DNA from: an uncultured Methanomicrobiales archaeon
GTDB taxonomy: Archaea > Halobacteriota > Methanomicrobia > Methanomicrobiales > Methanospirillaceae
Length of the DNA: 64,000 nt
Reading direction: 5' to 3'
NCBI GenBank assembly: GCA_963697895.1
Contig: OY969100.1
Location: 960,001-1,024,000, forward strand
In this document: piece by piece, positions 1 to 64,000 of the stretch
How positions within the stretch are numbered: position 1 is the first letter of the stretch
Layout: each line of letters starts with the position of its first letter
Position numbers and translations under genes: made by a program
The notes under the pieces: model-generated
What the model saw: the letters and a program-made list of their open reading frames with translations, nothing else
What the model was told of the DNA's origin: nothing
Databases searched by the model: none

Positions 1-366
1 GTCCGGAGCATGGACGAGGCGATCGCGGCATCGGATGCCGTCGCACCCGAGCACCTCTCGATCCAGGTCGAAGACCCCCTCTCCGTCGTCGTGCGGGTGC
101 AGAACGCCGGCGCGATCTTCCTCGGGCCCTACTCGGCCGTCGCATCCGGGGACTATGCCGTGGGGACCAATCACGTCCTCCCGACCGCAGGATATGCACG
201 GACCTATTCGGGGCTCGATGTTGCACATTTCTGCAAAACGGCATCGGTCGAGCTGGTCACCCGGGACGGGCTCGAGGCGATCGGGGACATCGTCGAGACG
301 ATCGCGGGGGCCGAGGGCCTGCATGCCCACGCGGAGTCGGTCCGGGTCAGAAGGGAGATGCGGTAA
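1..366 (+). CDS. hisD: Histidinol dehydrogenase, C-terminal part (truncated by window start)
   Basis: Motifs APEHL, AGAIFLG, GDYAVGTNHVLPT and EGLHAHA are typical of the HisD C-terminus. Confidence 0.95.
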   Translation, partial: VRSMDEAIAASDAVAPEHLSIQVEDPLSVVVRVQNAGAIFLGPYSAVASGDYAVGTNHVLPTAGYARTYSGLDVAHFCKTASVELVTRDGLEAIGDIVETIAGAEGLHAHAESVRVRREMR

Positions 367-420
367 AATTCGGTCGGGAATTACTGGCTGCATCCCTGGA
401 TAAGAACGCACGGGCGGCGA

Positions 421-618
421 TTATTTTTCCCCTTTTTCTGCTATTTTCCTGATCTTTTCATTGATATGGGGACTGTTCTCCATATGGTGCCATTCGACAT
501 TGTTCATCCCCATGAAAAAGCCGCATATCGAGCATTTGAGCCAGACTTCATACTGATCGGGGAATTCTGCGATCAGGCTTGTATTTCCACACCGGGGACA
601 GGTCAGGGTCTTGGTCAT
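421..618 (-). CDS. Small zinc-ribbon protein (65 aa)
   Basis: ATG at 618 gives MTKTLTCPRCG...WLKCSICGF, with two CxxC pairs. Confidence 0.7.
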   Translation of the reverse strand: MTKTLTCPRCGNTSLIAEFPDQYEVWLKCSICGFFMGMNNVEWHHMENSPHINEKIRKIAEKGEK

Positions 619-706
619 GCTGGAGTCTCCGGACGAATGGTTATTCATCCGAAGGCAAAACCCTGCTGGTATTCCTCTATAGGTGTGAAAGGGATGCATA
701 GTACTC

Positions 707-1270
707 TTATTTCCGGTTGATCTCCTCCCGAATCCGATGAAAGGTATCGTAGATCATATCCCGGAACTCAGCGCCGATCTCGTCCCAGGTTTTCCCGCCG
801 GCAGATGGTGTTCCTGCCTCCCCGGCCGTTCTCTCTGCCTTCCGTTCTTTTTCTGCGAGGCGGGAGAAGATATGGACGTACCCCGCGATGAGGACGATTA
901 TAAACACCAGGGGATAGAGGATGAACGCGATCAGATCGAGCGGGTACGGGATCGGCGCATAGGGCTGGTAGACGAAGGCGAATATATGAAAGATGAACGA
1001 GAGGAGGAGCACGCTTCCGATCGCACTGAATATCGGTCCGGGAAGGTTCGCCGGGAACGGGAAGGTCCCGAAGATATCGGCGACAATGAATATCAGCGAA
1101 AAAAAGACGATCAAGGCCGCATTGTCATAGAGGAAGTCGATGATTGCAGGGATCGGGGCCGCAAAGGAACCCGAAAAGTACCCGAGAACCCCGAGCAAAA
1201 TCAAAAATATCAGGATCCCCGATAACCCGGACACCAGGATCCAGGTGACGGATCGGTCTTTTTTTGTCAT
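707..1270 (-). CDS. Hypothetical membrane protein (about 4 TM)
   Basis: Four hydrophobic segments and a charged C-tail; start taken at MTKKDR. Confidence 0.8.
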   Translation of the reverse strand: MTKKDRSVTWILVSGLSGILIFLILLGVLGYFSGSFAAPIPAIIDFLYDNAALIVFFSLIFIVADIFGTFPFPANLPGPIFSAIGSVLLLSFIFHIFAFVYQPYAPIPYPLDLIAFILYPLVFIIVLIAGYVHIFSRLAEKERKAERTAGEAGTPSAGGKTWDEIGAEFRDMIYDTFHRIREEINRK

Positions 1271-1565
1271 GGTTTTCATCTTCCGCGATGCGATTCCTTG
1301 CCATTCGTTCTTGGATGGCCCGGCCATCCATCCGGCATGGTATATGATAGGTATATTATCGTTGGAACGGTTTTAATGCAGCGCTCCCTTACCTTCCTGC
1401 GGTCCTTTCCGCTCCGGGGGAACGCCCAACTTCTTTCCCCCCTGGATTCATTGCTGGTTGGGTATGGCTCCGGGGAGACACCCCGGGGAAGACGATTGAA
1501 CCGGTCCCATCCATGCAATTCATGAGAGGCAGAGATCCAGTCCTCGATTACAGGGGATATTTTCC

Positions 1566-3680
1566 ATGTATGCACAGTTCCGTTGTAACCCGTTTTACCT
1601 GCTCCTGCTCTGCGGTCTGATCGCCGCATTCGTGATACCGGCGCATGCCGCGTCCTCCCCCTCGATCGGCGGGGTTTCGATCTTTCCTCCCGACGATATC
1701 TGGAATGTCCCGGTCGATACTCTCCCGGTCGATCCGCACTCGGCCGATTATGTGAAGAATATCGGGACCACCGCGTACCTCCACCCGGACTTTGGTTCCG
1801 GCCTGTGGGAGGGGAGCCCGATGGGAATTCCCTACAATATCGTCCCGGGGACCCAGCAGAAGAAAACCGTCACTTTCGATTACGCCGATGAGAGCGATCC
1901 CGGCCCGTATCCCATACCCGACAACCCGGTGATGGAGGGGGGTTCGGACCGCCACATCCTGATCCTGGACCGCGACAACCACATACTGTATGAATTGTTT
2001 GCTGCCGTTAAACAGCCCGACGGGTCCTGGGATGCCGGATCCGGCGCAATCTTCAATCTTTCGGACTATCGTCTCCGGCCCTCAGGCTGGACCTCGGCGG
2101 ATGCGGCAGGCCTTGCGATCCTTCCCGGCCTGGTCCGGTACGACGAGGTGGCTGCCGGGGAGATCGACCATGCGATCCGGTTCACCGCCCCGTCCACCCG
2201 GCGGGCATATGTCTGGCCGGCCCGCCACTATGCTTCTTCCATCACGAATACGGCCTATCCGCCGATGGGGCAGAAATTCCGGCTGAAATCCTCGTTCGAC
2301 ACCTCTGGATATCCCACCCAGGCACGGGTGATCCTGGAGGCCCTGAAGAAATACGGGATGATCCTTTCCGATAACGGCGCACCCTGGTACATCACGGGTG
2401 CTCCCGATGACCGGTGGGACAACGATGCGCTCCATACGCTCCAGCAACTGAAGGGATCCGACTTCGAGGCGGTGGACAGCTCCTCCCTGATGATCAGCCC
2501 GGATTCGGGACAGGCACGGACAACATACATCCCTGACACCATACCGCCCCGGAGCATCGCGAACCTCGCAAACACGACGTACCAGCCTGGTTCCATCACC
2601 TGGGCCTGGACGGATCCGGCTGACGCGGACTTCGCCCGGGTAATGGTGTACCTCAACGGCGCCTGGAAGGCGGATGTCACGAAGGGGACCCGGTCCTGGA
2701 CAGCCTCCGGGCTCCTGCCGGATACGGCGTACACCATCGGAACCCGGACGGTTGACTCGGGCGGCAACATCAATGCAAGCTGGGTGAATCAGACCGCACG
2801 GACATCGTCTGCCGTCGCCGATAACACACCGCCCCGGAGCGTCGCGAACCTCACAAACACGACGTACCAGCCTGGTTCCATCACCTGGGCCTGGATGGAT
2901 CCGGCTGACGCGGACTTCGCCCGGGTAATGGTGTACTTCAACGGCGCCTGGAAGGCGAATGTCACAAAGGGGACCCGGTCCTGGATGGTATCCGGGCTCC
3001 TGCCGGATACGGCGTACACCATCGGAACCCGGACGGTTGACTCGGGCGGCAACATCAATGCAAGCTGGGTGAATCAGACCGCACGGACCGCCGCCCGCTC
3101 TCCTGCTCCGACCGTATCCTATATCACCCCGCACTCCGGAATACGGGGTACTTCCGTGAACGTGACGGATCTCCACGGGAGCAATTTTGTAACCGGACCG
3201 GCCACGACCAGCGTGAAACTGACGAAGAGCGGCAGGGCCGATATCGTGGCGACCGGTGTCCGGGTGATCTCCTCCGGCCAGATCCAGTGCACCCTCCCGG
3301 TGCCGGCGAATGCAGCGACCGGTTCCTGGAATGTCGTGGTGTCAAACCCAGACGGGCAGTCGGGAACGCTCTCGAACGGCTTTTCAGTGACCAATCCCCC
3401 GCCGGTCATCACATCCATCACGCCCGACTCGGGGAGGCACGGGAGGACCGTTGCGATCAAAAAGATCGCGGGTGCGAATTTCCAGACGGGGGCGACTATC
3501 CAGTTGGTAAAATCCGGACTTCCGAACATATCCGGGCAAAATGTCCGGGTTGTCTCTTCCGGCCAGATCACCGGTACATTCACGGTCCCCTCGAATGCAA
3601 AGACGGGATACCGGGATCTCGTCGTGAGGAACCCGGATGGCGGGACGTGTTCACTCGTGAACGGGTTCCGGGTGACCTGA
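1566..3680 (+). CDS. Secreted/surface protein: uncharacterised N-terminal domain, 2 FN3-like repeats, 2 IPT/TIG-like domains
   Basis: Signal peptide; two near-identical TWAWTDP...YTIGTRTVD repeats; PTVSYITP and PVITSITP...VVVSNPDG IPT-type units. Confidence 0.85.
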   Translation: MYAQFRCNPFYLLLLCGLIAAFVIPAHAASSPSIGGVSIFPPDDIWNVPVDTLPVDPHSADYVKNIGTTAYLHPDFGSGLWEGSPMGIPYNIVPGTQQKKTVTFDYADESDPGPYPIPDNPVMEGGSDRHILILDRDNHILYELFAAVKQPDGSWDAGSGAIFNLSDYRLRPSGWTSADAAGLAILPGLVRYDEVAAGEIDHAIRFTAPSTRRAYVWPARHYASSITNTAYPPMGQKFRLKSSFDTSGYPTQARVILEALKKYGMILSDNGAPWYITGAPDDRWDNDALHTLQQLKGSDFEAVDSSSLMISPDSGQARTTYIPDTIPPRSIANLANTTYQPGSITWAWTDPADADFARVMVYLNGAWKADVTKGTRSWTASGLLPDTAYTIGTRTVDSGGNINASWVNQTARTSSAVADNTPPRSVANLTNTTYQPGSITWAWMDPADADFARVMVYFNGAWKANVTKGTRSWMVSGLLPDTAYTIGTRTVDSGGNINASWVNQTARTAARSPAPTVSYITPHSGIRGTSVNVTDLHGSNFVTGPATTSVKLTKSGRADIVATGVRVISSGQIQCTLPVPANAATGSWNVVVSNPDGQSGTLSNGFSVTNPPPVITSITPDSGRHGRTVAIKKIAGANFQTGATIQLVKSGLPNISGQNVRVVSSGQITGTFTVPSNAKTGYRDLVVRNPDGGTCSLVNGFRVT
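2544..3088 (+). repeat. Intragenic direct repeat of about 260 bp (2544-2803 and 2829-3088, period 285 bp)
   Basis: Near-identical DNA copies encode the two FN3-like domains. Confidence 0.95.
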
Positions 3681-4026
3681 TCCTCCCAAAACCGGGGACC
3701 CCGGTCTTCTGAATGCCCCGTTTTTAGGGGGCAGCCAGGTATCGCCTCTTGTATCTCCACCGGAGCAATGGGTAGAGAATTGCAAGGCTTAACGATCCGC
3801 AGGTAAAAAAACAGGTTCCATTCTTATCTTGCGTGAACAGGCCGGAAGTTCTCCCTTATCGCGAGAGAAAAACGGTTCCTCAGCTATTCGTGAGAGACTT
3901 CTTCCATTGATTACCGGAATGGGAAGCCCGGGCAGAATATGTGCGATTTTTGAAAATTCCATTCCTCACACCGAACTGGTCCCCCGGTGGAGACCAGGGC
4001 TTCGGAATCGCCGGATCCCCCCGGCT

Positions 4027-4837
4027 TCAGCTGAAGGCGACATCGAGGATCATCATCACGAGAAAGCCGATAAGGAACCCCGAGATTGCCGGGCCTTCGT
4101 ACCCGTGCACCTGCGACTCGGGGATCACCTCTTCGATCACGACAAAGATCATCGCCCCGGCGGCGAATGCGAGGGCGTACGGGAGGATCGGGCGTGCGAT
4201 GATCACCGCTGCCGCTCCCGCGACGGCCGCAACCGGCTCGACCACGGCTGAAAGCTGCCCGTACCAGAAGACTGCGGGGCCGGGACATCCCCTCCCGCCG
4301 GAGCGGCATCGAGATCGCAAGTCCTTCCGGAAAGTTCTGGATCCCGATCCCGATCGTGAGGGCGATGGCTCCTGCCAGTTCCGCAGTCGAGATGCCTGCC
4401 GCGACGGCCCCGAAGGCGACCCCGATGGCGAGCCCTTCGGGAATGTTGTGGAGGGTGATCGCGATCACGAGGAGAGTCGTCCGGTTGAGAGAGGATTTCG
4501 GGCCTTTCGCATCGGAAAACCCGATATGCAGGTGAGGGACCACCCGGTGGAGCACCCAGAGGAAGATCCAGCCGGAGGCAAACCCCACGGCGGCCGGGAC
4601 CCAGGGGATCAGGCCCGAATCCCCGGCCAGCGTGATCGAGGGGAGGAGCAGTGACCAGATACTCGCGGCGATCATCACCCCGGCGGCAAACCCCATCATC
4701 CCGTCGAGGAGGCGCTGGTTGACCGTCCGGGTGAGGAATACGACCGATGCCCCGAGAGCGGTGATGCTCCAGGTGAAGACTCCGGCGACCAGTGCCTGTA
4801 AGACCGGGGAGAGACCGGCGAAGGTGTCGATCAGCAT
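4027..4837 (-). CDS. ZIP family metal transporter (ZupT/GufA-like), with a +1 frameshift near 4270
   Basis: HNIPEG and QNFPEG motifs; the C-terminal half (FWYGQLSAVVEP...AGAMIFVVIEEVIPE) continues in the next frame. Confidence 0.9.
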
Positions 4838-4963
4838 CCGGTTCCTCCCTGCCCTGCCCCGGAAACACGCATCACAGGACGATATCGCTCTCCCATACTT
4901 ATTATGTGTTTCTCTCGCCCGGGGGAAGAACTTATAAATTCCCGGATATGAATCATATCCATC

Positions 4964-5236
4964 ATGCCAACCGATGAAGAATTACACCAGATTGCGCGGA
5001 AGACTGCCGAAGGAAAAGTGGGATTCTACATCCACCTGGGCGTATACATCGCGGTAAACCTGTTCCTCATCGTTATCTGGTACATCACCGGCGCCGGGTT
5101 TCCCTGGTTCCTCTTCATCCTGTTCGGGTGGGGGATAGGTCTGGCGGCCAATTACATGGCGGCATTCCATGGCCATGCCTATGTGGAGGGGCTCGCGGAA
5201 GAAGAGTACCGGAAGCTGAAGGGAAAGGGTTTGTAG
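4964..5236 (+). CDS. 2TM domain small membrane protein
   Basis: GFYIHLGVY..VNLFL...FPWFLFILFGWGIGL pattern. Confidence 0.85.
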   Translation: MPTDEELHQIARKTAEGKVGFYIHLGVYIAVNLFLIVIWYITGAGFPWFLFILFGWGIGLAANYMAAFHGHAYVEGLAEEEYRKLKGKGL

Positions 5237-5297
5237 GAAATCCGCCGCTTTCCGTTTATCGGGGAGATCCAATAAATCTAATCCTTTTAAGGAGGGC

Positions 5298-6167
5298 GTG
5301 ACCTTCGTGCCGGAGCAAGGAGAGATCTTCCCGAACAAATGTGAAAAGAGTGGTATCAAACCAACAAACCAGATCATGATGCAGCCCAACGCGATCCTCT
5401 GCGGAGATGCACTTACGGTGCTCCGGACTCTTCCTGACGATTCCTTCGCCTGCTGCATCACCAGCCCGCCCTACTGGGACACCCGGTGCAGCGGACTGGG
5501 CGATCAGCTCGGGGAAGAACTCGATTATCAGGATTATATCAGGAACCTCCTGGGGATCTTCCGTGAGGTGCGAAGAAGCCTTGCCCCGGCCGGGACCCTC
5601 TGGCTGGTCATCGGGGATACATATGCAAGCGATGATCGCCGCTGGTGGGAGATGTGCACAACGCTTCCGCCGGGGGAACCCGGTTCCCATCGGGCGCTCC
5701 CGGACGGGTTTAAGGCAAAGGACCTGATGGGAATTCCCTGGCGACTGGCAATGGCGCTGCAGGACGACGGCTGGTATCTCCGGTCCGACATCATCTGGTC
5801 CATTCCGAACCACCCGTCCGAACCGGTCACTGACCGTCCTGCACGAGCCCACGACTATGTATTCCTCTTTGCAAGGTCGGAACAGTATTCATACCATGGA
5901 GACGACGGGGAGACCGCATCCGGGGGAACCGTCTGGGAGATCCCGACCGTTCCCGATCCTCCTATCAATTATGCCGTCCTTCCCGAACCGCTGGTCGAAC
6001 GATGCATGCGGGCCGGGTCCCTGAAGGACGAGGTCGTGCTGGACCCGTTCTTCGGTTCGGGTACCGTGGGCATCGTGGCAAAACGGCTGAAGCGGAGGTA
6101 CGTGGGGATTGAGCTGGACCCGGTCTCCGCCTCCCTGGCGCAGAAGAGGATCCGGGATGGGGTGTAG
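5298..6167 (+). CDS. Site-specific DNA methyltransferase (N4C/N6A, beta class); no adjacent restriction gene; start may be ATG 5376
   Basis: Catalytic TSPPY lies before the SAM-binding DPFFGSGT; GWYLRSDIIW. Confidence 0.9.
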   Translation: MTFVPEQGEIFPNKCEKSGIKPTNQIMMQPNAILCGDALTVLRTLPDDSFACCITSPPYWDTRCSGLGDQLGEELDYQDYIRNLLGIFREVRRSLAPAGTLWLVIGDTYASDDRRWWEMCTTLPPGEPGSHRALPDGFKAKDLMGIPWRLAMALQDDGWYLRSDIIWSIPNHPSEPVTDRPARAHDYVFLFARSEQYSYHGDDGETASGGTVWEIPTVPDPPINYAVLPEPLVERCMRAGSLKDEVVLDPFFGSGTVGIVAKRLKRRYVGIELDPVSASLAQKRIRDGV

Positions 6168-6273
6168 AAACCCGGTATTACGGGATTGGCTCCGAAAACT
6201 CCCGGAACAACCGCCTATACCTGGTTCTGCAGAACCTCGCGCGAAATCTTTCCGGTCCGGCCGTTTGAGATGC

Positions 6274-6993
6274 CTATGACGGCGCTCTTTTCAGCGAGAG
6301 TATGTCTCTTTCAAATCCGATATCCGTCTTTTTGGCATCGGTTTTTATCACGATGCCATTGAGATAGTCGATCGAGGTCAGGGACCTGCGGAAATAGGTA
6401 TGGATGAGGGGAAAGAGGGTGATATCATGGGCGACCACGATCCGGGTCTCCTGTGGGCGAAAATCCTGGTCATCCAGCACCCTTTTCAGGAGTTCGTCGG
6501 AGAATTGTCCCGGATTCCAGAGAACCCCCTCATCGATCTCCCCGGCGAGCCATTGCCCGATGAGTGCGTGCCAGCCGTAATAATCATGCAGTTCGCGGAA
6601 TTTTTCGAGATCGAGGACCGGATCGATAATTTCGGGGGCTTCCCGTATCCGGATATCCGCGGGCATCCCCGGAGATAACCCGTCCCGGATCGCCATCGCG
6701 GTCATCCTGCACCTCGTTGCCGGGGTGTGAAGGAAGTGGATCTTTTTATCTTTCCCGGCACCCCGCAGAGATTCGCCGAAACGACGGGCATTCGTAATAC
6801 CTTCGGGGGTGAGCTCCACCTGCGGCCGGATTTCGTACGGGACGCCCAGGAACGACGGCCTGTTGGCGTGCCGGATCAGGATAAGGGTGCGATCCCTCTC
6901 CGGGATCCTCCTTAGTGCATGAAAAACGGTTTCATCTGTTATTTTATCACCAGACCACGAGGTTTCCTGATATATGTAGTGGATCAAAGACAA
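6274..6993 (-). CDS. Histidine phosphatase family protein (start uncertain)
   Basis: LIRHA, LTPEG, RCRMTA and VAHD motifs. Confidence 0.8.
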   Translation of the reverse strand: MSLIHYIYQETSWSGDKITDETVFHALRRIPERDRTLILIRHANRPSFLGVPYEIRPQVELTPEGITNARRFGESLRGAGKDKKIHFLHTPATRCRMTAMAIRDGLSPGMPADIRIREAPEIIDPVLDLEKFRELHDYYGWHALIGQWLAGEIDEGVLWNPGQFSDELLKRVLDDQDFRPQETRIVVAHDITLFPLIHTYFRRSLTSIDYLNGIVIKTDAKKTDIGFERDILSLKRAPS

Positions 6994-7118
6994 TAAATCA
7001 TGGGAAGATGCCCTTTCCGTTTCTCCGATTTCGCAAGGTATGCCGATCGGCCGGCCAATGGAGTTTCGAGCGCCTTCCGGAGCAAAGGATTGAAACGGTT
7101 CCGGATAGAGGAAGGTAC

Positions 7119-7955
7119 ATGCACCGGATTATCGACTGGAACGAGCTCTGGAAGGCGATCCATGTGAGTACCCCCGGGCGGCTCGAGAAAGAGCGCGATC
7201 CTGCCGCAATCTGGGACAGGCGTGCCGCCGCATACCAGCGGGTGACCCGTGACGAGACGAAGGCGACCGGGCAGGAACTTGCATTCCTTGACCTGCGGCC
7301 GGACGACACCGTGCTCGACGTGGGGGCAGGAACAGGACGGCTTGCCGTGCCCATCGCCCATACGACCGCCCATGTAACGGCCCTCGACCCGTCGGAAGGC
7401 ATGCTTTCTCACCTGAAGGAACGCATGGCGTCGGAAGGCCGGACCAACTACTCCTGTGTCCGGATGAGGTGGGAGGATGTCGCAATCGGCAGAGATATCG
7501 AGCCCCACGACATGGTCATCGCGGCGTTCTCTCTCGGGTTCTACGATCTCGCCGCCGCACTGCGAAAACTCGATGCGGCGGCCAGCCGATCGGTATACCT
7601 CTTCTGGCATGCAGGGGAATGGCGGGGCCGGGAGGAGATGGCAATGTACAGTGCGATCTTCGGAGAGGAGGGAGCGTTGAAGAAGGGGTATCCGGATTAC
7701 ATCTATCCCGTCAACATTCTCCACGATGCCGGGATCTATCCGGAGGTCCGGATCTACCGGGCCGTCTGGGAAACGGTCTACGACTCTGTCGACGAGGCTG
7801 TCCGGAACTGGGTGACGATGCACAATCCCGGCCAGGAAGACCTCTCCCCTGTCCGTGAGTACTTCTCCCGGGTGCTCTCCCGGAATGACTCGGGCAGATA
7901 CGTCGATATGACGGTCAGGCCGACCGCAGCGGTCTGGTGGACAAAAGAGGCGTGA
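7119..7955 (+). CDS. Class I SAM-dependent methyltransferase
   Basis: VLDVGAGTGRLA, ALDPSEGML; ATG at 7119. Confidence 0.9.
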   Translation: MHRIIDWNELWKAIHVSTPGRLEKERDPAAIWDRRAAAYQRVTRDETKATGQELAFLDLRPDDTVLDVGAGTGRLAVPIAHTTAHVTALDPSEGMLSHLKERMASEGRTNYSCVRMRWEDVAIGRDIEPHDMVIAAFSLGFYDLAAALRKLDAAASRSVYLFWHAGEWRGREEMAMYSAIFGEEGALKKGYPDYIYPVNILHDAGIYPEVRIYRAVWETVYDSVDEAVRNWVTMHNPGQEDLSPVREYFSRVLSRNDSGRYVDMTVRPTAAVWWTKEA

Positions 7956-7956
7956 G

Positions 7957-8580
7957 ATGCCCGATCCCGGCGAATCCTCATCTTCTTCACCGGAGGATCC
8001 CGGCCGGAAACGGGTATTCGAACGGTTCGCGGCCGAATATGACCGGTGGTATGACGATCATCCCGACCTGTACCGGGAAGAGCGCCTGATCCTCGCCCCA
8101 CACCTTCCCGGAAAGGGGAAGGGGCTCGAAGTCGGCGTGGGATCCGGCCGGTTTGCCGCACCGGCTGGTATCCTCTACGGGCTCGAGCCTTCCGGTCCCC
8201 TGGCTTACCGGGCGAAGGTCCGCGGGGTCGCGGTGATCCGGGGGTTGGGAGAATGTCTCCCGTTCCGGTCTTCATCGCTCGATTATATCCTGATGATGAC
8301 GGTCATCTGCTACCTCGATGATCCCGTCCGGTCTCTGCAGGAAGCCTTCCGGGTCCTGGTGCCTGACGGGAAGATCATCATCGGGTTTATCGAACGCGAC
8401 GGAGAGATCGCAGAGGAATATTCCCATGAACAAGAGAAGAGGAGATTCCTCACGTACGCCACCTTTTACACCGCGGGGGAGGTCACGAAGTTCCTTCATA
8501 CTGCAGGGTTCACGGAGATCGAAAAAGACCGGCGCCGGACCGGGTTTACCGTGATGGCCGGGTGGAAAAGGGGGAGATGA
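7957..8580 (+). CDS. Class I SAM-dependent methyltransferase
   Basis: LEVGVGSGRFA, LPFRSSSLDY, EAFRVLVPDG. Confidence 0.9.
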   Translation: MPDPGESSSSSPEDPGRKRVFERFAAEYDRWYDDHPDLYREERLILAPHLPGKGKGLEVGVGSGRFAAPAGILYGLEPSGPLAYRAKVRGVAVIRGLGECLPFRSSSLDYILMMTVICYLDDPVRSLQEAFRVLVPDGKIIIGFIERDGEIAEEYSHEQEKRRFLTYATFYTAGEVTKFLHTAGFTEIEKDRRRTGFTVMAGWKRGR

Positions 8581-8619
8581 TCGCGGGTGATAGGATCAGG
8601 ATCCCCCTGGAGGTTTGCC

Positions 8620-9412
8620 TCAATAGTACACGCCCTCGCCGGTGACGAGGGTACCTTCCCCGTCCACCCATCCCTTCGGTACTGTTCTCCAGACCGACCA
8701 ATACCGAATCGGAATACTGGTTGTATATCCAGCCGCCCCGCCAGATCGCGTTTACCCCTTCTATCCGGGCCTGCAGCGAGACGGTCGCCGGGTGATCGGA
8801 TGAATATTGTATGAAGACCGGGACGTTGTGGTGAAATGCCTTCCCCTGATATGGAGAAGGGGTCCCGTTCACCGGGATAAACTCTCCGCCCGGGAAGAAG
8901 AAGGGTTCGTGGCCGAGCGGGTTCGCGGTATCGATCGCCTGCGGGACCGATTCCATGACCGTGCACCAGATCGGGGTAAGAACCGGGGTCTCCGGCGAGT
9001 ACGCGGTCGCCGGTGGCACGGGGGTCAGCTCCGGGGTCTTCCCGATCCCGACCGGGATCGGGTACCCGTGGTACGTCGGCACTATCCGGGCAGCATGGAT
9101 GGAGAGCATGGGTCTTCCCTCCACCATCACGATCGAGAGGGTCCAGTCCTCCGGGACCCCGTATCCCGTCCCGTTCACGAGGGCACCCGCAAGGACCGGG
9201 GTACCATCCAGTTCCGGAGCCGGAACCTGCAGGGTGACGTTCTCGATCGTCGTGTTCACCGAGAGTTCGATCGAGTAGGTGAGGTCATGCCGTTCGGATT
9301 TCGCCGTGGTCTGTTCCCACCAGACGGAAATCCCGGCAAAAAACGAGATACCGATAAGAATGAGAACGATGAGGAGGATTACCCGCCAGTTCGTAAAAGA
9401 TTCCCGTGTCAT
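8620..9412 (-). CDS. Hypothetical membrane-anchored protein, with a probable +1 frameshift near 8672
   Basis: N-terminal TM helix; removing one G restores ...EGWVDGEGTLVTGEGVYY-stop and removes the overlap with the convergent gene. Confidence 0.7.
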
Positions 9413-9552
9413 CTGCTCTCCCGATCAGGTTTGATCAGGGTTATTTGGCATGAACCGGGATAGGGTTTCGGGTTTAACCGCTTCTTCGTGGGCGGTCGAG
9501 GCTGAAGTCCAGCCCCGGCCGAAGAGGCCGTATGCGGGACCGTTGCCACTCT

Positions 9553-10056
9553 TCAGCCTTCCTCTTCCTTCCGTCTGATGCGTCCTTCGATCTCCGCGAT
9601 GACCTCCGATAGTGCCGTCTTCATGTTGCCGGCCGCGGTAGATTCCGCTCTCTGAAGACCCGGAAGGGCCGCGGGGCCGATCTCCCGGAGTGCATGGGAG
9701 GCTTCGAGCCCGACTTTCCGCTCCTCATCCCGGAGCGCCTCGATAAGCGCCGGGACCGCCTGCGGGTCCCCGATCTCCCCGAGCGCCTGTGCCACCCCCT
9801 TCCGGACATGCTCGCTCTCGTCCCCGAGTGCCTCCACGAGTGCGCCCACCGCCTCCGTCGCCCGGAGCTTCCCGAGCGCCCGGGCGGCCCGCCACCGGAC
9901 ACTGACCCATTCCCGGTCGTGGAGCGCCCCGATCAGGAGCTGTACCGCCTCCGGCCCTCCCCGCTGTTCGAGGACGAGGACCGCATCGTACCGGAGCCGG
10001 TTATCCGGGTTGGCGAGCTCCTTCCGGATATACGCAAATTCGTCTTCCGCCGCCAT
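9553..10056 (-). CDS. HEAT-repeat (PBS lyase-like) protein
   Basis: Repeats VRWRAARALG, VRKGVAQALGEIGDPQAVPALIEAL. Confidence 0.9.
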   Translation of the reverse strand: MAAEDEFAYIRKELANPDNRLRYDAVLVLEQRGGPEAVQLLIGALHDREWVSVRWRAARALGKLRATEAVGALVEALGDESEHVRKGVAQALGEIGDPQAVPALIEALRDEERKVGLEASHALREIGPAALPGLQRAESTAAGNMKTALSEVIAEIEGRIRRKEEEG

Positions 10057-10304
10057 ACATTACCGGGGCCGGATGAACAGAAAGATGTTTGTCCGCGAAA
10101 GATACGGACGCTACCCCCGGGTTTTAATTGAGTATTTCTCGGATAGGAAATTTGGGCTTTTAATACCGTAAAGAGGCTGCACAGGCCGGATATGCGCCTC
10201 CACTGGCAGTTGGAGGAATACTTCCGTCAGCGGTAAGCAGGTTCCGGTTAGCTATTTATCCCATTGAACGGATCAGACTCCATATCTATATCTTGGTGGT
10301 TTGT

Positions 10305-11807
10305 ATGAAAAGGGGATTAATAGCAGGTAGCCTACTTATTTTTCTGTTTATCGGGTTTTGTATGGCGGGCACAGCCGCCCAGGGAACGCAGTTTACGATC
10401 AATGCGACCGCCGGTCAATATGGCAGCATCTCGCCATCCGGCGACGTGCAGGTCGCGCAAGGGGCAAACCAGACCTTCGTTCTCACACCCGACCCCGACC
10501 AGCTGAACTGCTGGGGCGCCGGGAAGTTCTTCGTCGTCTGGAATCTCACCGTCGACGGAGCGCCGGTGGATATCGGACCGCCATCTTCCCAGCCCGTCAA
10601 CTATTCCTTCACCGATGTGGAATCGAACCATACCATCCATGCAGAATTCACGTACGCACTCGTCAACGCAAAACCCACGGTGCAGATCATGGCGGACCCG
10701 ACGTCGGGAACGGCACCCCTACCGGTGAACTTCTCGTATATGGCGTCAGCCAACTTCAGCAGGGTACTCTGGTCGTTCGGGGATAATTCCACGTCCACCG
10801 AAACAAATCCGCAGCACACGTATCCGGACCCGGGCCAGTACACGGTGAGGTTAACGCTCTACTGCGAAAACAATGACTCCTGGATCGTAGAAGCGCCGGA
10901 CCTGGTCTCAGTCCTGGAGCCGCCCGTCGCTAATTTCACGGCCAACACGACGACCGGATTCCGCCCGCTGACCGTGCAGTTCAACGATACCTCGACCGGC
11001 TCCCCGCCCCTGAACTACTCCTGGGACTTCGGGGACAACACGTTCTCAACCGAACAGAATCCCGTACACACGTACACGTCGGCCGGTACATATCTTGTCA
11101 ACCTGACCGTCAGCAACAGCCTCGGGAACGACACGAAATCCGCCGATCCGCCGATCACCGTAATCGGGCCGATCGGCGGTAACAAGGGGAACTTCCTCGT
11201 CCACTGCAACGTCGACGGGGCGAAGGTCTTCTTCGATGCCGACTTCAAGGGCCTGATCGCGAACGGGACCCTCAACGTATCGGTATTCACGACGGCATCG
11301 CCCTATCGTTCCTACACGGTTTCGAAGGACGGGTACAGTACGTTCATCGCTCCCATCACACATTACCCGGGAAAAGACCAGACGATCGATCTCTACGCAG
11401 TGCTCTCCCCTTCAGCGGCCAAAGTGACGGGATGGGTTGCATCCGGCTCGGATTACGGTCCCTTCTCCGTCGCCGGAGCGAGGGTCCGGATCGCGAAGAA
11501 TGCATCGGACCTGGCGAGCCCGTACACTTCACAGGAGGCGACGACCGATGCCCGGGGGATCTACGCGATCTCCGGCCTGCCCACGGGGGTGCCCCTGTAT
11601 GCCGATGTTCTTTCGCCGGTGAATTTCCCGGTCAGGTACTACGCACGGCCGCTCTCCTTCCAGGTCAACCAGGGCAGCCTGGTCACTGCCTGGAACTCGA
11701 TATCGTTCCCCCGGATACCCGCACTGGTCCGGAACCAGACGGCCCAGGTGAACTTCTTCCTCAAACAGAACCCGAATGGTCTGGCGAATACGGTTATTAT
11801 CGGCTGA
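10305..11807 (+). CDS. Surface protein with 2 PKD domains, a PEGA-like domain and a C-terminal beta-sandwich
   Basis: Signal peptide; WSFGD and WDFGD...NPVHTY..G.Y.V.LTV PKD signatures; VHCNVDGAKVFFD. Confidence 0.9.
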   Translation: MKRGLIAGSLLIFLFIGFCMAGTAAQGTQFTINATAGQYGSISPSGDVQVAQGANQTFVLTPDPDQLNCWGAGKFFVVWNLTVDGAPVDIGPPSSQPVNYSFTDVESNHTIHAEFTYALVNAKPTVQIMADPTSGTAPLPVNFSYMASANFSRVLWSFGDNSTSTETNPQHTYPDPGQYTVRLTLYCENNDSWIVEAPDLVSVLEPPVANFTANTTTGFRPLTVQFNDTSTGSPPLNYSWDFGDNTFSTEQNPVHTYTSAGTYLVNLTVSNSLGNDTKSADPPITVIGPIGGNKGNFLVHCNVDGAKVFFDADFKGLIANGTLNVSVFTTASPYRSYTVSKDGYSTFIAPITHYPGKDQTIDLYAVLSPSAAKVTGWVASGSDYGPFSVAGARVRIAKNASDLASPYTSQEATTDARGIYAISGLPTGVPLYADVLSPVNFPVRYYARPLSFQVNQGSLVTAWNSISFPRIPALVRNQTAQVNFFLKQNPNGLANTVIIG

Positions 11808-12036
11808 AGTCCCTTCTTTTTTCTGTCACCGGGTACTGGACGGATTACCCGTTCAAAAAACCGGCCAATTCATCCGGATCTTTCTGAAACGGATGGGATA
11901 CCATAAGATCACTTCCGCTCACAGACAGGATACCCTGATTGCCGCCCCGGCCCGGATCCCTGTTGCACCTGGTGACCTCCTTTCCGCATCACAAAGGAAT
12001 ATCATCACCACCACGCCAGATCATTGACATCCAAAC

Positions 12037-12760
12037 GTGGTGGTCCAAAATCTCTCTCGTCCCGATCCCCCTGCAGATCGTCGCCCTGGTCCGGGAACGA
12101 AACTCCCTCTTCGCATACCCGGTGGAGCGGCTCGCCGGCGTGATAGGGGAGGTCGGGTTTCTTTGCGACCGTTGCGCAAAATGCTGCACCCGGGCGTTCA
12201 ACGGACATGTATTTCTCCTCGATCACGATGTGGCGGTAATCCGTTCCATAGATCCGGACGCGCTGGAACCTGCCCCGCACCCGGAGTTCTGCGACCAGCA
12301 CGGCAGGTTCTATGTCTCGGGGTACGCCCTGCGGACGAAGGGGGATGCTGCGGGCACGTGCTGGTTCCTGGAGGACGGCCGGTGCCGGATCTACGACCGG
12401 CGGTGCTCCATCTGCCGCATCTACCCGTACATGCTCCACCGGGAACCGGACGAGCACGGGAAGGTGGAATGGCGGCAGGTATCCGGGCTCGACGAGCACG
12501 GCGAATATCATGCGGAGATCCCCCCGGAAGAGTGTCTCTCCCTCGCCCGCGAGACGATGGAGTACGAGGACGCGTTCCTCGCGCAGGAGATCGCGTTCCT
12601 CGAGTTCATGGAAGACTACTTTACCCGCCACCATCTCAGGCACGTCCAGAAGGTGTACGATACAACGATGCGGCGGTACTCAAACGGCGAACCGGTCACC
12701 GTCATGGTGTATTATGACGGGAACCTGGAGGAGCGGACGTGCCGGAAAACGATGACATGA
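12037..12760 (+). CDS. YkgJ family cysteine-cluster protein; probable GTG start at 12037 with an extra base near 12043
   Basis: FLCDRCAKCC...CWFL...CRIY..RCSICRIYPY. Confidence 0.85.
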
Positions 12761-12869
12761 GTGAGTTGTGTTTTCATTGCGGTCATCGCAAACGGACTGC
12801 CATACAGTTCTGAGGGAACAGGTAACCATAAGCATTGGTGCTGAAAACGTCCTCACCGTTTTATTCTCG

Positions 12870-13487
12870 TCATGAGAGGCCCGACTCAGACTTTTTAAAT
12901 AACCTGCATATATCGGAATCCACCAATGAGAGCCATTCCTTCCGCTCTTCTTCCGAGCTGGTCACCACCACCGAAAACATCCTGCGATGGAACAGAGGAA
13001 CCCCGCAGAAAGAAAAGATACAGGTTTTCCAGAGATTTTCCAGCGGATCGCCAAAGATCACACGTTCCCGTTCCTGCGGCGTATTCGATGTGTTGAAGAC
13101 GAGGGCCACTTTCGCGATCAGGAGCCCCACCGGAACTCCTTCACCGGCGTCGCCGTCCAGGAACCGATAGGCGACACCGGGCCGGATCACCCGGTCTACC
13201 CATCCTTTCAGAATTGCAGGAGGCTGTCCCCACCAGTTGGGGTGGACGATAACGATCCCGTCTGCTTCCGCAATCTCTTCGCAGTGGCGGGAGATGACGG
13301 GATCGAGCGGAGCGTCCCTGGGGATCTCTGTATTGGTCAGGATCGGGTCGAATCGCTCCACGTATAGGTCATGAAAAATTACTGTATGCCCGTTTGCTTT
13401 CAAGGCGACAATCGCGGTCTCCGCGATTGCATGGTTGAAACTTCCTTTGTTCGGATGAGCGAGGATGACGGATATCTTCATTGTCAT
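12870..13487 (-). CDS. NAD(P)H-dependent oxidoreductase, flavodoxin-like fold (quinone reductase type)
   Basis: ILAHPNKGSFN, DLY, PNWWGQPPAILKGWVDRV. Confidence 0.9.
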   Translation of the reverse strand: MTMKISVILAHPNKGSFNHAIAETAIVALKANGHTVIFHDLYVERFDPILTNTEIPRDAPLDPVISRHCEEIAEADGIVIVHPNWWGQPPAILKGWVDRVIRPGVAYRFLDGDAGEGVPVGLLIAKVALVFNTSNTPQERERVIFGDPLENLWKTCIFSFCGVPLFHRRMFSVVVTSSEEERKEWLSLVDSDICRLFKKSESGLS

Positions 13488-13840
13488 ATCACTTCACGCT
13501 GATCCTTATAAGGACGTGGAATAAAACCACGCTGTCGGGTTCCAGGGTCCGATAATACCCGTTTCTTAAAAATCCGGCTGAAGATAAGGAACGGGATAAT
13601 GAACCGATCGATGAGGATTGGCAATGCAACAGGGAAAAGATCAAGGGAACCTGAATACAATTTTTTTCAGGATTCGCGATGACTGTTCCCTTTGCACTTC
13701 GTTTATCGAAGAGATCGTCCCGCTATTTTCATCTCCCTCATCGGGAGCTGTGAATTTTTTCCCCTGATGGATGCCCCGAACAAATTTTCCCCGGAGGGGT
13801 ACAGGATTATCCTTCTGTTTTTTTCTAAAAAATAATAAAG

Positions 13841-13874
13841 TATATATATTATAAAAGATGGAAGACTGTTTCCA
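13841..13874 (+). promoter_or_regulatory. TATA box followed by a NrpR-type operator GGAA-gactgt-TTCC (13860-13873)
   Basis: TATATATATTATAAAA at 13841-13856; exact match to the methanogen nitrogen operator consensus GGAA-N6-TTCC; lies upstream of PII genes. Confidence 0.75.
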
Positions 13875-14043
13875 CAAATTATATTAATAACTATAATCAA
13901 TAGAGTATCGGCGTTCGGTCCCAACCGTAACCGAAAATGCAGAAACTACCGCTCTAAAAAATGTTCTGACCATAATGAGTGGTCAGAGCCGAACAATGTA
14001 CTACCGCGATCGACGGTAAACTCGATCCTGCAAGAGGCTGTCT

Positions 14044-14400
14044 GTGAAATTAATTCGAGCAATTATCAGACCCGAATCCACACAACGGGTGATTGAAGCG
14101 CTGGAGAAAAATAGCATCCATGCCATGACACGGACGAATGTTACCGGGAGGGGCAAGGAGATGGGAATTTCACATGGATCTCTCCGGTATACCGAGATAC
14201 CAAAAGAGATGCTGATGATCGTGCTTCCCGACAGCGATGTGACCAAGGCGGTCAAGGTGATCGAAACATCGGCAAGAACCGGTACAAAGGACAATCCTGC
14301 CGGAGGAAATGTCGGCGATGGAAAGATCTTTGTCTCCGATGTCGAGGAATCGTATACGATCAGAACCGGCGAAAAAATAAGAGAGATCGGACAGGCATGA
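14044..14400 (+). CDS. PII family nitrogen regulator, NifI1-like
   Basis: IRAIIRPE, VTGRGK, Y.EIPKEMLMIV, ARTG...GDGKIFV...YTIRTG. Confidence 0.9.
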   Translation: MKLIRAIIRPESTQRVIEALEKNSIHAMTRTNVTGRGKEMGISHGSLRYTEIPKEMLMIVLPDSDVTKAVKVIETSARTGTKDNPAGGNVGDGKIFVSDVEESYTIRTGEKIREIGQA

Positions 14401-14834
14401 AAGAGATTATTGCAATTATCCGTACCGAATGTGTGGAACCGACAAAGGACGTTCTTGAATCCATCGGTGTAAAGGGGATTACATTTATCAACGGCATCGG
14501 GCGGGGAAGGCAGGGAGGAACAATCCTGACGCCGGATCCGGAGGGCACCCTGCGGCGGAAAGCCGGTGTTCAGATCATGCACCAGCGTGGCATGATCCGT
14601 GATATCGACGATCCAAAATACCACATGCCCGTACAAAAGGAGATCGACCTGGGATTCCTCCCGAAAAAAATGCTCATGATAGTGGTAAATGACGATGAAG
14701 TCTCCCATATTGTCGATGCTCTCATAAAAGTAAACAGGAGCGGGCAGAAGGGTGACGGAAAGATCTTTGTCTGCCCCGTGAATGATGCCATCCGTATAAG
14801 AACCAGAGAACATGGAAATTCGGCACTGTCATAA
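14397..14834 (+). CDS. PII family nitrogen regulator, NifI2-like (long T-loop)
   Basis: MKEIIAIIR, GRGRQ, PKKMLMIVVND, VNRSG.KGDGKIFVCPVNDAIRIRTRE; ATGA overlap with the upstream gene. Confidence 0.9.
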   Translation: MKEIIAIIRTECVEPTKDVLESIGVKGITFINGIGRGRQGGTILTPDPEGTLRRKAGVQIMHQRGMIRDIDDPKYHMPVQKEIDLGFLPKKMLMIVVNDDEVSHIVDALIKVNRSGQKGDGKIFVCPVNDAIRIRTREHGNSALS

Positions 14835-14904
14835 AAATTCGGCCCAGGGGGATCTTCCCCGGATACAGCCGATCCGCCGGATCCCCTGATTTCACGTATA
14901 TCCT

Positions 14905-15366
14905 ATGCCTGAGTTTACCATCGAACGGGTGAGAGAGGAGACCGTTCCGGAGTTCCTGAATCTGCTCGACCGGCTTGCCGAGTACGAGAGGCTGGATCCG
15001 CCGGATGCGGGTGCCCGGTTACGCCTGAAGGTCGATATAATACAGAATCCCCCGAAATTCGAGGGATATATCGGGAGGCTCGGGGACGGGCCCGTCGGGT
15101 TTGTCACGTTCTTCTTCACGTACTCCACGTTCCTTGCCCGGCCCACCCTGTTCCTGGAAGATCTCTTCGTGCGCGAAGAGTACCGGGGGAACGGGTTTGG
15201 AAAGCGCCTCTTTGAATTCTGCCGGAACGAGGCGAGGGTTCGCGGGTGCGGCCGCATGGACTGGATGGTACTCACGTGGAATAAGCCATCCATACAATTT
15301 TACGAGAAGATCGGGGCCGCCCGAATGGGGTGGTATACGTACCGGCTGGAGCGGGAGCAGTTATGA
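14905..15366 (+). CDS. GNAT N-acetyltransferase (diamine acetyltransferase-like)
   Basis: YSTF....FLEDLFVREEYRGNGFG, WMVLTWN.PSIQFYEKIGA. Confidence 0.9.
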   Translation: MPEFTIERVREETVPEFLNLLDRLAEYERLDPPDAGARLRLKVDIIQNPPKFEGYIGRLGDGPVGFVTFFFTYSTFLARPTLFLEDLFVREEYRGNGFGKRLFEFCRNEARVRGCGRMDWMVLTWNKPSIQFYEKIGAARMGWYTYRLEREQL

Positions 15367-15400
15367 TGACGTGCGGGATTCTTTGCACGCTACGGATTCC

Positions 15401-15514
15401 GGCACGTCCAGAAGGTCTACGATACAACGATGTGGCGGTACTCAAATGGCGAACCGGTCACTGTCATGGTGTACTATGACGGGAACCTGGAGGAGTGTGC
15501 ATACCGGAAAGCGA
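15401..15514 (+). pseudogene. Diverged duplicate of the 3' end of the YkgJ gene (copy of about 12639-12753)
   Basis: ggcacgtccagaaggt.tacgatacaacgatg.ggcggtactcaaa.ggcgaaccggtcac.gtcatggtgta.tatgacgggaacctggaggag is present at both sites. Confidence 0.9.
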
Positions 15515-15824
15515 AGGCGGGGTGTTGAAGGAGAACGTTCGATCGAACGCGGTAGGCCCTTATTTCTTGGTTTTAATAGGGAACGATAGGCGGTTGTCGT
15601 TTTCCCTGAGGGTGTCCCTTTTCAGCCACTCCGATCCGAGGAATGACATTGGCCGGTACATTGTCTGTGACATGAGTCAAGGGGTCTATCGGTTTAACTC
15701 CTCTTTATAAAGATTTTCGAGCATGCGTAATGGAACAAATGCACGAGAAGTATGTGATGATTTGGTAAAAAGAATCGAGAATCAAACGTTGCAATAATTA
15801 AAATTAAGGGGAATAAAAGGCTCT

Positions 15825-18800
15825 TTATGTAAATTGAAGCTTGGTAGATTTTGTAATTCTTTTTACGATATCCGAAACAATTTCTCGTTCTTCTGATTGT
15901 AAATTACTATAATAATAGTTGGTATTCTTGGTCTCGATTATTTTAATAGCATCTCTAATTGGTTTAATAAGAATTTCATAATCGTTTCCTTCTACCATAA
16001 CAACTTGATCAATCACACCTTTTACCAGATCGATGTTGTTTAAATCAATTATATTTTTTAGGAAGTCCATAATTATCGATTTTATTTTATCTTCTTCTAA
16101 CTTTGGCTCGATAAGTGTTGATTGCTTCAATAGCAATCTTCCATTATGATAATTACCTGAGTTATATTCATTAAATGCCAATCTGAAATATATTTCATTC
16201 ATATCCTCAACAAAATCTTTATCAAATTTATTTAAATTTGTGCCGATTTTATTAATTTCATTCATTGCTTCTCTATTATTATCAACTGAAATATAAGCTT
16301 CAATTAAACATTTTCTTATGTTTGTTTTAATAAATTCATCGCCTTTTTTTTCGATTTCCTTTTCGGCAACCTGTATACATTCTTCGAATTTTTCAGTCTT
16401 AATAAATAGATCTAACACTTGTAAAAGGGCAAAATCATCATTTGGGTTAATATATAGAACTTTTTTAAATAAATTCAAAGATTCTTCATATTCTTTCAGT
16501 TCTTTTAATATTGATGCTTTTAAAGATAAATATTCAATATTGTCGCGCTCCTTTGCCAATAGATCATTTACTAGGGAATATGCTTCATCATATTCCTGAT
16601 TGTCAAATAAGGCTCTACATTTGTATTTTAATACTGAAATGTTATCTGGATTAATCTTTGTTAATTTGTTAAAAATTTCCACTCCTTCTGAGAATTGCTG
16701 ATTGCAACATAATAATAAACCGTAGATTTCAAGATGGTCAACGTTATCCGGTTCAATTTTTACAGAAAGTTGAATCGATTTTAATGCTTCATCTATTCGT
16801 CTTTGTGCGCAGAGAGCCAGGGCTTTATAATATAAAATATTTGAGTTATTTTTATCAATATTTAAATATTCATTAAAAGTTGAAATTGCTTCATCCATTT
16901 TATTTAATCTTAATAAAGCACGTCCCTTACTTTCCAATGCGATACTATTGGACGGATCAATTTCTAGGATTTGATTGGCTATTTGCAGCGCATCGGAAGG
17001 CTGGTTGATTACTTCGAATATATATGCTTTTACTGCGAGTGCAAATATCTGCTCGGGGTCTCTTGTGATTGAATAATTAATGACTTCTAGTGCCTCCGAA
17101 TTCCTATCGAGTTCTATAAGGGCCAGGCTTTTCGTTGCTAATAAAAAGGGCACTAAATCAGATTTCTCCGAATATTTTTCTAATAATTTTTCACAAAGGA
17201 TAAGAACCTCATTTAGTTTTCGCATTCTTAACAGTACAAGACATTTTCGAGCTAAAAACAATTTATTATCTGAATCGATAACAAGGCAATTCTCAATTAT
17301 TTCCAATGCGTTTTCATCTTGTCTTAGTTCTATTAATGCAATTGATTTTAGATTTAATGCTTCAATATCATTGGGATTAACATTTAATACACGGTCTAAC
17401 GATACCAATGCCTCATCATAATTATGCTCTGAAATCATTATCTGGGCGTCTTGAATTATCTTATTACTAATCTTGATTCCGCTATCTTGCAGGATTTTTA
17501 TGTGACTTTCAGCTTTCTCTAATCCTCCTAATTCGATAATCTTCTGTGTTATCTTGGGGATGTATGAGAGGATACATTCTGCAGGTAATGCTTCAGCATA
17601 GTAGCATACATCCTTAATGACGGAACGATCGCCAGCCTGAAGTAATTCAAATTTTTGTTTAAAATATTCTCTCCTCTCCCTTGGTGTATACCATAGTGTT
17701 AAAAATTCAACAAATAGTGATATCCTTTTTCTTCCAAGCGGTTGTCGCATCTCACGCCAAAATCTAAATAAGCGCTCTCGTACTTCGTAGTACGTTCTTT
17801 TTCTAATCCGATGAGAAATAATATACCTCTCACCCTCGAGTCTACGAAGCTGTGAATTAACTGTTTTAATATCTATTCTAGACTTTTCTGAGATTTCTGT
17901 TGGGGTTAGAGGATTTGGCGAAGATATTATTACATCAAAGATTTTTCTTTTTTGACCACTAAGCATTTGAAATATTTCTTGGTAATAGGGGGTATGCTCA
18001 TCTACCATTTTAAGGAAAATATTTTCAATTTTTTCCAAATCCCCTCGGGTTATTATCTCATAAATCAATATTACGAGTCTTGGACTACCACCGATTAGAT
18101 GAGACAATCCAGTAATTTTTGAGTTTAATTGCCTTTGATTTTTTATGAAATCTTCATTCCCTTCAATGAGGGCAATTCTTTTCATCAGCTCTAAAATATC
18201 TTTCTTTTGTAATTCCTTAAGGTAAAACACCTGGAAAAAATTATAGAATGGTTCTTCATGATTTGATATTGCGGGAAAAATAATCGGTGCGGATGCAATG
18301 ATTGAAATGTTATTGGTTTCTTGAAACACAGATCTTAATTTCTGAAGTTCATTTCTATCTAATTGCCTGAACAATTCATGCAGATTTTCAATAAAAATAA
18401 AAAATTCTTTATCCTCCTGAAGGGAAATTTCATTTATTCTTTGAACAGCCGCATTGAAAATTGAATTTTCATCCTTTAATTTCAAAAGATCGGTTATATC
18501 TTCCTCATATAGTTCCAGTATTCGCAGAAAGAAATCCGATGCATTAATTATTGAATATTCTTCTTCAGAAAATTTAACTGGGATTACTTCTGATCCAAGT
18601 CCTTTCATTAGTTCATAATAGATTAGAGTCATGAAATGGGATTTCCCAATCCCTCTGGGACCAACTAATAGGAAAAATCGTGTTGTTTTATTGCGAACTG
18701 ATGTTTTTATTTCACCCATTATGTTTGAAAATAGTTTGTCTCTTCCCACAAATAGGTCATATAAATCCTGTTCTTTCATATTCTCTGGAGAATAGCGATA

Positions 18801-18827
18801 GAAAATTACATCCTTAGATGCTGGCAT
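15825..18827 (-). CDS. STAND/AAA-type ATPase with winged HTH and many TPR repeats (1000 aa)
   Basis: Walker A GPRGIGKS; Walker B-like FIFIENL; GGSPR; wHTH LTPTEISEKSRIDIKTVNSQLRRL; repeated ALxIDP/NP TPR units; AT-rich. Confidence 0.85.
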   Translation of the reverse strand: MPASKDVIFYRYSPENMKEQDLYDLFVGRDKLFSNIMGEIKTSVRNKTTRFFLLVGPRGIGKSHFMTLIYYELMKGLGSEVIPVKFSEEEYSIINASDFFLRILELYEEDITDLLKLKDENSIFNAAVQRINEISLQEDKEFFIFIENLHELFRQLDRNELQKLRSVFQETNNISIIASAPIIFPAISNHEEPFYNFFQVFYLKELQKKDILELMKRIALIEGNEDFIKNQRQLNSKITGLSHLIGGSPRLVILIYEIITRGDLEKIENIFLKMVDEHTPYYQEIFQMLSGQKRKIFDVIISSPNPLTPTEISEKSRIDIKTVNSQLRRLEGERYIISHRIRKRTYYEVRERLFRFWREMRQPLGRKRISLFVEFLTLWYTPRERREYFKQKFELLQAGDRSVIKDVCYYAEALPAECILSYIPKITQKIIELGGLEKAESHIKILQDSGIKISNKIIQDAQIMISEHNYDEALVSLDRVLNVNPNDIEALNLKSIALIELRQDENALEIIENCLVIDSDNKLFLARKCLVLLRMRKLNEVLILCEKLLEKYSEKSDLVPFLLATKSLALIELDRNSEALEVINYSITRDPEQIFALAVKAYIFEVINQPSDALQIANQILEIDPSNSIALESKGRALLRLNKMDEAISTFNEYLNIDKNNSNILYYKALALCAQRRIDEALKSIQLSVKIEPDNVDHLEIYGLLLCCNQQFSEGVEIFNKLTKINPDNISVLKYKCRALFDNQEYDEAYSLVNDLLAKERDNIEYLSLKASILKELKEYEESLNLFKKVLYINPNDDFALLQVLDLFIKTEKFEECIQVAEKEIEKKGDEFIKTNIRKCLIEAYISVDNNREAMNEINKIGTNLNKFDKDFVEDMNEIYFRLAFNEYNSGNYHNGRLLLKQSTLIEPKLEEDKIKSIIMDFLKNIIDLNNIDLVKGVIDQVVMVEGNDYEILIKPIRDAIKIIETKNTNYYYSNLQSEEREIVSDIVKRITKSTKLQFT

Positions 18828-19998
18828 GATATTTCCTCCAATAATCTTTGAGCATTTTGGAATAAAATCTTAAATTGTCGTTTTTCACTTTTTCAATATA
18901 GAAATCATTACTTAATTCTGAAATCAAATTATTAAATGCATCAGGGTCATTTTCTCCAGTTTCGGATAAAAAAACTCCAAAAGCAAGATGCATCGGGTAA
19001 TCTGACACTTTCGAGATTTCACTTAAGACTAACAAAATTGCATTCCTATATTTCGTGCGGTAATAATCATTTATTCGACGATAATAGTGTTCAAAATAAT
19101 GGATACCTTCAGCTCCAAGAATACGATTTTCATATATAGCAACGATTTCCTCTTCATTAATATCACGTTCATAGATTTCAAATTCTTCAGTAACTGCACT
19201 TAGCATTATCATTAAAAAATATGGAATGTACGGCAACCCAATACATTGAAGAATAGTTTTCCCTAGGTTTTCAGAATAATAGATGCCTTTTTCTTTAAAA
19301 ACCTGATAAATGATGTTTAAAGCGACAGATTCTTCGAAACCCTCTACTTTCACCCTTTTAACATCGTTAAGAACCGCGACACCACCCAAATCCCTTATCG
19401 TACTATCGATGCTAACTGAACCGGCTAACACAAATTTTAAATTTAGATTTGTTTGGCGAATTCCTCTAAACCAATTTAAAAATTTATTTGCATCAGTTTT
19501 TTGCATTTTTTGTATAGCTATAGGAAATTCATCCATTAAGATTACAACATCGCTATCGATTTCTCTAACTAATTTGGAAATTTCAAGTGCTTTCGCACGC
19601 CATACTTTATCAATATCTTCCTCTTTATTGTCTCGTAATTTGGCATTAAAGTCAGATAAACCGATTTCTTGAATATTTTCTTTTATTATTGATGGTGTCC
19701 TTTTTAATGAAGATAAGATTTTAGTTTTTCGACTAATAAATTTGCTTTCAGTAATTGCCATTATTAATTCTGTTATTAATTCCAAAGGCGTTGTAACACG
19801 TTCAACATCGATAAAAATACACGGGATCTTTTTCTCTTGTAAATCGGTCTCAACTTTTCGCATTATTGAGGTTTTACCAAATCGTCTTGGGGAAACTAAT
19901 AATATACTGTTTTTTTCTAGAAGACTCTCAATATGAAGCACCAATTTTTCTCTATCAATAAAATCAACGCCTGTTGCGGGACTCCCTACTGGAAACAT
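18814..19998 (-). CDS. Archaeal-ATPase-type P-loop NTPase with a probable C-terminal winged helix
   Basis: FIDREK, Walker A SPRRFGKTS, Walker B VILMDEFP, FVLAGS; 14-bp overlap with the downstream gene. Confidence 0.85.
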   Translation of the reverse strand: MFPVGSPATGVDFIDREKLVLHIESLLEKNSILLVSPRRFGKTSIMRKVETDLQEKKIPCIFIDVERVTTPLELITELIMAITESKFISRKTKILSSLKRTPSIIKENIQEIGLSDFNAKLRDNKEEDIDKVWRAKALEISKLVREIDSDVVILMDEFPIAIQKMQKTDANKFLNWFRGIRQTNLNLKFVLAGSVSIDSTIRDLGGVAVLNDVKRVKVEGFEESVALNIIYQVFKEKGIYYSENLGKTILQCIGLPYIPYFLMIMLSAVTEEFEIYERDINEEEIVAIYENRILGAEGIHYFEHYYRRINDYYRTKYRNAILLVLSEISKVSDYPMHLAFGVFLSETGENDPDAFNNLISELSNDFYIEKVKNDNLRFYSKMLKDYWRKYHASI

Positions 19999-20016
19999 AA
20001 ATCGTCAATTTATTTG

Positions 20017-20049
20017 TATAACGTTTATGTTATATAACAATTTTGTTAT
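20017..20049. promoter_or_regulatory. Two overlapping palindromes TATAAC-N6-GTTAT(A) over the promoter of the NTPase pair
   Basis: TATAAC-gtttat-GTTATA (20017-20034) and TATAAC-aatttt-GTTAT (20033-20049), 19-51 bp upstream of ATG 19998. Confidence 0.55.
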
Positions 20050-20297
20050 CTATTACCTTCGGAAGGGGCGAAAGAGGAATTTTGACATTTAACAAAATGA
20101 AAGATCAAATTTGCTCATAGAACTTATGCCTGAGTAGGTATTTTTTTTGAAATCTTTTCCATATAATTTTCTCGAAAGAAATTACATGTACAGTAAAAAC
20201 TCCCCTTATCCCGGGGGTTCTCTACGATAAAAGGGATAAAAATTTCTTTTTCATAAAAGCTTCAAACGAACCGAAAAATCCCAAAGATTCCCCTCCC

Positions 20298-22091
20298 TCA
20301 CCAGTTGATCGTGTATACGATCTTCCCGCCCTTGAATATCGAAATTAACCCCCCGCTCTGCGAGACCACGACCCCGATCGATCTCGTGACCCGGGTGATG
20401 CTGGCGACCGACAGGTGCCGGGAACCCATCCCTCCGGGGAGATTTACCTGGCTCATGTCCACGGTGATGTACCGGCCGGCCGCCTCGACCATCCCGGTGC
20501 CGGTTACAATAAACGCCCCGTCCAGCTGGGCGAACTCCTTGATATGTCCCCGGATCCCGGGATCGGTAATCTGCCGTTCGGTCTCATCGTGACCCTGGAA
20601 CGGGTTTAGGATCAACTGTTTCGAATGGTCGAGGACGTGTGTTGTGTCGCCGACCACAAACGCGGTCCCGACGGCCTGCCCCTCGCGTCCTTCCCGTGCG
20701 ATCTCCACGGCGATCTGGATGATCGAATCGAGTACGGCAGGATCGACGTCGGTCCCGGAACAGATCAACTCCAGCTCCTCCCGTAACGGCAGGTTTTTCG
20801 GCATCGGACCCGCTCTCGGGGAAGAAGTCTTCGGGAGAGCCACCGCAGGAGGAGAACCACTCCTCCCGTGAATGATCCGCTGGGCGACGATCCCGATGAG
20901 CACGACGACGATCGCCGTGACGAGGATGACGATGAAGAGCGGCGTGTTGGTACCGGGCGGCGGGCTTCCTGTTGCCGGTCCCGGGGGTGTGGGAGTCTCC
21001 TCCTTCAGGTCCAGGATGATCCGCTTGGTGCTCGACTGGCCGTCGGACTGGTTCCCGGTTATGGCGATGGTGTAGGTACCCGGGCTGGAGTACCGGTGCG
21101 TTACGGGGAGATCGGAAGCATTCGTGGTGTTTCCGTCATCCCAGTCGACATTCACCGAGACGATGGTGACGCCGGGTGAGCCGGGATTGAGGTTCCCGTT
21201 CAGCGTGACGTTCAACCCGTCGACGACCGGTTCGAGGAGAGTGAGGACCGGTGGACCCGACGGTATGCCCAGTCCGCCCGGGGCCGAGGTGTTCTGCGTC
21301 GGGGGAGGCGTTTCGGGTATTACCGGCTGCTCGACGGTGATGTTCGCGGTCTTCGTCACGTTCTGCCCGTCGGACTGGATCGCGGTGATCGAGAGGGTGT
21401 AGGTGCCGGCGGCGGAGTACTCGTGGGTTACCGGGAGACCGGGAGTATCCGTGACGGTCCCGTCATTCCAGTCGACATTCACCGATGCGATCGTTACGTT
21501 CGGGGATCCCGGGCTGCTATTCCCGTTCAATGTGACGTTCAGATCCTCGACGACCGGCTCGAGGAAGGTGAGGACCGGGGGACCCGCCGGGGCCGGGGTG
21601 GTCTGGGTCGTGGGAAGGACGACCGGCTCCTCAACAGAGATGTTCGCGGTCTTCGTCACGTTCTGCCCGTCGGACTGGAATGCAGTGATCGAGAGGGTGT
21701 AGTTGCCGGTAGTGCTGTACATATGCGAGTACGGGAACCCGTGGAACTCCGGCGTGCTGTTGTCCCCCCATTCCCAGCGGATACTCTCTATGGTCACGTT
21801 CGCCGAGCCCGGAGACGCTGTCCCGTTCACGGTACTGGTGAGATTTTCAACCCGGGGGGTGTCGAGGGTAAGGACCGGGGGAGGGGTGACGGCGACAATC
21901 GTGTTCTCTGTGGTCGGGGTGGCTGTGGGAACCGGTGTCGTAGGCTGGCTGGTAACTCCGTTCGTCGTGACCGTCGAGGTGGCGTTGAGCGTGGTCTCCG
22001 CGATGACAACACCCGGCAGTACAAGGAGGATAACGCATAGAACGGCAGTGATCAGCCGTAATCCAAAAGCCCTGTCTCGTTCCTGACGCAT
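20298..22091 (-). CDS. Membrane-anchored diadenylate cyclase: signal peptide, 3 PKD-like repeats, TM helix, DacZ-type DAC (DisA_N) domain
   Basis: EGREG..VGTAFVVGD, NPFQGH, KEFAQLDGAF, GSRH, VSQSGG; three W.WGD/DWND...H.Y...G.YT..IT repeats; TM LFIVILVTAIVVVLIGIVA. Confidence 0.88.
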   Translation of the reverse strand: MRQERDRAFGLRLITAVLCVILLVLPGVVIAETTLNATSTVTTNGVTSQPTTPVPTATPTTENTIVAVTPPPVLTLDTPRVENLTSTVNGTASPGSANVTIESIRWEWGDNSTPEFHGFPYSHMYSTTGNYTLSITAFQSDGQNVTKTANISVEEPVVLPTTQTTPAPAGPPVLTFLEPVVEDLNVTLNGNSSPGSPNVTIASVNVDWNDGTVTDTPGLPVTHEYSAAGTYTLSITAIQSDGQNVTKTANITVEQPVIPETPPPTQNTSAPGGLGIPSGPPVLTLLEPVVDGLNVTLNGNLNPGSPGVTIVSVNVDWDDGNTTNASDLPVTHRYSSPGTYTIAITGNQSDGQSSTKRIILDLKEETPTPPGPATGSPPPGTNTPLFIVILVTAIVVVLIGIVAQRIIHGRSGSPPAVALPKTSSPRAGPMPKNLPLREELELICSGTDVDPAVLDSIIQIAVEIAREGREGQAVGTAFVVGDTTHVLDHSKQLILNPFQGHDETERQITDPGIRGHIKEFAQLDGAFIVTGTGMVEAAGRYITVDMSQVNLPGGMGSRHLSVASITRVTRSIGVVVSQSGGLISIFKGGKIVYTINW

Positions 22092-22311
22092 GGATGACCG
22101 GTCTGTTATTCTACAGAATATCGTGATGCTTCGTCTTAAATGTGGACGTTCCGGCTCCCGGATCCGGCAGGATTGCCGTGCTTTTTGAAACCATACGGAA
22201 GCGGTCCTCACTCAGGGTGTTTCCACCAACAAGGAGCGTAGTATCCGAATAAAAGATCCGCTCGCCGCGGCTGCAACCTTCAAGTATTCCGGGACTCAAT
22301 TACGGGAATAT

Positions 22312-23983
22312 ATGGACGCCAGATCTCCGAAAACTACCTCTGATCCGGAACCCGGGGACCGTTACCGGGACTTTTCCATCCACGTGCCCGAATTCTACAA
22401 CTTCGGATACGACGTGGTCGATGCGTGGGCGGTAAAGGAGCCGGACAAGACGGCACTGCTCTGGGTGAACCAGCAGGGGGAGGAGAGACGGTTCAGTTTC
22501 CGGGAGATGAAGCGGGAATCCGATCTGGCGGCACGTCTCCTGCGGGATTCCAGGATCGGGAGAGGCGACCGGGTATTCGTGATGCTCCCGAGGATCCCGG
22601 AATGGTGGACCCTCATTATCGCCCTGATCAAGCTCGGTGCGGTCTACTCCCCGGCGCCGACTCTGCTGACCCCCCACGATATCTCCTACCGGCTCGGGAT
22701 CGGCGGGTTTTCGCTGGTCATCACGGATCGTGAGAATGCAGGCAAGGTAGAGGTGGCGGTGAAAGAGGGGTCGCTCAGTATCAAGTGCATGGTTGTCAAC
22801 GGGGAGATCCTGGGCTGGATCAGCTACCCCGGAAACAGTGTCGCGGTCTCCTCAAAATCACCGGGGGAAGCTGATTTGCCCGCCGTGAAGACAAAATCCT
22901 CCGACCCTCTCCTGATCTTCTTCACCTCGGGGACGACCGGAAACCCGAAGATGGTGCTCCATGATCACAGTTACCCGCTGGGACATATCGTCACCGCACG
23001 GCTATGGCAGGACCTGAAACCGTCGGATCTCCACTTCACCATCTCCGACACCGGTTGGGCAAAGAGTGCCTGGGGGAGTCTGTTCGGCCAGTGGATCGAG
23101 GGAGCGGCGGTCTTTGTCTACGATATCCGGGGAAAATTCGATCCAGGCGAGATCCCTCCGCTCCTGGAGAAGTACGCGATCACCACGTTCTGCTGCCCGC
23201 CGACGATCTACCGGATGCTGATCCTCCTGGACCTGGAACCGTACAACCTCTCAAGGCTCCGCCACTGCGTGAGCGCGGGGGAACCCCTGAACCCCGAGGT
23301 GATCCGGGTATGGAAAGAGAAGACCGGTCTTACCATCTACGAGGGATACGGCCAGACCGAGACGGTCCTCTGCATCGGGGCATTCCCGGGCCGCGAATGC
23401 CCGCCCGGGTCGATGGGGAGACCGGCCCCGGGCTGGCGGATCGGGCTCCATGACCGGCACGGAAACCCGGTGGGCATTCACCGGGAGGGAAGGATCGCGA
23501 TCGCGCTCGATCCCCGGCCGGTCGGGTTGTTCTCCGGGTATGTCGGGAACGATGCGGCGAACCGGAAGTCCTTTGTAAAAGGCTGGTACTACACCGATGA
23601 CAAGGCTGCCATGGACGAGGAAGGAAATTTCTGGTTCATCGGGAGGGATGACGATGTGATCAAGGCATCCGGGTACCGCATCGGGCCGTTCGAGGTCGAG
23701 AGTGCGCTGCTGGAGCATCCGGCGGTTGCAGAGGCGGCGGTTGTGGGATCCCCCGATCCAATCCGGGGGATGATCGTGAAGGCCTTCGTGGTGCTCAAGC
23801 CCGGGTTCACGCCGTCCGACGAACTCGTTGCCAGCCTGCAGGAGCACGTGAAATCGGTGACCGCCCCGTACAAGTACCCGCGGGCGATCGAATTCGTCGA
23901 TTCACTCCCGAAGACCCATTCGGGGAAGATACGGAGGAACGAGACTCCGCGAACGGGAAGCGAAGAAGGGGAGACCGGATTAA
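22312..23983 (+). CDS. AMP-forming acyl-CoA synthetase, with an extra base near 23944
   Basis: FTSGTTGNPK, YEGYGQTET, GRDDDVIK, KYPRAIEFVDSLPKT.SGKIRR; the corrected frame gives RRNELREREAKKGRPD-stop. Confidence 0.9.
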
Positions 23984-24234
23984 GCCATCCCCGGTCACGG
24001 AGGAAGAACATCCGTCGTCCACCCGGATTCGGCTAGTCCTGAATTGGCAATGAGGTTTCCCCCTTATCCTGGTCTTAACTCCATCCGGACTTGCGGTTCA
24101 CCCCATTCCCCGCGTCGTGTCCGTGGGAATGCCCTTTGTACTCCCAGCCAGGGTTCAGCAGATCCTGCGAAATATCGCCGTCCGAAACGAATCGCGCGAA
24201 GATATCCTGCATAGCATTATGTGCCACCAAGAAG

Positions 24235-26343
24235 ATGCTAGCTTCGTCGATGCCGGCAGAGAAGGAGCACCTGGTAAAGATCGAGCTCTTGCTGAAGATG
24301 CACAAGAGAGGGATGACCATCTCCGATATATCAGGTGAACTGAACCTGAACAGGAATTCAGTGGCAAAATACCTTGATATCCTGGTTAGTTCCGGCCGGG
24401 CGGAACGGACGGGGTTCGGGAATACCGGGGTATTTTTCCTCTCGCACCGGGTCCCGGTCTCTTCATTGCTGAATTTTTCGTCCGAGTTCGTGATTTTACT
24501 GGATTACAAGGGCCGGATCATCCAGGTGAACGAATGTCTACTCTCCTGTTTCGGGGTAACCCGCGAGTCTCTCGAAGGAAAGACCCTCGATGAAGCGCCC
24601 GTTGAGATGATTCGTGCCTTTAAGGATATGGATATCTTTACACGGACCGGGGTTGTCAGGGAGTGCACGAGCGAGGTGAGCACCCTCCTCTCCGGGGAAG
24701 CGTACCACTTCCGGGTCAAGGTCGTACCCACGCTCTTCGAGGACGGAAAGCATGGGTTCACGATCCTCATTGAGAATGTCACCACGCAGAAGCGGTACGA
24801 GCAGGAACTGATCCGGAGCGAGGCCCGGTACCGGGCCATCGTCGAGGACCAGACGGATCTTATCTGCCGGAGGCTCCCGAATGGTACCATAACCTTCGCA
24901 AACGATGCATTCTGCCGGTACTTCGGGAAAAAACATGATGACCTGATAGGAACATCATTCAGTCCGGTCACTGCATCACCGGGGTCCGGGGATAAACCGG
25001 GGGATCCTCGTAGGGATCAGGCGGGCACGACCGAAGACCGGGTGATCCTCGCAAACGGCGCGATTAAATGGATTCAATGGAAGAACAGGGCATTGCACAG
25101 TGAGACCGGGGGCATCGTCGAGATCCAGTCGGTGGGCCGGGACATCACCGGGCAGCGGGAGCGGGAAAAGGAGATCCTCCTTCGGGATTGCGCGATCTCA
25201 CGATCGTCTCACCCTATCGCCCTCTTCGATATGATCGGCCGGGCAGTCTATCTGAACAGCGCCTTCCTCTCGTTCTTCGGATACCCCGATGATCACGAGC
25301 TGATCGGGCATCCTGTCGAGAAGTGTTTTCCGCGGAGCGATGCCGATCACAATATCCACCAGATCGCCGCGGCGCTCCGTGAACACGGCCACTATGAGGC
25401 GACATTCGAGGCGAGAAAGAGGGACGGCACCCGGTTCGAGGTAGAGTTTTACGGCCGCCTGATCGGGGATGACCGCTACTTTCCTCATGGCGGGATCGTC
25501 CTCTTTGCCGAGCACCGGCGGGGAGCCCCGGCCGATGAGGGGAAGACGGTCTCCATCGCCGTAGGGAGACTGCCGGTCGTGAACAAGATGCGAGACGAAG
25601 GAGCCAAAGACATGACCGGACCGAAGGGAGAAGGGACGTGGAAACAAGCCGGACCCACAGGAGAAACAGGCGGGGACAGGATCGGACCTTCGCAAGGAGG
25701 GACCGTCGATCGGCAGGAACAGCCTGCCGGGATTCCCGGGAAACCGTCGCCGGGTAGCGATGCCGGGGATCCGGGACACGGTTCCGGGCAGCAGACTTCC
25801 CCCGTTTCCGTGGGGGACAGCCCGGGAATTCCTCCCTTGTCCTTCGATGAACTGGTCGATTTTATCCTGGACCCGACATTCATCGTCGATCGGGAGAAGA
25901 ATATCATCGCCTGGAACCGGGCGATGGAGATCTTTACCGGTATACCGAAGGAAGAAGTGATGGGGGGCTCCGGGCATGGGAATGCCTTCTCAATCTACCC
26001 GGAAAAGAGGCCGATACTTATCGATCTCCTCGATCTCCCGGAGGACGTGCTCTGCCAGGAGCACCCGGACGTGCGAAGATACGGGGATACCCTCTTCCGG
26101 GAACGTTTCATCCCGGGCTTCAGGGGAACCCCGGGAGCGTATATTTACGCGAAAGCCGCGTACCTGCTGGACCGGGAAGGCCGCTGTCTCGCTTCCATGG
26201 AGACCGTCACCGATATCACCGACTGGAGAACCGCACAGGAATCCTTGGAGAGGATGCGGGACGAGATCGATACCCGGTTCACGGGACTGATCCGGCAACT
26301 CGAGGAGAAGATCGGTTCATTGGATGAAATGCCGGAGAGATGA
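24235..26343 (+). CDS. HTH plus multiple PAS-domain sensor/regulator (no kinase domain)
   Basis: GMTISDISGELNLNRNSVAKYLDIL HTH; SEARYRAIVEDQTDLI..., VGRDIT, IIAWNRAME...TDIT PAS/PAC motifs. Confidence 0.85.
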   Translation: MLASSMPAEKEHLVKIELLLKMHKRGMTISDISGELNLNRNSVAKYLDILVSSGRAERTGFGNTGVFFLSHRVPVSSLLNFSSEFVILLDYKGRIIQVNECLLSCFGVTRESLEGKTLDEAPVEMIRAFKDMDIFTRTGVVRECTSEVSTLLSGEAYHFRVKVVPTLFEDGKHGFTILIENVTTQKRYEQELIRSEARYRAIVEDQTDLICRRLPNGTITFANDAFCRYFGKKHDDLIGTSFSPVTASPGSGDKPGDPRRDQAGTTEDRVILANGAIKWIQWKNRALHSETGGIVEIQSVGRDITGQREREKEILLRDCAISRSSHPIALFDMIGRAVYLNSAFLSFFGYPDDHELIGHPVEKCFPRSDADHNIHQIAAALREHGHYEATFEARKRDGTRFEVEFYGRLIGDDRYFPHGGIVLFAEHRRGAPADEGKTVSIAVGRLPVVNKMRDEGAKDMTGPKGEGTWKQAGPTGETGGDRIGPSQGGTVDRQEQPAGIPGKPSPGSDAGDPGHGSGQQTSPVSVGDSPGIPPLSFDELVDFILDPTFIVDREKNIIAWNRAMEIFTGIPKEEVMGGSGHGNAFSIYPEKRPILIDLLDLPEDVLCQEHPDVRRYGDTLFRERFIPGFRGTPGAYIYAKAAYLLDREGRCLASMETVTDITDWRTAQESLERMRDEIDTRFTGLIRQLEEKIGSLDEMPER

Positions 26344-26682
26344 CGAGACGGTAACCGCCGATTCTCTCCGGCCACCCCTGTCAGTCCCGTACGGAACCGA
26401 CATCGTCCAATATCCATGATACGGAACCGGTCAAGGAGAGACGGGCGAAGATGTTATGATCGTGAATTTAGGATCACGTGGTTCACAGTCAGGGTATGGA
26501 ATGAGGCGTATTCTTTTTTCATTCGGATAATGGAACAGAATCTTCAGCAAGAGAACCCATAGCATCGTTCGCGTCTCCGCGGTCTGGAATTTCCGAAAAA
26601 AACTCAGAACATCGCACTCATAGCGCTATTTCTATAAATACGGAAAAGGATACTACCGTATGCAATTGATGAGGCCTTGTCT

Positions 26683-28003
26683 ATGAACGTCTCGAGGATG
26701 TGGCTCATCGATATCCTGGACCGGCTCCGGTCGACCTACATCTTCGTGCCGGCCGTGATGATCGCGATCGCCGTCCCGCTCGCACACCTCGTCACGTATC
26801 TCGACGAGGTGCTCCCCCGTTCCCTCTTCGAGGCCCTCTGGTATTTTTTTCATATCAGCCCGGGTAACCTGATCTCCAATCTCGTCGCCTTTTCGAGCAC
26901 CGAGCTCGGGGTGATGGGGGTGGTCTTCTCCGTCACCCTGGTCCCATTGACCACCGCGTCGGCCCAGTACGGGACGATCCTTCTCCGTGCCTTCCTCCGG
27001 GATATCCGGGTCCAGATCGTCCTCGGGATGTTCGCAGCCTCGATCATGTTCAATATCAGTACCGTCCTGATTGTCTCCCGGCCCTCGTATGGCGTCGAGA
27101 TCCCGGTCTTATCCGGGACAGCGGCCCTGGCATTCTTCGTCCTCGACCTCTTCGCCCTGATCTATTTCTTCCATCACGTCACTTCGGGGTTGCAGACCTC
27201 CACCATCATCTCCCGGCTCGGCAGCGAAGTGAACCGGGCGATCGAACAGGAAGAGCTGCCGGGGACACCGGGAAGTACCCCCTGAGATCGCCCGGGAGAA
27301 AGAGGACGCGATCGCCCGGGAGGGGGTTCCGGTCGGCTCCGGAGGGTTCGGCTATATCCGCTCGATCGATTACCTCCGCCTGATGCAGATCGCCGGGCGG
27401 CATAAACTGGTCATCACCGTCCCGTGTACCGCGGGGGACTTCATCGGGCCCGGGGACACCCTGCTCCGTGCCTGGCCGGAAATCTCCGACCCGGGGGTTG
27501 TGCGGGCGGTCCGGGGCTGTTTCATGCTCGGGAAATACCGGACGATGCTGCAGGACCCCGAATTCGGGATCATCCAGCTGGTGAACATCGCCGCCCGGGC
27601 GGCGGATAACGATCCCTCCATCCCGGTGATGGTGCTGAACCAGATCGGCGTTGCCCTGGAGATCCGGGCAGAACGCGGGATCTTCTCCCCGTACCGGCAC
27701 GACCAGGCAGGATCCCTCCGGATGATCATGAAGATCCGCACGTTCGACCAGTTGATGGACTCGTCCTTCGACCTCATCCGGTACTACACCCCGGATAATA
27801 CCCATATCATCACGGCGATGCTCAACACGATCGGCCGGATCGGACCGCATGCAGGCTCCGACGGGATCCGCGAGGTCCTCCTTCACCATGCACAGCTGAT
27901 CGAGGGTGAGAGTATCCCCCTGGTCTCCTCCGACCACGACCGGCAGCTGGTCCGGCAGTCGTACGAGACGGCGGTCAGGGCGATCGGCCTGCCGGAGACC
28001 TGA
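26683..28003 (+). CDS. DUF2254-like membrane protein, with a +1 frameshift near 27270
   Basis: VFSVTLVPL..AS.QY...LR.FLRD; after removing one base the frame runs through GYIRSID...QDPEFGIIQLVNIAARA..NDP. Confidence 0.8.
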
Positions 28004-28155
28004 ATAGTTTGGGAGAAGTCCGGGACGAAGATCGTAACTATCAGGCTACCGAAGACCTGAATATCCGGGGAAGGACCGGATGAGTAACCCGGGATCGGGA
28101 AGAGATTGTGGCGACCGGCGGGAAGCAGGGCCGAATCGAAAAAAAGTGAGAGTTT

Positions 28156-28479
28156 TCAGGTTCTCCCGAAATATTTCTTCACCTGCGGCTGGAACAGGTA
28201 CCATAGGATGATCGCGGAGATGACAATCCCGATCAAGGTCCCCCATCCAGCTGAGAAGAGGTACACGATACCATAGATGAGGCTGATGGTGGTGACGATC
28301 ACCCCCACCGGTCATACCCACGACCAGGCCATGGGACACACGACCCCGAGGGCGATCTCGATCAGGCCGATGACAATGAAGATCGGGGCAAGCACCCATA
28401 CCCCGATCAGGATGGCGATCAGTCCGGCGATGATCCAGAGAATACCGAGGATAGTCGCCCTTGATGGTCTTTCCGGCAT
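28156..28479 (-). pseudogene. Paralog of the 28702-29067 membrane protein with an in-frame TGA at 28312-28314
   Basis: Reads WV*PVGVIV...LWYLFQPQVKKYFGRT, whereas the paralog has WVWPVG; single TGG>TGA change. Confidence 0.8.
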
Positions 28480-28701
28480 CACGGGAACCTTTAACGGACA
28501 GACTACATATAAATTACGTGCCTGAACACATCCCGGCTTCACGCATGATTCCTCTGCGATTCGGGACCCGGCACCTCATAGCATAGGGAAAGGATCTCCT
28601 GATCTGCAAAAGAACCCGGAAAAGAATAACCGGTCGCCAGGCTGTGGAGAACAAATCCTTCAGAGAGGGAAGAACTGGTAATCTAAAAAAAAAGAGATAC
28701 T

Positions 28702-29067
28702 TCAGGTTCTCCCGAAGTATTTCTTCACCTGCGGCTGGAACAGGTACCAGAGGATGATCGCGGAGATGATGATCCCGATCAGAGCGCCCGCTCCGACCGA
28801 GAAGAGGTTTACGATCTCTATGATCAACGCGATGATAGTGACGATCACCCCGACCGGCCATACCCACGGCCAGGCCATGAAGCACCCGACCCCGAGGCCG
28901 AGCTCGATCAGCCCGATGATGATCGCGACTACCCCGATAGCCGCACCAAGCGCTCCCGCGAATATGCCCACAAAGACGGCTGCACCGAGTCCCCCGATAA
29001 GGGCGACCAGTCCGGCGATGATCCAGAGAATCCCGAGAATAGTAACTCCTAAAGGTCTTTCTGCCAT
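28702..29067 (-). CDS. Small multi-TM membrane protein
   Basis: MAERPLGVTILGILWII...LWYLFQPQVKKYFGRT. Confidence 0.85.
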   Translation of the reverse strand: MAERPLGVTILGILWIIAGLVALIGGLGAAVFVGIFAGALGAAIGVVAIIIGLIELGLGVGCFMAWPWVWPVGVIVTIIALIIEIVNLFSVGAGALIGIIISAIILWYLFQPQVKKYFGRT

Positions 29068-29333
29068 ACGGGAACCTTCGGTCTTCGGGTACATATAGAT
29101 TACGTGGGGACGGTATTATGCAAGATCATCGATATCTGATAATTGCGTGATATCGGGAACGAACGTTCCCCGCAAGGGATATTATCGTATTGCTGCTCTA
29201 AGTTCCTGCACAGTGAAGGCGCCCCTGTGGATGATCCGTTCAACCCCCGCTCCCTTAACCGGCTCCCGGTCTCACGATGCCGATTCCGTGATCGAAAGGT
29301 ATCTCCCGTGAAAGGAAGAAAAATAACAAAAAA

Positions 29334-30608
29334 TTAGGGGGATGGTCTTTTTACCGGCGGTTTCAGGGTCAGGAATGCAACAACAAGGCCGACCAGGGCG
29401 AGGATGAAGACGTACGAGAATACCCCGATATAGCCACCGGTTGCCGTCTTGATCAATCCTGCCAGCTGTGGCCCTGCAATTGCCCCTGCGCCATATGCCA
29501 GGAAGACAACCCCGTAGCAACGGGGGTAGTCGCAGGTCCCGAAGTACGAACCCGTGGTGGTCGGTGCAATGGCTAGCCAGCCGCCGAGGCACCCCCAGAG
29601 GATTGCGAAGGCGACCACGTAGGTGATGACGCCCGGCACCTGCCAGAGGAGGAGCGCCGCGAATGCAATCAGGATAAACGAGACCATCGCCGTATTTCTT
29701 GGAGTAATCCGGTCGGTCAATGCACCGAATACGGGCCGCCCACCGCCATTGAAGATGGCGAAGACCCCGACCAGCGCCGTGGCCAGCCCTGTCGCGATCC
29801 CTAGTTCCGTGCCCACCGGTTTTGCAATCGAGATGGCCAGCAGTCCGGCCAGGCAGCCGATGAAGAAGCATACCCAGAGTCCATAGAAGGACAACGTCCT
29901 GACCATCTCCGAACGGTCACACTCGCAGGCGAGATGAGCGGTTGCCGGGGGAGTCCATCCCCGGGGTTTCCAGCCGGCCGGTGGGAACCGTAACGGGAGA
30001 GCGAGGAGTATCAGGAGCACGATGAATGCGATCCCGAAGATACGGAACGTATTCATGACTCCGACCAGCGTGATCAGGTATCCCGAGATGTTCGCGGTGA
30101 TGAATGCCGAGAACCCGAATCCCAGTACGGTAAGACCCACCGCGGCTCCCCTCCGGTCAGGGAACCAGCGGGCCGCAACGGCAATGGGAACACCGTATGC
30201 GATACCGACACCGACCCCTCCGATCACCCCGTACACGACATAGAGCATCTGTACCGAGGTCACCGTTGAGGCAAGGAGCCATCCGAGCCCCGTAAGAATC
30301 CCCCCTATGATCGTGATCTTCCGCGGGCCCATCGTCTCAATATACTTGCCGGTCAGCGGCATCGCTATCGCGAAGAATGCAAGGAATACTGAGAATGGCA
30401 GCAGGACATCATTGGCAGTCACCGTCTGTCCCAGGGTCGCCTTGAAGTATTCGGTCAGCGGGCCGACAAACACACTCCACGAGTAGATCGTCCCCAGGCA
30501 GAGGTTGATGATCAGCCCTATCATTACCAGGGCCCATCTTCCCCGTTCTGCAGGCATTCCAAAGAGCTTTATCGACTGCTCCGAAGATGGCATGACTTCA
30601 GTCGTCAT
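29334..30608 (-). CDS. OFA family (oxalate/formate antiporter-like) MFS transporter
   Basis: GTIYSWSVF, RWFPDRRG.AVGL...GFG, FNGGGR. Confidence 0.9.
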   Translation of the reverse strand: MTTEVMPSSEQSIKLFGMPAERGRWALVMIGLIINLCLGTIYSWSVFVGPLTEYFKATLGQTVTANDVLLPFSVFLAFFAIAMPLTGKYIETMGPRKITIIGGILTGLGWLLASTVTSVQMLYVVYGVIGGVGVGIAYGVPIAVAARWFPDRRGAAVGLTVLGFGFSAFITANISGYLITLVGVMNTFRIFGIAFIVLLILLALPLRFPPAGWKPRGWTPPATAHLACECDRSEMVRTLSFYGLWVCFFIGCLAGLLAISIAKPVGTELGIATGLATALVGVFAIFNGGGRPVFGALTDRITPRNTAMVSFILIAFAALLLWQVPGVITYVVAFAILWGCLGGWLAIAPTTTGSYFGTCDYPRCYGVVFLAYGAGAIAGPQLAGLIKTATGGYIGVFSYVFILALVGLVVAFLTLKPPVKRPSP

Positions 30609-30650
30609 TATGGCCTTTCCTTCCGTTTTGGGAAAAATATTGGCAAATGG

Positions 30651-32546
30651 TCATTCCTCCAGTGTCGAGATGTCCCCAGGGTCGATCCCCAGTTCCTTTG
30701 CCTTGAGAACCCTCCGCATGATCTTCCCGCTCCTCGTCTTCGGGAGCTTTTCTGCGAATTCAATCTCCTGGGGAACGGCAATCGGCCCGATGGTCATCCT
30801 CACGTGGTACATGAGTTCCTGCACGAGTTTCTCACCCGGCTGATTTCCGACCCTGAGAATGACAAAGGCCTTTATACTGTTTCCTTTCACCGCATCGGGC
30901 TTCCCGATCACCGCCGCTTCCGCAACCGCGGGATGGGAGACGAGTGCGCTCTCCACTTCAGCGGTGCCGATGTTATGCCCGGAGACGATGATGACGTCGT
31001 CAGCGCGTCCGATGACCATGATATACCCGTCCTTGTCCTTAACGGCAAGATCACCGGCGGTATAACAGCCCGGTATCGTATACCAGTATTTCCGGTATCG
31101 TTCGTCATTCTGGTAGACCGTGCGAAACATCGCGGGCCAGGGGGATTTGATCACCAGGAAACCGCCGGTGCCGGGCTTAACCGGTTTACCCTCCTTGTCG
31201 ACCACATCCACCTCGACCCCGGGGATGGCCTTCCCCGCAAATCCGGGGCGCATCGGCTCCCCGACCATGGTGGTTATCATCTGCATGCCCGTCTCGGTCT
31301 GCCACCAGGTGTCCACGATCGGGCACTTTTTCTTCCCGATGACATGGTAATACCACTCGAACGCTTCCGGGTTGAGCGGTTCACCGACCGATCCGATAAT
31401 GCGTAAAGAGCTCAGGTCGTACCGGTCGGGCCACGTTTCACCGAATTTCATGAATGCCCGGATCGCGGTGGGTGCCGTATAGAAGATGTTGATCTGTTCT
31501 TCTTCGATCAATCTCCACCAGGCACCCGGGTCCGGATAATCCGGTGTCGTCTCGCTGATGAAGACGGTCGAGCCGACGGCGAGCGGGCCGTATACGATGT
31601 AGCTGTGGCCCGTAATCCACCCGGGATCTGCCGTGCACCAGAATATATCGTTCTCCTTGAGATCGAAGACATATTTACTCGTGTAGTACGTCCCGACCAT
31701 GTACCCCGCACAGGTATGCACCACGCCTTTTGGCGGGCCGGTCGAACCGCTCGTGTAGAGCATGAAGAGGGGGTCCTCGGCGTCCATCATCTGCGGCGGA
31801 CATACCCGCTCTGCCTCCCCCATGATCTCCGAGAAATCCAGCTCGAATCCGGGCTGGAGTTCGACCAGGGGCTCTTTTCTCCTGAGCACGATCACGTGGT
31901 CGACCGTCGGGGCGTCGACGATCGCTTCATCAACGATCGACTTCAGCTGGATGGCTTTGCCCCTCCGGAGGCTCACGTCTGCGGTGATGACCACTTTTGC
32001 TCCGGCATCCCGGATCCGCATTCCGAGGGCCGCTGCACCGAATCCGCCGAAGACCACGTTGTGAACCGCGCCTATCCGGGCACAGGCAAGCATCGCGATG
32101 ATCTGTTCGGGCACGAGGGGCATGTAGATGCAGACACAGTCACCTTTCTGTATGCCGATCTTTTTTAAGGCGTTTGCAAACCGCATCACTTCGGAGTGCA
32201 GTTTCTGGTAGGTTAAAACCCGTTCTTCGCGTCCTTCCCCTCTCCAGATGAGGGCTGCCTTGTTTCGCCGGTCGTGGGTGACATGCCGATCGAGACAGTT
32301 CGCCGTGATGTTCAGTTTTGCATCGACAAACCATTTCGCATACGGGTAATCCCATTCCCGGACCGCATTCCAGGGACGGATCCATTCGAGGTTCTTTGCG
32401 ATGCCAGCCCAGAAAGTTTCGGGATCGGCAAGGAATTCGTAATACTTCTTCCCGTAATCGCCTATCCACGAATTGTGTTTGAATTCGGCATCAGGGGTAT
32501 AATACTTGACATTTTTTACGATTCTGACATCAAATGATTCTTTCAT
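30651..32546 (-). CDS. acsA: Acetyl-CoA synthetase (AMP-forming)
   Basis: YTSGSTGPPKG, DTWWQTETG, LPKTRSGKIMRR, GDISTLE. Confidence 0.95.
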   Translation of the reverse strand: MKESFDVRIVKNVKYYTPDAEFKHNSWIGDYGKKYYEFLADPETFWAGIAKNLEWIRPWNAVREWDYPYAKWFVDAKLNITANCLDRHVTHDRRNKAALIWRGEGREERVLTYQKLHSEVMRFANALKKIGIQKGDCVCIYMPLVPEQIIAMLACARIGAVHNVVFGGFGAAALGMRIRDAGAKVVITADVSLRRGKAIQLKSIVDEAIVDAPTVDHVIVLRRKEPLVELQPGFELDFSEIMGEAERVCPPQMMDAEDPLFMLYTSGSTGPPKGVVHTCAGYMVGTYYTSKYVFDLKENDIFWCTADPGWITGHSYIVYGPLAVGSTVFISETTPDYPDPGAWWRLIEEEQINIFYTAPTAIRAFMKFGETWPDRYDLSSLRIIGSVGEPLNPEAFEWYYHVIGKKKCPIVDTWWQTETGMQMITTMVGEPMRPGFAGKAIPGVEVDVVDKEGKPVKPGTGGFLVIKSPWPAMFRTVYQNDERYRKYWYTIPGCYTAGDLAVKDKDGYIMVIGRADDVIIVSGHNIGTAEVESALVSHPAVAEAAVIGKPDAVKGNSIKAFVILRVGNQPGEKLVQELMYHVRMTIGPIAVPQEIEFAEKLPKTRSGKIMRRVLKAKELGIDPGDISTLEE

Positions 32547-32984
32547 CGTTTCGCACCTGATTTTTCAGCGCTGTTGCGCAGATGGACAGGAGAGAGAGGC
32601 CGGCCGGAACGCTTTCGTCCCGCCGGTATCCTCCGGTTCGGAGTCGTGATGTATGATCTCTGCCGTACAGGTACCGGTAGAATATACACGGATCCGTATC
32701 GGAGCCAACACATCACGGAAATGGGAAAGTTCTGAAGAACTTCCCGGTGAATGTACATAGATCGGGAACACCATGCGTGTCCTTACCTATGTTACTACGA
32801 ATTGAACGCCATCTTCGAGTTCACCACTCCGTCGAAAGTAATCTATAATGATTAATCATTCTAAATTAATAAAGATACTGGAAGGGTGCATACCGGACTC
32901 CGCGGTTCCGGGTGAATTATACCGGAAAACGGCCCAATAGCGAACGTGTGCCTTTGGGCTTGAGAGGAGGTGAGGGTTGTTCCC

Positions 32985-33201
32985 TCATTCTTCTTTCAGG
33001 TGTTTATTCTCTACGAATCCATCAGCACCCAGCAAAGCAATACTGACAACTGCAAAAATGATAGCTCCCGATGTTGTATACTGCAGGATGACTGCTATCA
33101 GGGCTGTTATGATCGCTGCGTATAGCACTGTATTTGTATGTGTCTTTTCATTCTGTATTCCCAGTCTGTTCTAACTTCCAGGGCTTTGATTCACTACCCA
33201 T
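32985..33201 (-). CDS. Possible small 2-TM protein (about 71 aa), absent from the ORF track; needs one base removed near 33161
   Basis: MGSESKPWKLEQTG/IQNEKTHTNTVLYAAIITALIAVILQYTTSGAIIFAVVSIALLGADGFVENKHLKEE. Confidence 0.4.
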
Positions 33202-33534
33202 TCTCATAATTACTTTAAAATAATCATTCTCAGGTCTCCGTCTTTCCCAGAGGATTAAAATATATAAAAAATCCCCCGGTGAGAGTCGAACACATAACCT
33301 TCGATGGCAGGCACATTTCCGCGATCCCGAGGGGGGATGTGATCGGGATCCTCGAGAATAATTCCAGGCAAAATAACACCGAAATCGCGGGACAAATGCT
33401 TTTTCCGACCCGGCTGGGTCACCGCCGGAGAGCCGCGAATAATCATTTTTTTCATCCGGATGATTTAAGATTTTTATCAGGATGCATTATTAAAAGGAAA
33501 AATCTCCTATACCTTTAATCAGGAGCAGATCTGA

Positions 33535-34983
33535 TTGAGTGATACTTCCCCGAAACAGAAGATGTCCCTTAAGGACCTTTTAATCGTTATCGTCGTTTCT
33601 CTGGGATCGTTCATGGCAGGCCTCGATGCCACGATTGTGAATATTGCGCTCCCCACGATTGCAAAAACCCTGGATATCTCAACCGTGACCTCATCGTGGG
33701 TCCTGAACGCCTACCTGATTATTCTGGTCAGTCTTCTCCTTGCCGCCTCCCGGCTGGGAGATATGAAGGGGTACAAGAAATTATTCCTTTCCGGATTCGC
33801 GGTATTTACACTTGGTTCTGCCCTTTGCGGTCTTTCTTCAGACATCGTGATGCTTATCGCCTCACGGATGCTCCAGGCGGTCGGGGGTGCCGCCATCGCC
33901 GCACTGGGTGCCGTGATGGTCACCTCCTACCTTTCTTCCTCGGTACGGGGACAGGCACTCGGGATCGTCGCGATGTTTACCATGTTGGGTGCCGCACTCG
34001 GGCCGGTGATCGGGGGGTTCCTGACAAGCGTGTATTCATGGCCGTTCATCTTCTATGTCAATGTCCCGGTGGGCATTATTGCGATCCTGCTTGGCATAAA
34101 GATCATCCCGTCGAAACCACCGGTCTCCCCCGATGCAAAACTCGACATCCCGGGCGTTTTATTCGTCTTTGTTGCGTTGGCTACCCTGATATACGGTCTC
34201 ACCACGATCCAGGGGGCGACACCGGTTGCCGGCGGGATTTCCCTCATCCTCGCGTTTATATTCTGGCTTCTCTTCTTTGTACGGGAGCGGCGGGCAAAGG
34301 AGCCTTTGATCAACCTCGGGCTCTTCTCCAACCGTGCGTATACGTTCCAGAATTTTGCCGTAATGCTCGTCCAGATGGCGATGGCAGGGGTGATGGTCCT
34401 GATGCCGTTCTACCTGGAGCTGGTAAAGAAGGTCTCCACCGGGGACTCGGGGGCGATCCTGCTGGCACTTCCGGTCGGGATGATCCTTACCGCCCCGATA
34501 GCCGGAAAGATCTCTGATGTTATCGGCACGAAAAAACCCATCATTGTGGGTTTTGTTATCGCCGCCGTCGCCCTCCTGTTCCTCTCCACCTTGTCGGTGG
34601 AATCGAGCATCGGGCATGTCAGCATCTACCTCTTCCTGCTGGGGGCGGGAACGGGTATTGCCTTCTCTCCGCTCAACAGTGCGGTGATGGGGGAGTCCCC
34701 GGTACAGGACCGGGGAGCGACATCCGGTCTGCTAAAGATGATGACGAACCTGGGATCGTCGCTCGGTGTTGCATCGGTGATGCTCGTTTCCACGATCGCA
34801 ATCGGCCCCCAGCTGGCGAAGACTTCCGCTCATTCCCTCCCGGCCAAAGACCTTGCCAGTGCATTCGACACGGCATTCTTTTTCCTGATGATCGTCGAAG
34901 TGGTAGGGATTATTCTTATGATAACGGTCAGGGAAAAAGAGATCCCGGAGGGAATGGAAAGCGAACCGGCAGTGGGGTTCTGA
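33535..34983 (+). CDS. DHA2 family (14-TM) MFS efflux transporter
   Basis: FMAGLDATIVNIALP, RLGDMKG, RMLQAVGG, GPVIGG. Confidence 0.93.
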   Translation: MSDTSPKQKMSLKDLLIVIVVSLGSFMAGLDATIVNIALPTIAKTLDISTVTSSWVLNAYLIILVSLLLAASRLGDMKGYKKLFLSGFAVFTLGSALCGLSSDIVMLIASRMLQAVGGAAIAALGAVMVTSYLSSSVRGQALGIVAMFTMLGAALGPVIGGFLTSVYSWPFIFYVNVPVGIIAILLGIKIIPSKPPVSPDAKLDIPGVLFVFVALATLIYGLTTIQGATPVAGGISLILAFIFWLLFFVRERRAKEPLINLGLFSNRAYTFQNFAVMLVQMAMAGVMVLMPFYLELVKKVSTGDSGAILLALPVGMILTAPIAGKISDVIGTKKPIIVGFVIAAVALLFLSTLSVESSIGHVSIYLFLLGAGTGIAFSPLNSAVMGESPVQDRGATSGLLKMMTNLGSSLGVASVMLVSTIAIGPQLAKTSAHSLPAKDLASAFDTAFFFLMIVEVVGIILMITVREKEIPEGMESEPAVGF

Positions 34984-35336
34984 GCGTAGATCCCATTCCC
35001 TTCTTTTATTAACGGGAATACCCCTTTAATCCTGTCAACCTGCTGGCTTGGCTGAAGAACGGTAAAGTCACCGATACCTGTTGATTCCCTGAATGCGGGA
35101 ACGATAAAGGGTGATCTGCAGCCATTGCCATCCATAATGCTTTCCTTTTTCTCATATTGCAGATAACAGGAGGCATCTGATGATTCAGGTCAATTCTACA
35201 CCGGAGAATGAAGGAAGGAGGAGGGAACAAAGATCTCCGGAAATACAGGGAACCGTTCGATTCGTTTGGCTGAATCCAGGAGGTATATTTTTTTGGGTAC
35301 ATACAATCTAGGGGATTAGGAAGCATGGTTGACGGT

Positions 35337-35591
35337 ATGAACGAAGTGACAACCCTGATCATCTGCCGGGAATCGGTGTATGACTCGGAAGACTGGGTGC
35401 ATATTTCAGGCAGGTTATCACCCGGACAGACGGACGGGACCTATCAGGAGGCGCTGAACCGCCTGGATGATACGCGTTATACCCTTTCCGAGGCGGGGGA
35501 TATCGTCCGGCAGGTCGCGAGGGAGATGGGCTACCCGGTGATCGAAGAATTAGGCGTGAACTTCCCCTTCCCGGAAGCAATGGAAGAATAG
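35337..35591 (+). CDS. Hypothetical protein
   Basis: Plausible ORF composition; no recognisable motif. Confidence 0.55.
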   Translation: MNEVTTLIICRESVYDSEDWVHISGRLSPGQTDGTYQEALNRLDDTRYTLSEAGDIVRQVAREMGYPVIEELGVNFPFPEAMEE

Positions 35592-35607
35592 CTGCTCCGA
35601 TCGAACA

Positions 35608-35871
35608 CTACAACTCGGGATATTCCTTCTTCGACGGAAGAAAATAGAACACGAAGAGGACGCATACTGCGCCGGTCAGGATCACGAGGATGCTCAGGCT
35701 GTCCGGGTGGATGAACCCGAGGCTCGCCTTGTACTTCACGGTGTGAAAGTCATTCACCGACCAGGGAAATGTCTCGTAGAAGTACCGGTACAGCGTCTGC
35801 AACAAGATGACCAGGGCTGCGGTGATCGCGATTATTGCCAGTATCATCCTGTTTTTCGGGGTCATGGGCAT
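35608..35871 (-). CDS. Small 2-TM membrane protein
   Basis: Two hydrophobic helices. Confidence 0.6.
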   Translation of the reverse strand: MPMTPKNRMILAIIAITAALVILLQTLYRYFYETFPWSVNDFHTVKYKASLGFIHPDSLSILVILTGAVCVLFVFYFLPSKKEYPEL

Positions 35872-36420
35872 CGATCTTTTCGGAATAAGAACGGTGAATA
35901 TTGCTTCTCAGTACTTCGCTCTCCACCCATTAAATACTATGAACCGGTAATGATTGGGAATAGAAATGGCCCTCTTCAGCCGCGATAGCGTTTTCCTTAT
36001 ATTCCAGGTTATTCTGGCAGTGATCACGAACGCCATTCCGTTCTACCTCCTCCTGAATTTGGGGAAACCCTGAGATTCTTTTTTTTCTACCCGGATCATT
36101 CGCTGCGGTACTTTTCCCCGCGGTCCCGCATGCATGAAAAATGCGATTTACCGGTCCCGCCTCTCCCGACCGATGTCCACGATCCCGCTCACCGGGTGCA
36201 GTTCGTTGCATCACTACCAGAGATGCACTCTCGCATCCCGGTGGTGCCATTCCCGATCTCTCCGCCCTCTCCTGTCCGGTGTTCACGATCCCGCATGCGC
36301 GAGGTCTGTTCACGCAATCTCCGTTCCTCTGAACCAAAAAATCCCTGCAATACTTGAAATGCCCTTTCTCGGTCTCTCCCCCCTCTTCCGACAAAGACTG
36401 ACTCCCGTGAGATGGAAATG

Positions 36421-37038
36421 CTATTTCCGCCTGAACAAATAGTTCAGGCTTTCTCCCCTGGGAATTGAGCGGATATAGAGATAGGAAACGAGCACTGCCG
36501 CGATCGACCCGATCGTATGGGCAACGTCGTCCCCGATCAGGTCGGGGAGCCCGTCATCGAAGGTGGTATGAGCGGTGATATCGAAATAGACCTCCCCGAT
36601 CTTCCATATCCCGCCGAGGATGGCCACGATCAGAAAGATCGAGATGAGGACCGTCGACCGCCTGAACCGGATCCCCCACCGGTCGAGGAATATGAAGAAC
36701 ACGAGGACCACCATCCCGACGGCCATCCCCGAGACGAAATGGGCAAGTTTGTCGAAGAGGGGAAACGTGGGCGACCAGTACCACCGCATCACCCCGCCGG
36801 AGATATGGAGAAAGAGGGAGAGCGATATCAGGCTCTTCACCCCGAAAGGCAGGGTGATCTTTAAGAGCATCTCGATCGCCACCGGGATCAGGATGACGAC
36901 CATCGCCGCGATGACCGCAATAAATCTCGACCGGTCGCCGATCTGGACGGCCCACACCGCGAGCCCGAGAAAGATCGCCTCGAAAATTCCGACTATTGCG
37001 AGATCAACCTTGTTTAAGCGTGATTTCGGGATCGGCAT
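36421..37038 (-). CDS. Membrane protein (DUF2238/VanZ-like)
   Basis: LFLH..GG..RWY....FDKLAHFVSG; several TM helices. Confidence 0.7.
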   Translation of the reverse strand: MPIPKSRLNKVDLAIVGIFEAIFLGLAVWAVQIGDRSRFIAVIAAMVVILIPVAIEMLLKITLPFGVKSLISLSLFLHISGGVMRWYWSPTFPLFDKLAHFVSGMAVGMVVLVFFIFLDRWGIRFRRSTVLISIFLIVAILGGIWKIGEVYFDITAHTTFDDGLPDLIGDDVAHTIGSIAAVLVSYLYIRSIPRGESLNYLFRRK

Positions 37039-37374
37039 GAATACCAGTACTATGCATTCCCGCCGGGGAAATAGGTGACGGCTGGCAGGGTTCATCCTTC
37101 CTGAGGTTACTGGGGATGGCCCTGAAACATATCGCCCGGGTCGCCAGAACACGAGTTCCTTACACTCGTCCGACATGTTCTCCCAGGGATAGATCCCGGA
37201 ATTCATAGTACTGGTTCCCGGACCGAAAGATCGTGAAGGTCCCGGGGATCTCCCGATAAGGTCTTCTCTTTCTCCCCGATTGGGTCCGGGTCATTTTCGA
37301 TCCTGAACAGGAGAGACACTCTCATATATTCACCGTTCCAACCTTTTCTCCTGAACGTAAAGAGTGGACATCCC

Positions 37375-38169
37375 ATGCACCAGTGGAATCCGGATGACTA
37401 CGAGAGACATTCCTCGGCCCAGAAGAAGTGGGGCGGAACACTGATCGGGAAGCTGCAGATCTCCGGAGACGAGCAGGTTCTCGATATCGGGTGCGGGGAC
37501 GGCGGGCTCACGGTCATGATCGCCGCCCGGATTCCCCGGGGGAAGGTGACCGGGATCGATCTGTCCCGTGAGATGATCGCCCATGCAAAGTCCCGCTACC
37601 CGGCATCGGGGTATCCCAATTGCAGTTTCGTCTGCCTTGATGCCCGGGAGATGATATACGACTCGGAGTTCGATCTCGCTTTTTCCAACGCTGTCCTGCA
37701 CTGGGTGGCAGAGCAGGATCTACTCCTCGCTCGGGTTCGCCGGGCCCTGAAACCGGGCGGAAGGCTCCTTTTCCAGATGGGAGGGTACGGGAACGCTGCG
37801 GAGTTCTTCGGCGTGGCCCGGTCCCTCGTTGCCAGGCAGCCCTGGAAAGGCTATTTTTCCGGGTTTTCCCCCACATGGAGCTTTCTTTCCGATCGTGAGT
37901 ATGCCGCCCTCCTGGATGAGGCGGGGCTTATACCCGTCAGGGTGGAGCTTATCCTGGTGGACATGGTCCATGAGAACCGGCAGGGTCTCGAGGGCTGGAT
38001 CCGCACCACCTGGCACCCCATACTGGAGAGGCTTCCGGAAGAAAGAAAAGAGGAGTTCATAACCCTGCTCACGGACCGGTACCTTGCTTCCCATCCTCCG
38101 GATCACGAAGGCCGGACCTGCGTGAAGATAGTCAGGCTGGAGGTAGAGGCACGGAAAAAGGAGGAGTGA
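37375..38169 (+). CDS. SAM-dependent methyltransferase (trans-aconitate methyltransferase-like)
   Basis: WNPDDY...S..Q, VLDIGCGDG, FSNAVLHWV, LKPGG. Confidence 0.9.
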   Translation: MHQWNPDDYERHSSAQKKWGGTLIGKLQISGDEQVLDIGCGDGGLTVMIAARIPRGKVTGIDLSREMIAHAKSRYPASGYPNCSFVCLDAREMIYDSEFDLAFSNAVLHWVAEQDLLLARVRRALKPGGRLLFQMGGYGNAAEFFGVARSLVARQPWKGYFSGFSPTWSFLSDREYAALLDEAGLIPVRVELILVDMVHENRQGLEGWIRTTWHPILERLPEERKEEFITLLTDRYLASHPPDHEGRTCVKIVRLEVEARKKEE

Positions 38170-38292
38170 TGGGTATTGGTTCCGTTGTTTTGATCTTCTC
38201 CCCATGGAGTAATTTGATAAAATCACCCTGTATCCCTGTTCAAATACGATCGGGGCTGATATGGTTAAATACCCGGTAGTCCATCACCGGTT

Positions 38293-38727
38293 ATGACACG
38301 GTACTGGATCGCGGTGGCATCGAAAAACCACGTGATGCGGGGAGTGGCTCATGGATTCGCCCAGTCCGGGCATGGGAAGCGGTCCGGCATCGCACGGATG
38401 CACCAGGGCGACCGGATCCTTTACTATTCGCCGAAGGTGGAATACGAAGGGAAGGAGCCGCTTCATGCGTTCACCGCGATGGGGGAGGTCGCGGACGAGG
38501 AGATCTTCCAGGTCGAGGAGAGCCCGGACTGGAAACCCTTCCGGAGGAGAGTCCGGTATCTGTGGACCGGTGAGGTCCGGATCGAGCCGCTTATCGGGGA
38601 GTTGTCCTTTATTAAAAACAAAGCCAAATGGGGATCCGTCTTCCGGTTCGGCCTCGTGGAAATTCCGAAGGAAGATTTCGAGCGGATTGTCGCGGAATTG
38701 GGGGACCGGGATCCGGTTATGCGGTGA
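38293..38727 (+). CDS. EVE domain protein
   Basis: YWIAVASKNHV.RG...GFAQ..HGK......M..GD.ILYYSP...PFRR.V. Confidence 0.9.
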   Translation: MTRYWIAVASKNHVMRGVAHGFAQSGHGKRSGIARMHQGDRILYYSPKVEYEGKEPLHAFTAMGEVADEEIFQVEESPDWKPFRRRVRYLWTGEVRIEPLIGELSFIKNKAKWGSVFRFGLVEIPKEDFERIVAELGDRDPVMR

Positions 38728-38764
38728 ATTAGTTTTATCATACTGCCCATTGAAACGACGTCTT

Positions 38765-39538
38765 ATGGATAGCGAACTGCGTGACAAATTCACCGGGTTA
38801 TGGCTGGATTATTTTGAAGGATCGGAGCTGCCGATTACGTTCGGAATAGGAAACGCCCCCGGAACTGCACAAAAGGCACCGGTACCCAAAGGCTGGAAGT
38901 GCCTGGTCTGCGATCTGGCCAGGATCAGAAAAGGTGTCGCGCTAGCCTTTGATCAGGAATCACTCTCCTGCAGCGGGGCGAAATTTTTCCTGGGCTTCAC
39001 GACGGAACGAACTCCGGAATTTCGTTATTTCCTTTCTTCCGGGAAACCGGGGGTAATAGAAGGAGAGCGGTATAAGCAGACTCCTGAAATCGTGGATGAA
39101 GTAAGCCGGCACGCGGAACACATTCCCGCGGAGGGTAAATGCTATACCTTTAAACGATGGGATCAGCTGGCCGAAGATGATGCCCCTGAAGTCGTAATCT
39201 TCTTTGCACGGCCGGAAGTTATCTCTGGCCTCTTCACGCTCGCAAATTTCGACCAAGTCGACCCGAACGGGGGTGTCATCTGCCCCTTCAGTTCGGGTTG
39301 CGGATCGATCATCTATTATCCGTGGCTCGAGCAGCAGAAGGAGCACCCGAAGGCAGTTCTCGGCATGTTCGATCCATCGGCACGTCCTTGTGTAATGGTC
39401 GATGTCCTGACCATGGCCATCCCGATGAAGAAATTGGTGAAGATGATAGGATACATGGAGGAGAGTTTCCTGATCACCGGGACATGGGAAAAGGTGAGAA
39501 AGAAGATCAGGAAGAGTGCGGAGATTCATACACGGTGA
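38765..39538 (+). CDS. DUF169 domain protein
   Basis: LSCSGA...LGF, EGERYK, PEVVIFFA.P...SGL, G.FDPSAR. Confidence 0.85.
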   Translation: MDSELRDKFTGLWLDYFEGSELPITFGIGNAPGTAQKAPVPKGWKCLVCDLARIRKGVALAFDQESLSCSGAKFFLGFTTERTPEFRYFLSSGKPGVIEGERYKQTPEIVDEVSRHAEHIPAEGKCYTFKRWDQLAEDDAPEVVIFFARPEVISGLFTLANFDQVDPNGGVICPFSSGCGSIIYYPWLEQQKEHPKAVLGMFDPSARPCVMVDVLTMAIPMKKLVKMIGYMEESFLITGTWEKVRKKIRKSAEIHTR

Positions 39539-39629
39539 GCATGTTACCGGCTTAAAACCGGTGAGTGTCGAATTGAACCCGAATGGAATAACATTCACGG
39601 CTACGGACGAAATAAAGGATGAACTGAAC

Positions 39630-40457
39630 ATGAAGAGTATTGTCGCAGAGAAACTCCGGCTCGATTACGAACCCGTGGCAATTCTCTGGAGCGATTCACG
39701 ACCGGAAGGGGCATTGCAAATAAAACCGCATGCGCAGACCTGCATCATGCCGTTTTTTGCCCAGGTTGCGACCAGAGGAAAAACCGTCGTGTTCGACCGG
39801 GAGTCATACGGCTGCCCGGGTGCCCGGGCAGGACTTGGTTTTGGCAACGGCTACTACGATGCGTTCCGTGGTGCCGGTATCGAATTTATGGCTGCATTCT
39901 TCGTAAAAGGTGCAGAGAGCAGCAGGGACCCGGAGGCCTATTCTGCAACCGTGCAATGTATTCCGGAACGGGAGCGTGCAAAGTTTATAGAAGGGGAACG
40001 CCTCCACAGGGATACGGATAAGGCAAAGAGGTTCATGACCGGGGATCTCCCGATCACGGATATCGCGGAGAGGTATGTGATCTTCACCCCGTTACGTAAG
40101 GTAAAACCCGGGGAGTTCCCGGTCGTGGTGATTTTTGTTGCAAACCCGTTGCAGATCACCGGACTGGTGACCCTGGTCGGAGCAATCCGCGAGGGGACCG
40201 ATCCCGTGCGGGTCCCGCCCATGGCTGCCTGCCAGCAGATCGGCGCATTCGTGTACGACGAGGCGAAAAAGGAGCATCCGAGGGCAGTGCTCGGGTACAC
40301 GGACCTCGCAGCACGGGCAAATGTAGGCAAGACCCTGCCGGTGAATGTGTTCACGTTTGCCGTCCCCTTTTCGCTCTTTGAGGAGATGGAGGAGGAAGCA
40401 GAAAACGGGGTCTTCGACGGCCCGATCTGGAAAGAACTTGCCGGAGGGGAGGAATGA
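39630..40457 (+). CDS. DUF169 domain protein (second copy)
   Basis: YGCPGA..GLGFG, EGER, PVVVIFVANP.Q..GL, AACQQI, LGYTDLAAR. Confidence 0.85.
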   Translation: MKSIVAEKLRLDYEPVAILWSDSRPEGALQIKPHAQTCIMPFFAQVATRGKTVVFDRESYGCPGARAGLGFGNGYYDAFRGAGIEFMAAFFVKGAESSRDPEAYSATVQCIPERERAKFIEGERLHRDTDKAKRFMTGDLPITDIAERYVIFTPLRKVKPGEFPVVVIFVANPLQITGLVTLVGAIREGTDPVRVPPMAACQQIGAFVYDEAKKEHPRAVLGYTDLAARANVGKTLPVNVFTFAVPFSLFEEMEEEAENGVFDGPIWKELAGGEE

Positions 40458-40661
40458 GATGGGTATGACCGATGTTTCTATGAGAAGATACCGCTCATGC
40501 AGCAGATCGGCCTGATACAGGAAGGGGGGCATCTGATGTTCGGGTGGCGGGCTTCCCTGTGTTTCTGGTTTATCTGGGGAACTGACACGAATAATCGAAG
40601 GATCTCAGTTTAATTCGTGACCCGGATTGTGCCGGTAAAAAGAGGTTGGAAAGAGAAGAGG

Positions 40662-41201
40662 TTATGATCCGATCGGCACCGCAGTCGGACCATAGGGTGT
40701 AGGCGTGAACAGGAGGATGCGGCCGGAATTGTCGGTGAGGGACAACTGCTGGTTATTTATCGTGTAACTTGTGACATTCTGAAGGATCTGAAGGTAACTT
40801 GCCTCCTTTGTACTCAGGTCCTGGCAATACTTCTGCGTCGACACAATGGGTCCGATGGTGATCCCCTTTCCGTTCGGCAGAACCTGCCCGGTCAGCACGT
40901 ACTGCGCATCGTAATCGTTGCACCCGCCAAATCCGGAAAGATCGCCTTGTTCGGTAAAGATCGCGGTGATTTGTACGCCTATCGTCTGGAACGGCGTGGA
41001 GCCGCCCGGCCCGGTCACCGCTTTGAGGTACCATCTCCCTGCAAGAGCCGGATCGGTAATCGGAGAGGTGGTAGGAATCGGTGTTGCCAGTGTGGTCGGC
41101 GGAGCGGTGGTCGCCGGGGGGGTGACCGTCGGAGTGGTGCATCCCGCGACGAGGACCGCGAAAAATGCACAGATGAACAGACTGATTACAATTCGTTTCA
41201 T
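40662..41201 (-). CDS. META (HslJ-like) domain lipoprotein
   Basis: Lipobox LVAGC, Thr/Pro linker, SGFGGCN.Y, GPIVSTQKYC. Confidence 0.9.
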   Translation of the reverse strand: MKRIVISLFICAFFAVLVAGCTTPTVTPPATTAPPTTLATPIPTTSPITDPALAGRWYLKAVTGPGGSTPFQTIGVQITAIFTEQGDLSGFGGCNDYDAQYVLTGQVLPNGKGITIGPIVSTQKYCQDLSTKEASYLQILQNVTSYTINNQQLSLTDNSGRILLFTPTPYGPTAVPIGS

Positions 41202-41630
41202 GCTTTGCATCTTGACCGAGATCACCTATAATCTTTGTTTTTTTTCACAGGATCCTGCGGGTTTGACAGGGGGAAGGTTCGGGAGTTCCTGTGGATAACC
41301 AGGAGGGAAAAGAAACCTCCACAATTCCAAAGGCTCTCAAAATAATTGAAAATGCATGCCTCTTATACGGTGCAGAACAAGGGTGTCTCATGACGGTTGT
41401 GGATAATAGGCATGCGGATGGTCATGCACAGATTCCGCATAATCACATCCATCGCCTCTGTAACATCTCTGGCGCGCCGTTACACGTATCGGAGAGCGTC
41501 GATTCAGTTGTGCAATTCGGGATGTAACGATGGGTTTCGCTTTGACCGTTCTCCTATAGGAAAGAAACATTTTCGCATGAGTAATTGTTATTCCGTAAAC
41601 CTTTTTCATCTCATTTTCTAAGAATTAATT

Positions 41631-41850
41631 ATGCAGTCGATAGATGGTTATATCGATTATAAGCGTCGGGAATATTGTAATGATGTTAAATGCCCGATAC
41701 AATTGCTTTTGAATAAAGAAGTGGAAAAATCTCCCAGAATATGAAGAAATCCGGGCGATTTGTGCATCCAATTGTCTGCATAGTACCCATGAATTTCACC
41801 ATTGGTTAACAGAGAAGGGATACCTGATCGTCAGACCGGAGCAAAAATAA
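41631..41850 (+). CDS. Small Cys/His-rich protein (about 72 aa), absent from the ORF track; +1 base near 41735
   Basis: MQSIDGYIDYKRREYCNDVKCPIQ...SPEYEEIRAICASNCLHSTHEFHHWLTEKGYLIVRPEQK-stop after removing one C. Confidence 0.7.
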
Positions 41851-41900
41851 TCCCAACTTTTTTTACCGTTGTGTATCATTAATTCTCGTGAAGTGTCCCC

Positions 41901-42725
41901 ATGGTACATGCATATCTTGATACTGGAATTCAAAGCCGGATGAACCGGATCATCAATCCGAAAGATAACCGGGTAGTTATGCTTGCGATAGACCATCCCT
42001 ATTTCCAGGGGCCGACAACGGGCTTGCGTAATATGAGTAACACAATAAAAACACTCCTTCCCTATTGCGATTGCCTGATGACGACACGCGGGGCAGTGCG
42101 GAGCAATATTGCGTTCGATGATGTCGGATCAAAACCCATCATGTTACGGGTTACCGGGGGAAACAGCGTTTTAAATGAAGAGTTAAGTGATGAAAAGCTC
42201 ACGGTTACCATTAAAGAAGCCATCCGAATGGATGCGGCCGGTGTCGCGGTCAGTGTTTTTATCGGCTCTGCCAATCAGCAACAGACGATTATCAATCTCA
42301 CCGACATGATCAATCAGGCCGAAGAATACGGAATTCCCGTTTTGGCAGTAACCGCCGTGGGTAAAAACATGGCCCGGGATTTGCGCTATTTAGCGCTTGC
42401 ATCCCGTATTTGCCAGGATGCCGGGGCCCGGATTATCAAGACCTATTATTGTGAGGAATTTTCCAAATTAGTTGACGCGGTTGCTCCAACTGCGGTCGTC
42501 GTTGCAGGAGGTAAGTATTCAAGTCCTCCTGACGCTCTTCAGATGGCCTACAACTCTGTCCAGGCGGGTGCAGCGGGAGTTGATTTCGGACGAAATATTT
42601 TCCAGGATGACAATCCTATCGGCATGATCAAAGCAATTCGTTCAATTGTCCATGAAAATCATACGGTAAAGGAAGCCCTGGATATTTACAATGCATGTTT
42701 ACCCGGTGCATCCAAGCTTGACTAA
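41901..42725 (+). CDS. lsrF: LsrF-like class I aldolase/thiolase
   Basis: VMLAIDH.YFQGPTTGL, TAVGKNMARD.RY..LA.RI....GA.IIKTYY, VVVAGG, GVDFGRNIFQ. Confidence 0.85.
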   Translation: MVHAYLDTGIQSRMNRIINPKDNRVVMLAIDHPYFQGPTTGLRNMSNTIKTLLPYCDCLMTTRGAVRSNIAFDDVGSKPIMLRVTGGNSVLNEELSDEKLTVTIKEAIRMDAAGVAVSVFIGSANQQQTIINLTDMINQAEEYGIPVLAVTAVGKNMARDLRYLALASRICQDAGARIIKTYYCEEFSKLVDAVAPTAVVVAGGKYSSPPDALQMAYNSVQAGAAGVDFGRNIFQDDNPIGMIKAIRSIVHENHTVKEALDIYNACLPGASKLD

Positions 42726-42767
42726 ATTTTTCATATTTTTATATCTTTACTCTCCACAGGGAACACC

Positions 42768-43821
42768 ATGAAAGCAGCAGTCTATTATTCGAACAGTGAC
42801 ATTCGCACCGAAGATGTTGAAGATCTCACCGGTCGGACCGGGAGAGATCAAAGTCAGGATCATGGCGTGCGGAGTGTGCGGGTCGGATGTCATGGAATGG
42901 TATCGAATTAAGCGTGCGGGAAGACCCGGGGGTATTGGAGCTTTTGGACATGAATGCACGGGAATCATTGCAGAAGTCGGTTCCAGGGTAGATCCGAAAT
43001 GGAACGTGGGAGATCGGGTCGTGGTTACCCATCATGTACCATGCAACACGTGTAATGCCTGTATACGCGGGCATACGACCGCATGTGACACCCTGCAAAA
43101 AACAAAATTCAAGAATGCGTACGGGGCGTTTGCAGAATATGTCGTGTTGCCCGAGATCAACGTGGACCGGGGTATGTTACGCCTTCCCGAATCGGTTTCT
43201 TTTGATGCAGGAACCTTTGTTGAACCCCTTGGATGCGTGGTGCGTGGGCAACAATGGGCTCCGACCTCGGATGGCCGGTCAGTCCTGATCATTGGTGCCG
43301 GTATCACCGGATTGTTGCATATCCAGGCAGCCCGGTTGAATGGTGCGGGATTTATCGCTGTCTCCAATCCGAGTCCCGATCGGTTAAAGATCGCCCAAAA
43401 ATTCGGTGCCGATGCAACCATTTCCGCTACTGAAGATGTTCCCGAAAAGTTTAAAGAATTAAATGGCGGGCTGGGTGCAGACACCGTTATTATGACCGCA
43501 CCGGTTCCCGTTTGTGTGAAACAGTCACTTGAAGCAGTCGGACCGGGGGGTACGATCTTATTTTTTGCCCCCACAAATCCTGAAGTCCAGTCCGAAATCA
43601 ATCTCTGGAACCTGTGGCAAAAAGAGGTCACGATTACCCATTCATATGCTGCCGATTTCCATAATCTGACAACTGCCCTGAAATGGATTCAGTATAACAG
43701 AATCAATGTGACCGATATGATAACCCATGTTTTTCCCTTAAAAGAAACGGTTGAAGGTTTTCTCCTGACTGCCCGACACCGGGATGGGAGCCTGAAAGTT
43801 ATCATCCATCCACAGGAATAA
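42768..43821 (+). CDS. Zn-dependent alcohol/polyol dehydrogenase; true start ATG 42768 with an extra base near 42830
   Basis: MKAAVYYSNSDIRTE.../ACGVCGSD, GHE, CxxCxxC...C, EPLGC, GAGITG. Confidence 0.9.
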
Positions 43822-43830
43822 CAATTTTGT

Positions 43831-44020
43831 TACTCATTTTAAAAAAAGTGAGTGAAAGTGTACTCATTTTTGCAGAAGTTGATCGAAAATCAGGTAAATG
43901 GAGTCCTTATTCGACCCGGATTCATCTGAAAGGGGGCTTGAAAAGATCCGGAAAACGAAGGTTATGAAATACGGGATTGTCCATGATTAATAATTACGGT
44001 TACAAAATAACCGATAGTTA
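43831..44020. promoter_or_regulatory. Candidate operators: alternating ACTCA/TGAGT boxes (43831-43870) and CGGTTA-N5-TAACCG (43997-44013) next to a TATA-like tract
   Basis: Inverted and direct repeats seen directly, upstream of the redox gene run that ends in a TetR gene. Confidence 0.45.
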
Positions 44021-44110
44021 TAATATATCTTATAGTTATACATTATCTGGTGAAACTGCCTTCGGGCAGAATCCTGAAAGATTGCGCCCCGAAGGGGAGG
44101 AGATGATTCC

Positions 44111-44509
44111 ATGGTTACACTGACACAGGAGATCAAAGAATCGCTACGAGCAACGAAGACCGTGTTTCTTGCAACATCGTCAAAAAAAGGCATTCCCAAT
44201 GTTGTCCCGATCGCGGCGATCAAGGTACTGGATGACGGGACGATGCTCATTTCGGATCAGTTCTTCAACAAAACGCTGCGGAACATGAAGGAGAACCCGG
44301 AGATCGCCCTGTCGTGGTGGGGGGATAAAGGCGGTTTCCAGATCAAGGGTACCGTTACTATCCACACGAATGACGAAATCTTCAGACAGGACGTTGCCTG
44401 GATGAAGGAGAGCTGGCCCACGTTTGTACCCAAGTCTGCAGTGCTCGTGAAGATCACCGATGTGTACGCCGTTAAACCGGGCCCCGAACCGGGGAAGAAG
44501 ATCCTGTGA
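44111..44509 (+). CDS. Pyridoxamine 5'-phosphate oxidase family FMN-binding protein
   Basis: LATSSKKGIPNVVP, DQFFNKTLRNMKENP, GFQIKG. Confidence 0.9.
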   Translation: MVTLTQEIKESLRATKTVFLATSSKKGIPNVVPIAAIKVLDDGTMLISDQFFNKTLRNMKENPEIALSWWGDKGGFQIKGTVTIHTNDEIFRQDVAWMKESWPTFVPKSAVLVKITDVYAVKPGPEPGKKIL

Positions 44510-44519
44510 TCCGGAGGTT

Positions 44520-44706
44520 AAACAGCAGGCCTTCGATACTGTACTTTATTTCATGCTCTTCAGCGTGATGATGGTCCCGGGAATCCCGGCAATCTTCATT
44601 CGTTCGAAATATTGGAGACGTACTGAAACGTGAAGAAGGTAGAGCAAGGGCAAAAGAAGTCGGAAAGAACATGGCCTGGCTGCTGAAAACAATCGCATCT
44701 GCTGAT
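44520..44706 (+). pseudogene. 3' remnant of a flavodoxin/iron-sulfur flavoprotein gene
   Basis: QQAFDTVLYFMLFSVMMVPG.../RNIGDVLKREEGRARAKEVGKNMAWLLK aligns with the C-terminus of 46576-47166 (...EEGIGRAHDTGKNMAWVL). Confidence 0.75.
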
Positions 44707-44762
44707 TGGACAGTTAAGAGAATGACCCGGAAAAATCTGGCGACTTCAATGGAGAAAATTTC

Positions 44763-45563
44763 ATGGAAATACCATCCATAAAACTGGTTTATTTCTCACC
44801 TACGGGAACAACAAAAACGGTTGTTCAGAGTATTGCACGCGGAATAGATCACAGCACGGTGGAATTGCTGGATATTACCCGGCCGGATGCGAGAAAACAG
44901 CCGTTACAGACATCGGAAAATGAATTGCTCATTATTGGTGTGCCGGTGTATATGGGAAGGGTGCCGGCCCTCCTGACCGAATGGCTGCAGGCGATTAAAG
45001 CCCAGAATATGCCCGCGGTATGTGTTGTCGTCTATGGCAATCGTGTGTATGAAGATGCACTCATCGAGCTGAAAGATATCCTGACCCAGTGTGGATGCAA
45101 ACCGATCGCCGGTGCGGCCTATATCGGTGAACATTCATTCTCCGACGACGAAACACCCACGGCCAAAGATCGTCCGGATGCAGGCGACATACACCATGCA
45201 GAGTCGTTCGGGCGAAAAATACAGGAAAAACTCACCGCCATTCCCTCGGTCGACCGGATTTCTGAGGTACATATACCCGGCTGCCATCCGTACCGGGGGG
45301 ATTCGACGCTGTGGAATGTTGATTTTATTGATGTCAGCGATGAGTGCACCGAGTGCGGGACGTGTGCAGAGGGATGCCCTGTCGGTGCTATCGATGCAGA
45401 AAATTCCCGTTTGATTGATACGGAAAAATGCATCACCTGCTGTGCGTGTATCAAAAACTGCCCCAAAAGTGCCAGATCGATGAAACCCGGGCTGGTGAAA
45501 GATGCACAGGTGCGTCTCCATATGCTCTATAGCGAACGAAAGGAGCCTGAATACTTTTTATGA
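44763..45563 (+). CDS. EFR1-type flavodoxin plus 4Fe-4S dicluster protein
   Basis: YFSPTGTT, PVYMGRVP, VYGNR.YEDAL.EL, two CxxCxxCxxxCP. Confidence 0.92.
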   Translation: MEIPSIKLVYFSPTGTTKTVVQSIARGIDHSTVELLDITRPDARKQPLQTSENELLIIGVPVYMGRVPALLTEWLQAIKAQNMPAVCVVVYGNRVYEDALIELKDILTQCGCKPIAGAAYIGEHSFSDDETPTAKDRPDAGDIHHAESFGRKIQEKLTAIPSVDRISEVHIPGCHPYRGDSTLWNVDFIDVSDECTECGTCAEGCPVGAIDAENSRLIDTEKCITCCACIKNCPKSARSMKPGLVKDAQVRLHMLYSERKEPEYFL

Positions 45564-46500
45564 GGAGTACATTCATGGTAGCAGTCAGGAGATCTTCACG
45601 GATACCTACGGGGGATATGTAATGGAGCACCGCCCGTTCTACGCAGTCCGCCCCCTCCTCCCAGGCTACCCGGAACCGGAGGACCCCTCGCCTGCACGAA
45701 AACGCTGGGTCCTGGTCCAAGGCAGTTCGGTGCTCTTCCGCGACGACCCGGCATCCGGCACCGTGCTCATGCCGGACCCGCTTCCCGCCGGTCTTGCGTG
45801 CGGTGCGCCGGTGTACCTCGGCACCCGCGACGATCTGTTCTACTATGCAGCCGAGGTTCCTGCCGGTGCCGCACCGCCGGACGGCTGGGAGCCGTCGCCG
45901 GTCCGGGAACTGTCCGGAACGGTTCCGGACAGCGACATCGCCGTTGCCGCCTATGCCGTGCGGATCCTTGACTTTGACCGGGCGACTGCCTTCTGCGGCA
46001 GGTGCGGTGCGAAAACCCGCCCGCTCACGACCGAGCGGGCACGGATCTGCACGGCCTGCAGCCGGATCACCTACCCCCGGATCTCCCCCGCCATCATCGT
46101 GCTGGTGAAATCCGGCGAGAAGGTCCTGCTCGCCCGTTCCCCCCGCTCCCCGCCGGGGATCTTCTCGGTCATCGCCGGCTTCAATGAACCCGGTGAGAAC
46201 CTCGAGCAGACCGTCCACCGCGAAGTCGGCGAGGAGATTGGCATCGCGGTGCGAAACCTCCGGTACTTCGGGAGCGAGCCCTGGCCGTTTCCCGATTCGC
46301 TCATGATCGGCTTTGTCGCAGACCATGCCGGAGGAGAGATCCGGGTCGACAACCAGGAGATTGAAGCAGCCAGTCTGGTTTACCCGCGAAACCCTGCCAC
46401 CCTTTCCCTCTAAGACGAGCATCTCGCAGGCGCTTATCGAGGCCTGGATCCGGCGGGAGGTCTGAAACCCCGCGGTGTAAGGAACGAAAGGAGCCTGAAT
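45534..46500 (+). repeat. 19-bp direct repeat GAACGAAAGGAGCCTGAAT flanking nudC (45534-45552 and 46482-46500)
   Basis: Exact match at both positions. Confidence 0.9.
45622..46465 (+). CDS. nudC: NAD(+) diphosphatase, with an extra base near 46371
   Basis: FCGRCG..C..C..YPRISP, AGF.EPGE.LEQ.V.REV.EE.G, SEPWPFPDSLM; corrected frame WFTRETLPPFPSKTSISQALI. Confidence 0.92.
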
Positions 46501-46575
46501 GGGTTTTCAATTGAACGGTAAGATGAAAAAAATCAACATGCGAATTGAAGAGACAAAAAAAAGTTACGAGTGAGT

Positions 46576-47166
46576 ATGATGACGAACGTAATCGCGATCA
46601 ACGGGAGCCCCCGGAGAAATGGAAATACTTCCATTCTGATAAGGCATGTCCGGGAAGAGCTTGAGAAAGAAGGTATCACCACGGAAGAAGTGAACCTGGG
46701 CGGATCCGTGGCACGGGGATGTACTGCCTGCATGAAATGTGTGGAGAACCAGGACGGACACTGCGTTTTTGACGATGATATCGTCAACAGCTGCATCGAC
46801 AAAATGGTCGAGGCTGACGGGATTATTCTCGGTTCACCGGTGTACTTCCTGGATGTCACGGCCGAGATGAAAGGACTGATCGACCGGGCCGGGTTTGTCG
46901 CAATGGCCAACAGGGACCTTTTCCGGCGCAAGGTTGGCGTTGCAGTGACCGTAATGCGCAGGGCCGGATCCATCACAGCCCTGAACACGATGATGAACTT
47001 CATGGTATACTCAGGCATGATCATCCCGGGCAAACCCGTCACCGGTGTTGGGAGAGAGATCGGAGCGGTTAACCAGGATGAAGAGGGAATCGGGCGTGCC
47101 CATGATACTGGAAAGAACATGGCGTGGGTGCTCAACGCGCTGGGGACCCATCATGAATCGTCATAA
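46576..47166 (+). CDS. Flavodoxin family / iron-sulfur flavoprotein (Isf-like)
   Basis: INGSPRRNGNT, GCTACMKC......C, ADGIILGSPVY. Confidence 0.9.
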   Translation: MMTNVIAINGSPRRNGNTSILIRHVREELEKEGITTEEVNLGGSVARGCTACMKCVENQDGHCVFDDDIVNSCIDKMVEADGIILGSPVYFLDVTAEMKGLIDRAGFVAMANRDLFRRKVGVAVTVMRRAGSITALNTMMNFMVYSGMIIPGKPVTGVGREIGAVNQDEEGIGRAHDTGKNMAWVLNALGTHHESS

Positions 47167-47298
47167 GCGTAAGATCCGGCATCATGGTCCGGTCAGATCC
47201 GGGTTTGGGGATTTTGCCGGCGTCAGACCGGCTGGCGAACCATGGAATCCCTTCAGAGTTCGCCTTATGGACCACCGGACGAGAGCGGGAGGATCGGG

Positions 47299-48024
47299 AT
47301 GGGAATAGCCGACAGGAGACAACGGGAAAGGGAACAGCGAAAGACCGGGATCATCGACGCAGCCGAGCGTCTCTTTTTTTCCCGGAGTTACGAGGATGTT
47401 TCGATGGACGACATCGCCCGCGAGGTTGAGCTGAACAAGGCTACCCTCTACCTGTATTTTAAAAATAAGGAGGCTCTTTACGCCACTATCGTACTCCGCG
47501 GCATCCGGATCCTCAAGGAAAAATACACGGAGTGCATGGAACAACAGGTTCCCGGAATTGTCAAGGTAACCCTGATGGGCCAGGCCTATTACCAGTTTTC
47601 ACAGGAATACCCGGAATATCTCCGACTGATCCACTTTTACGGGTCCGAACGGTTCTCCACAGAAAATCCCTATACCGCAGAGATTGGAAAGGGGTATGGT
47701 GTCTGCCGTTCGATCCTGCAGGACGCGATCCAGGAGGGCACCGGTGACGGGACAATCCGGGCCGATCTCGATCCGTTCCTGACCTCGATGTATCTTATGA
47801 TATCCTTCATGGGCATCCTCTCGCTGGAAAACAGATGGAAACTCGTGATCGAGGCGGAGGGATTCAGCTACGAGCAGTTCGCGAGCGAATTCTTCCGGTT
47901 CATCACTCCCGCAATTTCTTCCGGGGAGAACGCTCGCACCATGGACCTCAGGGATTTCGAATCATCCGGGTTCTTTTTAACGACGCCCGTACCGTCGCAG
48001 AAGAAAAAGAGAAAAGAATCTTAA
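47299..48024 (+). CDS. TetR/AcrR family transcriptional regulator
   Basis: IIDAAERLF...Y..VSMDDIA..VELNKATLYLYFKNKEAL. Confidence 0.95.
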   Translation: MGIADRRQREREQRKTGIIDAAERLFFSRSYEDVSMDDIAREVELNKATLYLYFKNKEALYATIVLRGIRILKEKYTECMEQQVPGIVKVTLMGQAYYQFSQEYPEYLRLIHFYGSERFSTENPYTAEIGKGYGVCRSILQDAIQEGTGDGTIRADLDPFLTSMYLMISFMGILSLENRWKLVIEAEGFSYEQFASEFFRFITPAISSGENARTMDLRDFESSGFFLTTPVPSQKKKRKES

Positions 48025-48135
48025 ATTTTGTGTACCGCACGGATCGCCTGCAAAAACGAGGAAACGTTACCGAATCATTGTTTTCGTGGTGATCTCAATC
48101 CCCGTTCATAGAGAACTCTATTGTATGCTCTGTTT

Positions 48136-48606
48136 TTAGTTTTGTATGCTCTGTTTCAGGTTCGACGCAAACTCTTGGGCATTTTTCCGGTCTTTTGCAT
48201 TCGGTCTACCCTTGTTCATTCCCCCGAACAGTTTGAGGAAGCTGTTCGTGTTAAACCCTTTACAACTAAATTCACCAACGATTACATACCCTTTAGACTG
48301 CAGTTTTTTCTTAAGGAGCGAGTGATCTTTGGCGACTTTGGCGTCTCCGGTGATGGCGCTGGTTGAAAAAATGAATGCGTTCCTGTGGGTGACCGGGGGT
48401 AGGTTATCGGCAAGGTCAAGCAGATCGACATGGTGTGTTCCACTATATATCCCCGAACCAAAGCCTATCAGGCCATACTCTTCAAGCTCTTCAGGCTTTA
48501 CCTGCTGTGGCGTTTTTATCTGCGCATCAAGCACTTCTGCGAAGACTTTCGCGATTTTCTCAGTATTATGGTGATGATAAGAGACCAGAATCAGCAGAGT
48601 TTTCAT
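48136..48606 (-). CDS. Flavodoxin family protein
   Basis: SYHHHNTEKIA, IGFGSGIY, FSCKGF...GG.NKGRPN. Confidence 0.9.
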   Translation of the reverse strand: MKTLLILVSYHHHNTEKIAKVFAEVLDAQIKTPQQVKPEELEEYGLIGFGSGIYSGTHHVDLLDLADNLPPVTHRNAFIFSTSAITGDAKVAKDHSLLKKKLQSKGYVIVGEFSCKGFNTNSFLKLFGGMNKGRPNAKDRKNAQEFASNLKQSIQN

Positions 48607-48839
48607 TGTCACATTTTCCACTTTCTCACCGTTGATTCCTTGTAATATTTAACTTCCCACCCGCTGTTCTCCTTTCGGTAAGAAACTGGAGTGAGGTATT
48701 CGGTATCCCAGGGATTTCACTTTGAGCAGTTCGCCAGTAATCACCATCAACTGCTATTGCTTGATCTCCGGCGTTCAGGTGAAGATGATAAGCTATGGTC
48801 ATGAGACCGAAGACACGGTCAATCAATCCGGACGCCGGT

Positions 48840-49307
48840 CTAGATTCTGGGGGCATTGGGCGGTGTCGATTCTTCTGCCACCGAATGAGTTTCAGTTGCC
48901 CTATGTGTTCGGTTTTCGAGATACACCCGTTCTCCGTACAGCATGTATCCGATTCCCACTAATATGAGAATGTACTCGCCGGCCGTAACGGCAGGCGGAG
49001 GGGGGACCGTGAAGAAAAATCCTGCCTGGTCGGCGGGGGCGGTGAGGAACAGGAGCGCAGCGTCGATTACCGCCAGAACGCCGGCGAGTTTTGGTCTTCG
49101 GAACAGCAAAAGGAGCCCGGCAATCGGAATCAACAACCCTACGGTCACAAAAAATGCTGCGAACCCCAGAGTCCGTATTTCATTCATACGGGTCTCGAAT
49201 CCCAACGGAGTCAACAGGAAGCCCAGAATAAATCCCAACCCGAACAAAATTGCCAATATCCGCTCTGATTTCCCGAAAGACGCCTTTGAATCAGATAATG
49301 AAGACAT
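48840..49307 (-). CDS. Hypothetical membrane protein (about 4 TM)
   Basis: Hydrophobic segments; GGAG upstream of the ATG. Confidence 0.75.
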   Translation of the reverse strand: MSSLSDSKASFGKSERILAILFGLGFILGFLLTPLGFETRMNEIRTLGFAAFFVTVGLLIPIAGLLLLFRRPKLAGVLAVIDAALLFLTAPADQAGFFFTVPPPPAVTAGEYILILVGIGYMLYGERVYLENRTHRATETHSVAEESTPPNAPRI

Positions 49308-49660
49308 TTCTTATTCTCCTCATCGAGGTAGCACTCTTTCCAGGCTATTTACCCTGTAAAAGATAAGTCTAACCATACCCGAAGGACAGCAAGAAAAGCC
49401 CGGCATGATCTCTCCGGAAACCCGAGGAGTAGCCCGGCGAATGAGGGGATGGACTGCTTAATATTTTTTTTTTGAGCACGGGAGAGAGGGACCAGGGATT
49501 GAGATCCCCCCCTCGACAACAGCATGGAGAACATTTGGGTGCAACTCAGGGAATTCCTGGTCGCCCGCCGATATACCGCTCACAACGTTAGCCCTTTTGC
49601 CACACACTGCCCTGGTTCCTTATCCGCCTTCGTGGGTTCTCCACCATTGAAGACCTGCGA

Positions 49661-51883
<2,223 letters not shown>

Positions 51884-52092
51884 TTATCCACTGTGGTACA
51901 GGAAGATGAATATAGGTTCCCTTTGTCCATCTATCTGGCGGTTGCCTCAGGGTCAAGGTTGTTTGAGCAAGGAGACGTTCCGACACCGCCGTCTGCTGCA
52001 GGAAAAAAAGGGAGCGGGAAATACGGGTCGGGACCACACCAGTACCTCTTTCACCATTCTTCTTCGATCATTGTTACCTTGGGTGGGGATAC

Positions 52093-52305
52093 ATGAAGGC
52101 AGTTGTCTGCACAAAATACGGGCCACCGGAGGTTCTCCAGATCCAGGATATGGAAAAACCTGTTCCCCGGGACAATGAAGTGCTGATAAAAATCCATGCA
52201 ACTACGGTCACGTCCGGAGACTTTCGCATCCGTAGTTTTAGTGTGTTCCCCTCATATTCTGGCTTCCCTCAAGAATAGCCTGGGAATTACAAGACCGAGA
52301 AAACC
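52093..52305 (+). pseudogene. 5' remnant of an NAD(P)-dependent alcohol dehydrogenase/quinone oxidoreductase
   Basis: MKAVVCTKYGPPEVLQ...EKP.PRDNEVLIKIHATTVTSGD; several indels, then truncated. Confidence 0.8.
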
Positions 52306-52608
52306 GACGGCTTCCCAGACCGTGCCGATCACTTGACGGCGAAAAATATCACGTTTGACACGAAGACGATCACGGTCCCTGCCGGGTCGACCGTCGTGAT
52401 GACATTCATCAAAAATGACGCGGGAATCCCGCACAATTTTGCACTGTATACGGATTCCTCGGCGACCACCCGGATTTTTGCCGGTGACTTTGTGACCGGT
52501 GTGAAGACCGTGACCTACAAGTTCACCGCACCGTCCGCACCGGGGTACTACTTCTTCCGGTGTGACGTGCACCCGGAGGCGATTACTGGGACGTTCGTCG
52601 TGACGTGA
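52306..52608 (+). pseudogene. Cupredoxin (plastocyanin-like) domain lacking its 5' end
   Basis: AKNITFD...ITVPAG..V, PHNF, YFFRCDVHP..ITG (usual Met ligand replaced); no signal peptide or clear start. Confidence 0.7.
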
Positions 52609-52909
52609 GATAGGATAAATTTTTTTTGGACACCGGTAACCATTCTTTTATGAGGGATATGCTCCTCATGTGCCGCATTCGGGCAACATGAGGAATTTTT
52701 TGTATCCACTGGAGTCGTTTATTCGCGTATATTTTTGCGAATTTGGACATCCGTCGGCTACCGATTCAGGTATCACGGCCTGGGGAATGTTTCATAAAAA
52801 CCGAAGATTGGGCAGACATTTTTCCGTCGGCAATCATCCGGATGCGAGCAAAAGTTCATCTCCTCGAAGACAATACAGTCCCCTGCCTGATATGGGCAGG
52901 GTGAGAAGG

Positions 52910-53173
52910 ATGTATTTTGTTGCTCTGGTAAAATTCAAGGAGAAGCAGACCAAGGAAGTTGTTGCCAGGAACCTGAAAAGAATAGAGACAGAGACCAAGG
53001 AAGGGATTAAATATCACGGTATTTACTGGACTCTCGGCAAGTACGATGCGGTTGCCATCTTTGAAGCTTCCGATGAAAAAACAGCGATGAAGATTTCTAT
53101 TCGCCGGGGAGATGGGATGTCGATAGAGACGCTCGTGGCAGTACCGGTGGAAGAAGCACGAAAGCTTGCCTGA
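52910..53173 (+). CDS. GYD domain protein
   Basis: YWTLGKYDAVAIFEA.D, ETLVA. Confidence 0.85.
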   Translation: MYFVALVKFKEKQTKEVVARNLKRIETETKEGIKYHGIYWTLGKYDAVAIFEASDEKTAMKISIRRGDGMSIETLVAVPVEEARKLA

Positions 53174-53310
53174 GTAGAGAAACGCGGATACCTTTTTTGT
53201 TTTTTTCCTGTTTGGCACTATTCGGTCAGATCCCCCTGCCGGTGAGGCCTCCGGTTGTTTCACGATACTATTATATATTCCGCGGCTATGTCTGGAGATG
53301 GTGAGAACCA

Positions 53311-53604
53311 ATGATGTTTGTGGCTACCCTTGTCCATCCGCCCGAGTTGTGCCTTGCGAGGGAGGAATTTGGAACTGAAGCGAAGGAATGGATCGACGGA
53401 ATGAGTGATGCGGCAAAGAAACTGGGAGTAAAGGTTCAGGGGGCATATTCCTGCCCGGGTGAACACACCTTCTACTTTGTCCTCGAATCGGATGATTTCA
53501 AAGCGATTACCGCATTCTTTTCCGGTATCATGCTCACGCATAATGCTGCCCGGATTTCTCCGGTTATTCCCCTCAAAGTCGCCAGTGATACGCTTATCAA
53601 GTAA
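53311..53604 (+). CDS. Small hypothetical protein (GYD/DUF3303-like)
   Basis: FV...HPPELC, HTFYFVLE.D, ISPV. Confidence 0.7.
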   Translation: MMFVATLVHPPELCLAREEFGTEAKEWIDGMSDAAKKLGVKVQGAYSCPGEHTFYFVLESDDFKAITAFFSGIMLTHNAARISPVIPLKVASDTLIK

Positions 53605-53696
53605 GGAGGAAGGGGAAAATACTTATTTTCGCGACGATTATTCCGCGAATAAGACCTACCTGAAGACCTGACCACCGCCCAGGACATTCAGGGAGA

Positions 53697-54014
53697 CTAT
53701 TTCTTCCGTTCTCCGCCGCAGCAGGATCCGGCCTCTCCCCCGCATCCGCAGGTACCGCTGTCCATGTCTTTTCCCCGGATCGCGGCATTGATCATCGCCC
53801 ATGCACAACCGACACCGCTCTGCACTTCGATTGCCTGTACGGGACAGTTAAGGGCACATGCACCGCACTCCATGCATGCGGTCTGCCGCACGAGCGTCGC
53901 CCGGTCCTTTCCCTCCGCAAAGACCCCGTGGGGGCAGACCTGTGTGCAACGGGTGCAATTGATGCACCGCTCCGGGTAATACCGGAGCGTGTTCTCCCGG
54001 TATGAGTCAAACAT
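53697..54014 (-). CDS. hgcB: Mercury methylation ferredoxin HgcB
   Basis: CINCTRCTQVCPHGVF, CMECGACALNCP, SGVGCA, C-terminal CGC...CC; TGATG overlap with hgcA. Confidence 0.95.
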   Translation of the reverse strand: MFDSYRENTLRYYPERCINCTRCTQVCPHGVFAEGKDRATLVRQTACMECGACALNCPVQAIEVQSGVGCAWAMINAAIRGKDMDSGTCGCGGEAGSCCGGERKK

Positions 54015-55168
54015 CAGATCACCCCGGTAAGGAGGAATACACCCAGCAGAATGAAGAGTGCACTCCCGGCGACCGCAATGACCACCATGGCCGGCACGTA
54101 CCGGAAGATCTCTGTTCTCACTCCGGTCCGCGACGTAAAGGTCGTGCACCCGGTAAAGTTCAGGGCCAGGTACGCGGTCACGACCGGGATGAGGAGGAGC
54201 ACGATCAGTGCGGCAAGCACATTCGCCGGGAACGGCAGCACGGGGTTTCCCGCAGAGAATATCGCAAAGGGTAATGCGACGATCAAACCGAGAATGAGCC
54301 CCTTCGTGCTGAAATCACGGGTGGGGATGAAGGGAAGCAGGGCCGGGAAGAGCACGGTTCCCGCGAGAACGGCGGCTATTGCCGCGAATGCCGCGACCGG
54401 TCCCGCAAGAAAGTACAGAACGATCGCTGCCACGAAGGTCGGCAGTGCAACGTGCACGAATTCCACCGGGGCAAGAACGATCCGGTCCCTGAAGGTGAAC
54501 TGTACCCGGCGCATACCGGGCGTTGCGTTATGCGATTCCAGGTATTCCGGGAGGTCACGTGAACGGACCGGGCCGTATTCCACGGTAAAACCGGAGCGTC
54601 GTCTCACTACATGGGCCGCAATGCCCGGGGCACCGAGTTGCGGAAGAACGAGGGTCCGGTGCCGGACGACCGAGGAAAGCCCGGTGAGTTCAATTCTCCG
54701 GACCAGTTCATCGGTCCCGAACGTCCCTTCTCCGGCGGCACACCAGACATTAATCCCCTTCGTGTCGAGGACGAGAATATACCCGTCGATACCCGCGAGT
54801 GCGGAACGGACCGCATCGAAACTGAGCGTGTAATTCGCCGAGACGAGAACGGGGGAATCGGGTGAGGGTTCCCCGATCCGGTACAGGCCGGGCGCTACGC
54901 GGTGTCCCATCCGGTTCACCCCCCACCGGGCAAGCAGATGATCGATCCTGTCGGCGGTGGAGAGCGTTCCGGAGGTCACGAAGATCCCGGGCGCCGGATT
55001 TGTCGTGCATTGGCAGGGTGTCGTATCCGGTTGACATTGACAGGATGTTGTTTCCTCCTGACATTGACAGGATGTTGTTTCCTCCTGACATTGACAGGAT
55101 GTTGTTTCAGACCGGTTCCGATCCGGGCAACAGGGCGGGGTAGGGGCAGCGGCCGTATCATTCTCCAT
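54014..55168 (-). CDS. hgcA: Mercury methylation corrinoid protein HgcA
   Basis: PGLY.IG.P...SPVLVSANYTLSFD, LDTKGINVWCAAGEGTFGT, LPQLGAPG, C-terminal TM helices, NFTGCTTFTSRTGV. Confidence 0.95.
   Translation of the reverse strand: MENDTAAAPTPPCCPDRNRSETTSCQCQEETTSCQCQEETTSCQCQPDTTPCQCTTNPAPGIFVTSGTLSTADRIDHLLARWGVNRMGHRVAPGLYRIGEPSPDSPVLVSANYTLSFDAVRSALAGIDGYILVLDTKGINVWCAAGEGTFGTDELVRRIELTGLSSVVRHRTLVLPQLGAPGIAAHVVRRRSGFTVEYGPVRSRDLPEYLESHNATPGMRRVQFTFRDRIVLAPVEFVHVALPTFVAAIVLYFLAGPVAAFAAIAAVLAGTVLFPALLPFIPTRDFSTKGLILGLIVALPFAIFSAGNPVLPFPANVLAALIVLLLIPVVTAYLALNFTGCTTFTSRTGVRTEIFRYVPAMVVIAVAGSALFILLGVFLLTGVI
55005..55108 (-). repeat. 27-bp tandem repeat in the 5' end of hgcA (ETTSCQCQE x3 plus one degenerate unit)
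   Basis: tgacattgacaggatgttgtttcctcc at 55032, 55059 and 55086 (last one partial); degenerate unit at 55005-55031. Confidence 0.95.
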
Positions 55169-55176
55169 ATCTATCC

Positions 55177-55467
55177 TCACTCCCGATCCCGTACCAGCGG
55201 ATCGAGCACATTTTGCACCATGCCGCTCAGGTTCTCGACCTTCATGAGAGCGAGGCAGCATACGGAGCCGTCCTTCTCCCAGCTGATCAGGGCGAGCTTA
55301 TCACCGGTCCGGATGCCCGCTCTCTCCCGCACGTCTTTCGGGAGTACCATCTGTCCGCGGTCATCGACACCGAGGACTGCCTCCACCCGGCACCCGGTAC
55401 CGGGTTCGCATTTATAGTTCGATTCCTCTGAATGGGGGATCTCATCCTCGGCCTTCTTTCTGGACAT
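55177..55467 (-). CDS. hgcC: HgcAB-associated AbrB/MazE-fold protein
   Basis: CRVEAVLGVDDRGQMVLPKDVRERAGI..GDKLALI, VCC; directly upstream of hgcA. Confidence 0.85.
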   Translation of the reverse strand: MSRKKAEDEIPHSEESNYKCEPGTGCRVEAVLGVDDRGQMVLPKDVRERAGIRTGDKLALISWEKDGSVCCLALMKVENLSGMVQNVLDPLVRDRE

Positions 55468-55511
55468 GGATACCTTTCATCATACGATGAGGTTTCTATA
55501 CTATTTAGAAT

Positions 55512-55547
55512 TATCAGTAATATCCAATTTATCATACATATCTGATA
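55512..55547. promoter_or_regulatory. Four TATC boxes at 9-bp period upstream of hgcC
   Basis: TATCAGTAA TATCCAATT TATCATACA TATCTGATA. Confidence 0.45.
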
Positions 55548-55666
55548 TTGTCCCGGCCTGACGGGATATCTGACGGCTCTTCCGATTTGAGATCTTCTGA
55601 TATGAAAAAATGTGACATAGAACTCTTTATATTCCGGATCGTCGGAAATATTTCACGGTACGATCC

Positions 55667-56185
55667 ATGACAAAAAAACATACGGAAACAAAGAGTGAAC
55701 CGGCATCAGCGAGTGGGGCCGGGCGTATCGTGATCGTCATTATCATCCTCTGCTTCGTCGGGATTATGCCCGTACTGGTCTGGTTGAGCATTCCCCCGAC
55801 AAGCACGAGTTCCACGGTCAACGATGCATCCCAATACGTCGCGACCGCTGCTGCGGATACCAATCTCCAGATATGCACCCAGAACGTTATCGTCCTCGAC
55901 TACCCGGGCGTACAGAATGCAGCGAAGTACAATCTTTCCCCTGACTGCAAGACCGCAACCAGTGCGAATACTGTCGTGATGGGGGTCATCGGGTTTTCCA
56001 GTTCACAGGCACAGGAGAATGCCCTATACACGGCTCAGAATAGCTATAAAAACTGGCGGGAGACGAATACGGAGGTCTACACCGATGCGACGAACGTGAT
56101 CATCGTTACGGGACCCCCGGGAGACACGTATGTGCAGGCGATCGGCAATTCCCTGACCGCACAGGGTGCCCAGCAGGTTACCTGA
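55667..56185 (+). CDS. Hypothetical membrane-anchored protein
   Basis: N-terminal TM helix followed by a Thr/Asn-rich extracellular domain with two Cys. Confidence 0.75.
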   Translation: MTKKHTETKSEPASASGAGRIVIVIIILCFVGIMPVLVWLSIPPTSTSSTVNDASQYVATAAADTNLQICTQNVIVLDYPGVQNAAKYNLSPDCKTATSANTVVMGVIGFSSSQAQENALYTAQNSYKNWRETNTEVYTDATNVIIVTGPPGDTYVQAIGNSLTAQGAQQVT

Positions 56186-56457
56186 ATCAGCGGTGGATCA
56201 TTCAGTTAGCTTGGCGAACCCGGCTGTGAATATTCCCGGAAATCAGGAAGATCCATCTTTCGAATAACTCTTTTTTATTGAAATGGATATCGGGTAATAT
56301 TCCTTCTCCGCTTTCTGCTTTAAACAAAAAGAGAAGATCCCCCAGGGGGATTTCTTACTCGTCACTCGGGACAGTGGCCGGGGTCGATAAGCCCGATATG
56401 GTGAGCAGTTCAATGAATGTTGACCAGTAACTTTATTCGGGCCGGAATGTCTCGCTT

Positions 56458-57270
56458 TTACTCCTCTCTTTTCCCACCGTACGCCCTGACATGCCCCCAT
56501 GCCCGGTGATGGAGAGGGTACTTTTCTGTATCCGTATACAGGGAGGGATCTGTTCGTCCGAATACCTCGCGGTCCTTCCCCACCGGGCACACCATTATGC
56601 AGATACCGCACGGGGAGATGGATCGCCTGCGAAGCGCGATATTCCGGGAGAGGCAGGCCGTCTTGTCGGTCAGCCCCTCCGGGTAACCGGCCTCGTCGAG
56701 GGCACCCGCGGGGCACATGGTCACGCATCTCATGCAGCGGGTGCAGAGTTCCTCTTCGATAAGGGGATCCGGAGGGAGAACTGCCGTGGTGAAGACCGAC
56801 CCGAACCGCACCCGGGGACCGTATCCGGGGGTCAGGAGCGTATTGTTCACCCCGAATGTGCCGAGCCCCGCGAGGAGAGCGGCGTGCCGGTGTGAGAAGA
56901 AGGCCACCGGGTTCTCCCGCAGTACCTCTCCTGACCCGTACCCGTCCCGGGGGACGAACATCGACGGGTAGCCCCATTCGGTGAGAAAATTGGCCAGCCG
57001 GTAGGTATACTGGTCGAGCAGGATGTTTACCGTATTGTAGAGCTCGTGGTACAGGATTGACGGCGCAGTCTCGAGAACGGGGAGGGCGACCGGCAACCCG
57101 ATGACGATCACGGACCTCGCTTCCGGGTAGATGGACTGCGGATAGAACTCGCTCGGCATCCAGGGCTGAAAGGGCGGGTCTTCCCATCGCCCGGCTGCTG
57201 CAACCCCAACGAGCGGAATCTCCATCTCCCTGCATTTATCGATAAGTATTTCCTTGAGCTTCCGGTTCAT
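56458..57270 (-). CDS. QueG/reductive-dehalogenase-like 4Fe-4S dicluster protein
   Basis: ARSVIVIG, FSHRHAA.LAGLG.FG.N..LLTP.YGPRVRF..V.T, CTRCMRC...CP, CGICIMVCP. Confidence 0.88.
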   Translation of the reverse strand: MNRKLKEILIDKCREMEIPLVGVAAAGRWEDPPFQPWMPSEFYPQSIYPEARSVIVIGLPVALPVLETAPSILYHELYNTVNILLDQYTYRLANFLTEWGYPSMFVPRDGYGSGEVLRENPVAFFSHRHAALLAGLGTFGVNNTLLTPGYGPRVRFGSVFTTAVLPPDPLIEEELCTRCMRCVTMCPAGALDEAGYPEGLTDKTACLSRNIALRRRSISPCGICIMVCPVGKDREVFGRTDPSLYTDTEKYPLHHRAWGHVRAYGGKREE

Positions 57271-57419
57271 ACGACTCCGTGCAGGGATTATCAGAGGCAG
57301 CGATGATAATACCATTGAAACCCGCAATACGGCGAAGTGCCTCCTTTAATTTGACCCGTATTGACTGGATTGGCTTGAACCCCGATACCCTGCTCGAGGA
57401 AGCCCGGGAGGGTATATTC

Positions 57420-57875
57420 CTACCTGACATCTCCCGGAAAGAGTTTCTTTCCTTTTTCCGTGTATTCGATAGCCCCGAGTTGCCTGAGGAAATCCAGCTG
57501 GTCATCGACTTCCCATCCCTCTGCAAGTTTTCCGTTCACGATGCGCCAGATGAAAACCATCCTCATGATCAGCTTGCTGCCAGTAGGGGGGAACGAGACT
57601 CCAAAATGGTTCCATTCGCCGGTATGGGTCCCCGTTGCGGTAACGCATACCCATACCCTGTCCCCTTCCGCAATGATATCCCCGATATGTTCATGCCAGT
57701 CCGGGAACGCCGTGAACGCGAGCCGAAAGAGCTGTCTGAAGCGTTCCCGGCCCTGTTGCTGATGGGTATGGTCAACATAATCCGGTGCCACCAGATCGTC
57801 GAATACATCCAGGTTTCGGGTATTGTAGGCTTCAATAAATGTGCAGACAGTCGCCTTATTCTCCTCGATCGACAT
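57420..57875 (-). CDS. SnoaL-like ester cyclase
   Basis: EENKA.V, AFPDW....D.IAEGDRV, GTHTG, RIVNGKLAE. Confidence 0.9.
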   Translation of the reverse strand: MSIEENKATVCTFIEAYNTRNLDVFDDLVAPDYVDHTHQQQGRERFRQLFRLAFTAFPDWHEHIGDIIAEGDRVWVCVTATGTHTGEWNHFGVSFPPTGSKLIMRMVFIWRIVNGKLAEGWEVDDQLDFLRQLGAIEYTEKGKKLFPGDVR

Positions 57876-58196
57876 GAACATCACCTCTCCCTGGATCCTT
57901 TTTTACTTTATTGCATGCGTTCACTTATCCAATATATAACAAACCTACATCCATTCAACACGGAATGATCAGGTCCTGCCCGTTCAGCAATCATTTGAAA
58001 ATAATCATCCTCGATGGCAAGGGGTATTCCGACCGTGGATTACCGTAGCTGAATGATGGAATGCGGTACAGGAAAGTCCTGTTGATGAGAAAGAAGGGGG
58101 ATTCCGGGTCGATGACTGCATCACAACGTTATTGGGTTTTTCCCCCGAACAGGTACTGGATTCGCGAGCGAGAAGATCAACTTCCTACTCGCCAAG

Positions 58197-59015
58197 GTGA
58201 AGACCATGCATCCTGCGCCCGGCCGGGAAAATCCTCCTCCCATCCTGGAATTTGAGAATGTCACCGTCGTGAGGGGGGAGAAGCGGCTCCTCGACGCCGT
58301 GACGGTCACTATCCACGAAGGGGAGCATATCGCGATACTCGGACCGAACGGTGCCGGGAAGTCCTCGTTCATCCGGACGATCTCCCGGGAGTACTATCCC
58401 CTGGACCAGGGGCACCGGATGACCTTCCGGATCTGGGGGCGGGACCGGTGCGATGTCTTCGATATCCGGTCGCTGATCGGGCTCGTCTCCAACGACCTCC
58501 AGTACGCGTTCACCCGGGACCTGTCGGGGAGGGAGGTGATCCTCTCCGGGTTCTTCTCGAGCATCGGGCTCTGGCGGAAGGAGGCAACCCCCGCGATGGA
58601 GGAGAAGACGGACCGGATACTCGACTTCCTCGGGATCGCCCACCTTCAGGACCGGCCGATGAACGAGCTCTCCTCCGGCGAGGCCCGGCGGTTCCTGATC
58701 GGCCGGGCGCTGGTCCACGACCCGAAACTCCTGATCCTCGACGAGCCCACGAACAGCCTCGACCTCCACGCCCTGCACGCCTTCCGGCAGGTGCTCCGGA
58801 GGATCGCCCGTTCGGGGACCGGGATCGTCCTCGTGACCCACAACCTCCCGGACATCATCCCGGAGATCTCCCGGGTCATCCTGATGAAGGACGGTGCGTT
58901 CTGGAAGGACGGCCCGAAGGCGGAGGTCCTGACCGACAGGAACATCGGCGAACTCTTCGACGTCCCGGTCCGGGTCCGGGAAGAGGACGGGTACTATTAC
59001 GCGACGGGGTACTGA
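58197..59015 (+). CDS. ABC transporter ATP-binding protein (ModF-like)
   Basis: GPNGAGKS, LSSGE, LLILDEP, LVTH. Confidence 0.92.
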   Translation: MKTMHPAPGRENPPPILEFENVTVVRGEKRLLDAVTVTIHEGEHIAILGPNGAGKSSFIRTISREYYPLDQGHRMTFRIWGRDRCDVFDIRSLIGLVSNDLQYAFTRDLSGREVILSGFFSSIGLWRKEATPAMEEKTDRILDFLGIAHLQDRPMNELSSGEARRFLIGRALVHDPKLLILDEPTNSLDLHALHAFRQVLRRIARSGTGIVLVTHNLPDIIPEISRVILMKDGAFWKDGPKAEVLTDRNIGELFDVPVRVREEDGYYYATGY

Positions 59016-59081
59016 ACCTGCCGACGCGGGTTGAATCTTTTCATCGATCGATGAACCAGGCAGAAATACATCTTCGACCTG

Positions 59082-59897
59082 TCAGGGAACCGGGCTCCGT
59101 TTCTGCTGTTCCAGTTCCTGGAGATACCGTTCCCTTCTCGCTATATACGGTCCGGGATTCCGGCCGAAGGGGACGTATTCCGAGACCTGCCAGCCTTCGG
59201 CCGCCATCTCGATCTTGGTCTGGTCGGCAAGCCCCGTCAGGAACCCGAAGGTGACCCTGTCCCGGCGATCCTCCATCAGGGAGCGGATCTCTCTGATGAG
59301 ATCGGGATCATGGGTACCGACATGGAAGCCGACATCGTAGCCTGCGGTCTCCCGGACGAGATCGAGGAACCTCTTCCGGATCTCAGCATCGTCCTTCACG
59401 TCCCCGATATAGGCGCCCTTGACGAACCGGGGCACGATCCCGAGTGCAAGGAGCAGCCGGATGTCCCCGGCCGTCCGGTCCAGGTACGCCTGCACAGCCA
59501 GGGTCACCGGCAGGCCCCGGTTCGCGCAGAGAGCCCCCGCTTCCATGGCCGCTCCCACCAAGCCCCGCCCTTCCATGTCGATCTCGAAACCCACCCCGGC
59601 TCTTTTCGCTTCCCGGCAAAGATCATAGGTCTGTTGAAGCGCCAGGTCGCCGTCAAAGAGCGCCCCCAGGGAGGAGAGCTTGACCGATATCGATGCAGAA
59701 AGGTTGTCTGCCGTAATGCCGGCGATCGTTTCCCGGTAGGCAGCGCTCACGCCATCCACCTCCCCGGGTGTCCGGGTGTATTCATCAAGCACGTGGAAGG
59801 TGCACCGTATCTTCTCCCGGTTCCGCTCGCGACACCGGGAAAGAGCCTGGCCAAGGTCGTCGGGGTTCCACCGGTTCCCCAAACTTTTTTCCGCCAT
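59082..59897 (-). CDS. Proline dehydrogenase family protein
   Basis: SVKLSSLG, IDME, QAYL.RT..D, RFVKGAY, GTHD, YVPFG....YIARR. Confidence 0.88.
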   Translation of the reverse strand: MAEKSLGNRWNPDDLGQALSRCRERNREKIRCTFHVLDEYTRTPGEVDGVSAAYRETIAGITADNLSASISVKLSSLGALFDGDLALQQTYDLCREAKRAGVGFEIDMEGRGLVGAAMEAGALCANRGLPVTLAVQAYLDRTAGDIRLLLALGIVPRFVKGAYIGDVKDDAEIRKRFLDLVRETAGYDVGFHVGTHDPDLIREIRSLMEDRRDRVTFGFLTGLADQTKIEMAAEGWQVSEYVPFGRNPGPYIARRERYLQELEQQKRSPVP

Positions 59898-59901
59898 CGT
59901 C

Positions 59902-60168
59902 TCAACCCGGCGCCGGCTCCCGGGAGAACAGGACCCACACGGCAACGAGCATGGAGATGCTCGCGATGAGGAAGATTACCGAAGAGGTGCTGGCTGAAAG
60001 GCCTTCCCCGGAGAAGGCCGAGATGTCGTACACCACGTAGATGGCAAAGGTGAGGGCAATGAGCCACCCGAAGACCTTCTTCTTCAGGATACCGATACCC
60101 AGACCGATTCCGCAGATGATGACCTCGATGGCGATGGAGACAGGCTGGAGATAGAGGGAAAGATCCAT
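59902..60168 (-). CDS. Small 3-TM membrane protein
   Basis: Three hydrophobic helices, ALTFAIYVVYD. Confidence 0.8.
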   Translation of the reverse strand: MDLSLYLQPVSIAIEVIICGIGLGIGILKKKVFGWLIALTFAIYVVYDISAFSGEGLSASTSSVIFLIASISMLVAVWVLFSREPAPG

Positions 60169-60441
60169 GCAGAGCGGTGAGTCGCGGGACTACAAATGAT
60201 CTTCGGGGACGGAGGTCTGCCGGTTCCCGCAACCGAAGAGTATCTCGTTTGAATTTCCGCAATAAAGAACCGGTGCTGCTCCGAAACCTGGCCTGGATAT
60301 CACGGGTGTGACCGGAGAGAGCCGCACAACGGATGGTAACGGTGGCAATTCGGAACAGTCAGGCGAAGCAGATCGATTACCGCCGGCATTTCCTTTCCGC
60401 CGGATATCAGGTAATCTTCCCACACCGGATCACGGGCTCGC

Positions 60442-60924
60442 TCAGGCTTCAGGTTCTTTCCGGATCCCGGCAGCAAACGCCTCCACCTTGGCCATGAAGG
60501 CCCCGCTCTCGACCTCGGCCTCGACCGTCCAGGCGGAAGAGACAAACCGCATCCCTTTTTCTTCGAGGTGTTTCCTCACCAGGGCAATCGCTCCTTCGGC
60601 ACCCCGGCCTCCCATCTCTATGAATACGTGGAAGGGTTTTCCCTGCCCGCCGGTAACCGAATTCAGGTACTCGTTCACGTACGGGGGCACCTTGCCTGCC
60701 CAGACCGGGGTTGCCACGACGAGCTCGTCGATCCCGGCGAGGTCGGTTTTAGAGGGCTTTATGGCCGATTTCATCGACAGCATTGCTTTCATCGCCTGCT
60801 TGCTGATGCCCGGTTCCCTGTCCGGTTCGATCCGGACCAGCTCTGCGTGGAGCTGGTCCGCAAGCACCTTCGCGATCTTTTCCGTGTGCCCCTTCCATGA
60901 AAAATACACGATTCGTATGGTCAT
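60442..60924 (-). CDS. Flavodoxin family protein
   Basis: VYFSWKGHTEKIA, ATPVWAG.VPP. Confidence 0.88.
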   Translation of the reverse strand: MTIRIVYFSWKGHTEKIAKVLADQLHAELVRIEPDREPGISKQAMKAMLSMKSAIKPSKTDLAGIDELVVATPVWAGKVPPYVNEYLNSVTGGQGKPFHVFIEMGGRGAEGAIALVRKHLEEKGMRFVSSAWTVEAEVESGAFMAKVEAFAAGIRKEPEA

Positions 60925-61045
60925 TGATGAATCACGAATGAACTCATGGCGGGCGGAGTAAAAAGGTTTTTGGGGATGTTCTGCCGGTCCGGATACATTC
61001 TCCCCTATTTCATCAATTGATCAGGTGCACCATATCGAAACAGTG

Positions 61046-61991
61046 TCAATAAGAGCCACTTGCACTCGAGCTCGCCGTCACCTTCAGTACATGCTCGTCC
61101 TGATACAGCCTGTCCATTGTACTGTTGTAATAATCCGGACCGTTTAGTACGCCGAGATCGACGGTCATGACCAGGGGGGTCTGGATAACGAGACCGGCCT
61201 CCTGTAACCGGTACCTTGTCAGGTCCAGATCACCCTGAATTGAAAACAGGACGATCACCTGGCCCTCGATCTCCTTGATCCGGCTCCCGGGCTCGTTCGG
61301 GTCATACACGGAAACACCGCTCTCATTCCGAAGAAGGCCGATGACCCGTTCATAATCCGAACGGGGCACTACTATATACCGGTCGAGGGAAGTTTCAAAT
61401 GTCGACCGGAATTCCGGATCCAGGGCTGATATGATCTTCCTCCCTTCTGCCTCGGATATCCCCGCCGCGAACCATACCCCAATCCTCTCATGGTACACCG
61501 GGTCCTGCGAAGACAGGTCCGTTATAACTCCTCCGGGTGAAACGATTGCAGGGATTATAACACCCTGGTGAGCGGGGTTCACCGGAGTAACGAGATAACT
61601 CCCAGGTGAAAGCGGTATCTCCGAAATGAGCGATGGACCTGAAGGGGAAATGATGGAAGGGACGAGCTGTGGGGATATCCAGCAGAGCCACGGGGGACGT
61701 GATGGAGTCCCGATCCGTCGGGGTCTGGATGGGCAAAACCCTTTCCGGGAAGAATCCCAGTGTCCCTTCGTTATCAACTGGGGTGGATGTACCGTAATAG
61801 ATAGGCTGAGGCGGGTTGACAAAAGTCGTTTCTGCATTGCCTATATAGGAAAATGAATCGATAGCCGGCGTTATCGTCTGATAGTTAATTGTTGGGTCCA
61901 TTATGATTGAGGGGTTTTGGGCATACGCTCCGAAACCGAGGATTGCATATGAGATGATTATTATGGCCAGGAGAATTCTCATCGACTTCAT
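61046..61991 (-). CDS. Secreted Pro-rich protein with a C-terminal alpha/beta domain; +1 frameshift near 61672
   Basis: The signal-peptide ORF (MKSMRILL) joins the 61046 frame after removing one C at DIP/QLVPS. Confidence 0.65.
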
Positions 61992-62023
61992 GGAATATTC
62001 CTCATATAATTTTTGAATCTCCC

Positions 62024-62785
62024 CTATCGTGCCCAAATTCCGTAAATGATGGAGAGAGCCTTGACTTGAGGATCGTATCGTAATATATCCACAATGGTTT
62101 TTGCGAGTGAATCCGGTTGTTCATTATTATAATCGATCAAAAACGTCACCGAGTCCGGCGGATTATTCCGGGGAGTGTCATCGATCAGGATTCGATAACC
62201 ATCGGGGATACGGTGCTTTTCGATAATGGCGTATGCTTCGTCTATCGTAACGGATTGGTCGAATACTACCTTGATCCCCCAGTTCGTCGTGTCACCGGTG
62301 ATCATCTCTCCAACCGCACCCCCATACCCCCAACTCGTGGGGAAGAACTTGCCCGATTCATAGTCGGGGATGAGGATCCCACTCATCTGTTGATCAATGT
62401 CCGATGCCAGGGGGAAGAGCCCCGGGGTATCGTAGACGGACGGTGCCAGGATCGGGAGAGGAGCCGGTACCGGATCGAATGAGGGAATGTTCACCGGCGG
62501 TGAACCGGAATTATCCGGGGAAACCGGGTTGGTATCCAGGGTTGGTTCCGGAGCGGCCGGCCCGGGCTGATCCCATTGCGGCGAGAGGTCGGGGATGATG
62601 TAAGGTTGTACTTCCGGTGAAGAATAAAGACCAGGATCGAATGCGGTGATAAGTACCGGAGAATAGTCGCCGGTTGTTACTGCTGATGCATATACAAGCC
62701 CGGGATCCACCGGGATTCCTCCGGCTGCAGCGATCCCCACGCAGCCGAAAGTGATCATAAGGATAAGAATACAGGATTTTATCAC
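62024..62785 (-). CDS. Secreted Pro-rich protein with a similar C-terminal domain
   Basis: Signal peptide, Pro-rich linker, IKVVFDQSVTIDEA..II...ILRYDPQV. Confidence 0.7.
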   Translation of the reverse strand: MIKSCILILMITFGCVGIAAAGGIPVDPGLVYASAVTTGDYSPVLITAFDPGLYSSPEVQPYIIPDLSPQWDQPGPAAPEPTLDTNPVSPDNSGSPPVNIPSFDPVPAPLPILAPSVYDTPGLFPLASDIDQQMSGILIPDYESGKFFPTSWGYGGAVGEMITGDTTNWGIKVVFDQSVTIDEAYAIIEKHRIPDGYRILIDDTPRNNPPDSVTFLIDYNNEQPDSLAKTIVDILRYDPQVKALSIIYGIWAR

Positions 62786-62889
62786 GAGTCTCCCCCCCTT
62801 CTCTGATAGCCCTCCGTTGGGCCTCGTTCAAGAAATACTTTCGGATAATGTCTATCCTGGAGAATAAAATGGATAACCGGGTAGTTTGT

Positions 62890-63600
62890 TCATCCCTTCT
62901 TCATCGCCTCCGCCTTCATCTCCTTCGGCAGCAGCTCGATCGCGTATCGCAACGCGGTCCGGGGCATGGACTTTTTATTCCGCATGACATAGGAGAAGAC
63001 CTCCTCCGGGTGCAGACGGCTCGCCTCCTTGAGGAGCCACCCGTATCCTTTCTGCACGAGGTCGTCCGGGTCGGTCAGGAGCAGGTCGGCGATCTCCAGC
63101 GCATCGGCGAGGAATCGCCCCCGTTTCGCCGGGACGATCAGGGTTACCGCCGCTGCCCGCCTCATCCACCGGTTCTCAGACCGGGTCCAGTGTTTCAGTT
63201 CGTCGACATATGCCGGATATTTCTCGATGAAGTCGCCGACGGCATGGTTGCATAAACTGTCGCAGGTCGCCCAGTTGGTGATGTACGTGTCGATCCAGCG
63301 CTGGAATATGCTGATGTCTTCCGGTTCAAACCGGTCCGCAAGGTTCGGGACCCACGTCGAGACCACGAAGGCCTCCTCGATGTTACCCGAGCGGTACAGC
63401 TCCTCGCAGAGTGCAAATATCTCCGGCTTGGTCCGCGATTGCACTTCCTTCCAGTATTTTTTCGCGATCTTCGTCACGGTCGGGGTCTTGACGCCGTACC
63501 CCTTCACCTCTTCCCTGAAGAAACGCGTGAAGCTATCTTTCGTTGCCTCGTCCCGGTTCGCTGCCAGTTCTTCCCGGATCTTCCGGATCACCGGATCCAT
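62890..63600 (-). CDS. DNA alkylation repair protein (AlkD-like)
   Basis: YGVKTP, NWATCD.LC, W..S.N.WMRRAA, DDLVQKGYGWLLKEAS, MPRTALRYAIE. Confidence 0.92.
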   Translation of the reverse strand: MDPVIRKIREELAANRDEATKDSFTRFFREEVKGYGVKTPTVTKIAKKYWKEVQSRTKPEIFALCEELYRSGNIEEAFVVSTWVPNLADRFEPEDISIFQRWIDTYITNWATCDSLCNHAVGDFIEKYPAYVDELKHWTRSENRWMRRAAAVTLIVPAKRGRFLADALEIADLLLTDPDDLVQKGYGWLLKEASRLHPEEVFSYVMRNKKSMPRTALRYAIELLPKEMKAEAMKKG

Positions 63601-63813
63601 ACAGGAGGTGGGAATGGAGGGATGATAAGGGTAGTTAAAATCCACCGGCCTTAAAGGGGAATTTTATCCATTCTATTCCTGACCGGGGAATGTTCTCCAT
63701 TCTATTCTCCCTTCCTGCCTCATCCCCGACAATCCGATTATCCTTTCCACCGGGAGGATTCCATACTTTTTTCCCTGTTCCCGGTTCAGGTGTAGACACA
63801 GTATGGAATAGCC

Positions 63814-64000
63814 ATGACTACTCTCTTAGATTACGCCCGGCAGGGAATCGTTCCACCCGAGATGGATTCTGTCGCCCGGATGGAACATGTAGATCCGGAC
63901 ATCCTCCGTGAACGGATGGTCGCAGGTACTGTTGTCATCATGCACAAGAGGGATGTCGCGGTCGGGATCGGCGAGGGGTTGCGGACGAAGATAAACGTCA
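63814..64000 (+). CDS. thiC: ThiC family radical SAM protein, N-terminus (truncated by window end; not in the ORF track)
   Basis: MTTLLDYARQGIVPPEMDSVARMEHVDPDILRERMVAGTVVI...GIGEGLRTKINV; a ThiC paralog (BzaA/B type) cannot be excluded. Confidence 0.85.
   Translation, partial: MTTLLDYARQGIVPPEMDSVARMEHVDPDILRERMVAGTVVIMHKRDVAVGIGEGLRTKINV

Follow-up and report, generated by a model that had tools for sequence, protein, structure and literature searches.

A horizontally mobile cassette of two paralogous STAND-like ATPases with a putative tandem operator array at its own promoter

A segment of approximately 4.2 kb in the window (the whole stretch of 64,000 nt that was analysed) is, as judged from its sequence, a self-contained and horizontally mobile cassette that appears foreign to its methanogen host. 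Its three conserved parts are a putative tandem palindromic operator over the core promoter and two overlapping genes, A and B, whose products are distantly related paralogues; both are ORC/STAND-like proteins of the "archaeal ATPase" type, built from an NBD, a helical domain and a winged helix. We tentatively interpret the cassette as a mobile ATP switch of the sensor-helper type that regulates itself and has a putative DNA-binding output (probability of roughly 0.45). The features were located as follows.

15834..20048, minus strand: entire transferred cassette of operator/promoter, gene A and gene B (alignment with the nearest relative, L120)
20013..20054, minus strand: putative tandem operator array, three 10-bp sites starting from 20013, 20029 and 20045 (period 16; sequence, conservation upstream of gene A)
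18814..19998, minus strand: gene A (P0001, 394 aa), archaeal-type AAA+/ORC-STAND-like ATPase (ORF, AF2, fold search)
19867..19893, minus strand: gene A Walker A, S36-S44 SPRRFGKTS (P37, R38, R39, G41, K42, T43 and S44 invariant in 55 sequences)
19528..19542, minus strand: gene A Walker B, I153-E157 ILMDE, canonical (D156 and E157 invariant)
15825..18827, minus strand: gene B (P0002, 1000 aa) with NTPase, helical domain, winged helix-turn-helix (wHTH), linker, TPR array and C-terminal domain
18639..18662, minus strand: gene B Walker A, G56-S63 GPRGIGKS (K62 in 72 of 73 family members)
18384..18404, minus strand: gene B altered Walker B, F142-N148 FFIFIEN (acidic residue retained, catalytic Glu replaced by Asn)
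17745..17921, minus strand: gene B wHTH, residues 303-361, MarR/ArsR-like, with a conserved basic stretch after it (AF2 secondary structure)
16245..17420, minus strand: gene B TPR array, residues 470-861, approximately 12 repeats, putative sensor (Pfam TPR families including TPR-S, AF2 helices)
15828..16220, minus strand: gene B all-helical C-terminal domain, residues 870-1000 (conserved also in TPR-less partners)

Composition, Transfer and Distribution of the Cassette

The first-pass annotation of 15825..20049 had described two overlapping genes on an AT-rich segment in a GC-rich host. Both open reading frames were recovered on the minus strand at the coordinates listed above, the two genes sharing 14 nt where A ends and B starts, and all quoted motifs were found (the 394-aa protein contains SPRRFGKT and ILMDE, the 1000-aa protein GPRGIGKS and FIFIENL). 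The GC contrast was confirmed, with approximately 31% GC for the segment versus 54% for the host genome (0.538 over the whole genome). Each 500-nt bin between 16000 and 19999 gave a GC fraction of 0.26-0.37, compared to 0.58-0.63 in the flanks. The nearest relative, L120, aligned solely at 15834-20048 (76% nucleotide identity over 4237 bp) and its flanks were unrelated, which indicates that the cassette itself was the unit transferred. In both hosts it lies as an AT-rich insert within GC-rich flanks, and none of 154 sampled genomes from the host's own family carried it. Confined homology and absence from the host family both support the earlier proposal of horizontal acquisition as a two-gene unit.

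Gene B was found directly after gene A in 77 of 80 loci, comprising methanogens, Altiarchaeales and many bacterial phyla, and the tight coupling claimed from the single sequence was thereby observed in archaea as well as bacteria. In a class sample the pair was present in 27 of 28 loci, the single miss being a locus truncated by the end of its contig. Genes A and B overlapped by 14 or 17 nt in 39 of 42 methanogen-clade loci, and their junction varied from -37 to +19 nt in 35 others. The pairing is not due to chance, because it recurs in these 77 loci and because the homology to L120 ends (15834, 20048) almost exactly at the limits set by the first-pass annotation. A third conserved gene beside the pair was not found across related loci. 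Nearly all cassettes were chromosomal and single-copy, and phage records yielded no pair.

Two Paralogous ATPases With Different Walker B Motifs

The relationship of the two ATPases became visible in an hhalign comparison of A1 against A3 (91% probability, E 1e-6), which covered 302 columns from the NBD to the winged helix. For gene A, the AF2 model (pLDDT 83) ends in a helical plus winged-helix module, and residues 90-125 were predicted to be disordered. The motif FIDRE precedes the P-loop, with R16 invariant. Gene A keeps a canonical Walker B motif and is free of a sensor. It scored slightly below the cutoff for Pfam ATPase_2 (PF01637; 31.9 bits, cutoff 33.2) and above that for AAA-ATPase_like (28.7 bits, cutoff 26.1); PF01637 is listed in the precomputed Pfam assignments of gene A and most relatives. 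The best PDB folds were 2qen and 2fna, followed by Orc1/Cdc6, CED-4 and NLR resistosomes. The top Foldseek matches 2fna and 2qen reached E values of 2.6e-12 and 2.7e-11 (TM 0.61-0.69), and a profile match to 2fna was obtained at E 2.7e-5. These PF01637 proteins, SSO1545 (2fna) and PAB2304 (2qen), have the NBD, helical and winged-helix fold in common with gene A. However, they are single proteins of unassigned function, whereas gene A consistently has a longer paralogue as its partner and a specific operator array ahead of it.

The AF2 model of gene B (pLDDT 85) comprises an NBD (residues 19-230), a helical domain (231-300), a winged helix (303-361), the TPR array and, at 870-992, the helical C-terminal domain. 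FVGRD precedes the P-loop, and the helical domain contains the conserved residues G246 (72/73), G247 (73/73) and P249 (71/73). At position 147, 38 members have E and 35 have D, while N occupies position 148 in 71 of 73; in alignment A2, E147 and N148 were invariant. The altered Walker B motif noticed in the single protein is consequently a trait of the whole family. Gene B has probably retained nucleotide binding with Asn in place of the catalytic Glu. Its match to AAA_16 was 31.9 bits at full length (cutoff 32.6) and 35.1 bits for residues 1-300 alone. Lower scores were obtained for nSTAND1 (22.3 bits, cutoff 27.1) and for the ORC-CDC6-like family PF24389 (21.0 bits for gene B of the window, cutoff 27). 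Across 29 members the NTPase matched AAA_16 in 29, nSTAND1 in 26, ATPase_2 in 23 and ORC-CDC6-like in 22 cases.

Hallmarks of the STAND core are a hhGRExE-like motif ahead of the P-loop and, within the helical domain, a GxP motif. Both A and B are P-loop NTPases with Walker A and B motifs, and according to AF2 models and fold matches the NBD, helical domain and winged helix of the core are present in both, together with the pre-P-loop motif; the GxP residues were seen in B. A fused effector or output domain besides the sensor was found in neither.

The wHTH was the best conserved region of gene B in comparison to L120 (94%). Within this region Q326 and W357 were present in 73/73 members, R329 in 72/73 and R361 in 70/73. 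Csa3-type wHTH matches were obtained with PADLOC, and bacterial gene B homologues matched MarR_2 and LexA_DNA_bind. The TPR array had diverged from L120 to an identity of 44-56% with a dN of 0.33-0.41, versus a dN of 0.04-0.10 for the NTPase-wHTH core, i.e., its divergence was 4-10 times that of the NTPase core. As the dN/dS of the array was 0.23-0.38, below 1, at saturated dS, relaxed constraint could explain the fast divergence. The length of the TPR region also varies across the family, and approximately 20 Methanoculleus-type gene B partners are without the array, which is dispensable. These TPR-less partners align to residues 884-997 of gene B. In the C-terminal domain N892, A960, Y972, Y973 and E979 were invariant; it had no family match, and an atlas search yielded nothing at or above 0.9.

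Tandem Palindromic Sites at the Cassette Promoter

The middle site of the putative operator array is a perfect palindrome, GTTATATAAC, which contains the TATA-like TTATATAA approximately 30 nt upstream of the gene A ATG. Using at most 1 mismatch per site and a spacing of 15-17 as criterion, a tandem pair was found within -160 to +30 of the gene A start in 56 of 80 loci, and in 2 more just upstream of a mis-set start. The loci, 1.18 Mb in total, contained no further tandem pairs, and none arose in 4000 shuffles. The array was the sole one in the host's 2.09-Mb genome and likewise in each of the 5 bacterial genomes searched, with 0 matches for a reversed-pattern control. In archaea the operator overlaps TTATATAA. 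In bacteria it comes after a TTGACA box and provides the hexamer TATAAC or TACAAC, so that the repeats sit between the -35 box and the ribosome-binding site. Promoter elements inside the palindrome may account for part of its conservation. The operator type (ATAT versus GTAC core) did not clearly covary with the recognition helix of gene B or the winged helix of gene A. The conservation of this array of palindromes at the promoter of the cassette lends indirect support to DNA binding as the output of the pair.

Effector Domains and Defence Context

Searches with Pfam, NCBIfam and PADLOC revealed no effector-type domain in A or B, and 0 of 13 distant partners contained one. The earlier statement that no effector is recognizable therefore holds for the proteins of the window and for all 13 distant partners, and the winged helix is the only candidate output of the pair. 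A match to an already named defence system had been put forward as a possibility to be checked; using PADLOC-DB 2.0.0, no model matched either protein. The best hits were PDC-M54A for A (E 0.0025) and mad8 (5.4e-5) and the Csa3 wHTH (9.2e-5) for B, all partial and of the generic P-loop/wHTH type. The accessible part of a survey preprint (10.64898/2026.01.04.697583) contains no mention of such an ATPase pair.

Defence genes were absent from the 64,000-nt window, where metabolic and surface-protein genes are the neighbours. Defence neighbours were found in 7 of 8 loci of the genus Methanoculleus (raw counts of related loci) and in 0 of 2 Methanofollis-type loci. The Methanoculleus genes abutting the pair encode Type I R-M, GmrSD-like, Schlafen-helicase, cytosine methylase and AAA_14-DUF4143 proteins. 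Among 29 loci of other lineages, 14 had some match at E<=1e-20, and 6 of these were judged to have a plausible defence or candidate gene within 6 kb. By these counts, Methanoculleus was the one lineage whose loci resembled defence islands. On a Segatella copri plasmid, DUF262 and WYL genes adjoin the pair. An immune role is possible.

Discussion

In the favoured reading, a sensor-helper switch, B would act as a ligand-sensing, ATP-locked "sensor" and A as a hydrolysing "helper" that would assemble with B or reset it in a putative A-B complex. The winged helices would sit on the tandem sites and thereby block the TATA box in archaea or the -10 element in bacteria, resulting in self-repression of the cassette. 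A protein or peptide ligand bound to the TPRs would then alter how the proteins oligomerise and bind DNA. That A and B form a complex, that the operator is bound, that the cassette is repressed and that a ligand acts on it are all steps that we infer.

The least improbable alternative, though still an unlikely one, would be a conventional STAND-type transcription factor, similar to MalT, IniR or LAL, that is divided between two paralogous chains. Binding of a metabolite or peptide to the TPRs would cause ATP-dependent oligomerisation on DNA and turn host genes on. The architecture of an NTPase, a helical-repeat sensor and a DNA-binding fold fits, these ATP-switch regulators oligomerise on repeated sites as are present in the cassette, and ordinary genes surround most non-Methanoculleus loci including that of the window. 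IniR combines an AAA+ domain likened to SSO1545 with a MalT-domain-III sensor and a HTH, according to the accessible part of PMC5760070. However, such regulators are one polypeptide with a canonical NTPase and a C-terminal LuxR-type HTH and control other operons. The cassette differs by its two chains, the Walker B Asn of gene B and a DNA-binding candidate that is a winged helix within the NTPase module; Pfam detected no LuxR-type domain in A or B. Moreover, the tandem operator occurred solely at the cassette's own promoter in 6/6 genomes, the neighbourhood offers no conserved target gene, the distribution is patchy and the cassette moves alone. The overlap of operator and core promoter also fits repression better than activation.

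Second among the alternatives, and again unlikely, stands a strictly antiviral STAND system that works without an effector. Here B would recognize a viral protein through its TPRs, A and B would oligomerise, and the assembly itself would halt growth via runaway ATP hydrolysis or DNA coating; ATP depletion as an output is speculation. The sporadic, mobile and AT-rich nature of the cassette agrees with this, as do its fast-evolving, length-variable TPRs and the defence genes abutting the pair in Methanoculleus. Gene B matches nSTAND1 and TPR-S, two families whose names refer to conflict systems. Avs/NLR-type receptors likewise combine a STAND-like core with a fast-evolving C-terminal repeat sensor, and CED-4 and plant resistosome chains appear among the fold matches of gene A. 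In paired NLRs a "sensor" with a degenerate ATPase works with a canonical "helper", and the B/A split may be analogous to this arrangement. Nevertheless, the N-terminal nuclease, protease, TIR or SIR2 effector of Avs/NLR receptors is missing, and the cassette has a putative autoregulatory operator. A PADLOC match is also lacking, as is a general defence-island link in the 29 loci of other lineages, and the TPR sensor is absent altogether from the Methanoculleus-type partners mentioned above.

A chromosomal remnant of a mobile-element maintenance module is improbable. In that case an ORC-like pair of initiators would act on iteron-like repeats, or a wHTH protein that binds a centromere would work alongside a partition-type ATPase. 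Orc1/Cdc6 initiators share the AAA+ plus winged-helix fold with gene A (TM 0.45-0.51), form paralogous heterodimers on DNA (2qby was among the gene A matches) and have repeated dyad elements adjoining their gene. The tandem repeats immediately upstream of the operon resemble origins or centromeres, the archaeal segregation protein AspA was among the weak PDB matches of the gene B wHTH (E 0.012), and one plasmid copy lies approximately 3 kb from a replication-initiation gene. In contrast to the initiators, the family is also bacterial, its repeats lie within the promoter and B carries TPRs, a sensor without an evident part in replication or partition. Only 5 of 72,556 plasmid records contained the cassette, whose occurrence is nearly always chromosomal and single-copy, and no integrase, relaxase or replicon genes were co-travelling. 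A toxin-antitoxin-like addiction pair with an autoregulated promoter, one ATPase neutralising a growth-arresting partner, would fit the overlapping genes, the palindromic operator, the mobility and the sporadic distribution, but is very improbable, as both proteins are paralogous NTPases much larger than known type II pairs and no toxin fold was recognizable in A or B with Pfam and PADLOC.

New findings for this family are the A/B paralogy, the conservation of the pair, the family-wide Walker B Asn, the unique operator array, the transfer of the cassette and the fast TPR divergence. With regard to the biological role, mobile-element maintenance is quite improbable and a plain signal-responsive regulator is unlikely, the remainder falling to something else. 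A conflict or defence sensor, or an addiction-type module, is the role that we would tentatively place first.

A two-gene cassette of ATPases on an AT-rich island

The first-pass annotation had described two overlapping genes on an AT-rich segment, and both were recovered with all the motifs it quoted, SPRRFGKT and ILMDE in gene A and GPRGIGKS and FIFIENL in gene B. GC content ranged from 0.26 to 0.37 for every 500-nt window between 16000 and 19999, compared to 0.58-0.63 in the flanks and a genome mean of 0.538. The host genome is a single contig of 2.09 Mb.

Features of the cassette (window coordinates)
18814-19998, minus strand: gene A (P0001, 394 aa), AAA+ ATPase
15825-18827, minus strand: gene B (P0002, 1000 aa), NTPase with winged helix and TPRs, 14-nt overlap with gene A
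20013, 20029 and 20045 (starts): three 10-bp palindromic sites upstream of gene A, the one at 20029 perfect (GTTATATAAC)

In Pfam, gene A scored 31.9 bits against ATPase_2 (PF01637, cut-off 33.2) and 28.7 bits against AAA-ATPase_like (cut-off 26.1), and it had no match in NCBIfam. Gene B scored 31.9 bits against AAA_16 (cut-off 32.6) and matched many TPR families, TPR-S among them, with only TPR-type partial matches in NCBIfam. The best PADLOC matches were weak and generic, at E 0.0025 for gene A and at 5.4e-5 (mad8) and 9.2e-5 (Csa3 winged helix-turn-helix) for gene B. No PADLOC model corresponds to the pair, in line with its earlier designation as a candidate uncharacterised system. The accessible portion of the literature, searched by family, Pfam and COG names, nSTAND1, structural homologues and motif, did not describe the pair or the operator; the family tables of a STAND survey preprint might list it. 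The lack of a visible effector also held, as no effector-type Pfam domain was found in 13 of 13 distant gene B partners, 11 of which carried TPRs.

Conservation and distribution of the pair

Homologues of both genes were found in Methanoculleus, Methanofollis, Methanosarcina, Methanoperedens, ANME-2 and related archaea, for several with adjacent locus tags. Within the class of the host, gene A was present in 28 of 301 genomes, including 25 of 46 in one other family (f2) and 2 of 11 in a second (f5). Apart from the host, none of the 154 genomes of its own family carried gene A, and its order includes relatives with Methanoculleus- and Methanofollis-type homologues. The N-terminus of gene B directly followed gene A in 27 of the 28 full-length loci of the class, the exception being a contig edge.

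A single-protein scan of genome contigs gave no matches, while an alignment-based scan with one genome per species succeeded and yielded 258 relatives, the best 80 of which were used for locus counts. These 80 loci came from methanogens, Altiarchaeales and, at about 30% identity, many bacterial phyla (Acidobacteriota, Chloroflexota, Thermotogota, Nitrospirota, Armatimonadota, Abditibacteriota, Bipolaricaulota and others). Gene B lay directly downstream of gene A in 77 of them, so that the proposed two-gene coupling holds across archaea and bacteria. The three misses were a contig end (L073), a locus with no partner found (L118) and a 3-kb contig (L062, identical to L017), where tblastn detected the partner minus its first 52 residues. 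In 39 of 42 methanogen-clade loci the two genes overlapped, by 14 or 17 nt, and the gap ranged from -37 to +19 nt in 35 other loci. No third conserved gene accompanied the pair beyond close kin. Plasmids of Clostridium tagluense and Segatella copri keep the pair at 25-27% identity, and no phage records carry it. In the S. copri copy (L122, 4853-8033) the gene B partner is only 298 aa long; the pair is immediately preceded by a gene for a WYL-domain protein and has a DUF262 gene nearby.

An exhaustive phmmer search returned 1631, 706 and 81 cluster representatives at E<=1e-3, 1e-10 and 1e-30, respectively. Ten distant A-like proteins of about 490-514 aa (P0291, P0293, P0308, P0310, P0319, P0321, P0339, P0345, P0355 and P0361) carry an extra N-terminal stretch of about 120 aa; it is poorly conserved and had no Pfam match.

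A putative operator array accompanies gene A

The only non-coding DNA common to the window and the nearest related locus (L120) was a stretch of about 50 nt upstream of gene A, which holds the 10-bp palindrome at a period of 16 bp. Comparing the upstream 100 nt, an array of the same layout was found in almost all loci, with GTTATATAAC as the palindrome in methanogens and GTTGTACAAC or GTTGTATAAC in most bacteria. Copy number varied from 2 to 4, and the 6-nt spacers were A/T-rich. The archaeal palindrome includes the TATA-like TTATATAA. The bacterial array begins right after a TTGACA box, and at -10 distance its palindrome provides the hexamer TATAAC or TACAAC. Upstream of the pair on the S. 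copri plasmid, GTATATAAC-like repeats at a 16-bp period form an array of a similar type, and the Clostridium plasmid copy has a different inverted repeat.

Using a strict rule (at most one mismatch per site, spacing 15-17), a tandem pair of sites was present at -160 to +30 of the gene A start in 56 of the best 80 of 258 loci. Only 2 others occurred in 1.18 Mb of loci, both just upstream of mis-set gene A starts (L071, L119), and none in 4000 shuffled upstream windows. The number of sites per upstream window was 0 in 4 loci, 1 in 20, 2 in 48, 3 in 7 and 4 in 1. Allowing up to 2 mismatches, the tandem pair of the cassette was the only one in the host genome. The tandem pattern likewise appeared at a single place in each of 5 bacterial genomes (4.7-7.7 Mb), by coordinates just upstream of gene A, and a reversed-pattern control gave 0 matches. 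Since the array was found in nearly all loci and, in the genomes searched, only at gene A, it moves together with the pair and does not mark a regulon. We take it as a putative autoregulatory operator which would occlude the core promoter. No clear covariation of operator core type with recognition-helix residues was seen, and the sequences therefore single out neither protein as the probable binder of the array. The host genome holds only one further exact copy of this 10-bp palindrome, outside the window (G000:C1:495725); it has 18 consecutive bases in common with the cassette operator and falls within an open frame of 1197 codons that carries beta-helix-like repeats. This copy could be a chance occurrence or a second binding site.

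A plain STAND-type regulator of the MalT or IniR kind would fit the architecture, but the operator is unique in the genomes searched and no conserved target gene accompanies the pair, by which this explanation is weakened. Best supported is the reading of the cassette as a putative sensor-helper ATP switch that regulates itself, with its own promoter as the demonstrable target.

Two unequal ATPases and a variable TPR array

The altered Walker B motif noted for gene B (FIFIENL) turned out to be family-wide. Among 73 partners from archaea and bacteria, the Walker A lysine was kept in 72, the first acidic Walker B residue was E in 38 and D in 35, and the next position was Asn in 71. This next position is that of the catalytic Glu of AAA+/STAND enzymes. 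In gene A, D156 and E157 were invariant in 55 sequences. The pattern suggests that gene B binds nucleotide and hydrolyses it poorly, with gene A as the active enzyme. The recognition-helix region of gene B was near-invariant (Q326 in 73 of 73, R329 in 72 of 73), as was a basic stretch past the wing (W357 in 73 of 73, R361 in 70 of 73), and bacterial members match MarR_2 or LexA_DNA_bind at the winged helix.

In the AlphaFold2 model of gene A (pLDDT 83, pTM 0.81), a P-loop and a helical domain are joined by a winged helix at the C-terminus; residues 90-125 are disordered. In the PDB this model was best matched by 2qen and 2fna, both archaeal AAA+ ATPases (E about 1e-12 to 1e-11, TM 0.61-0.69), followed at fold level by Orc1/Cdc6 proteins and then by CED-4 and plant NLR resistosome chains. 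PMC1913061 links PF09820 to PD-(D/E)XK proteins. A nuclease at the C-terminus of gene A was considered from that link and rejected, as the model has helices and a winged helix there and no nuclease fold.

The gene B model (pLDDT 85) had a pTM of 0.45, because of which its inter-domain arrangement is unreliable.

Domains of gene B in the AlphaFold2 model and identity to L120
Residues 19-230: nucleotide-binding domain, 82%
Residues 231-300, helical domain, with residues 303-361, winged helix: 94%
Residues 366-466: helical linker, 85%
Residues 470-861: about 12 TPRs, 44-56% by quarters
Residues 870-992: all-helical C-terminal domain, 76%

Profile-profile comparison of A and B (hhalign) aligned the whole module from nucleotide-binding domain to winged helix (probability 91%, E 1e-6, 302 columns), which marks the two genes as distant paralogues at the level of sequence profiles. 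Across 29 family members the gene B NTPase matched AAA_16 in 29, nSTAND1 in 26, ATPase_2 in 23, ORC-CDC6-like in 22, BrxC_BrxD in 9 and NACHT in 6, and these profiles place it at the STAND/ORC border. Foldseek with the whole gene B model found TPR proteins only and was uninformative on the NTPase; PDB profile searches gave only generic AAA+ P-loop matches for the N-terminus and only weak winged helix-turn-helix matches with TPR-less partners. A protein atlas search with the C-terminal domain gave no score of 0.9 or more.

Gene B varied from 465 to 1051 aa in length, being exactly 1000 aa in both the window and L120. About 20 partners of 517-566 aa, all Methanoculleus-type, are devoid of the TPR array and keep the C-terminal domain. 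Comparison with L120 showed that the TPRs diverge faster than the NTPase, with dN of 0.33-0.41 in the TPRs versus 0.04-0.10 in the core. The corresponding dN/dS values, 0.23-0.38 versus 0.03-0.08, are rough because dS is saturated at about 1-1.8, and they showed no positive selection.

Mobility and insertion site

In blastn, L120 aligned to the window only at 15834-20048 (76% identity over 4237 bp), and tblastx found nothing convincing in the flanks. The L120 cassette has a GC content of 0.29-0.34 and its flanks 0.40-0.66. Since homology is confined to this segment, which is AT-rich in both hosts, the mobile unit consists of operator, gene A and gene B, bearing out the proposed horizontal transfer as a unit. 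By these alignments the two GC-rich hosts received it at different places. Between the two copies, synonymous sites were saturated; these copies are probably separate arrivals from low-GC donors and not one recent event. A quick maximum likelihood tree, with SH-aLRT support only and rooted at the midpoint, covered 77 of 82 sequences, 5 that were truncated or over-long having been removed. In this tree, P0001 and L120 formed a long branch of their own, in an unresolved trichotomy with the Methanoculleus and the Methanosarcinales/Methanoperedens clades.

No integrase and no convincing target duplication were seen at the cassette borders, and no tRNA within the window. A 29-nt inverted repeat, 76% complementary, surrounds the AT-rich island (15651-15679 and 20449-20477); it may have arisen by chance, its right arm lying inside the PKD-DAC gene. 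The flanking PKD-DAC gene has orthologues in the host's family and revealed no simple empty site in relatives; in one relative's genome (G077) the neighbouring GNAT gene is on the other side. A second stretch of lowered GC (0.41-0.48) at 13500-14813 may be more foreign DNA adjoining the cassette; it includes a 270-aa ORF without Pfam match (14001-14813, minus strand).

Neighbourhood and defence context

The island is surrounded by genes for PKD-domain proteins, PKD-DAC, a GNAT acetyltransferase, a flavodoxin-like protein, acyl-CoA synthetases, PAS proteins and MFS transporters. Elsewhere in the window, consecutive ORFs at 26677-27285 and 27383-28003 (plus strand) match residues 1-170 and 214-366 of the DUF2254 membrane-protein profile and look like a split or frameshifted gene, and two adjacent, overlapping DUF169 paralogues occupy 38351-40457 (plus strand).

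The window held no defence genes except a lone N6/N4 DNA methylase 10 kb away (5298-6167, plus strand), with no restriction partner among the scanned ORFs. Ten 20-kb loci were sampled for context, eight of the Methanoculleus genus and two Methanofollis-type. Strong defence matches adjoined the pair in 7 of the 8 Methanoculleus loci, which are kin and not independent, and the Methanofollis-type loci gave ABC-type matches only. Type I restriction-modification genes lay directly downstream of the pair in L030 and L038 and nearby in L032. In L035 the neighbours of the pair were a cytosine methylase and two helicases, one large and one of the Schlafen type; L038 had a GmrSD-like gene and L036 a HerA-like ATPase. 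On one side, the Methanoculleus loci hold conserved housekeeping genes (either QRPTase with an amidohydrolase, or B3_4), and the other side varies, as in an island hotspot. Outside Methanoculleus, 29 of 36 long-flank loci chosen from the 80 were scanned (266 ORFs within 6 kb, E<=1e-20), and 14 of the 29 had some match, a count that shows neither enrichment nor its absence. Six of the 14 were judged plausible (PDC-S27, BrxP-like, PDC-S06, PDC-S03, PDC-S01, DndC) and eight generic (sigma-54 activators, kinase, ABC/AAA ATPases, partial matches).

An AAA_14-DUF4143 gene (PADLOC candidate family PDC-S01) lies directly downstream of the pair in L036, L037 (6632-7948) and L039 (7086-8513), and downstream of gene B in L049, L051 and L071; in several of these Methanoculleus loci it immediately follows a TPR-less gene B on the same strand. 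It also occurs 1.5 kb upstream of gene A in L097 (Thermotogae). This gene may be a lineage-specific third component. L036 (identical to L072; 9968-18948, Methanoculleus-type) carries two tandem cassettes, the first with a full gene A and a 937-aa TPR-bearing gene B, the second with a gene A fragment and a 554-aa TPR-less gene B, with the AAA_14-DUF4143 gene directly behind it.

A strict antiviral STAND system would account for mobility, fast TPRs and the Methanoculleus context, and the S. copri plasmid copy beside DUF262 and WYL genes would suit a role in conflict; against this alternative speak the absence of an effector and of a PADLOC match, and the context at large gives it no support. A replication/partition-like or a toxin-antitoxin-like module would each account for the repeats and the cassette form, but explains little else.

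A putative sensor-helper switch without fused effector

We rated the cassette as belonging with the STAND/ORC-like signalling NTPases, its function being a prediction. The building blocks (STAND/ORC-like NTPase, winged helix, TPRs) are familiar, unlike the unit that they make up. Two paralogous ATPases form an obligate pair, one partner with a naturally "trapped" Walker B, and the private putative operator of the pair, conserved from methanogens to Acidobacteriota, has a core coinciding with the archaeal TATA box and the bacterial -10 element.

The putative autoregulated switch could be extended to a new class of domain-spanning innate immune or conflict modules, an unlikely reading to which we assign roughly one chance in five. 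The TPR-bearing, hydrolysis-dead gene B would be the sensor and its canonical paralogue gene A the helper, the two together occupying, as a repressor complex, the operator of 16-bp period of their own cassette. Binding of an invader protein to the TPRs would turn the pair into an ATP-driven oligomer, which would itself be the effector, via nucleoprotein assembly or ATP drain. If true, the module would be equivalent, in prokaryotes, to paired sensor/helper NLRs, though without a separate killing domain.

As the cassette of 4.2 kb is self-contained and its parts are sharply defined, the mechanism is directly testable. If it proves to be ordinary autoregulated signalling, a clean annotation would result for the 706 cluster representatives at E<=1e-10 now named "ATP-binding protein" or "TPR protein". 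The cassette could reveal how STAND-type switches work without a fused effector.
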